In this document: in pieces, positions 1-40,379 of the stretch | Numbering within the stretch: the first letter of the stretch is position 1 | How the letters are laid out: the number at the start of each line of letters is the position of its first letter | Assembly: GCA_005222965.1 (NCBI GenBank) | Contig: NJBG01000001.1 | Location: 960,167-1,000,545 of the forward strand | Origin: Candidatus Woesearchaeota archaeon B3_Woes | GTDB taxonomy: Archaea; Nanobdellota; Nanobdellia; Woesearchaeales; B3-WOES | Direction of reading: 5' to 3' | Length of the DNA stretch: 40,379 bases | Made by a program: the position numbers and the translations under genes | The notes under the pieces: model-generated | The model's database searches: none | Seen by the model: only the letters and a program-made list of their open reading frames with translations | What the model was told of the DNA's origin: nothing

Positions 1-488
1 TTCAAGAAATTGATAAAAGATTAAGAAAAAGAAGAACAAAAAAAGAAGCAAAACTTCTAGATAAACTAAATTCATTAGGATTTACTCCAAAACTAATAGA
101 AGCAGACGAAAATAAAATAATTATGGAGTTTATTGAAGGCAAAACACTAAGAGATTGCCTAACAGAAAAAAACTACAAACAATTAATGAAAGAATTAGGC
201 CAAAAAATAGCAATTTTACATGAAAATAACATTATTCACGGAGATCTAACAACATCTAATTTTATTTTTAACAAACAAATCTATTTTATAGACTTTGGAT
301 TAAGCTTTGAAAGCCATAAAGTAGAAGATAAAGCAGTTGATCTGCATCTATTAAGACAAGCATTAGAATCAAAACACTATAAAATCTGGAAAGAATGTTT
401 TGAAGAAGTATTAAAATCCTATAAAAATAAAGAAGTTATAGAAAGATTAAAACTCGTTGAAACAAGAGGAAGATATAAACATAAATAA
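1..488 (+). CDS. bud32: KEOPS complex kinase Bud32 (5' truncated by window edge)
   Basis: Frame open from position 3 (QEIDKRLRKRRTKKEAKLL...); HGDLTTSN catalytic loop, IDFGL, EDKAVDL and C-terminal RGRY motifs typical of Bud32. Confidence 0.93.
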   Translation, partial: QEIDKRLRKRRTKKEAKLLDKLNSLGFTPKLIEADENKIIMEFIEGKTLRDCLTEKNYKQLMKELGQKIAILHENNIIHGDLTTSNFIFNKQIYFIDFGLSFESHKVEDKAVDLHLLRQALESKHYKIWKECFEEVLKSYKNKEVIERLKLVETRGRYKHK

Positions 489-689
489 AAAACAAAAAAT
501 TTATATATTACCTATCCATTAACATATTTGATACAAATGACAAGAGTTGGTTATATTCATTGTTGCTAAAGATTTTTCTAGTTTTAACTATATAGTTCAT
601 CATCATCAAAATATTCATTTTCTTATTAAATTTCTAAAAGTCATCTGGACTCTAAACAGGGAGAAATACAAAAATGAAAAGCGAGGGTA

Positions 690-1781
690 ATGTACAAGAA
701 AGTACTGATTGTATTCACTGTAATAAGGAAGGCCACATTAGAGAAATCTCTAAACTATCTGGTTTGTCCTTCAGATAAAGCAGATCTTAGATTGAATATT
801 GGTAACTCTGATTTAATATCAGAAGGAGAATTCCAATGTAATGAATGTGGAAGAACATATGAGATTAAAGACGGAGTACCATATTTTTTTGAAAAAGGTA
901 ATGGATCTGAATGGAAAGACAATCTGACCGATAACACAATAATAGAAGATATTGCAGAGACTATTTCTGATAAAGACATTACTTGGTCAAAAATAATTGC
1001 ACTAAGTCCTTTATTCTTAAATAACGTGAAGGATAGAAGAAAAGCAATAGATAAAATATTTGGTATTGTTGGGAAAATAATAAGACTATGCGATGTTAAT
1101 AGTGAAACAGAAGCGTATCTAACTCAAGCAGCAATTGCAGCAAGATACGATATTGAAGTTTATAAAGGCACTTTTAAACTTCCAGAAGAAGCTCTATCAT
1201 ATCTAAAGAATAACTACCGTAAAAGACAGGGTATTATTGTAGAAGGAGCATGCGCTACAGGAGATTGTTTATTGGAATTAGAGGAAACTCTTGATTCTAG
1301 ATTCTATATAGGATTAGATATTTCAGGAACAATGGTAAGAAAAGCGCAACAAAACATAAAGGAAAATGTGTTATTTGTGCAAGGAGATGTTACTTCTTTA
1401 CCTCTAAAAAGAAATTCAGCAGGAATCTATGTTTTGAATAATCTTTTTGATAGAGTTGTTGACCCTCCTAAAACATGTGAGGAAGCCGATCTTATTCTTA
1501 GGTCAGCAAAGCAATCTTTCCTTGTGTTAAGTAATTGTGACCCTCTCCAGTTTGGGTACACAACAGAAAAAGGAGATAAAATTATCTTTGTTCCGGAAAA
1601 TAAGCAGCTTACTCTTGAAGAAGGGTTAGAGAAAGCAGGATTCAATAGGAGAGTCATGGAACAAGGTATGTGGCAAATAGAAACAGCAGCCTATGGGAGA
1701 GAAGCCCTGCCTTATAAATGTTTAGTTGGAAGTAGACCCACATTAGATGAGTTTTGCTTAAGAAATATTGGAGGTATTTAA
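690..1781 (+). CDS. Class I SAM-dependent methyltransferase with N-terminal Trm112-like Zn-finger domain
   Basis: N-terminal LVCPSDKADL...CNECGRTYEIKDGVP (Trm112-like); C-terminal VEGACATG motif I, GLDIS, QGDVTSLP; start codon uncertain. Confidence 0.75.
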   Translation: MYKKVLIVFTVIRKATLEKSLNYLVCPSDKADLRLNIGNSDLISEGEFQCNECGRTYEIKDGVPYFFEKGNGSEWKDNLTDNTIIEDIAETISDKDITWSKIIALSPLFLNNVKDRRKAIDKIFGIVGKIIRLCDVNSETEAYLTQAAIAARYDIEVYKGTFKLPEEALSYLKNNYRKRQGIIVEGACATGDCLLELEETLDSRFYIGLDISGTMVRKAQQNIKENVLFVQGDVTSLPLKRNSAGIYVLNNLFDRVVDPPKTCEEADLILRSAKQSFLVLSNCDPLQFGYTTEKGDKIIFVPENKQLTLEEGLEKAGFNRRVMEQGMWQIETAAYGREALPYKCLVGSRPTLDEFCLRNIGGI

Positions 1782-1783
1782 AA

Positions 1784-2788
1784 ATGACAGCTGTACCAAT
1801 AAATGAAAAAATCCCTGTAATTAATGGATTGAATTTAACAAATGAGGAATTAAAAAAAGCAGAATTAGAAAACAAAATGCTTCTAATAGATATTGAAACA
1901 AGCAATAAATGCAATCTCAATTGCAAATATTGTTTCAGAGATGTTTATGGAACAAAAGAAGCATTAAAGAAAGAACTGGATCTTAATAAAAGATTAAACC
2001 TGATAAAACAGGCAAGAGAGCTTGGCTGTAAAACTATTAAGATTACAGGTGCAGGAGAACCATTTGCTGACCCTGATGTCTGGCCAATGATAGAATATGC
2101 TAATTCATTAGGGATGTGGGTTATGATTTTTACAAACGGTTCTTTGATAGATAAAAACACAGCAAAGAAACTTATAAAGATGGATGTTTCATTAATAGTG
2201 AAATGCAATTCTCTTGATGAAAACAAAGAAGACCAGATGGTAGGTGTAAAAGGATACGCTAAAAAAAGAAATAAAGCAATTGAGTATTTAATCAAAGAAG
2301 GATTTAACAAAACAAATCCAACAAGATTAGGCAGAGATTTAGTGATTACAAACATAAACAAGGAGGAGATATATGATTCATTAAGATGGTGCAGAAAAAA
2401 TAAAGTTTTCCCCTTGTTTAGGCCGCTTATGCCAATTGGAGCAGCAAGAAAATTAACTGATTGGATGTTAAGTAAAGAAGAAACAAAAGAAATGTATGAG
2501 AAAGCAAGAGAAATTGACAACAAAGAGTTTGGATTGAAATATAATCTGACTTTACCTTACATGGGCGGCGTATGGTGCAGGCAACTCCATTATGCTATTT
2601 ATGTTAACATATTGGGTGAAGCTTATGCATGCACTGGTTCAAAAAAGATTCTTGGTAACTTCAAACAACAAAGCCTGAAAGAAATATGGAACAGCGAAGA
2701 AGCAAAAAGAATTCAGAACACACCTTATGATAGTTGTCCATTAAGAGAATCTTATTGGAGAGGAGAAAAGAATTATGATTGTATTTAA
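1784..2788 (+). CDS. Radical SAM protein with C-terminal SPASM/Twitch-like domain
   Basis: CNLNCKYC cluster motif, TGAGEPF, TNGS; C-terminal WCRQL...GEAYAC...LGN...SLKEIW...CP; GGAGGT SD at ~1770 favours ATG 1784 over TTG 1754. Confidence 0.9.
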   Translation: MTAVPINEKIPVINGLNLTNEELKKAELENKMLLIDIETSNKCNLNCKYCFRDVYGTKEALKKELDLNKRLNLIKQARELGCKTIKITGAGEPFADPDVWPMIEYANSLGMWVMIFTNGSLIDKNTAKKLIKMDVSLIVKCNSLDENKEDQMVGVKGYAKKRNKAIEYLIKEGFNKTNPTRLGRDLVITNINKEEIYDSLRWCRKNKVFPLFRPLMPIGAARKLTDWMLSKEETKEMYEKAREIDNKEFGLKYNLTLPYMGGVWCRQLHYAIYVNILGEAYACTGSKKILGNFKQQSLKEIWNSEEAKRIQNTPYDSCPLRESYWRGEKNYDCI

Positions 2789-2860
2789 CTATTATTAAAC
2801 AAAGTTTTATGTTCAATTGAAGGAAATTTGTCAAAAACGTAGATACAAACATAAATAAAA

Positions 2861-3424
2861 TTAAATCTCAGAAATAGCTTCTTTAAATAACTCTTCAATC
2901 TTTTTATCCTTAAATTTTATTTGCTTAACTAATTCCTTTGCTTTCTCAGATATTCTTTTATACATAAATTGAATTTTCTCTTTTGTTCTTTCCATGCCAT
3001 ATCTTTTAAAATAATGAGGAATATTATAATCAAAATATGCAAGACTATCTGCCTCCATTAAAATAGTTTCTTCTTCATTTCCTCCTTCTTCATGAACTTC
3101 GATAAGACGTTTAACTTTCTCAACAGTTTCTTTGTTATAATCATATTTCTTCATTAAATCACTTGTTATTTTTGCAGATCTTATTGCATGTTCTTTTTTA
3201 AACTCATGAATTTTTGAATAATCTTTCAAATCTTTTTCAGTTATTCCAGTGATAGCTCTCTCTATATCATGAGCTAAAGCAGCAATTTTTAATGCTTCAT
3301 CAGAATCTGGTTTTAATTTAAGAACCCATTTTAATGTTAATTCAGAATGTATTGGATCAAAAACAAGAGGAGATTTAACTATTATTTCTTTAATTTCTTT
3401 TTTAACTAAATCAAATTTACTCAT
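2861..3424 (-). CDS. HD-domain protein (DUF4202-like)
   Basis: H...ALAHDIER...HA...HE...EADSL pattern; ATGA overlap with dnaJ stop. Confidence 0.75.
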
Positions 3425-4506
3425 TTAAAAACCTTCTTAAACAAACTTTTATCCTTATCGGTTTTTTCAAACTCTTTTAACAAATCCTTTTGTTTCTTTG
3501 TTAATTTCTCAGGAACCTGAACAATTACTCTTATGTTTTGATCCCCATGACCATGACCATTGAGATGAGGCATTCCTTTTCCTCTCATTCTAAACAAAGT
3601 ATGTGTCTGAGTTCCAGCAGGAATTTTTAGTTTTGCCCTGCCATCTAAAGTTGGAACTTCTATTTCAGTACCTAACGAAGCCTGAGTAAAGCTTATTGGA
3701 ACTTCAAGATTTAAATCATCATCCTCTCTTTCAAATATTTTATGTGGTTTTATATTTAATTCAACATAAAGATTTCCAGATGGTCCTCCTCTTCTGCCAG
3801 CTTCTCCTTCTCCAGAAATTCTTAATCTTAAACCATCACTAGTGCCTTTAGGAATATCTACATCAATGTTTCTTGTTTTTTTAACTACACCAGTTCCATC
3901 ACAAACAGAACACTCTTCTTTAATATATTTACCTTCTCCTCCACACTTTCTACAATGAGCTGTTTGAGAAAAATAACCAAAAGGCGTTCTCCTTTCTTGT
4001 CTTACATAACCACTTCCATGACAATCAGGACAATTTACAACATCAGATTTAGATTTAGCTCCACTTCCATCACATTTTTCACATTTTTCAAGCCTTGGAA
4101 TAACTATTGTTTTTGTAGCACCAAAAGCAGCATCTTCTAAATCAATCTCTAATTCATATAAGAGATTGTTTCCGCTTTCAGGTTCACGCCTCCTTCCTCT
4201 TGATCTCCCACCACCAAAAAACTGATTCAATATATCTTCAAAACCAAAATTTGCAAAATCACTAGGATTAAAACCACCACCATTAAATCCATTTGCAGCT
4301 GTTCCAAACTGATCATACTGTTGACGTTTATTATCATCCCCTAATACAGAAGCAGCCTCATTTAATTCTTTAAATTTTTCAGAAGAACCATCGCTCTTAT
4401 TTACATCAGGATGATATTTCTTAGCTAGTTTTTTATAGGCACTTTTAATCTCATCTTTTGTAGCACTTTTACTAACTCCTAATATTTTATAATAATCCTT
4501 TGTCAT
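3421..4506 (-). CDS. dnaJ: Chaperone DnaJ
   Basis: J-domain with HPD, G/F region, four CxxCxGxG repeats. Confidence 0.98.
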
Positions 4507-4528
4507 TTTAAATTAAAAAGAAAAAAAA

Positions 4529-6430
4529 TTATTTCTTCTTCTTATCTTTTTCTTCTTCTACTTTGTAATCAGCATCAACTACTTTCTCATCTTTCTTGTC
4601 ATCTTTTCCCTTTTCCTGTTGTTTTGCAGCTTGTTCCTGAGCAACTTTCTGATACATTTCTGTTGACATCTTCTGAACAATCTCATTAACTTCTTCCATT
4701 TTCTTTTTTATTACTGCTGAATCTTTCTTCTCAGGTTTAAGAAGTTCTTTTAATTCCATTATTTTCCCTTTGACTTCTTCTAATTCTTTTTTATCAACTT
4801 TCCCTTCAAAATCCTTAAACATCTTTTCACTAGAAAATACCAAAGCATCTGCCTGATTAATTACTTCAACTTCTTCTTTTCTTTTCTTGTCTTCTTCTGC
4901 ATGCTCTTCTGCATCTTTCTTCATCTTTTCAATATCTTCATCATTTAGTTTTTGTGATGCTGTAATTTGGATTTTTTGTTCTTTTCCAGTTCCCATATCT
5001 TTTGCAGATACATGTATAATTCCATTTGCATCAATATCAAATGTAACCTCTATTTGAGGTATACCTCTTGGTGCAGGTGGAATTCCTACTAAATCAAATC
5101 TACCCAAGCTTTTATTATCTGCAGCCATCGGACGCTCCCCTTGTAAAACATTTATAGTTACTGCTGGCTGATTATCTGCAGCTGTTGAAAATGTCTGGCT
5201 TTTTTTAGATGGAATAGTTGTATTCCTTGCAATAAGTTCTGTTCTAACTCCTCCTAAAGTTTCAATACCTAAAGTTAGAGGTGTAACATCTAATAATAAG
5301 ATATCTTTAACCTCTCCTGCTAGTATTCCTGCCTGGATTGCTGCTCCATTAGCAACACACTCCATAGGATCTACTCCTCTTTCAGCCTTTTTTCCAACAA
5401 AATCTTCTACAAATTTCTTTACAATAGGCATTCTTGTAGGACCACCAACTAAGATTATCTTGTCTATATCACTTGAACTTAATTTAGAATCTTTCAAAGC
5501 TTGTTCTAAAGGATGTTTGCATTTTTCAACAAGATCTCCAACTAAATTTTCTAATTTAGCTCTTGAAATTTTCATTGTTAAATGTTTAGGTGTTCCATCC
5601 TTCTCAGCAACAAAAGGCAGATTAATATCTGTTTCAGTTGTATTTGACAATTCAATTTTTGCTTTTTCAGCAGCCTCTCTAATACGCTGCATAGCAGTTG
5701 GATCATCACCTACATCAATACCTTCTTTTTTCTTGAATTCTTCTATAATATGATTCATTAAGGTATTATCCATATCTGTTCCACCTAATTGTGTATCTCC
5801 TGAAGTAGATTTAACCTCAAATACACCATCTCCAAACTCCATTACTGTAACATCTAATGTTCCGCCACCAAAATCAAAAACTAATATTTTAATTTCTTTT
5901 TCTGACTTATCTAATCCATAAGCCATAGAAGCAGAAGTAGGTTCATTTACTAGTCTAACAACATCTAATCCAGCAATTGTTCCTGCATCTTTTGTTGCCT
6001 GTCTTTGATCATCATCAAAATAAGCAGGTACAGTAATAACTGCCTTTTTTATTGGCTCCCCAACAAATTCTTCTGCATCTTTCTTTATCTTTTGTAAAAG
6101 AAAAGCAGATATTTGCTGAGGTGTATACTCTTTATCATTAATCTTGTATTTATGTTTTGTACCAATCTTTCTTTTTGCAGCAGTTATTGTTCTTTCAGGA
6201 TTAGAAACAGCCTGTCTTCTTGCAGGTTCTCCAACCAACTTCTGATTGTCTTCAGTAAAAGCCACAACAGACGGAAATGCTTTTCCATACTGTGTTATTC
6301 CTTCTGCAGATGGAATTATTGTAGGTTTCCCTGCTTGCAAAATAGCTGCAGCAGAATTACTTGTCCCTAAATCAATTCCAATTATCTTCTCTTTTTTTGT
6401 AGATTTTTCTTTTTTATCATCATTTGTCAT
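4529..6430 (-). CDS. dnaK: Chaperone DnaK (Hsp70)
   Basis: [31 protein letters not shown] signatures. Confidence 0.99.
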
Positions 6431-6743
6431 TTTCTTTTTCCCCCAAAACCGATTTTCTTAGTATTTTAACATCTTCATCCTTTAAAATTGGTTTTCCTTT
6501 TTTCATATTTTGAGCATAACTCACTATTTCAACAACCTCAAAAAGTTTTTTGAGCTTATTTAAGTTAAAATTATCATATTCTTTTATTGAAGCTAACGCC
6601 TGATAAACATCATAATCAGATGTAACTAAATCAATCTCACTTGATTTACATGTAATCAAAGTATCTGTTTCATCATCATCTGTAATCAGATACTTCAAAA
6701 TCTTCTCAGCTTTGATAAAGTATTTCTGTTTTTGTTGTGCCAT
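6420..6743 (-). CDS. Hypothetical protein (possible degenerate PIN-like fold) in chaperone operon
   Basis: 107-aa ORF overlapping dnaK start, tightly packed in operon; fold guess is weak. Confidence 0.55.
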
Positions 6744-6744
6744 T

Positions 6745-7110
6745 TTACCCTAAATAAGATGGAGTTGTCGCTTTTCCACTACCTTTCTTTGGTTTTTTGT
6801 TTCTCTTTTCTATGATTTTCAATTGTTTTGGCTTTTCTATCTTACCAAACTCTTTCTCATAATTTTTAATAACTTCTCCTAACAACTCATAAAACTTTTT
6901 TGTATGATACACATCAAACATTACAATATTATGCTTTAGATTAATTACAGTGTTTTCTTTTGATCTTGGATCAACTCTCGGTGTTATACACTTAAAATCA
7001 AAGATAAACTGCATTGGATTAAAATTAATTGATGCTTCATGTGCAAAAAAATCAGGTGCTAAATCACCTATATTCATATTTATTTTTTGTTTTTCCATTT
7101 TTACCCCCAA
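6745..7110 (-). CDS. Hypothetical protein (DUF3467-like)
   Basis: FFAHEASINFNPMQFIFDF...HTKKF...YEKEFGKI pattern resembles DUF3467; start may be the second Met. Confidence 0.6.
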   Translation of the reverse strand: MGVKMEKQKINMNIGDLAPDFFAHEASINFNPMQFIFDFKCITPRVDPRSKENTVINLKHNIVMFDVYHTKKFYELLGEVIKNYEKEFGKIEKPKQLKIIEKRNKKPKKGSGKATTPSYLG

Positions 7111-7111
7111 A

Positions 7112-7648
7112 TTACTTTAATATTTCATAATTTAGTATTTTATTTAATAGTTTTTTATCAGGAACTAATTCCTCTAATCTGCCTCCTGGTATAGTAGGAT
7201 GTGTTTTTAGATAGGTAGCCCACTGCCTTACACTTTCTGGATCATTTTTATTAACAAAATAATTCAATGTAAACCAAAGATGGATTGCTTCTCCATGTTT
7301 GTCACAATTACCAACCTTACAATGCAATGGTTTTACTTCCTGAATTGTACATCCTTGCTTTTCATCATGAAATACACACTCACCATATGGTTTGTCTTTA
7401 TCTTTTTTTATTAGCTTAGGCCTCATCAGCTTTGTATTAAATTTCTCACCTTCTTCTAAAAATTGTTTTTTTAATTTTTTCTCACGTACTCCCAAAAACT
7501 TTGCAATCTTTTTTGCATCGTCTTCAACCAAATAACCAGAACTATATTTGCAGCAATGACTGCACCTTTGACAATTTCCTGTTAAATCTAAAATATCTTT
7601 TAAAGGTGTTTTTGCGCTTACTTCAACATTTGGTAGCTCTTTTGTCAT
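7112..7648 (-). CDS. YkgJ family CxxCxxCC cysteine-cluster protein
   Basis: CQRCSHCC, CVF...GCTIQEVKPLHC; purine-rich SD before ATG 7648. Confidence 0.85.
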   Translation of the reverse strand: MTKELPNVEVSAKTPLKDILDLTGNCQRCSHCCKYSSGYLVEDDAKKIAKFLGVREKKLKKQFLEEGEKFNTKLMRPKLIKKDKDKPYGECVFHDEKQGCTIQEVKPLHCKVGNCDKHGEAIHLWFTLNYFVNKNDPESVRQWATYLKTHPTIPGGRLEELVPDKKLLNKILNYEILK

Positions 7649-8108
7649 GTTTATCATCCCCGCCTTTTGGACTTTTTTTTGAAATTTTAACTTTAGTATG
7701 CCTTATAACCTTATCATCTAGCATATATCCTTTCTGGAGCTCTTCTAATATCACTCCATCTTCTTTATTAGATTCCTGGGTTATTAAAACTTCGTGTTTG
7801 TATGGATCAAATCTACATCCTTCAATATTTATTTTCCTTAACCCCATATCTTCTAAAGTTTGAAAAAGCTGGGAATATATCAGCTCAACACCCTTTATGA
7901 ATTCTTCTTTATTGTCTGTATTTTTTAATGATAATTCAAAACTATCTAAAACACTTAGTAATTTAGTTATTAATTCAGCCTTAGCATATTTATTTATTTC
8001 ACTATTCTGGCTTTCAACTCTTTTTTTATAGTTTTCAAAATCAGCTTGTAATCTTTGAATTGTCTCAGTCAATTCTTTCTTTGTTTCATGTTTTTTTGAA
8101 TCTTTCAT
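7623..8108 (-). CDS. grpE: Nucleotide exchange factor GrpE
   Basis: RLQADFENYKKR, FDPYKHE, QKGYMLDDKVIRHTKVKI; start 8108 or 8138. Confidence 0.95.
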   Translation of the reverse strand: MKDSKKHETKKELTETIQRLQADFENYKKRVESQNSEINKYAKAELITKLLSVLDSFELSLKNTDNKEEFIKGVELIYSQLFQTLEDMGLRKINIEGCRFDPYKHEVLITQESNKEDGVILEELQKGYMLDDKVIRHTKVKISKKSPKGGDDKHDKRATKC

Positions 8109-8118
8109 TTTACATCTT

Positions 8119-8135
8119 GTTGATTTAAAATCAAC
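8119..8135. promoter_or_regulatory. Perfect 17-bp palindrome GTTGATTT-A-AAATCAAC, candidate operator of the grpE-dnaK-dnaJ operon
   Basis: Lies between the minus-strand TATA box (~8163-8170) and the probable grpE start at 8108. Confidence 0.5.
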
Positions 8136-8214
8136 CATACTAATCTAAGATAGTGCAGGTTATATTTAAATGTTTCGGAAAAGGTTTATAAATACTAAAG
8201 TTTATTACTATTTT

Positions 8215-8622
8215 ATGATAATCAGACATCAAAAAATTACTATTGTCAATGTTAGAAAACCAGTTCAGAGAAACATTAACTATGAGCTTCAATGGCTTGG
8301 TACTTCATTAGGTTTATTTAATCTAAGAGATAAGGACAAGAGCTGTTTTAGAATATTTCTTGAATTACTAAAAGCCGCAAAATCAAAAAAACCATTGACA
8401 TCAGACGAAATAGCATCACATCTTCAATTAAGCAGAGGAACAGTAATACATCATATAAACAAGCTGATGGAAGCAGGATTAGTTATTAATGAGAAAAACA
8501 AATACATGTTAAGGGTAGATAACCTAAAAATGCTTATTTCTGAAGTAGAAAAAGACATTCAAAGAACATTAGGAGACTTAAAAGAAGTAGCTTCTGATAT
8601 AGACGAATGGATGGGTTTATAA
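8215..8622 (+). CDS. Winged-helix (ArsR-like) transcriptional regulator
   Basis: LTSDEIASHLQLSRGTVIHHINKLMEAGLV HTH; divergent from grpE; TATA at ~8185 favours ATG 8215. Confidence 0.8.
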   Translation: MIIRHQKITIVNVRKPVQRNINYELQWLGTSLGLFNLRDKDKSCFRIFLELLKAAKSKKPLTSDEIASHLQLSRGTVIHHINKLMEAGLVINEKNKYMLRVDNLKMLISEVEKDIQRTLGDLKEVASDIDEWMGL

Positions 8623-8737
8623 TCTATTTATCCAACCTCTATACAAAAATTTATAAATGATGGTTGCTTTTTCTCCATTTCAAAGAGCAGTAATTTCTCT
8701 TTTAATTCAATAAAAAAGGCGATAGGAGATAGAATAA

Positions 8738-9589
8738 ATGCCATCACAAAGACAATTAAGACGAACTTTAGAAGAAGACATAAATGGAATTAGTAATCTC
8801 TCTATTAATATTTCAAGAAACCAGCATAAACATCAAACACAATTTCTCAAAGAAATTGTTAATATCCTCATGGATGCAAATCCTGAATTAGACATAGATA
8901 AAATAAAAAAAAGCGTACACTTCTCAAATCTACATCATTTTAGAAAATACAGAGACAGCGGGCATCCAGCTGTTAGCCATGATTATCATGTTGGTTATAT
9001 TCTAGCATATTGGGGTTTAGGGGATGATGCTGTAATAACAGGACTTAGTCATGACCTTATAGAAGATAGTGAAGAGAAAAACATCCCCTATCATCAAAAC
9101 AAAAAAAGGAGATTAAATATTATAGACCAAATTAATAGAAATTTTGGGAGTAGTGTTCTTCTTGGAGTATTGGCTCTATCAAAACCCCCTGATTCTCGAC
9201 TTATGGATATTACACAAAAAATAGATGAGATAATTGAACAAACTTACGATATAAAAGCCATTCGTGAAGAATTGAATTCATTAAATCAGACATACTCCAA
9301 AATAGAATCAAAAGAAATAGATAGAATATTATATCAACAACTTGAAGAATTTAAAACTATGTACCCAAACATAGATTTTTTTAACCACGCAAGAGTTGCT
9401 GATAATATTGCAAATTTATTAACAAAACAATATATGAGACCAAATAATGGAATGACAGCAGAACAACGTCAACAAAGGTTTTGTGAAACCTCTGAACAAT
9501 ATGTGTTGCCATTAGCAAGAGAGATTGATCAAGAAGGAACAATTGAAATGCGTATTGCACCATATATAAGAGAGCTTATAACAAAGTAA
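8738..9589 (+). CDS. HD-domain protein resembling RelA/SpoT hydrolase domain (small alarmone hydrolase/Mesh1-like)
   Basis: H..KYRDSGHPAVSH..HVGYIL...GLSHDLIEDS and ADNIANL parallel RSH HD motifs (R.SGEPY..H, LHD..ED, ADRLHN). Confidence 0.65.
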   Translation: MPSQRQLRRTLEEDINGISNLSINISRNQHKHQTQFLKEIVNILMDANPELDIDKIKKSVHFSNLHHFRKYRDSGHPAVSHDYHVGYILAYWGLGDDAVITGLSHDLIEDSEEKNIPYHQNKKRRLNIIDQINRNFGSSVLLGVLALSKPPDSRLMDITQKIDEIIEQTYDIKAIREELNSLNQTYSKIESKEIDRILYQQLEEFKTMYPNIDFFNHARVADNIANLLTKQYMRPNNGMTAEQRQQRFCETSEQYVLPLAREIDQEGTIEMRIAPYIRELITK

Positions 9590-9630
9590 ATAGAAACCTA
9601 TTTAAACATAAATCCTAATTCTATACTAAG

Positions 9631-11700
9631 GTGACTAAATTCAAAAGAACAATTATAACAAGCGCACTACCTTATGTAAATAATGTACCTCATCTAGGTA
9701 CTACTGTTTGTGTTATTTCTGCAGATGTATTCACCAGATACCTTAAATCAAAAGGAGAAGATGCCATATATGTCTGCGGTACAGATGAACACGGAACAAC
9801 AGCAGAAGTTAAAGCCTTAGAAGAAGGACTAACACCAAGACAACTAGTTGATAAATATTTTAAGATTCATAAAAACATATATGAATGGTTTAACTGTGAT
9901 TTTGATTGTTTTGGAAGAACATCATCAGAAGACAACAAAGAAGTTGCAGTTGATATATTCAAAAAATTAGATAAAAATAATTTTATTATTGAAAATGTAC
10001 TAAAACAACCATTCTGTAAAAAATGCGACAAATTTCTATCAGACAGATATGTAGAAGGAACATGCCCTTTTTGCGATTATGAAGAAGCAAGAGGAGATCA
10101 ATGTGAAAACTGTGGAAAATTATTAAACGCCACAGAACTAAAAAAACCAAAATGCAAGGTATGCAATCAAAAACCAATTATAAAAGATACAAATCATTTG
10201 TTTATTGATCTTCCTAGAATAGAACCAGAACTAAAAAAATGGATTTCTAAAATACAAGACAAATGGTCTGATAATGCAAGAACAATGACAAATGCCTGGT
10301 TAAAAGAAGGCCTAAAAGAGAGATGCATAACTCGAGATTTAAAATGGGGAATTAAAGTTCCTAAAAAAGGCTATGAAAATAAAGTTTTTTACTCTTGGTT
10401 TGACGCACCAATTGGTTATATCGGAATAACAAAAGAAACAAAAAAAGACTGGCATGATTTATGGCATTCTCCTGATAAAACAAAACTAGTCCAGTTCATG
10501 GGCAAAGACAATATACCATTCCATACAATCTTATTTCCTGCCTTTTTGATTGGTGCAAAAGACAACTATACTTTATTGAATGAGATAAATGTTAATGAAT
10601 ATCTTAACTACGAAACAGGAAAATTCTCAAAATCAAGAGGAGAAGGTGTCTTTGGAGATGATGCAATTGAAACAGGAATCTGTGCAGATGCTTTTAGATA
10701 TTATATCCTAATTAACAGACCAGAAACATCTGATACAATATTTACTTGGGAAGATTTCCAAAGCAAAATAAACAATGAACTAGTCGCAAACATAGGAAAT
10801 TTAGTTAACAGAACAATCATTTTCATAAACAAATTTTTTAATGGAAAAGTCCCTAAAGGAAAAATTGACAAAAAGCTTGTCTCAAAACTTGAAAAAGAAT
10901 ATTCTCAAATTGGAAAATCTCTTGATAATATTAAACTAAAAGATGGTCTAAAGCAAATAATGAATGTTTCTAAAGTTGGAAATCAATTTTTCCAGGAAAA
11001 AGAACCATGGAAAACAAAAGATCAAGACGCTTTATTCACTTTAGCAAATGTTGTTAAAGATTTGGCAATCTTAATACAACCATTCCTACCAAAAACATCT
11101 GAATCAATATTTAAACAATTAAATATCAAACCACAAAAATGGAAAGAATTAGGAAAAACAACAATCAAACAAGACCATAAGCTAAATAAAGGAGAGTTAT
11201 TGTTTAAAAAACTTGAAGATAAAGAAGTAAAAGAATTCAAAGAAAGATTCCAAGGAAAAAATTCTGAACTTCCCCTAGATCTTAAAATTGGAAAAGTTTT
11301 AGAAATAGAAGACCATCCAGATGCAGATAAATTATATGTTTTACAAGTAGATTTAGGAAAAGAAAAGCGCCAATTAGTAGCTGGCCTAAAACCATACTAC
11401 AAAAAAGAGGAATTAAAAGGAAGAAATATAGTTGTAGTTACTAATCTAGAACCAGCAAAACTAAGAGGGGTTGAAAGCAAAGGCATGTTATTAGCAGGAG
11501 GAGATGATAATAACAATGTTGTTTTAGTTAATGCTGAAAACTCTTCACCAGGAGACGAAATATCCTCCTGCAAAAAACAAATAAATTTTGACGAATTCTT
11601 AAAAATTAAAATAATTGTAAAAAACAAGAAAATTTTAGCTAATAATCAAGTTCTAAAAGAAATTTCATGTGATATAAAAGATGGTTCTAGGGTACGCTAA
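9631..11700 (+). CDS. metG: Methionine--tRNA ligase with C-terminal tRNA-binding domain
   Basis: ALPYVNNVPHLG, GTDEHGT, zinc knuckles, KFSKS, C-terminal HPDADKLY...SKGMLLA; GTG start. Confidence 0.98.
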   Translation: MTKFKRTIITSALPYVNNVPHLGTTVCVISADVFTRYLKSKGEDAIYVCGTDEHGTTAEVKALEEGLTPRQLVDKYFKIHKNIYEWFNCDFDCFGRTSSEDNKEVAVDIFKKLDKNNFIIENVLKQPFCKKCDKFLSDRYVEGTCPFCDYEEARGDQCENCGKLLNATELKKPKCKVCNQKPIIKDTNHLFIDLPRIEPELKKWISKIQDKWSDNARTMTNAWLKEGLKERCITRDLKWGIKVPKKGYENKVFYSWFDAPIGYIGITKETKKDWHDLWHSPDKTKLVQFMGKDNIPFHTILFPAFLIGAKDNYTLLNEINVNEYLNYETGKFSKSRGEGVFGDDAIETGICADAFRYYILINRPETSDTIFTWEDFQSKINNELVANIGNLVNRTIIFINKFFNGKVPKGKIDKKLVSKLEKEYSQIGKSLDNIKLKDGLKQIMNVSKVGNQFFQEKEPWKTKDQDALFTLANVVKDLAILIQPFLPKTSESIFKQLNIKPQKWKELGKTTIKQDHKLNKGELLFKKLEDKEVKEFKERFQGKNSELPLDLKIGKVLEIEDHPDADKLYVLQVDLGKEKRQLVAGLKPYYKKEELKGRNIVVVTNLEPAKLRGVESKGMLLAGGDDNNNVVLVNAENSSPGDEISSCKKQINFDEFLKIKIIVKNKKILANNQVLKEISCDIKDGSRVR

Positions 11701-12301
11701 GTGTTCCTTGTAAACCCATCAATACAAAAGATACAAAAATCATCAAACCATAGACAGTTTTATTCCACTTAAGAATCTTCTTACCATCAAACATTGGGAA
11801 AGGCAATAGATTAAATAAAGCCAGCCAGGAATTAACAACAAAACCATAATACGAAATAACACCCACAGCATTTCCAATAGACATAGAATTAATATACAAG
11901 AAGATTATTGCCAGAATGATATTTGTTCCAGGACCCCATGCTGATATTTTTCCATTTCTTTTTATTCCAACTGGTCCGGAAATCATTACAGCACCAGGAG
12001 CAGCAAAAACAAAACCAAAAAAAGACATAAGTAAAGCAAATCCAAGCATTTTATCAAAACTTCTAAACTCAGCAAAGCAGCCATATTTCTGAGCTACTAT
12101 TTTATGTCCTAACTCATGAAATATAAAAGCAGTACCTACTGTCAGTAAAGAGACGACCCACGCCAATAAAAAATCAATACTCAAAGAAAACCCTTGAAAA
12201 ACAATTGCAAAAGCCAGAGATAAAATAATCCATGCTCTACTCAAATCTTTTATTTCTCTCTCAGAAATATTAAAACCAGGTTTTAGTGCTTTTTTTAACA
12301 T
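11687..12301 (-). CDS. M50 family (site-2-protease-like) membrane metalloprotease
   Basis: HELGH within TM segment, FNLLPFPMFDG. Confidence 0.88.
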   Translation of the reverse strand: MLKKALKPGFNISEREIKDLSRAWIILSLAFAIVFQGFSLSIDFLLAWVVSLLTVGTAFIFHELGHKIVAQKYGCFAEFRSFDKMLGFALLMSFFGFVFAAPGAVMISGPVGIKRNGKISAWGPGTNIILAIIFLYINSMSIGNAVGVISYYGFVVNSWLALFNLLPFPMFDGKKILKWNKTVYGLMIFVSFVLMGLQGTLSVP

Positions 12302-12309
12302 TTTAAGAA

Positions 12310-12888
12310 TTATACTTCTTGATTAGCAACACCAGCAGCAAACAATCTGTGCTTTTCCTGTCCACTAAGCTCAGACACGATCCTCCTGATTATTGCTTTT
12401 TCAGGATCAGGCATTAATTTTACTCTTTTCTTTATATCATCAAAACTTTCAAAAGACTTTTCATCTCTTGCATCTATTATTTCCCACATATGTTTTTTCC
12501 CAACACCAGGCAATAATTCTAATTGATGCATTCTGGTTGTTAATGGCTGAGCCTTGTTAAAAAATTCTATAAATTTCTCAGGATGTTTATGAACAACATT
12601 TTTAATAACGTCTTTTAATACAGATGATCCCGTAGCAGTTAATTTGTCCATATCTAATCTTCCAGTTATATGATGAATCTTGTCTCTTTTACCTTCACCA
12701 ATATAAACCTCTTCATTTGGTTGTAATGTTACTCCTTTTTTTGGAACTAACTCTAACAAAACCAATTGATTTTTACCCAACACCTGTACAATTGCATTCT
12801 TTTTGTACGAAGGAGTTTTGTCAAATGGATAACCATTAGGTAAAAAATCCAGTACAATAGCTACTTCTTCTTTTGGCATCATTTTCAA
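12310..12888 (-). CDS. DUF655 putative RNA-binding protein
   Basis: VLDFLPNG, RMHQLELLPGVGKK HhH motif; conserved archaeal synteny with rpoF and rpl21e. Confidence 0.9.
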   Translation of the reverse strand: MKMMPKEEVAIVLDFLPNGYPFDKTPSYKKNAIVQVLGKNQLVLLELVPKKGVTLQPNEEVYIGEGKRDKIHHITGRLDMDKLTATGSSVLKDVIKNVVHKHPEKFIEFFNKAQPLTTRMHQLELLPGVGKKHMWEIIDARDEKSFESFDDIKKRVKLMPDPEKAIIRRIVSELSGQEKHRLFAAGVANQEV

Positions 12889-12920
12889 TACAACCCAATT
12901 CTGGGCGTAACCACCCTCAA

Positions 12921-13268
12921 TTATTCTTGATATTTTTTAACACATTCTGCAATTTTTTTAAAATTCTCATTAGTGACTGTAACAGTATATCCTTGTAAAA
13001 TCCCTTTGACTTCTTCAGCTGATCCAGGAACTAAATCAACTATTTTTATGATATGTTCTTCTTTTAATCTTGGAATTTTGAGCTTTTCTAATTTTTCTTT
13101 TAATTCCTGTTCTTTTTTTGAGCTTAAGATAGTGAATTGATTTAGGTATTCCTCAGTTTTTTCTGCTCTGAAGTTAAGTTTCCCTTCTTTTTTCTTTATC
13201 TTGTTTATTTCTTCTTTTAATTCTGCCATTGAAATTGGCGTATCTTGAATTATTTCTGGTTTTACCAT
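12921..13268 (-). CDS. rpoF: RNA polymerase subunit Rpo4 (F)
   Basis: Size, KIVDLVP motif, position between rpl21e and DUF655. Confidence 0.85.
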   Translation of the reverse strand: MVKPEIIQDTPISMAELKEEINKIKKKEGKLNFRAEKTEEYLNQFTILSSKKEQELKEKLEKLKIPRLKEEHIIKIVDLVPGSAEEVKGILQGYTVTVTNENFKKIAECVKKYQE

Positions 13269-13277
13269 TTTTCCTCC

Positions 13278-13565
13278 TTAGATCTTCTTTAAATGTATTG
13301 GATGAACTATCACAGACTTTTCTTTGTTCTGATCAGTTATTGCAACATAATATGCTCTTCCTTGTTTTGATTTCACAACCCCCATTTTACCATAAAATCT
13401 TAAAGGGAACATTCCTCTCTGATAACTTGAATCTGCTACTAGTTGTACTTTATCTCCTTCCTTAAAACTCTGGAAAAATCCTCTAATATTGATCTTTCCC
13501 CTTTTTCTTATTTTTCCAGTTAATTTTTGTCTTGATTTTCTTCTAGGTCCGCCTTTTCTATTCAT
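13278..13565 (-). CDS. rpl21e: 50S ribosomal protein L21e
   Basis: GDKV, RFYGKMGVV, GRAY, VHPIHLK. Confidence 0.95.
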   Translation of the reverse strand: MNRKGGPRRKSRQKLTGKIRKRGKINIRGFFQSFKEGDKVQLVADSSYQRGMFPLRFYGKMGVVKSKQGRAYYVAITDQNKEKSVIVHPIHLKKI

Positions 13566-13659
13566 TTAATTCCACCCTCTTATTGTAAATATAACTACTT
13601 CAAACTAATATATGTAAAGAACTATTATAAAAAGCTTTTGGTTAATCAAGAACTATTAA

Positions 13660-15057
13660 CTATTTCTTATACGGATTACTTGTTCTCTTTTTCTGAATAT
13701 ATGCTACTGCTTTCTTACCATCACTTTTCATATGAACAGTATCTCCTGTTTCAACTTGATAAAAGAAATGATTTATATCTCTCATATCTCCCTCGACACC
13801 CATAGCAGGAATACCTAAATCTCTTGCTACAGTCATTGCATGAGAAGTTTGCATTGCGTCATTACAAGTAATAATTGCTTTTTTATTCTTAGTAAGATTT
13901 GCCATACCTGCAAAAGTTTCATCTAATCTGTCACACACAAGGACGTATTCATCAAATAAATCGTTTCCTCTTTTCCATTGATCATTAAAATAATGCATTA
14001 CAGATTCATCTGTCATCATCTCATAACCAAGCGCAGAGCAAAAAGTCTGATAATCTGGATTTTGTGCAAGCTTACTGTTTTGAAGAAAATCATCTGCTCG
14101 TTCATCAATTCTATCTCCAGCTCCAATAATATCAGCGTGTCCTACATGTACTAGTAAGGTTCTTAATCCTGACTTACTTGTTGTAACATATGCGGGCAGA
14201 ACTGTTTCTCCTGCTATTCCATTGCAAATCTCGCTTTCTATATAAGGAACATCATCAGGTATTTGCATATCTAATTGATAAGCATACGGCTTAACTTTTG
14301 GAAGTTGCCTAATTTGAACGAACTTAGGCAACTGCTGAGGAGCCAATAAGAATTCAACCTGAACAACTCCATCAAGACCTAATCCTTCTTTTGCTTTTCT
14401 TGCACAATAAACTGCATGATGAGATTCTCCTTCTGAAAGCCAACCTCTTGGTTTGTCTCCAGGTTTAATCTCCAACTTAAAACCTTTTGGAAGAAATTCA
14501 TCTAAAAAAGCATATTCTGTTTCATTATGTGATGATCTGCCATTAGAATCAATCGCTTCGGTAACTGCTTTGTTCTCTTCAAGTTGAATAACCCCTTTTT
14601 CTAAAGCATTTGTTACTTGTTCTTGAACAATAATTGCCATATCTTCAGTTATATCAACTTCCATTTTCTCTGCATAATTAGCAACTTCTATGAGCCATGC
14701 AGACTCTATAATATCATAAAGAGCGACTGTCAATGATTTATAGTTATTCAAGTCAGGAATAGATCTAAACATTCCGGCAAAACTAGCTTTTACACCATCT
14801 TCTAGAGGAGAAGATGATCTTGCAATAACAGGATTTGTTAACTTGTTATATGCTTGTTCTGCATATTTAAAATCAAAAGTGAGACCTTCATCTGGTTTTC
14901 TCTCTGTACCTACTGGAACTATAAAGAAATTAGGAACTTCAAATAAACCTGTTTGTTGTGCAAACTGATATAATCTAAGTAGATTAAATCCTTTTCCTCC
15001 TACAACATCTCTAGTAAGAGTTTTAGGATCACTTCCAGCCCAAATTAAACCAGTCAT
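13660..15057 (-). CDS. PPDK/PEP-synthase-like protein (ATP-grasp plus phosphohistidine swivel domain, no PEP-binding barrel)
   Basis: VGGKGFNL, ARSSSPLEDG..SFAGMF, IVQEQV, VQIRQL; C-terminal TSHAMTVARDLGIPA; TATA at 15081 favours ATG 15057. Confidence 0.8.
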   Translation of the reverse strand: MTGLIWAGSDPKTLTRDVVGGKGFNLLRLYQFAQQTGLFEVPNFFIVPVGTERKPDEGLTFDFKYAEQAYNKLTNPVIARSSSPLEDGVKASFAGMFRSIPDLNNYKSLTVALYDIIESAWLIEVANYAEKMEVDITEDMAIIVQEQVTNALEKGVIQLEENKAVTEAIDSNGRSSHNETEYAFLDEFLPKGFKLEIKPGDKPRGWLSEGESHHAVYCARKAKEGLGLDGVVQVEFLLAPQQLPKFVQIRQLPKVKPYAYQLDMQIPDDVPYIESEICNGIAGETVLPAYVTTSKSGLRTLLVHVGHADIIGAGDRIDERADDFLQNSKLAQNPDYQTFCSALGYEMMTDESVMHYFNDQWKRGNDLFDEYVLVCDRLDETFAGMANLTKNKKAIITCNDAMQTSHAMTVARDLGIPAMGVEGDMRDINHFFYQVETGDTVHMKSDGKKAVAYIQKKRTSNPYKK

Positions 15058-15238
15058 AATAAGATTGTTAAATTTCATCTTTTATAAATGTTCCGATTTA
15101 TAACCACTAAATAGTGATTAATTTTACTGAAAAGTCCTCTTAATATGAATATGTGTCTTTTTAAAACGCTTTGTAAGGGTAGATTTTATAGCCCAATAAA
15201 ATAGCAATTTTTATAAATGGTTAAGGTAAATTTTTCTT

Positions 15239-15802
15239 ATGATTAAAGAAATTTCTGATAACATATGGAAATTATCAGTTAACTCAAATATATATCTCTT
15301 AAATTTTGAAGAACCAATTCTAGTAGATGCTGGTGATAGATCGTATCATGATGAAGTTCTAAAAGAAATAAGCAAAATTATTTCTCCAGAAAAAATATCT
15401 AAGGTTTTATTTACCCATCTTCACTATGATCATACTGGAAATATTGATATGTTTCCCAATGCAGAATTCTTTGCACATGAAAAAGAGATAAAATCTTATA
15501 ACAAAGACTCATACAAAACAATACTAAATGATGATTTATTTAACAAATTTAAAATTAAATTGAAACCATTACCAGAGAAGATATTAAATCTTAAAGTTAT
15601 CCATACACCAGGCCATACAAAAGGAAGTGTTTGCTTTTACTTAAAAGAAAAAAACATCATGTTTTCAGGAGATACTTTGTTTCTTAATAATAATCACGGA
15701 AGAACAGATCTGCCAAGCTCTATTCCAGAAAAAATGCAGGAATCACTGGATAAAATTTCTAAATATAAGATTAATATTCTATGCCCTGGTCATGATTATT
15801 AA
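15239..15802 (+). CDS. Metallo-beta-lactamase fold hydrolase (glyoxalase II-like)
   Basis: THLHYDHTG, HTPGHTKGS, FSGDTLF, PGHD. Confidence 0.92.
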   Translation: MIKEISDNIWKLSVNSNIYLLNFEEPILVDAGDRSYHDEVLKEISKIISPEKISKVLFTHLHYDHTGNIDMFPNAEFFAHEKEIKSYNKDSYKTILNDDLFNKFKIKLKPLPEKILNLKVIHTPGHTKGSVCFYLKEKNIMFSGDTLFLNNNHGRTDLPSSIPEKMQESLDKISKYKINILCPGHDY

Positions 15803-16158
15803 CAATTCTTATAATAAACAGCTTTGTACGTATTTAATTGGGTAAAGTATGATCTTAAATCCTTTAATGAAGGAAGAAGAGTATTTATTCTCTTTGTAGA
15901 AGAAGCTTTGACATTTAATCTTTCTGTTGGTGAAAAATGATCTCCTGTCACTTCCATCAAAACATCATCTAAATTTTGAGGCAAATCTCCTTGAATTCTT
16001 TTGTTAGTTTCTTCTAATTCATGATGATTAAAAACATGCCATATTGATCTTATGTATAAAAGACAAGCCTGGCTATTAGATGCTAATTTTATTCCAGCTA
16101 ATTCCTTAGATGTCAGATGAAGATGATAATAATTCCTCAATGTATCTTTATAATTCAT
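15799..16158 (-). CDS. Hypothetical protein
   Basis: 119-aa ORF with upstream TATA-like box; no recognised motif. Confidence 0.55.
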   Translation of the reverse strand: MNYKDTLRNYYHLHLTSKELAGIKLASNSQACLLYIRSIWHVFNHHELEETNKRIQGDLPQNLDDVLMEVTGDHFSPTERLNVKASSTKRINTLLPSLKDLRSYFTQLNTYKAVYYKNC

Positions 16159-16237
16159 CTCAAGAAAGGATAACGGTTCGTTTATAAGTCTTTCCTTTAA
16201 GAAACATTTTTATACTTTAAAATTTTAATATATCCTA

Positions 16238-16552
16238 ATGAGAAAAATAATCTTTATCATACTGAGTTTATTCTTAATAAGTGCATGCAGTTCTATTCAG
16301 GAATTAACAACAACACAAATCTCTTCTGTCGCTGAAAAATTTATACAAGATATTGCAGAAGAAAATACAGAAGAAGGAACAGACATAACAACAAAAATAA
16401 CAGATATAAAAAAAGTAAATACACACTGGGAAGTTGATTATCAGATAAATATTAGCAATAGTTTAAATTACGTTTTATTAGAACGTACTTTAAAGTTAAA
16501 TAACAAAGGCCAGATTATAGACGATATTTCTAAATCAAAAACAAAAGAATGA
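16238..16552 (+). CDS. Putative secreted/lipoprotein
   Basis: MRK, hydrophobic stretch, LISAC lipobox-like motif. Confidence 0.65.
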   Translation: MRKIIFIILSLFLISACSSIQELTTTQISSVAEKFIQDIAEENTEEGTDITTKITDIKKVNTHWEVDYQINISNSLNYVLLERTLKLNNKGQIIDDISKSKTKE

Positions 16553-16605
16553 ACACCACAGACTCTTTGATTGGTTGAGAAGCTGAGAAGTTGCCATGAA
16601 GCGCG

Positions 16606-17544
16606 CTATAAATTATTTTCAAAAATTTTGAGAGTTTTAATCAAAGTAGAAGCGTACTCTTTTGCAATTTCTCTATAACTTTCTCCAGGAAGTTCGTTGT
16701 TATAATATAAAATTATCCCTCTGGGTAAACCTTGCTTAAAATCTGCTTTAAATATTCGAATTTTTTCTTTGTCTATGAACTGACCCATCTGTAAAACAAT
16801 CCAATTTTCAGAACTTCTATCAATTTCGTAATTTGGATATTCTCCGCTTTCTAATTTTGGTCTTCTTTTTATTCTAAAGTATTTTGGTTTTGTGTTTTTG
16901 TCATGTTCGGTAAATAGAATTTTTGATTCATATATTACTCCCGATCTTATTCTCTCTAGCTCTTGCTCCAAAAACTTTGGATAGTCGTCCTCATTTACAT
17001 TATTTGGTATATCAATAGTAGGAAGATAAACTTTAGGGTCATATTCTTTATAAGTATTACTTAAAAGTTCTCCCACTATTTTTTGATCTCTTTCTGATAA
17101 TTTTTCTATAAACTCTTCTAAAGTTCCAGGATAAACCTTTAAAATTTTAGGAAAACCTAAATCTAAAACAAGACCCTCAAAATTAATTTGCGAAACGCAC
17201 TCACAAGAATAAAATAAGTCGGACATGATAATCTCATTTTCTTGGTTAAGCCTAGAATATTTTCTTTTAATTTTATCTATATCTATAAATCGTTCAAAAG
17301 CAAGTCTCCCTAATTTTTTAGTTACCTTTATTTCTAAATAGCCATGGGGACATCTATCTTTATCATTCATTCTATATCCTAAATCAACTTGAACATGTTT
17401 TCTTAAATCTTCTGGAAGGAATTCATTTAGCATAATTCCTCTGCTGCCCTCTCCCGGTCTTGGTTTTTTGAGAAGAATATCTATTATTTTGTCTAAAGGT
17501 TTTTGCCGAATAATTTCCTTTTGTTTTTTGACCATTTTGACCAC
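16606..17544 (-). CDS. Hypothetical protein
   Basis: 312-aa ORF divergent from TrmB gene; no recognised motif. Confidence 0.65.
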   Translation of the reverse strand: MVKMVKKQKEIIRQKPLDKIIDILLKKPRPGEGSRGIMLNEFLPEDLRKHVQVDLGYRMNDKDRCPHGYLEIKVTKKLGRLAFERFIDIDKIKRKYSRLNQENEIIMSDLFYSCECVSQINFEGLVLDLGFPKILKVYPGTLEEFIEKLSERDQKIVGELLSNTYKEYDPKVYLPTIDIPNNVNEDDYPKFLEQELERIRSGVIYESKILFTEHDKNTKPKYFRIKRRPKLESGEYPNYEIDRSSENWIVLQMGQFIDKEKIRIFKADFKQGLPRGIILYYNNELPGESYREIAKEYASTLIKTLKIFENNL

Positions 17545-17605
17545 TCAACAATAGAAAACCAAAATCTTTATATATTAATTATGCACCACTACCAATGGTG
17601 GTGAA

Positions 17606-18367
17606 ATGGAAGATATAAAATATTTACTTAAGGAATTGGGATTAACAGAATATGAGACAAAAGCTTATTTATCACTCTTGCAATTAGAGAAATCCATAAC
17701 TGCATACAAACTCAGTAAAATTTGTGGGGTGCCCTTTGGAAGAATTTATGATATTATGGACAATTTAGTTTCTAAAGGAATAGTTATACTTGAACCGGGA
17801 AAACCAAAAAGATTTAAGGCAATTGAACCGAAAATAGCAGTTTCTGCTTTGCTAACTAAGAAAGATGTGGAATGGCAACAAACTAAAATCAAAATAAAAG
17901 ATATAGTAAATAAACTTCAAAGAAAAATCACAAGCGAAGAGCCAGTAACCATGATGAAAGGAAAAGAGGTTCTTCTCTGGAAAATTTTGGAAATTTATAG
18001 CAAAGCAAAAAAAGAAGTTTTGATAATTGCTGGAACATTAGGAGCAAAAAGAAAAGGAATAGATCTTGGGAATTGTGCAAGAGAAGGTATCAAAAAAGGA
18101 GTAAAATTTAAGATGATTATTCCATCAGTTAAAGAAGTTAAACAACCAATTAAAGAGTTGGTAAAAGTAGGTATAGATATAAGAGAATATCCTATTAAAG
18201 GAATTAGATTTAGCATTATCGATGAAAAGTTATGTTTTTTAAGTATAGAAGATCAAAAATTTTCATATAAAACTGCAACTATAATAGTGGAATCTGAAAT
18301 ATTTAGTAAAGCTATGAAAGAATTCTTTAATGGAATTTGGGAAAAGGCCAGAGTAGTGAAAAAATAG
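17606..18367 (+). CDS. TrmB family transcriptional regulator
   Basis: LGLTEYETKAYLSLL...VPFGRIYDIMDNLVSKG HTH plus effector domain (AKKEVLI, IIDEK). Confidence 0.92.
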   Translation: MEDIKYLLKELGLTEYETKAYLSLLQLEKSITAYKLSKICGVPFGRIYDIMDNLVSKGIVILEPGKPKRFKAIEPKIAVSALLTKKDVEWQQTKIKIKDIVNKLQRKITSEEPVTMMKGKEVLLWKILEIYSKAKKEVLIIAGTLGAKRKGIDLGNCAREGIKKGVKFKMIIPSVKEVKQPIKELVKVGIDIREYPIKGIRFSIIDEKLCFLSIEDQKFSYKTATIIVESEIFSKAMKEFFNGIWEKARVVKK

Positions 18368-18380
18368 AAACTTAGTTAAA

Positions 18381-18695
18381 TTACTCTAATTTTTTTGGTA
18401 TTTTTATTTTAAACATATTTTTATATGCTTCAACTTCATATGAAATATTTTTATATGCTTTATTATAATTTTTATACTTAAGAATGTTTATTAGTAGCTC
18501 AATTAACCATTTAAAATAAAATTGAAAGAAACCCTTTTTTCTTATTTGAATAATATGAATCCATTCATGATGAGTAATTCTTTTCTTAAAAGATATTGGC
18601 TCAGAATGCCTTATGAAAATATAAGGATAGAGAGTTATTCCATTTTTTTTAAATAATCTAGGTAGCCAATGATTATACCTAATTTTTATTTTCAT
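18381..18695 (-). CDS. Small zincin-like protein (HExxH)
   Basis: GITLYPYIF, HHEWIHIIQ, ISYEVEAY. Confidence 0.7.
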   Translation of the reverse strand: MKIKIRYNHWLPRLFKKNGITLYPYIFIRHSEPISFKKRITHHEWIHIIQIRKKGFFQFYFKWLIELLINILKYKNYNKAYKNISYEVEAYKNMFKIKIPKKLE

Positions 18696-18714
18696 ATAAT
18701 AATCACCTAGAAAA

Positions 18715-18951
18715 CTATCTACCTCTCAAATTCCAATACTCTATAAAAACCAAAACCCCAATTATTATAAAAAGCATATACCATTTTATACTTAATATAA
18801 GAATAATTAAACCTAAAACACACAAAATCAAAACCAAATAAAAGCATAACAATATTCTTTTTATCCACTCAACATCTAAAAAATTAATATTATCCATAGC
18901 AGTTTTATGTAAGCCATTTATTGTTTTCCAAACTAAACTTTCAAATTCCAT
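18715..18951 (-). CDS. Small membrane hypothetical protein
   Basis: Two hydrophobic segments; ORF-track extension to 19065 reads through the att-like repeat and is probably non-coding. Confidence 0.5.
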   Translation of the reverse strand: MEFESLVWKTINGLHKTAMDNINFLDVEWIKRILLCFYLVLILCVLGLIILILSIKWYMLFIIIGVLVFIEYWNLRGR

Positions 18952-19006
18952 TCTAATATAACATATAGCACAAAACCCATTTAAATATTTTTCTAAAAAG
19001 AAAGCT

Positions 19007-19060
19007 CCACGGCCCAGACTAGATACTTTTTGTACCCCTAAGATGGCGCCAATTAAAAAA
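19007..19060 (-). repeat. attR-like site: 12-bp copy of tRNA-Ser 3' end plus arm shared with 20408-20461
   Basis: CCACGGCCCAGA (19007-19018) identical to 22901-22912; 48/54 identity to 20408-20461. Confidence 0.85.
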
Positions 19061-19074
19061 TACACTTTTTAAAT

Positions 19075-20304
19075 TTAAGCATTTTCTTCTTTTATTTCTG
19101 GATTTCTTGGTACAATAAATCTTGAATAAATAAAACTAAAAATCATTGCAAGAATATTTGTGCTCAAAACCAATAAAAGAACTATTTCTGTTAGTGAAGG
19201 AATCACAATTTGCTCTTTTAATGGAATAAATGCTAATACAGTTGCAATAAACCCCCGAGGTATCATTGTAACTATTATGAATGAATAGGGTTTAAGTGTT
19301 TTATCTATCTTTACTACTATATTTAGACTAATTAATCTTACAAAGATTATTATCAATAAAACAATTCCTACAATCACCAAGATCAAATTAGTGATATTTT
19401 TTAAATTAAATATTGCACCAATCAAGACAAAAAAGAAAACTCTCACTAAGAATGAAATATCTTCCTGAACAGACCTTATAGATTTGATTATCTTTTTTGC
19501 AGGATCATAAACAACCTCTTTTGGGCCAATAAATTTTTTATGGATAGCAGGATAGTTTCCAATAAGTAAGCTAAATACAAGAACAGCTATTAAACCCTCA
19601 CCATTTAAAAGCTCTGTCAAGCCGTATAACAAGAATAATGCTCCAACTGAAGAGATATAATTAAGTCTTGGTAATTCGATCTTTTTGAGTATATTAATCC
19701 AAATGTATCCTATAATAAATCCTAAAACAACCGCAATAGAGATACTCGAAAAGATTGATTTCAAAATATGCCCCCCTACAAGCTGTTTGTTTATTAACAG
19801 AATAACACTAACACCAAAGATTATTGTAAAATCATTGATTACTGTTTCAAGAAAGATGAGATGTTTTGTATTATAACTTACATTTAATTTATTTATTAGT
19901 GTCATTGCAGTGACTGTTGTAGTTCCACTAGCAATCACACCCAAAAGAAGAGCATGTAAAAGTTGCCAATTAAAAAATGAATAAAGTATAAAACCAATAA
20001 AAAAAGTGCTTAATACACCTATCATAATTGTAAATAAAAAGGACCTACCCAATCTTTTAAGAACCTTAAAAACATTAAAGTTTAAACCACAATCAAGCAA
20101 AACAATCATTAATGCTAGGATAGAAACAAAAGGAACTATTGGTAATAGAACATCTACCTTTATGAACCCAAACACCGGCCCAATCAAAAGACCTATAACA
20201 ATCAAGAATATTGATTCGGGTACCTTTGTTTTTTGATAGGATATCCTACCAAGATAACCTATGATAATTATCAAACCTATAGTAATGAATATGTTTTGAA
20301 TCAT
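19075..20304 (-). CDS. Cation:proton antiporter (NhaP/CPA1 type)
   Basis: Many TM segments, P...LI..GLLIGP, LETVIND (ES..ND motif), FFFVLIG, IPRG. Confidence 0.88.
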   Translation of the reverse strand: MIQNIFITIGLIIIIGYLGRISYQKTKVPESIFLIVIGLLIGPVFGFIKVDVLLPIVPFVSILALMIVLLDCGLNFNVFKVLKRLGRSFLFTIMIGVLSTFFIGFILYSFFNWQLLHALLLGVIASGTTTVTAMTLINKLNVSYNTKHLIFLETVINDFTIIFGVSVILLINKQLVGGHILKSIFSSISIAVVLGFIIGYIWINILKKIELPRLNYISSVGALFLLYGLTELLNGEGLIAVLVFSLLIGNYPAIHKKFIGPKEVVYDPAKKIIKSIRSVQEDISFLVRVFFFVLIGAIFNLKNITNLILVIVGIVLLIIIFVRLISLNIVVKIDKTLKPYSFIIVTMIPRGFIATVLAFIPLKEQIVIPSLTEIVLLLVLSTNILAMIFSFIYSRFIVPRNPEIKEENA

Positions 20305-20359
20305 TTATTTTATCTACTGCTAATCTTATATAAATATATTTCTATTAAGAAAAAATCAG

Positions 20360-20461
20360 AATTTATAAATCTTTCTATTTTGTTACTACCACTTAGTAAA
20401 GAATACGCCACGGTCCAGCTAAGATACTTTTTGTACCCCTAAAATGGCGTCAATTAAAAAA
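20360..20461 (-). repeat. attP-like junction: tRNA-Ser 3' core flanked by both arms
   Basis: 20360-20418 matches 22854-22911; 20408-20461 matches 19007-19060. Confidence 0.85.
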
Positions 20462-20477
20462 GAAAAAGGGTTTGGCT

Positions 20478-21599
20478 TTAACGTGTTCGTTGAAGTACAT
20501 TCATAACAACATCATTATCTACATGAGTTGCATATGTACCATTAAATTCATGCATTTGACCAATAGAAATTGGAAGAACATATCTTGCTTTACCATCTTT
20601 TGCTTTCTTATCTCTTGAAGTTACATCGATTATATTTTCATTGGAGATTCCATTTGGAATAGTTATAGGTAAACCAACTGCCACCAATAATGCTTCTTGG
20701 GCTTGCAAATCTTTTTGAGAAAAATAACCCAATCGGTTTGCTATTCTTCCAGCAACCATCATACCTATTGCAACGGCTTCACCATGCGATAATTCAAAAT
20801 TGCTCAATTTTTCCACAGCATGACCAACAGTATGTCCATAATTAAGTATTTTTCTTAATCCCTTTTCATGCGGATCAACTTCAACTACATTTCCTTTTAT
20901 GCCACAATTATTTTTAGCTATATACAATGAAGATTCTGAAGATCTCTCAAGAACCAAACCAACATTTTCTTGTAAATAGTTAAAGAACTCTGCATCTTGA
21001 ATTACACCATGTTTTATAGTTTCTGCTAAGCCATTCCTATAATCTTCTTCAGAAAGTGTTTTTAATGTTGCAACATCAATGTAAACTCGTTCAGGTTGCT
21101 TGAATGCACCAACTAAATTTTTTCCATATTCAGTATCAACAGCAGTTTTTCCTCCAATTGACGAATCTGCTTGAGCAAGAACAGTAGTTGGAATTTGAAT
21201 ATATGGGATGCCTCTGTTAAATATTGTTGCCATAAACCCCGCCATATCTCCAACAACTCCACCCCCAAGTGCAAGAATTGCAGAGTCTCTCCCGTACGTA
21301 TGATGAGACATTTCACCCATCATTGTCATGCAAGAATCTATTGTTTTATTTTGTTCTCCTGCTTCAAAAGAAAATATTTGAGTTTCAATTCCTTCACTCC
21401 TTAAAGCATCTTCTAAGGATTCTTCATATAATTCTCTAACATTTGAATCTGTAACTATAGCGTATCTAGAACCAATAGGTTTATCTTTTAAATCCGATGC
21501 TATTTGAGGAAATAATTCATTTCCAAAAACAAGGTTATAGGACTCATCTATTTCCCTTTTCAGATTTATTCTCATTACATTATCTTTTGATTCAACCAT
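20478..21599 (-). CDS. aroB: 3-dehydroquinate synthase
   Basis: ALGGGVVGD, PTTVLAQADSSIGGKT, KNLVGAF, LNYGHTVGHA, HGEAVAIG; TATA at 21621 favours ATG 21599. Confidence 0.92.
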   Translation of the reverse strand: MVESKDNVMRINLKREIDESYNLVFGNELFPQIASDLKDKPIGSRYAIVTDSNVRELYEESLEDALRSEGIETQIFSFEAGEQNKTIDSCMTMMGEMSHHTYGRDSAILALGGGVVGDMAGFMATIFNRGIPYIQIPTTVLAQADSSIGGKTAVDTEYGKNLVGAFKQPERVYIDVATLKTLSEEDYRNGLAETIKHGVIQDAEFFNYLQENVGLVLERSSESSLYIAKNNCGIKGNVVEVDPHEKGLRKILNYGHTVGHAVEKLSNFELSHGEAVAIGMMVAGRIANRLGYFSQKDLQAQEALLVAVGLPITIPNGISNENIIDVTSRDKKAKDGKARYVLPISIGQMHEFNGTYATHVDNDVVMNVLQRTR

Positions 21600-21641
21600 G
21601 CTCTTGGCATTCTTAGTATATTTATAAATCTTCACAAATCC

Positions 21642-22331
21642 TTATTCTTTACCCAGATTAACAGGGTGGTATAGACTAATGTGAGTATTTCCTGGCTCAG
21701 AAGTTATTCCTAATGGGGCTTGAAGATATTTTGAAGCAAGTGTTGCAAAATACAATCCAAAACCAGTTCCCCCTTGACGAGACCTTAAAGTTACTCCAAA
21801 CTCAAGAAAATCTTTTAATGGTTTGTCTTTTGGGAAACCTTCTCCTGTATCATGTACATCAAATTTCATAAAATAACCTCCTTGTTTTGCACCCTTTGGA
21901 ATAAAAACTGGATTTTTAATAATACCACCAAGATGCTCACTAATTGTAAGAGTAACAGTACCTTCTTCTCGTCCTATAGCATTAAATCCATTCTTAGCCA
22001 GATTATAAAGTGCAGAATATAAAATACACGCGTCTCCAACTAATGTTTTTTCATTTGTATTAATATTAACAGATAAATCTTTTTTATCAGCCTTAAAAAC
22101 TCCTTGCATGGTCTCTAAGTGATTATTAATTCCTAATATGTTGTAATGACAATCCTGTTGTGTTAACTGAGATATGGCCATTATTACACGTCCAACATGA
22201 GAATTTCTATAGTGGGCAAAATCTTCCTCTCCTTGAAGAAGAGTCATGCCGTGTTGACTCATGATATCGTGCCCAATTAGTCCTGTTACTGATACTTTCT
22301 CTTCCAAAGTTAATGGGTTTTCTACGTTCAT
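21642..22331 (-). CDS. Minimal histidine-kinase-like protein (H-box plus HATPase_c, no sensor domain)
   Basis: IGHDI, LYNLAKNG (N-box), HDTGEGF (G1), GTGFGL (G2), SEPG. Confidence 0.75.
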   Translation of the reverse strand: MNVENPLTLEEKVSVTGLIGHDIMSQHGMTLLQGEEDFAHYRNSHVGRVIMAISQLTQQDCHYNILGINNHLETMQGVFKADKKDLSVNINTNEKTLVGDACILYSALYNLAKNGFNAIGREEGTVTLTISEHLGGIIKNPVFIPKGAKQGGYFMKFDVHDTGEGFPKDKPLKDFLEFGVTLRSRQGGTGFGLYFATLASKYLQAPLGITSEPGNTHISLYHPVNLGKE

Positions 22332-22367
22332 TTTAGACTTTAACTCATCATAGTAGAAGTTGGTTTT

Positions 22368-22823
22368 TTAAATACCAGTTAACATATTTGCAATCCTAAC
22401 CACTTCAGTATAATGAACTTGCATTAGTTCTTTACCAATAACTTGTTCAGGATCATAAATATGTGCTTGAAGCACTTCTTCAGTGCCTACGACTTGTAAA
22501 TTTTGTACAAAATTCAATTTGTCCTGTTCAGATAAATTAGCTGTATCTGGTCCTGCGTATTTACCTTTTTTTTCAAATAAAATAAACTGACCGTTTTGAG
22601 GCTTAAAATCTAAGCTTTCTATATCAGGATCAACTTGATATAGTTTATTATTTATAGGATCATATCCATCACCATCTTCTCCACACATAAATAAACCAAG
22701 GAATCTTCTACTAAAAACATGTGCTTTCTCACCTTGCATTTGTCCAAGAATAAACCGAGTAGCTTCATCCTGACTTTCGGAAAGTTTACCTTGATAAGTT
22801 TCAATTATATCTGATAAATCCAT
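22368..22823 (-). CDS. Hypothetical protein
   Basis: ORF ~30 nt downstream of TATA at 22856-22863. Confidence 0.65.
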   Translation of the reverse strand: MDLSDIIETYQGKLSESQDEATRFILGQMQGEKAHVFSRRFLGLFMCGEDGDGYDPINNKLYQVDPDIESLDFKPQNGQFILFEKKGKYAGPDTANLSEQDKLNFVQNLQVVGTEEVLQAHIYDPEQVIGKELMQVHYTEVVRIANMLTGI

Positions 22824-22898
22824 ATAAATCACTGATTTACTGGAATTTATACTAATTTATAAATCTTTCGGTTCGTAACTACTATTTAGTAAAGAATA

Positions 22899-22981
22899 CG
22901 CCACGGCCCAGATTTGAACTGGGATATCCAGAGGAAACAAGATTTCCAATCTTGCGCAGTACCAAGTTGTGCCACCGTGGC
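22899..22981 (-). tRNA. tRNA-Ser(GGA), intronless, CCA not encoded
   Basis: GCCACGG/CCGTGGC acceptor, CAAGA-TTGGAAA-TCTTG anticodon arm, long variable arm, CCCAG-TTCAAAT-CTGGG T arm, G discriminator. Confidence 0.96.
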
Positions 22982-23117
22982 TTAGAAAAAAGAGAAGTAT
23001 AACTATTTATAAAAGTTATGTAAAGAATTTATTTTTCAAAAGATTTTTAAAGATTATACTAGTTATAAACAAGAAGAGGTGGTAAAAACCTCAGATTAGA
23101 TTTCTGAGTGAATTAAT

Positions 23118-23861
23118 ATGAGCGACAATAGTATAATACCCTCTAAGATTTACAAACCCTTTGGTGATATAAAACAATTAGCATATGACAGGTCAAGGAC
23201 TGTTGTAGATTTAAATCCATTTCTTCAAGATGTTTTTGAAGGAAGAGATAGAGTATTAGGAAAACCAGATTTTAAAAGATTTGAAACAAATGGCGATGTA
23301 ACTACCTATTTTTTCAGAATGCAAGAGTTCTTTCAAGCTTTCATGCCTAAGTATGGTGTTGATAATGTAAATAATTTTTTTACACAGCATCTTTCAACTG
23401 ATGAACTTCAATCAGAATCATTTTTAACAATGATAGGAAAATTTAGTGAGGACTATTATAAAGTTCTTTTTGGAGATTCACGTTATACAAAAAAAGGAAA
23501 TGTGACATTATTCCCTTTAAATCTACCTCGAAAAGAGCTGTCAACTTTATTACGAACTCATAAATTAAGAAGAGATGAAAAACTCTGGATATATGGTGGA
23601 TATTGTTTATCTAAGTCAAGATTTTTAGAGGAATCAGTAAATTGGTATGTCCCAGATGAACCCAATTGTAATGATCATTATGGAACAGATGTGTCATTAG
23701 ATAAATTAATCAAAGTTCAATTTGATTTTATATTTGAAGGAAAGGATGTAATATTTATGCCAAGAAGTGGGGAACTAGATGTACCTACTGAATTTGAAAT
23801 GATTGTACGTTATAAAATTCCTACAGATAATCTAACGATTATAAGAAAACCAAAAGAATAA
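23118..23861 (+). CDS. Hypothetical protein
   Basis: 247-aa ORF between tRNA-Ser and rps10, opposite strand. Confidence 0.7.
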   Translation: MSDNSIIPSKIYKPFGDIKQLAYDRSRTVVDLNPFLQDVFEGRDRVLGKPDFKRFETNGDVTTYFFRMQEFFQAFMPKYGVDNVNNFFTQHLSTDELQSESFLTMIGKFSEDYYKVLFGDSRYTKKGNVTLFPLNLPRKELSTLLRTHKLRRDEKLWIYGGYCLSKSRFLEESVNWYVPDEPNCNDHYGTDVSLDKLIKVQFDFIFEGKDVIFMPRSGELDVPTEFEMIVRYKIPTDNLTIIRKPKE

Positions 23862-23862
23862 T

Positions 23863-24171
23863 TTATTCTATCATTTCAATCTCAATATTAAGGCCTTCAG
23901 GAATAGGAACTCTCATCACAAGTCTTAAAGCACGCTCATCCATACCCAAATCAATAAGACGCTTATGAATTCTCATCTCATATCTTTCCCAGGAAGCTTT
24001 ACCTTCACCACAAGGAGATTTACGAGTAGTTACTTTTAATTTTTTAGTAGGAAGAGGTATAGGGCCTCGAATTTCAACACCTGTTTTTTTAGAAATGTCT
24101 TTAATGTAGTCACATACTTCATTAATCTTGTATATATCTATACTTGCTAGTTTTATTCTTGCTTTTGACAT
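23863..24171 (-). CDS. rps10: 30S ribosomal protein S10 (uS10)
   Basis: GPIPLPTK, RKSPCGEG, YEMRIHKRLID. Confidence 0.98.
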   Translation of the reverse strand: MSKARIKLASIDIYKINEVCDYIKDISKKTGVEIRGPIPLPTKKLKVTTRKSPCGEGKASWERYEMRIHKRLIDLGMDERALRLVMRVPIPEGLNIEIEMIE

Positions 24172-24240
24172 TTTCTAAGTTATCTTGGTGTTTGCCCCAT
24201 AATAAACCCAGTTTATCATGACTTCAAAAAAGAAAAAAAA

Positions 24241-25524
24241 TTATTTCTTCTTAACTAAGTCAATACACATTCCAGCAGCAACAGTTGCTCCAGAATCTCT
24301 GATAGCAAATCTTGAGAGCTGTGGAATCTCTTTTTGTTTCTCAATGCACATTGGCTGTACAGGCTTTATTTTTATAATTGCCGCATCTCCATTCTTGATG
24401 AAATCTGGGTTTTCTTGTAGAGTTTCACCAGTCTTTGGATTCAATTTCTTCTCAATAGCCATTATTTGACAAGCCACTTGAGCAGTATGAATATGGAATA
24501 CTGGTGTATATCCTACTGTCATAACAGTTGGATGATTTAATACAACTATCTGAGCAGTAAACTCTGAAGCCAATGTAGGTGGATTGTCAACAGGACCTAA
24601 AACATCTCCTCTTGCAATATCTTTCTTACCAATTCCCCTAACACTAAATCCAACATTATCTCCTGGTTGTGCTTCCTGCATTTGTTCATGGTGCATCTCA
24701 ATTGTTTTAACTTCTCCTTGTACACCTTTTCCTTCTCTTCCAGGAACTACAATTACTTTCTGTCCTACTTTCATAACTCCTGTTTCAACTCTTCCAACAG
24801 GAACAACACCAATACCAGTTATACTATAGACATCCTGGATAGGTAGTCTTAAAGGTAAATTAGTTGGTTTTTCAGGTACAGTTAATGTATCTAATGTTTT
24901 AAGTAATGTTTCTCCAGAATACCATGACATGTTTTCTGATTTTTTAACAACATTATCTCCTACTAAAGAAGCAATAGGAACAAAAGTTATTTTGCTTGGA
25001 TCATATCCAACACTTTGTAACAATTTTTCAACTTCCCCTTTAACTTCATTAAATCTTTTCTCATCATATTTGACCATATCCATCTTATTAACAGCTACAA
25101 TTATTTGATTAACACCTAATGTTTTAGCTAAGAAGATATGTTCTTTTGTCTGAGCCATAACTCCGTCGTTAGCAGCCACTACAACAACACCAGCATCTGC
25201 TTGTGCAGCACCAGTAATCATATTTTTAATAAAATCTTTATGTCCAGGTGCGTCAATTATTGTAAAATAATATTTAGGAGTCTCAAATTTTTTATGAGCT
25301 AAGTCAATTGTAACTCCCCTTTCTCTCTCTTCCTTTAGATTATCCATAACAAAAGCAAATTCAAAACCACCCTTTCCTAACTCCTCTGCTTTCTCTTTTA
25401 ATTTCCTCATAGTCTGTTCGTCAATATTTCCAGAATCAAATAATAACCTGCCCACACTAGTTGATTTACCATGATCTACATGACCTACAAATACTAAATT
25501 CATATGTTCTTTTTTCTCTGCCAT
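24241..25524 (-). CDS. tuf: Translation elongation factor EF-1alpha
   Basis: [27 protein letters not shown]; archaeal type. Confidence 0.99.
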
Positions 25525-25583
25525 TTCTTTTACCCTCCATATACTAAATTATTAATTTAATAGAACTTAGAGTTTTTAGGGTA

Positions 25584-25631
25584 TTTATAAAGGTTTCGGA
25601 ATTATTACAAAGGAAACGAAAGCTTTAAATA
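25584..25631. promoter_or_regulatory. Divergent BRE/TATA promoters for tuf (minus) and rRNA operon (plus)
   Basis: TTTATAAA at ~25584 and CGAAAGC-TTTAAATA at ~25617-25631. Confidence 0.65.
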
Positions 25632-25854
25632 CCCCCCATTATTTCTCCATCTCACTATTAAAATTATGCGATAGTAGCCTTAAAATCTTTAAGATTTTAG
25701 GTCAAAATTCTTTAATCGTTTGTCAGAAAACGAAAAAAGATGGTGTCAAAAACCAAATCACCACCTGTTATATTTTATTGTGCTTGATAAAGCTATCAAG
25801 CATATGTAGAGAGTAAAGTTCCAAATAAGTATTTAAAATTGCGACCAATAATTA

Positions 25855-27454
<1,600 letters not shown>

Positions 27455-27504
27455 TTTTATTTTTATCAAAATAACTGGAACTTTACTCTTTTCATAATCA
27501 TTAT

Positions 27505-27626
27505 GGGCCCGTAGCTCAGCCGTAGAGCGTCGCCCTTGCATGGGTTTAACCTTTAAGTAAGGCGGAGGTCTCGGGTTCGAAAGGATGGATCTCAAAGGAT
27601 TTATTCAGAAAGTCCCGACGGGTCCA
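27505..27626 (+). tRNA. tRNA-Ala(TGC) with two introns (37/38: 27541-27559; 59/60: 27582-27612)
   Basis: GGGCCCG/CGGGTCC acceptor with G3:U70; removing both inserts restores CTTGCAA anticodon loop and TTCGAAT T loop. Confidence 0.92.
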
Positions 27627-27711
27627 TTCCAAATCACATTTCAATCATTCATAACTCATATTTATTAAATTAAATGCAGTTCAACAATGAATTTTGTTGG
27701 ATCAAGGGTTG

Positions 27712-27765
27712 ACGTCTTGGAAATCTTAAATTTCCGAGATGCTCAAAAATCTTAGATTTTTGACA
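27712..27765. repeat. Tandem palindromes in rRNA spacer; related hairpin at 25679-25701
   Basis: TCTTGGAAAT..ATTTCCGAGA and TCAAAAATC-TTA-GATTTTTGA; leader has TAAAATCTT-T-AAGATTTTA. Confidence 0.6.
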
Positions 27766-27800
27766 TTTAAATGAAACCATACATAGGTAAATCCAATTAG

Positions 27801-30716
27801 ATGATTAAACACTATTAGGTGGATGACTAGGCTCTAATGCTGATGAAGAACGTGACAAGCTACGATATGCTCTGGCGAGTGGCACGTACACGTTGAACCA
27901 GAGATTTTTGAATAGGACTTCCTTTTAAATCCGCAAGGATGGGGAACCTGGGGAATTGAAACGTCTTAGTACCCAGAGGAAAAGAAATCAATAGAGATAT
28001 GCTTAGTAAGAGCGACTGAAAGGCATATAAGGCAAACTGAATCCTGTATGGAAATATATAGGAGATGTGGTGTTGTAAGGCTGCTCATTATTCTATCTAG
28101 GGAACTTGAAGTTTTCTGGAAAGTTACGCCATAGAGGGTGATAGCCCCGTAAAGGTAACTTAGAAGATGTTTGAGCGTGTTCTTGAGTAGTGCCCACTGA
28201 ATACTGGGTACGAAATTAGGAGAATCAACTTCTAACCTTAAATACAATTAGAGACCGATAGCAAACCAGTACCGTGAGGGAAAGTTGAAAAGAACCCTTA
28301 ACAGGGAGTTAAAAGATCCTGAAACCTAATAGTTATAGTGGGGTACGGCTCTTCGGAGTTGTACCGTTCGTTTTGAATAACGAGCCAGGGAGTTTACTTA
28401 AGTGGCAAGGTTAGAGTGTTAAAACTCAAGCCATAGCGAAAGCGATTACCCGCAGTTTACGAGGGGTAAGGTGTGAAAGTGCCTTTAAGTCACTTGAGTA
28501 TGACCCGAAGCCGGACGATCTAAGCGAGGGTAAGGTGAAATGCGAGTTATATCGCATGGAGGCCTGAAGAAGTTCTACGGGCAAGTGTTTTTCTAACCTT
28601 CGTTTAGGGGTGAAAAGCCAATCGAGTCCGGCAATAGCTGGTTCCTACCGAAGTTGGCCTTAGTCAAGCGTCGTCAGAGATTGCTGAGAGGGTAGAGATA
28701 CTAATTGAGGGTTTAGGTTTCGAAAGAGATCGGTCTTCATTTAAACTCCGAATATCTTAGCATCGTAGAAGACGGCAGACGCCGGCAAGGGGTAAGCCTT
28801 TGTCGGGAGAGGGGAACAACCCAGACTATAGTTAAGGTCCCAAAAACTAATCAAGTGTTAAAGGGTGAAGGGTGTCTATAACCACAGACAGCGAGGAGGT
28901 TGGCTTAGAAGCAGCCATCCTTTAAAAAGTGCGTAACAGCTTACTTGTCAAGGTTATAGGCCCTTAAAATGGACGGGGCTAAATTAGTTACCGATACTAT
29001 AGGCAACTGAAAAGTTTGCGATAGGTAGGCGTTCTATTTGAGTAGAAGTATCTCTGAGAGGGGGTATGAATCAAATAGAAATGAGAATCCTGGCGAAAGT
29101 AGGAGCATAGTAGCTTGAGAATAGCTACCACCGAAAGGGCAAGGGTTCCTTGACAATGTAGTTCAGTCAAGGGTAAGTTGATCCTAACTGATCTCCTAGA
29201 CGGAGATATATGGAAAGGGAAACAGGTTAATATTCCTGTACTATTTAAGTATGCGTGGCAACACAAGGTTAATTCTTGACGCTTTGGATTAGACCAATTA
29301 AGACTGTCGTCTTAATTAACAGAAATAAATCAAGGGAGTATCGTAATGATGAGAACTTGATTAAATTTTGGAATAGCAAGCCTATGGCTTGTTTGGTTGA
29401 TATCTGGAGCCCGTGAAAAAAGAATTAGCAAAGATCTTAGATAATCATACCCAGAACCAGCACAGGTGCCCCTGGGTGAGAAGCCCAAGGTGTGAAGGTT
29501 TAATCTGATTGAGGGAATTCGGCAAAATAGCCCTGTATCTTAGGTATAAAGGGTCCCTGCATTTGTATGTTTTTATATGCGATTGCAAGGTTCAATAACA
29601 AAGAGGGTCCGACTGTTTAACAAAAACTTAACTGACTGCTAAGCTGCAAAGCCTTGTATAGTCGGTGACGTCTGCCCAGTGTCCGTACTTGAAACTTGGG
29701 TTCAACCAAGCTAAGAGCGGATAAACGGCGGGGGTAACTATAACTCTCTTAAGGTAGCGAAATGCCTTGCCGTTTTATTGACGGCCTGCATGAATGGCGT
29801 AACGAGATCCTCACTGTCCCCAATCAGAATCCTCCGAATCCTCTTTACTGGTGCAAAGGCCAGTGATCTCCAGTGGGAAGCGAAGACCCCGTGAAACTTT
29901 ACTGTAGTTTGTTGTTGTGAAGTTGGTTTTAATGTATAGTGTAAGTGGGAGTCGTTAAAGCTTAGACGCTAGTTTGAGTGTAGACACCAATGTAACACCA
30001 CTCTTTGAAACTTACTTTGCTTACTTGGAAACAAGGACATCAATAGATGGACAGTTTGGCTGGGGTGGCACACCGTTGAAAATATATCAATGGTGCCCAA
30101 TGGTTGACTCAGGAAGGTCAGAAATCTTCTGTTGAGTGCAAAGGCAAAAGTCAGCCTGATTGGATTTAAACCAAGAATAATCCAAAGTAGAAATACTGGC
30201 TTAGCGAACCTCTGTGCCTTCTTGATGGGGGCCAGAGATGACCGAAAAGTTACTCCGGGGATAACAGAGTTGTCGCGCCCAAGAGTTCAAATTGGATGAA
30301 ATAATTCATCCATGAATATATCGACGGCGCGGCTTGCTACATCGATGTCGGCTCTTCCTATCCTGGCTGTGCATAAGCAGCCAAGGGTGCGGGTGTTCAC
30401 CGATTAAAAGGGATCGTGAGCTGGGTTCAGAACGCTGTGAGGCAGTTTGTTTGATATCTACTGGAGATGTTGATGTCTGAAGGGAAGGGACTCATAGTAC
30501 GAGAGGAACTGAGTCTCGGGGCCACTGGTCTATCTGTTATCTGACAAGGTATGCAGAGCAGCTACGCCCTCCACGGATAAGTGCTGAAAGCATCTAAGCA
30601 CCAAGCCGTCCTTGAAAATAGACATCTTAGAACACGGATAGAAGATCCGTTTGATGGGATTGATGTGTACGTACCAAGGCAACGAGGTATTCAGCATGCA
30701 ATTTCCAATAGTTCAT
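27801..30716 (+). rRNA. rrl: 23S rRNA (with 29-nt intron); ends approximate
   Basis: GAATTGAAACGTCTTAGTACC, TAACTATAACTCTCTTAAGGTAGC, GGGATAACAG, sarcin-ricin AGTACGAGAGGAAC; 20-bp perfect processing stem 27773-27792/30734-30753. Confidence 0.97.
30291..30319 (+). other. 29-nt hairpin intron/IVS at tip of 23S helix 89
   Basis: TGGATGAA-ATAA-TTCATCCA hairpin interrupts GAGTTCA.ATCGAC; junction +/-1 nt. Confidence 0.85.
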
Positions 30717-30753
30717 TTATTCTAATTGGATATATTTACCTATGTATGGTTTC

Positions 30754-30776
30754 TTTTTTTACTTTCTAATTTTTTA
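30754..30776 (+). terminator. Oligo-T tracts ending rRNA operon
   Basis: T-runs directly after processing stem; no 5S follows. Confidence 0.55.
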
Positions 30777-30899
30777 TCTTTAATAGTGAAAACTATAATC
30801 TTTTTAATTTAAATATTCTCCATCTGATAATAGTAACAACCAAAACATTTATAAGTGGATTCTCATTAATTGTTTTATATTTTACTAGGAGGCATATAA

Positions 30900-32321
30900 A
30901 TGATTGTAGATTTTGGTGGAGAATTGGAAGAAGTAATTACTAGGGAAGAATTCCCTCTAGAGAAAGCAAGAAAAATTTACAAAGATGAAACAATTTCTTT
31001 CCTAGGTTATGGTTCACAAGGACCTGCCCAAAGTAAGAACGCAAGAAATCAGGGCTTCAAAGTTATTATTGGTCAAAGAAAATACGATGGGAAAAAAGTT
31101 TCAAAAAATTGGAAGAAAGCATTAGAAGATGGTTGGGAGCCTGGGAAAAATTTATTTTCTGATTTGAGAGAAGCTTCATCTAGGGGAGACACTGTGGCTA
31201 TGTTAACGTCAGATGCTTCTTCATATGAAGTTTGGCAAACCATATCTAATGGATTAGAAGAAGGAAATCTTCTTTATTTTTCACATGGAATGCCATTAAT
31301 TTTTGGAGGAATAACCCCTCCTAAAAATATTGATGTTGGTATGATTGCCCCTAAAGGTGCAGGTGCAGGCTTACGAGATATGTTCAAGAGGGGAACTGGA
31401 ACAAACGCAAGTTTTGCATTAGAACAAGATTTCACAGGCAATCTAAGAGATAGAGTATTAGCAATGGGGAGGGCTATTGGAACAGGATACGTTTTCGGAA
31501 ATACAATGGGTCTAGAAGTTGTCGAAGATCATCATGGTGAGAGAAATACTTTGCTTGCAAGTGCTGGTGCAGTTGCTCAATCAGCGTATATGCGAGCTTG
31601 TGCTTCTGGAATGAATAGACGTGATGCATTTATATATACTTCTGAACAATTGACACAAGTTATTTTACCTATTATTGGCGCAGAAGGTGCAAAAGGTATC
31701 TATGACAGAGCACAAGCAGCAGGAAAAGCACATATTGTTGCAGAAATGCAAAAAATAATTTCTGGTGCGACCGTAGACATAAATGATAATTTGTATAAAT
31801 CATGCTCTTCAGGGAATGAAGCTAGAATAGCATTAGAATCAAATAATTTACCAGGATATAGAGATCAATTAAAGGGAGAATTAGATAAGTTAAATACAAA
31901 AGATATTTGGAAAACTGGTTTCGATGTTAGGGGAATGAATATTGATAGAACATATGGTTTGAAAATTGAAAATTGGGAATTAACTGGTGCAATGCTTGGT
32001 CTAATAGATTCTCAATATGCATGCTTAACTAGTAATGGACATAGATTAAGCGCTTGCTTTAATGAAACTGTAGAAGAATTAACACAATGTTTAAATCCAA
32101 AATTCTATCAGGACTCTGGGTGTTCTGGATTGATAGGTGTTTGTTCAACTACTGCACAGAGAGGCGCTTTAGATTGGTTACCCCAATTTGAGAGAGTAAT
32201 TAGTGCAGCATGGCCTGAGAAAGTTGTTGGTTCAGACGTTCTACAAGGATATTCACCCACAAATGTTTGGACTGTCGGAGAAATTGTCAGAGGATTAAGA
32301 CCTGAGAACCAGGCAAAATGA
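30900..32321 (+). CDS. ilvC: Ketol-acid reductoisomerase, long form with duplicated C-terminal domain
   Basis: LGYGSQG, YFSHG, APKG, FNETVEELTQ, CSTTAQRGALDW, LRPEN; AGGAGG SD. Confidence 0.92.
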   Translation: MIVDFGGELEEVITREEFPLEKARKIYKDETISFLGYGSQGPAQSKNARNQGFKVIIGQRKYDGKKVSKNWKKALEDGWEPGKNLFSDLREASSRGDTVAMLTSDASSYEVWQTISNGLEEGNLLYFSHGMPLIFGGITPPKNIDVGMIAPKGAGAGLRDMFKRGTGTNASFALEQDFTGNLRDRVLAMGRAIGTGYVFGNTMGLEVVEDHHGERNTLLASAGAVAQSAYMRACASGMNRRDAFIYTSEQLTQVILPIIGAEGAKGIYDRAQAAGKAHIVAEMQKIISGATVDINDNLYKSCSSGNEARIALESNNLPGYRDQLKGELDKLNTKDIWKTGFDVRGMNIDRTYGLKIENWELTGAMLGLIDSQYACLTSNGHRLSACFNETVEELTQCLNPKFYQDSGCSGLIGVCSTTAQRGALDWLPQFERVISAAWPEKVVGSDVLQGYSPTNVWTVGEIVRGLRPENQAK

Positions 32322-32325
32322 TAAT

Positions 32326-32772
32326 ATGACATTAAATTGGAAAGATAATTCTAAACTCGCTAATGCATTATTATCCTCTATAAAAAAATATTCTTTAGAT
32401 TTCACTCTTGGGGAAACCCCAAACAATCCTATTTCTCCTAATGAATCTATTAATCTTTTGTATTATGGTAATCCTGCTATATTGTGTGAAGATTCTGGAG
32501 GAAGATTAATGTTCTATTCTCAACATGGAGAATCTGTTTTTGGGTATTCTACCGACGAGGCTATTGGGATGCAATCTGTTGATCTTGCTCCTGAGAGATT
32601 TAGAAAAGGTAGGGAACAATTATTCAAAGAAATTGTAGAAAAAGATGAAGCAAGAAATATAGAAACTATTAGAATACATAAATCGGGAAGAGAAATAAAA
32701 ATATCTGCACAAGTTTTTCCTTATGAAGTAGATGGAAAGAAAAGTATTGCGGCAATTGTTGAGAAAATTTAA
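32326..32772 (+). CDS. Stand-alone PAS domain protein
   Basis: ESVFGYSTDEAIGM...LAPE, ETIRIHKSGREI typical of PAS. Confidence 0.8.
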   Translation: MTLNWKDNSKLANALLSSIKKYSLDFTLGETPNNPISPNESINLLYYGNPAILCEDSGGRLMFYSQHGESVFGYSTDEAIGMQSVDLAPERFRKGREQLFKEIVEKDEARNIETIRIHKSGREIKISAQVFPYEVDGKKSIAAIVEKI

Positions 32773-32836
32773 TAAAAAATGTTCTGGTGTTTTTCTCCAT
32801 CACAAATCTTATAAAGAATCTGCTCACGCTAATCTT

Positions 32837-33409
32837 ATGACAACATTACATGCAATTATTGTGCCTACAGGAGATTTTAATTCAGATGTTAAAAGAGCTA
32901 AGCAAGGGGAAAGAGAAAAATCGCATCTAAAAGATAAGGGATATTATGTAATAAGTGGTGCTTTAGAAGAAATTTCTCATATAAGAGAGTCTCAAAGATA
33001 TTTGATTTATAAGAGATTGAGAAGAGGTGATGTAAAACCTTCCCAAATAAAAATAGAGGGGAAATCCCATGATACCTTGGAAAATGTTCTCTATTCACTC
33101 CAATTAATCAAAGAAAAAGGAGGTAGAGAAGTGGGTATTGTTTCTTATCCAGGGCATTTAGATAGATTTGATGATATAATTAAATATGGGCAGAAAAAGG
33201 GATGGATTGATCCTTCAGTTAGAATTCATAGAATAGAAACAGATGAAACAAATAAAGACAAGCTCTATGAGATTTTTGCGAATATTCTCAACAAATATAA
33301 ATTGAAAAAATTAGATCAGGGAAAATCTCCTGAACAAATAAGAAATGAATCTCTTGTTAGGAATATCAAGAAAATTAAAAATCATGTTCTTGGATTTTAT
33401 AAAACCTAA
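32837..33409 (+). CDS. YdcF/DUF218 family protein
   Basis: IIVPTG, VISG, EGKSHDTLENV, VSYPGHLDR; TATA at ~32809 favours ATG 32837. Confidence 0.75.
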   Translation: MTTLHAIIVPTGDFNSDVKRAKQGEREKSHLKDKGYYVISGALEEISHIRESQRYLIYKRLRRGDVKPSQIKIEGKSHDTLENVLYSLQLIKEKGGREVGIVSYPGHLDRFDDIIKYGQKKGWIDPSVRIHRIETDETNKDKLYEIFANILNKYKLKKLDQGKSPEQIRNESLVRNIKKIKNHVLGFYKT

Positions 33410-33472
33410 CAATCTTAACCTTTAAAAAAGAGTGAAACAAATAATTATATAATTAAAACAGAAATTAAAAAA

Positions 33473-33706
33473 ATGACTGTAAAAATCTATACAACACCAA
33501 CATGTCATTGGTGTGTTAAAGTTAAAGAGTTTTTCAAAGAAAACAATGTAGAGTTCACAGAAGTCAATGTTAGTGAAAACCAAGCTGCTGCAAAAGAAAT
33601 GGTTGAAAAATCCGGGCAGATGGGTGTGCCAGTTATAGATTTAAATGGTGAATTTATTGTTGGTTTTAATGAACCAAAATTAAGAGAACTCTTGAAGATA
33701 AAATAA
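33473..33706 (+). CDS. Glutaredoxin-like (NrdH-type) redoxin
   Basis: YTTPTCHWC, SGQMGVPV. Confidence 0.92.
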   Translation: MTVKIYTTPTCHWCVKVKEFFKENNVEFTEVNVSENQAAAKEMVEKSGQMGVPVIDLNGEFIVGFNEPKLRELLKIK

Positions 33707-33708
33707 AA

Positions 33709-34635
33709 ATGGAACAATATGATTTTATTATATTAGGTGCAGGGGGAACAGGTTTAGCGTCTGCTATGTATGCTGCTCGGCTTGGATTAAAAACACTTGT
33801 GCTTGGAGCAACACATGGATCTGAATTACCTATTGGAGGAGTTATAACAACAACAAATATTGTTGAAAATTATCCTGGCTTCAAAAGTATAGGTGGTGTA
33901 GAACTTGCTAAAAAGATTGAAGAACATGCAAGGACGTATGATCTCGTTGAAATAAAAAATGAAAAGGCAATAGAAGTAAAGAAAAAAGACGATGGTTTCA
34001 GAATTAAGACTGAAAAATCAGAATATGGAACAAAAACAGTTTTGTTTGCAACAGGAACAAAATGGAAAAAGCTTGAAGTTCCCGGAGCCAAGGAATTTGA
34101 AAACAAAGGTGTGAATTATTGTGCACTTTGTGATGGACCATTATTTAGAGATAAGGTCGTGGGGGTTGTTGGAGGTTCGGATTCTGCAGGAAAAGATGCA
34201 CTTGTATTGGCAGAACATGCTAGAAAAGTTTACATAATTTATAGGGGAAAACAAATACATCCAGAACCTGTTAATCTAGAGAAAATAAATGCAAATAAAA
34301 AAATAGAAATAATAAATAATTCAAATGTTAAAGAAGTTAAAGGAGACAAATTTGTTACAAGTGTTATTTTAGATACTGGAAAAGAACTTAAACTGGATGG
34401 AGTTTTTGTTGCAATAGGCCATGACATTTTATCAGAACTTGCAAAACCCCTTGAGGTTAAAACAAATGAAAAAGGGGAAATAATAATTAATCACCAAGAT
34501 TCTTCTACAAATGTGGCTGGAGTTTATGCTGCAGGAGATGTGACAGATAAACAATTTAAACAACTTATAACAGGCGTTGCAGATGGTTGTACTGCTGCTC
34601 ATTCTACATATGGGTATATTGCCAAAACTTTTTAA
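33709..34635 (+). CDS. trxB: Thioredoxin-disulfide reductase
   Basis: GAGGTG, ENYPG, ATG, CALCDG, VGGSDSA, YAAGD. Confidence 0.93.
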   Translation: MEQYDFIILGAGGTGLASAMYAARLGLKTLVLGATHGSELPIGGVITTTNIVENYPGFKSIGGVELAKKIEEHARTYDLVEIKNEKAIEVKKKDDGFRIKTEKSEYGTKTVLFATGTKWKKLEVPGAKEFENKGVNYCALCDGPLFRDKVVGVVGGSDSAGKDALVLAEHARKVYIIYRGKQIHPEPVNLEKINANKKIEIINNSNVKEVKGDKFVTSVILDTGKELKLDGVFVAIGHDILSELAKPLEVKTNEKGEIIINHQDSSTNVAGVYAAGDVTDKQFKQLITGVADGCTAAHSTYGYIAKTF

Positions 34636-34655
34636 ACTAACTTCTAAGATTTAAT

Positions 34656-34931
34656 ATGATGAAATCGCTTGTTAAAAAACTAGGTCTTGCGGTGCTTGTT
34701 ACCCTTAGCAGTGCAGGCGTTGTTGGAGGAGTAAGTAATGCATTCCAAGATGTGAAAAATATAGGGGAGATAAGAGCTCAGTCTGCTGAAGAAAAAAGAA
34801 AGTCTTTATTTTATTTGGGAATGGGTATGTTCTCTGTAGTCCCTCTTGGGGTCGGTCTTGGAATATATGCTGGAGATCTTGCAGACAAATATTTCAAAGA
34901 TAAAGGGAATAGAAATAATTATCAAATTTAA
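34656..34931 (+). CDS. Small membrane hypothetical protein
   Basis: Two hydrophobic Gly-rich segments. Confidence 0.6.
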   Translation: MMKSLVKKLGLAVLVTLSSAGVVGGVSNAFQDVKNIGEIRAQSAEEKRKSLFYLGMGMFSVVPLGVGLGIYAGDLADKYFKDKGNRNNYQI

Positions 34932-35034
34932 AATGAGTTTTAAGAAATATATTAAAAAGCACAGCATCTTTTGATAAATAAGGAGACATAAACTCTAACC
35001 AAAACCTTATAACTCCTTTTTCTGATAATTAATA

Positions 35035-36021
35035 ATGGTATTGAATTTTGAAAAAGAAAAACTAGTTACAGAGCTAAAAAAACTAAAACCAAAAAAAGTT
35101 TTAGTGCAACTTCCAGAAGGCATAAAGCAAAATGCAAGCGAGATTGCTGAAATTATTGAGAACCTTAATATTGAAGTTGTTTTTTCTGGTGAAACAGCTT
35201 GGGGTGGTTGTTGCATATCACCACAAGAAGCTAAAAATGTGGGTGCAGATCTTATAGTTCACTTTGGTCATGCAAAGTTTATTGATATTGATTTTCCAAT
35301 ATTATATATGGAAGTAAAAGATGAATTAAATTTACATCCTCTCTTACAAAAGTCTATTAAACATTTGAAGAACTTCAAAAAGATTGGGATTTCTTATTCA
35401 ATTCAACATAAACATGATATTGACAAAATAATAAGATTTTATGAAAACGAAGAGAAAAAAGTTATTTTGTCTGGGAAAAAAGGTCGTGTAAAATATGAAG
35501 GGCATATTGTTGGTTGTCAATATTCAGGATTAAAAGCTATTGAGAAAGATGTTGATTGTTTTGTTATAATTGGAAACCAATTTCATTCAATGGGTGCTGC
35601 AATAAGTGTTGAAAAACCAGTGGTGCTTGTTGATGTATATAATGATAAAATTAGAGATATGGATGGTGTTCGTGAAAAAATTCTAAAGCAAAGAGCCATT
35701 TCAATTCAAAAACTAAAAGATGCAAGAAATGTTGGAATAATACAAGAGGAAAAGTTAGGTCAACAATTTGGAACATCAGAGTATCTTGTTGATAAATTAA
35801 AAGAACAGGACAAAAATGTTATCTTAATAACAATGAATGAGCTTACTCCTGATAAACTAATGAATTTTTATAATATTGATTGTTTTATAGTGCTTGCATG
35901 TCCTAGAATCCCTATTGATGATTTTGCAAAATATGAAAAACCAATGGTAACTTTTAAAGAGGCATTGGTAGCACTTGGTATGAAATCCTGGGACGAAATC
36001 TTAAAAATTGGGATTATTTAA
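35035..36021 (+). CDS. dph2: Diphthamide biosynthesis enzyme Dph2
   Basis: VQLPEG, WGGCC, VHFGH, VGC, ACPRIPIDD. Confidence 0.95.
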   Translation: MVLNFEKEKLVTELKKLKPKKVLVQLPEGIKQNASEIAEIIENLNIEVVFSGETAWGGCCISPQEAKNVGADLIVHFGHAKFIDIDFPILYMEVKDELNLHPLLQKSIKHLKNFKKIGISYSIQHKHDIDKIIRFYENEEKKVILSGKKGRVKYEGHIVGCQYSGLKAIEKDVDCFVIIGNQFHSMGAAISVEKPVVLVDVYNDKIRDMDGVREKILKQRAISIQKLKDARNVGIIQEEKLGQQFGTSEYLVDKLKEQDKNVILITMNELTPDKLMNFYNIDCFIVLACPRIPIDDFAKYEKPMVTFKEALVALGMKSWDEILKIGII

Positions 36022-36158
36022 TTATAGAAATTTAAAAGAAATAGGGAGATATTAAAACAACGCGTCTCCTCGACAAACTTGAGGCAAAACAAATTCTCTA
36101 GAGAAAGCGAAGAGGAATGAATAATATTGTTGTGTTGAAGTAGAAAAGTATTTAAATC

Positions 36159-36190
36159 TATAAGTTTTATAATAATTATAAGTTTTATAA
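36159..36190 (+). promoter_or_regulatory. Direct repeat TATAAGTTTTATAA x2, candidate toxin-antitoxin operator
   Basis: Copies at 36159-36172 and 36177-36190 between TATA (36151) and ATG 36192. Confidence 0.55.
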
Positions 36191-36191
36191 A

Positions 36192-36398
36192 ATGGATCAC
36201 ACAACAATTGCCATAAGAAAAGATTTGAAAGAAAAGATTATGGAATTTGCAACTAAAAAAGAATCTTATTCAAATGTTATTGAGAGGCTACTCAAAAGTG
36301 CTGAACAAAGGCTCCTGCACGATGTTTTAATGTCAAAAGACGGGTGTGTAACAATTGAAGAAGCTATTGAAGAAGCAGAGAGAAAATGGCCGAAGTGA
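36192..36398 (+). CDS. Putative RHH-type antitoxin
   Basis: TTIAIRKDLK...ESYSNVIERLL pattern, acidic C-terminus, overlaps next gene. Confidence 0.65.
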   Translation: MDHTTIAIRKDLKEKIMEFATKKESYSNVIERLLKSAEQRLLHDVLMSKDGCVTIEEAIEEAERKWPK

Positions 36399-36724
36399 TA
36401 ATTACCGATGGTCTTAAGAATGATCTTCTAAAAAAATTCAAAGAAGAATCTAAAAAAATATTTAAGTTAATGTATTCTCTAAAAGAAAATCCCAAGAAGG
36501 GAAAAATAGTTGGAGAAGTTAGGGGAATAGTTATAGAAGAATTAAAATATAAAAAGTTCAGATTTTATTTCATAACAAACGGATTTGAAGTAAAATTTTT
36601 AGAAATAACAGATTTGCAAAATTTAGTGATTAAATTTGTAAAGATGTCTGACAAAAAAACACAGCAAAAGACGATTAATGAAATTAAAGATATCTTGAGA
36701 AAGTTCAGAGAAGAGGGATTTTAG
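36386..36724 (+). CDS. Putative RelE-like toxin
   Basis: Basic 112 aa; L.ENP.KGK, ELKYKKFRFYF. Confidence 0.55.
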   Translation: MAEVIITDGLKNDLLKKFKEESKKIFKLMYSLKENPKKGKIVGEVRGIVIEELKYKKFRFYFITNGFEVKFLEITDLQNLVIKFVKMSDKKTQQKTINEIKDILRKFREEGF

Positions 36725-36756
36725 TGGATAACATTTTGATTAAAAAGAGGAAAGAA

Positions 36757-37164
36757 ATGAAAAATAAAAATTTATTTTATTATTTTACAATACTCGTACT
36801 TTTCTTAGTTTTAGTTGGAGCGATTTTCATAAAACCAATACATACCCCTTATGGAGAAACAGATGTTAATGGCGCACTTATTTTAATGGAAAATGAAGAT
36901 CTTTTCGTCATCAATACACATACTCCTTATATTGGTGAAATAGATGGAACAGATTTAATTGCTGAAGACTGGGATAATATGATTTCTTATATAGATCAAT
37001 TACCAAAAGACAAAGAGACACCTATTCTTGTTTATTGCAGAAGTGGGAGAATGGCTGAAACATCTGCAGAACAACTTGCAGATTTAGGATATAATAATGT
37101 ATATAGTCTTGATGGTGGAATGAATGCATGGCAGGCAAGTGGAAGAAATCTCGTGCAAAAATAG
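36757..37164 (+). CDS. Membrane-anchored rhodanese-like protein
   Basis: N-terminal TM, VYCRSGRM, LDGGMNAW. Confidence 0.88.
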   Translation: MKNKNLFYYFTILVLFLVLVGAIFIKPIHTPYGETDVNGALILMENEDLFVINTHTPYIGEIDGTDLIAEDWDNMISYIDQLPKDKETPILVYCRSGRMAETSAEQLADLGYNNVYSLDGGMNAWQASGRNLVQK

Positions 37165-37183
37165 TTAATTAAAATCATAAAAA

Positions 37184-38194
37184 ATGAAACACAAACATGA
37201 AGCACATTGCGATCATTGTGAAACAGGTTCGAAAGTTAAGATAGGAAAAAAACTAAAGCTCTTCGGAAGTTTATTCATACTCGTTTTTGTACTTTCATTC
37301 TTGCCGATATTTGAAGCTTTGAATGAAAGTTTATTATCTTATCTAAAGATAATCTGGTGGGCTGTTTTGTTAGGTATATTTATTGGAGGGTTGATTGAAT
37401 ATTTTGTTCCCGAGGAATTTATATTTAAATGGCTTGGACAAAAGAAAAAGCGTTCTATATTTTATGCTGTTATTGCCGGATTTTTAATGTCTGCATGTTC
37501 ACATGGAATTCTTGCTATTTCAATGCAGCTCTACAAAAAAGGAGCTGGAATTCCACAAGTCATTACATTTTTACTTGCTTCACCATGGGCAAATCTTCCA
37601 ATAACAATATTATTATTTGGATTTTTTGGAGTTAAAGCATTATTCTTCGTATTTGCCGCAATGTTTATCGCTGTATCCACAGGGTTTGTTTATATGGGAC
37701 TAGAAAAAGTAGGTTGGATTGAGAAATCCTTGAAAATAAAAATAAATGAGAAATATGAATGGACCAATATTAAGAATTTTAATTTTAAGGAAAGTGTTGG
37801 TGGTGTTAGTAGAGGCATGATGAATCTCTCTAATATGGTTTTATGGTGGATATTAATAGGTATTACAATTGCAGCCATCATCGGAGCATATATACCAGAG
37901 CATTTATTTATGAGATTCATGGGCCCAACATTTCTTGGATTATTAGCAACTCTGCTTTTTGCAACAATTATAGAAGTTTGCAGTGAAGGAAGTTCACCCA
38001 TTGCATTTGAGATTTTCCAGAAAGTTGGAACATTTGGTAATCCATTTGTCTTCTTAATGGCGGGTGTTATTACAGATTATACAGAGATAGGATTGATTTG
38101 GAGTAATATTGGAAAGAAAGCTGCGATTTGGTTGCCAATAATTACAGTTCCCCTTGTATTAGCTTTTGGTGTGTTGTTTAATATTGTGTTGTAG
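37184..38194 (+). CDS. DUF318/ArsP-family permease
   Basis: ACSHG, FLLASP, VCSEGS motifs in two repeats; His/Cys-rich N-terminus. Confidence 0.85.
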   Translation: MKHKHEAHCDHCETGSKVKIGKKLKLFGSLFILVFVLSFLPIFEALNESLLSYLKIIWWAVLLGIFIGGLIEYFVPEEFIFKWLGQKKKRSIFYAVIAGFLMSACSHGILAISMQLYKKGAGIPQVITFLLASPWANLPITILLFGFFGVKALFFVFAAMFIAVSTGFVYMGLEKVGWIEKSLKIKINEKYEWTNIKNFNFKESVGGVSRGMMNLSNMVLWWILIGITIAAIIGAYIPEHLFMRFMGPTFLGLLATLLFATIIEVCSEGSSPIAFEIFQKVGTFGNPFVFLMAGVITDYTEIGLIWSNIGKKAAIWLPIITVPLVLAFGVLFNIVL

Positions 38195-38232
38195 GGATTT
38201 AAGGATTATCGACCACGTGTTAGTGGAGTCAA

Positions 38233-38925
38233 TTAATCTAAACTTTCCCACAAAGAATCGAACATAAATTTCTGGGTTTCATAGAAATTCTTTTCGTCTA
38301 TCAAAATCCCTATTGGTTCTTCTTTTTCCAAAGAAATCATTGCTATTTTTCCATTGTATAGCCATGTAGCTGTTTTTATGTCTTTTTTGATTAATTTATA
38401 TGGAACTGTCTTATCAACAGGTTGAGAATCACTTATTATTCTTGCCTTAATTTTATTTTTCTTCCTCCTATTTATAAAATTAGGAAAATAATATTCAAAC
38501 AATCGAAATATATGTCTTTTTGATACCATCACATCAAAAGATTTAGAATTTTTTAATATATCCTCAAATATTGACTTTAATCCATCTATTCCAGTATAAA
38601 CTTCTACATTAGGGCGTTTTCCAACACTTTCTGAAAGAGAATTTAATTCAGGCAGGATTTTCTTCATTAAAACTTCCTTTTCCTTTAGCATATCTATTAA
38701 TTTGTTGGGTGTAGTCGCCTGATAAAACTTTTTTCCTGATCGAATTGTATAACTAACAAATCCTTTTTTCTCCAAAGATTTTAATAAATCATAAGTAGAG
38801 GTTCTATTTAATTTGGCAAAATTAGCAATATTTTGAACTAAACTACTTCCTAATTGGAGATTTGCCAAATATACTTTAATTTCTTTATCACCCAATCCCA
38901 CTGATTTTAATATTTCTTCTTTCAT
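38233..38925 (-). CDS. TrmB family transcriptional regulator
   Basis: GLGDKEIKVYLANL, LNRTSTYDLLKSLEKKG, YTGIDG, FDSLW. Confidence 0.9.
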   Translation of the reverse strand: MKEEILKSVGLGDKEIKVYLANLQLGSSLVQNIANFAKLNRTSTYDLLKSLEKKGFVSYTIRSGKKFYQATTPNKLIDMLKEKEVLMKKILPELNSLSESVGKRPNVEVYTGIDGLKSIFEDILKNSKSFDVMVSKRHIFRLFEYYFPNFINRRKKNKIKARIISDSQPVDKTVPYKLIKKDIKTATWLYNGKIAMISLEKEEPIGILIDEKNFYETQKFMFDSLWESLD

Positions 38926-39035
38926 AGCATTTTAAGAAACATTCCTTATATAAATGTGTCGTTTATTTTCCACAACATATATTTATATGTTTATTGTTAA
39001 TGCGATTATTAGGTAAAAATGTTACGAATATAAAA

Positions 39036-39668
39036 ATGAAACATTTAAAATTGAGTCTATTTGGGGGAAAAGAAAAAGATTTTTCTGGATTAGAATTAGC
39101 TTTGAGAACAGATTCAACTGAATTGAAAGGTGTTCAAATTGGAGGAGTAAATTATGTTGAAAAGAAGGTTGAGGGGGTTCAAATTGGAGGTGTAAATGTT
39201 GTTGAAGGGGATGCTAATGGTGTTCAAGCAGGAGTTTTTAATTGTGCTGGAGAAGAAGTAAGAGGGGTTCAATCTGGTGTATGGGACTATACTCAATTTA
39301 TGAAGGGTGTTCAAATTGGAGGAATAAATTATGTTGAGAAGTATGTTAAGGGGGTTCAAGCAGGAGTTTTTAATATTGCTGGAGAAGAAGTAAATGGTGT
39401 TCAAGTTTCACAATTTCTTAATTGCGCTGAAAAAGTAAATGGTGTTCAAGTTTCACAATTTCTTAATTTGGCGGGGAAGGTAAATGGTGTTCAAGCAGGA
39501 ATAATTAATTTAGCTGGTGAAAAAATGCGTGGCGTTCAAATATCTGCATTATATAATATTTGCACAAGAGATAGCAGAGGTGTTCAAATTGGACTACTAA
39601 ACCATAGTTATGGTGCCCAATGGTATAAAAGATATCTTCCTTTGATTGCAATAAGAACTGGAAAATAG
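39036..39668 (+). CDS. Beta-helix repeat protein (LA_2272-like GVQxGxxN repeats)
   Basis: About 11 repeats of ~15 aa; start may be 39000. Confidence 0.75.
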   Translation: MKHLKLSLFGGKEKDFSGLELALRTDSTELKGVQIGGVNYVEKKVEGVQIGGVNVVEGDANGVQAGVFNCAGEEVRGVQSGVWDYTQFMKGVQIGGINYVEKYVKGVQAGVFNIAGEEVNGVQVSQFLNCAEKVNGVQVSQFLNLAGKVNGVQAGIINLAGEKMRGVQISALYNICTRDSRGVQIGLLNHSYGAQWYKRYLPLIAIRTGK

Positions 39669-39778
39669 CTAAAAACACTCTCTGAAATCACAAAATACTA
39701 ATACGCCCCGACCGAAGATATCACCTTCCTGTCCAATTAATAAGAATGCTTATTGAAAATTGTAGGGTCGCTATTTTA

Positions 39779-40379
39779 TTAATGTTGAATTTCAGGCAAC
39801 ATAATACATACTCCTGGTTTAGTAGATCTATATTCAGCTAACTTGCCCATTATCTTTTCTAAGGATTTAGCTCTAATGTTGCCCATTCTACCTCTTGAAA
39901 TATAGTGGTCTGGACAAATTTGCACATCTCCATTATTCTTAACAGTAAGTCCAAATGCATATAGTGCACATTGATTCTCAGGAGTACTGGATGGGGAGAA
40001 TAGTGTGTTGTGCTCTTTTTCTGCTAATGTTACTAATTCTTCATCAGGAGTTAATCTTCCTTCTCTATTACCTAACTCTTTCCATAATCCAAATTGGTTT
40101 GATGCCCATGTAACTGGTTTAACAGGTCTTACGACAAGAGGGAGATTATGTTTTTTACAATATGTAGATATGTTTCCAAGTTCTCCTTTATTTTCATGAG
40201 TAAGAACCATATTCGCTATAACCCTATAAACTTTATTGCCCTCAAACTCTTCTTCTGAATTTCTATAAACTTTAAGAGCAGATCTTAAGTTTTCTTGAAA
40301 TCTCTCAAAATTTTCTTTTACAGTATGATATCTACTTTTAAAGAACTCAGGATTAAATGAATCTAATTTTATACCTAAT
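39779..40379 (-). CDS. Radical SAM/SPASM-Twitch protein, C-terminal part (5' truncated by window edge)
   Basis: Frame open to window end (LGIKLDSFNPE...ANMVLTHEN); CALY...VKNNGDVQICP...GNI..SL...C; CxxxCxxC would lie outside the window. Confidence 0.7.
   Translation of the reverse strand, partial: LGIKLDSFNPEFFKSRYHTVKENFERFQENLRSALKVYRNSEEEFEGNKVYRVIANMVLTHENKGELGNISTYCKKHNLPLVVRPVKPVTWASNQFGLWKELGNREGRLTPDEELVTLAEKEHNTLFSPSSTPENQCALYAFGLTVKNNGDVQICPDHYISRGRMGNIRAKSLEKIMGKLAEYRSTKPGVCIMLPEIQH

Follow-up and report, generated by a model that had tools for sequence, protein, structure and literature searches.

Beside an intact tRNA-Ser(GGA) gene of a DPANN, Woesearchaeota-like archaeon, four genes are bounded and divided by three copies of the 3' end of that tRNA, and this arrangement is best explained as the old, integrase-less and domesticated relics of two tandem integrations by related elements, a reading to which a probability of roughly 0.6 can be attached. 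Along the minus strand of the stretch of DNA analysed (the window, 40,379 nucleotides), the repeats follow the order tRNA-core-X, Y-core-X and Y-core-flank, which is apparently that of the attL, attP-like and attR junctions of two successive site-specific integrations. From the tRNA gene outwards, the features are:

22899..22981, minus strand: tRNA-Ser(GGA); core copy 1, on the attL side, is formed by its final 13 nt (22899-22911)
22854..22898, minus strand: X arm (45 nt), immediately following the tRNA
22368..22832, minus strand: hyp154, gene 1 of unit 1; likely start ATG 22823, 151 aa
21642..22331, minus strand: gene 2 of unit 1, histidine-kinase-like protein of 229 aa with HATPase_c at 103-223 and without a sensor domain
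20478..21635, minus strand: aroB (3-dehydroquinate synthase), gene 3 of unit 1; TIGR01357 and Pfam DHQ_synthase, DHQS_C
20419..20461, minus strand: Y arm (43 nt), behind aroB and ending at core copy 2
20406..20418, minus strand: core copy 2, CTGGACCGTGGCG on the minus strand, 1 mismatch to the tRNA
20360..20405, minus strand: X' arm (46 nt), with palindrome TTACTA-N5-TAGTAA
19075..20304, minus strand: sole gene of unit 2, 409-aa CPA1/NhaP-type cation/proton antiporter; Pfam PF00999, E 1.6e-33
19018..19060, minus strand: Y' arm (43 nt), beginning 14 nt past the NhaP stop codon
19005..19017, minus strand: core copy 3, CTGGGCCGTGGAG on the minus strand, 1 mismatch; attR side
18958..19004, minus strand: distal flank (B'), presumably the original tRNA trailer

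The tRNA gene was recognised as intact by ARAGORN and matched the Rfam tRNA family (RF00005, 52.3 bits). Across the whole window, the motif CCACGGYCCAG occurs three times, at 19007, 20408 and 22901, with no fourth copy even when one mismatch is allowed; its chance expectation is 0.11, and at least three copies were present in none of 100 shuffles. The full 13-nt core, CGCCACGGCCCAG on the plus strand, spans the 3' strand of the tRNA T-stem, the 3' strand of the acceptor and the discriminator. Its three copies, in direct orientation, lie at 22899, 20406 and 19005, the two outside the tRNA carrying one substitution each at different positions, and no further copy exists in the window at up to three mismatches. 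A direct repeat of the 3' part of the tRNA thereby bounds both ends of the insert, with the intact tRNA at one end, and the units measure 2493 and 1401 bp from core start to core start.

Beyond the core, the junctions share two arms, which are the longest non-coding direct repeats of the window according to a scan of its whole length. The X arm (about 45 nt) is common to the tRNA and middle junctions, where 16 of 16 nt are identical between 22854-22869 and 20360-20375 and, with the core included, 35 of 40 between 22872-22911 and 20379-20418; blastn-short within the window aligns the pair over 59 nt at 86.4% (E 5.7e-8). The first 15 nt of the arm (TATTCTTTACTAA...) are identical to X' and are followed, as read from the alignment, by the imperfect palindrome TTACTA-N5-TAGTTA. 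Both copies contain the 16-nt BRE/TATA element GAAAGATTTATAAATT, which lies 46 nt before the hyp154 ATG in X and 71 nt before the NhaP ATG in X'; a second TATA-like run, read from the sequence at 20330-20342, is nearer to the NhaP gene. In the window, aroB, EF-1alpha and a 119-aa gene are each preceded by a version of the 16-nt X stretch with three mismatches, and part of the 16-nt identity is the promoter consensus of the organism.

The Y arm (about 43 nt) is common to the middle and distal junctions, which align over 64 nt at 86% (18997-19060 and 20398-20461) and, in blastn-short within the window, over 40 nt at 95% (E 2.4e-13). A 20-mer inside it, GATACTTTTTGTACCCCTAA, occurs unchanged at 19022 and 20423 and has no third site in the window at up to three mismatches. 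On the minus strand, this arm opens with a terminator-like T6 run, 17 nt past the aroB stop codon. Y, core and X' together form an attP-like middle junction of about 102 nt. The copies of the arms are 86-88% identical, i.e. 12-14% different; no other copy of either arm was found in the window, nor in 80 related or unrelated aroB loci, nor in phage and plasmid collections. Most of this architecture had been described in a first-pass annotation of the sequence, whose three occurrences of the tRNA-Ser 3' end, unit sizes, two arms (one shared by the tRNA and middle copies, the other by the middle and distal copies) and BRE/TATA element pointing from the X arm towards the cargo were all recovered, and the repeat order supports its view of the layout as the outcome of two successive integrations at one tRNA attB.

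The proposed course of events would begin with two related circular elements sharing an attP of about 100 bp, made up of the Y arm, the 13-nt core and the X arm, which would have inserted successively into the 3' end of tRNA-Ser(GGA). Each crossover inside the core would have restored the tRNA and displaced the earlier insert outward, with tRNA-core-X-(hyp154, kinase, aroB)-Y-core-X'-(NhaP)-Y'-core-flank as the product, in which the NhaP unit would be the older insert provided that the second event used the tRNA-proximal site. A recombinase of the tyrosine type presumably made the junctions, and we infer both this order of events and the present immobility of the units. The lack of a recombinase, the intact host-like genes and their own archaeal promoters argue for old, domesticated relics, and the divergence of the three cores and of the arms points to age rather than current traffic. 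Given a matching integrase, from elsewhere in the genome or from an incoming element, excision or carriage could still take place; nothing found indicates that the units still move.

The genes across the junctions are all intact and co-oriented, and almost no non-coding DNA separates arms from genes in either unit. Such a tidy fit is the expected look of a dedicated cassette, and the decay of two larger islands to intact genes abutting the arms is not the most obvious outcome; both observations weigh against relics, as does the housekeeping-like rather than element-like nature of the cargo (aroB, antiporter). Hyp154 represents a rare family, for which a search of 1.84e9 representatives gave 13 remote homologs other than hyp154 (32-51% identical), and has no match in Pfam, NCBIfam or PHROG; its AF2 model is a confident alpha/beta fold (pLDDT 91.2) with no PDB match at E <= 0.001. 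The 229-aa protein matches Pfam PF02518 (E 5.3e-7) and, weakly and always below cut-off, NCBIfam sensor-kinase models. Of the cargo listed in the first-pass annotation, the hypothetical protein, aroB and NhaP antiporter stand, while the "kinase" is histidine-kinase-like and not a shikimate kinase. AroB scores 357.3 bits against TIGR01357 (cut-off 305), and its true start is likely the ATG at about 21599, because relatives align from residue 12-13; it has a BRE/TATA-like sequence of its own, TGAAGATTTATAAATA, 35 nt upstream. Below cut-off, the antiporter also matches NCBIfam models of K+/H+ and Na+/H+ antiporters.

Searches for the agent of integration covered 44 window ORFs of at least 90 aa (out of 54 listed, the other 10 being nested, antisense or inside rRNA), none of which matched an integrase, recombinase or transposase family at E <= 0.001. 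Likewise, no recombinase family was matched by any of eight unannotated ORFs at E <= 5, and no PHROGs recombinase by any of nine ORFs. Both units are without a recognisable recombinase or replication gene, as had been noted earlier. An integrase split of the SSV ("suicidal") type was rejected, since no frame stays open across Y-core-X: the sole ORF there (20233-20442, plus strand, 69 aa) stops inside Y, and no recombinase-like ORF overlaps either arm. With no integrase found, the agent is wholly inferred, a point that counts against the relic reading.

The insert shows no foreign composition, all four cargo genes falling within the spread of the 40 other genes (GC 0.29-0.35 and GC3 0.16-0.23, against 0.305 +/- 0.036 and 0.199 +/- 0.035). 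Their codon-usage distances, too, fall within the range of the other genes, and composition is uniform across the junctions. This host-like character equally fits genes that were never mobile, which is a further weakness of the relic reading. In phylogeny, aroB clusters with four Woesearchaeota/Nanoarchaeota MAG sequences (support 100/100) and belongs to a lineage-wide Woesearchaeota clade. The five nearest relatives are distant (aroB 65-74% identical); they have no neighbouring gene in common with the window and no tRNA-Ser within 10 kb on either side, and the aroB neighbourhood is different in each. Since synteny is missing for everything, even among these relatives themselves, the varied aroB context says nothing. 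No att-like repeats flank aroB in the four relatives checked.

It is unlikely that these are active non-autonomous cassettes of one to three genes with an attP of about 100 bp, moved in trans by a tRNA-Ser-specific recombinase encoded elsewhere and stacked in the manner of integron cassettes or of Xer-dependent elements at dif. Such cassettes would account for units so tight that the Y homology lies 14 and 17 nt past the stop codons and that, on the ORF map, neither has room for gene remnants, for an X arm ending in a consensus BRE/TATA that faces the cargo, and for both arms being common to two unrelated cargos. The differing aroB neighbourhoods of the five relatives would also suit them, were these not uninformative for want of any synteny, and aroB in four of them is free of att-like repeats. 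No recombinase is present in the 40-kb window, however, and no third arm copy in any of the collections searched; the cargo composition is host-like, the arms have diverged, and so have the cores, whose substitutions are not at the same positions and would impede strand exchange if they fell within the overlap region. The X' promoter, moreover, is 71 nt from the NhaP ATG, with another TATA nearer. The "integron-like array" and "trans-mobilised minimal cassette system" of the first-pass annotation are not supported, in view of the missing recombinase and extra arm copies, the lack of an attC-like fold, the promoters of the units themselves, the host-like cargo, the lineage-typical aroB and the diverged cores and arms; the alternative that it mentioned, decayed islands, fits better. 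There is, in addition, a slim chance that Woesearchaeota-like archaea, with genomes of about 1 Mb, possess a whole family of micro-cassettes, each with one to three genes and no integrase, in which an attP of about 100 bp would combine terminator (Y) with operator and promoter (X). Their insertion and excision would depend on a tRNA-Ser-specific recombinase produced elsewhere, and they would shuffle ordinary metabolic and transport genes (aroB, NhaP) between genomes, as a functional counterpart of integron cassettes that is archaeal and based on a tRNA.

An origin without any mobile element is doubtful too. Core plus X and Y plus core would in that case have been copied locally, by ectopic or slipped recombination or by rearrangement between older scars, and kept as promoter, operator and terminator modules of two transcription units, as might be suggested by the consensus promoter and conserved imperfect palindrome (a candidate operator) of X, the terminator-like T6 run that opens Y and the similar BRE/TATA versions before other window genes; host-like cargo composition and aroB phylogeny are also in keeping with it. 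A regulatory role nevertheless leaves unexplained why 13 tRNA nt were copied at both junctions, which match no known RNA family, nor does it explain the exact overlap of the repeat pairs at the core in the attL / attP-like / attR order; two integrations are a more parsimonious account than two independent local duplications with such end points. Finally, an assembly artefact, i.e. a chimeric contig joined at a common tRNA fragment, is highly improbable, and no positive evidence speaks for it. The repeat copies are diverged (86-88%) rather than identical, a difference of 12-14% that makes collapse or duplication by the assembler unlikely, and the genes on either side of the junctions are intact and co-oriented, the composition is uniform over the junctions and the record in which these proteins occur is a 1,000,545-bp contig.

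Two tandem integrations, the preferred reading, would have precedents. Integrative elements of archaea and bacteria are described as classically targeting the tRNA 3' end (PMC9897764), and archaeal elements integrate into tRNA genes with partial tRNA duplication (PMC8371274, PMC6563490, PMC9897764), reuse one att site in tandem and lose the integrase after integration (PMC8371274, PMC6563490). Archaeal elements with a lost integrase are like the present units in tRNA target, tandem site reuse and integrase loss (PMC8371274, PMC6563490, PMC9897764), but the described archaeal elements extend from 2.6 kb to more than 100 kb and carry replication, wHTH, virion or conjugation genes, whereas only a metabolic enzyme, a kinase-like protein, a hypothetical protein and a transporter are found here. 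The smallest thaumarchaeal integrated element quoted, of 2.6 kb, retains its integrase (PMC6563490). Units of 1.4 and 2.5 kb are far smaller than described archaeal integrated elements, which speaks against the relic reading. Integrase-less, att-flanked tandem units are represented by the CIMEs of streptococci (PMC5704250) and, in Dehalococcoides, by ssrA islands, 15 of which are without an integration module (PMC3146451). CIMEs (ICESt1/ICESt3-related streptococcal islands) and ssrA islands likewise have attL/attR-type repeats of the 3' end of a small-RNA gene, stand in tandem around a chimeric internal att site, lack genes for integration and transfer, and carry adaptive cargo (PMC5704250, PMC3146451). 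The CIME trait of att-type repeats retained with integration and transfer genes absent is seen here, although CIMEs and ssrA islands are bacterial, usually several kb to tens of kb long, and lie next to functional partners from their own family, by which their origin is proven and they can be mobilised; no such partner is known for the 1.4- and 2.5-kb units of this DPANN archaeon. By analogy, the units may be said to resemble archaeal "gene capture" or bacterial cis-mobilisable elements. Judged from titles and the starts of abstracts among the matches listed, a full-text literature search gave no description of scars of this kind in DPANN archaea.

Gene capture in archaeal chromosomes is reportedly the subject of papers by She and co-workers. 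With integron cassettes, the present units share small size, mostly single-gene content, the lack of a recombinase of their own and a head-to-tail arrangement at one site; the resemblance is one of layout only, as the window contains no intI/attI platform and the array adjoins a tRNA gene whose 3' end is the target. Junctions acting as attC sites were rejected, their DNA folding no better than shuffles (z -1.54, -1.28 and +1.15), and so were promoterless integron cassettes, given the BRE/TATA in both X arms and another before aroB. IMEX elements lack an integrase, rely on the Xer recombinase of the host acting at dif and can accumulate in tandem at their target; they are alike in relying on a recombinase in trans, but the target here is the tRNA-Ser 3' end and not dif.

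If the units are relics, they offer a clean, small example of site-specific integration fixing useful genes in a streamlined DPANN genome and, for annotators, a warning that tRNA fragments mark such scars; they would then belong to the ordinary biology of a little-studied lineage. If still mobile, they would be smaller than any other att-bounded mobile unit known in archaea and would give symbiotic archaea of minimal genome size a way of exchanging single housekeeping genes.

The distal flank resembles X over its first 8 nt (6 alike) and its first 24 nt (14 alike), as would be expected if the attP had carried homology to the tRNA trailer; 0.28% of the 24-mers of the window match X as well as this flank does. 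It also contains a BRE/TATA-like sequence, GAAAAATATTTAAATG, from which it is 42 nt to the start codon (ATG at 18951) of a membrane ORF of 78 aa.

The final 13 nt of the tRNA-Ser(GGA) gene (CTGGGCCGTGGCG, minus strand), which comprise the 3' strand of the T-stem, the 3' strand of the acceptor and the discriminator, form a core of which two further copies, each carrying a single substitution, lie at 20406-20418 and 19005-19017. No other copy is present within the window when up to three mismatches are allowed. The cores are flanked by arms of two kinds, termed X and Y, whose boundaries were taken from a three-way alignment of the junctions read along the minus strand.

22899-22981, minus strand: tRNA-Ser(GGA)
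22854-22898, minus strand: X arm, 45 nt, behind the tRNA
20419-20461, minus strand: Y arm, 43 nt, preceding the middle core
20360-20405, minus strand: X' arm, behind the middle core
19018-19060, minus strand: Y' arm, in front of the distal core

X and X' are identical over 16 of 16 and then 35 of 40 positions, while Y together with its core matches the Y' copy at 55 of 64, including a 20-mer that is exact in both. These arms are the longest non-coding repeats of the window (within-window blastn E-values of 5.7e-8 and 2.4e-13), and the spacings between repeats are 2493 and 1401 bp. On the minus strand, the order is tRNA, core, X, unit 1 (hyp154, a 229-aa HATPase_c kinase-like protein and aroB), Y, core, X', unit 2 (an NhaP-type antiporter gene), Y', core and flank. 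This order supports a layout in which attL and attR enclose a chimeric attP-like site; the implied attP (Y, core and X) measures about 100 bp. The core counts, alignments and spacings bear out the repeats and all the figures reported in the first-pass annotation, and the integration-scar layout proposed there is supported as well.

Such a layout would most simply be generated by two successive site-specific integrations of related elements into the 3' end of the tRNA gene, after which all but the adaptive genes would have been lost; alternatively, the units may have been non-autonomous from the outset. That the insertions are old and fixed is indicated by the substitution in each non-tRNA core, by the divergence of the arms (12-14%), by the host-like composition of the cargo and by the lineage-wide distribution of the aroB clade. 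Partial tRNA copies are described as common integration scars in archaea in PMC9897764, and PMC8371274 and PMC6563490 report archaeal elements in which an att site is reused in tandem and the integrase is lost after integration. Streptococcal CIMEs are defined, in PMC5704250, as integrase-less att-flanked units in tandem, and the same idea is proposed in PMC3146451 for Dehalococcoides, where 15 islands without an integration module are stacked behind ssrA. The streptococcal and Dehalococcoides units resemble this locus in being integrase-less, att-flanked and in tandem, and the locus is a further archaeal example of such units, unusually small. Among the titles and abstract openings listed by a full-text search, none describes these scars in DPANN archaea, a result that applies to those texts and not to the literature as a whole.

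The arms also carry putative signals for the expression of the cargo. The Y homology opens with a T6 run, which follows the stop codon of aroB by 17 nt and that of the NhaP gene by 14 nt. The first 15 nt of X are identical in X and X' and are followed by an imperfect palindrome (TTACTA-N5-TAGTAA in X', one arm being altered in X), and X terminates in GAAAGATTTATAAATT, a 16-mer close to the local BRE/TATA consensus. Of the 41 upstream regions compared, only X and X' contain a perfect match to this 16-mer; with three mismatches it is found 35-73 nt ahead of aroB, of a gene for a 119-aa product and of the EF-1alpha gene, and versions with four mismatches precede eleven further genes. Since the 16-mer resembles the BRE/TATA of other window genes, part of the identity of X reflects a promoter consensus. 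Its position 46 nt before the hyp154 ATG makes it a plausible predicted promoter. Its distance from the NhaP ATG is 71 nt, and another TATA-like run is found closer to that start codon. Over its first 8 nt, the flank behind the distal core agrees with X at 6 positions, and over its first 24 nt at 14, a likeness reached by only 0.28% of the 24-mers of the window, which would fit an attP with some homology to the original tRNA trailer. A promoter-like site that would serve a 78-aa membrane ORF is located in the same flank.

These signals bear on the proposal of the first-pass annotation that the units form an integron-like cassette system mobilised in trans. In both units the arms fit neatly against intact genes, the single feature that decay predicts poorly and the one that keeps a cassette reading alive. 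Against it, the junctions fold no better than shuffled sequence and match no known RNA family, and the units carry predicted promoters of their own, so an integron-type mechanism is not indicated. An E-value scan of 18300-23200 with Rfam returned the tRNA only (the next best being a CRISPR-DR model, E 0.95), by which a known RNA family in the junctions was rejected. The proposal is not supported, and we regard it as improbable beside old, integrase-less relics of two tandem integrations.

Neither unit contains a recombinase, replication or transfer gene, and their high coding density leaves no room for gene remnants. At the level of the window, 44 ORFs with a length of 90 aa or more were scanned (drawn from 54, the ten omitted being nested, antisense or inside rRNA), and no family of integrases, recombinases or transposases is matched by any of them at E <= 0.001. 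Eight unannotated ORFs, among them hyp312 and hyp247, match no recombinase family in Pfam even at E <= 5, and a comparison of nine ORFs with PHROGs found no integrase. Hyp312 (16606-17544), a 312-aa orphan located 1.5 kb beyond the distal core, was considered as a hidden integrase and rejected on these Pfam and PHROG results, since neither it nor hyp247 nor the small ORFs match any Pfam family at E <= 5; it also yields no usable Atlas lead, and an H-x-x-R box is absent by eye. Hyp247 (247 aa; 23118-23861, plus strand), encoded on the side of the tRNA that faces away from the units, has no Pfam or PHROG match and, in a word-indexed search of 5.8 billion proteins, no relative except itself. Just past the distal core, the minus-strand genes at 18381-18695 and 18715-18951 are the most AT-rich of the window (GC 20.6% and 24.1%, the mean being 30.5%), and the 104-aa product of this pair contains an HExxH motif (HEWIH), with a match to PHROG 15610, 'protease' (E 4.3e-13). 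These two small genes could be remains of a further, older insert; no fourth core marking one beyond the distal core was found in the window.

In GC, GC3 and codon usage, the four cargo genes fall within the spread of 40 other window genes. AroB scores above the TIGR01357 equivalog cut-off (357 against 305 bits). The 'kinase' of unit 1 is a histidine-kinase-like protein devoid of a sensor domain, unrelated to the 214-aa gene that precedes aroB in L001, one of the five archaeal loci that hold the nearest aroB relatives. Hyp154 represents a rare family, for which 1.84 billion representatives yielded 13 remote relatives; it appears as an orphan in a word-indexed search and with four singleton relatives on short contigs in a profile search. 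It has no sequence match in Pfam, PHROG or PDB (best PDB E 0.02), and tblastn against 50,697 phage records gave none. Its alpha/beta model is confident (pLDDT 91.2, from an alignment of 10 relatives) and has no fold match among solved structures at E <= 0.001. Its language-model neighbours in the Atlas are viral hypothetical clusters (0.93), which may serve only as a lead. The gene (22368-22823, minus strand) adjoins that of the sensor-less kinase-like protein, and one may speculate that hyp154 is its sensing partner.

A search with aroB across 185,579 species genomes kept 80 loci with 10-kb flanks, namely five relatives from Woesearchaeota/Nanoarchaeota and 75 bacterial ones; the closest, in MAGs labelled Woesearchaeota, Nanoarchaeota or 'archaeon', are 65-74% identical, and no close sequenced relative is present among the genomes scanned in this way. 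The host is on this basis a DPANN archaeon of Woesearchaeota-like type. For a tree of 21 sequences, 22 of the 80 loci were chosen in addition to the window, of which L001 and L009 are absent because a stop fell within the coordinates used. In it, the window aroB forms a clade with four Woesearchaeota/Nanoarchaeota MAG sequences (100/100 support), and this clade in turn falls within bacterial sequences, grouping at 99/95 with Myxococcota-labelled MAGs and MAGs of Chlorobiaceae. This makes aroB an old bacterial-type acquisition of the lineage rather than a recent import into this genome. In the five relatives, its neighbours are housekeeping genes (proteasome and FttA; eIF2B-like and prefoldin; UPF0047 and HTH regulators; thermosome and response regulator), and no tRNA-Ser lies within 10 kb of it. 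Comparison of 24 window proteins with these loci matched aroB and, weakly, TrmB only, and since the relatives share almost no neighbours even among themselves, synteny, whether as conserved gene order or as varied cargo behind tRNA-Ser, speaks at this distance neither for nor against any reading.

Searched by blastn-short against the 80 aroB loci, the three junctions gave chance-level matches only, with no arm or core copy in the five relatives; the best (29 nt, E 0.006) joins the A-rich tail of the query to a Dehalococcoidia MAG. The junctions have no match in the phage collection, and the junction region has a single one in the plasmid collection, a 129-nt aroB-coding segment from Fusobacterium. 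Around aroB in L001, L002, L003 and L005 (L004 being excluded because aroB lies at the contig end), no convincing att-like repeats were found: the best bracketing pair, 43 nt at 74% in L005, has one copy within the thermosome gene, and both copies of a 19-nt pair in L002 are coding. Neither in the window nor in any of the five relatives is aroB accompanied by another gene of the shikimate pathway, and in two of the six genomes it directly follows a two-component protein, kinase-like in the window (20478-22331) and a response regulator in L005 (984-2626).

The surrounding genes are archaeal and AT-rich (about 30% GC) and include a linked 16S-23S rRNA operon, EF-1alpha, S10, DnaK/DnaJ/GrpE, MetRS, KARI and several TrmB regulators. 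The 16S rRNA gene (25855-27454) spans 1600 nt against an archaeal model of 1478 positions and thus holds about 120 nt of extra sequence, which lies further 3', since the alignment over model positions 1-728 has no large insertion. A plus-strand ORF (38994-39668), whose 224-aa product belongs to no Pfam family, contains tandem repeats in its coding sequence at 39117-39540, with a period of 45 nt (15 aa). Finally, an exact 26-nt repeat (4515-4540 and 24227-24252) comprises the last codons, the stop codon and the T-rich trailer of both dnaK and the EF-1alpha gene.
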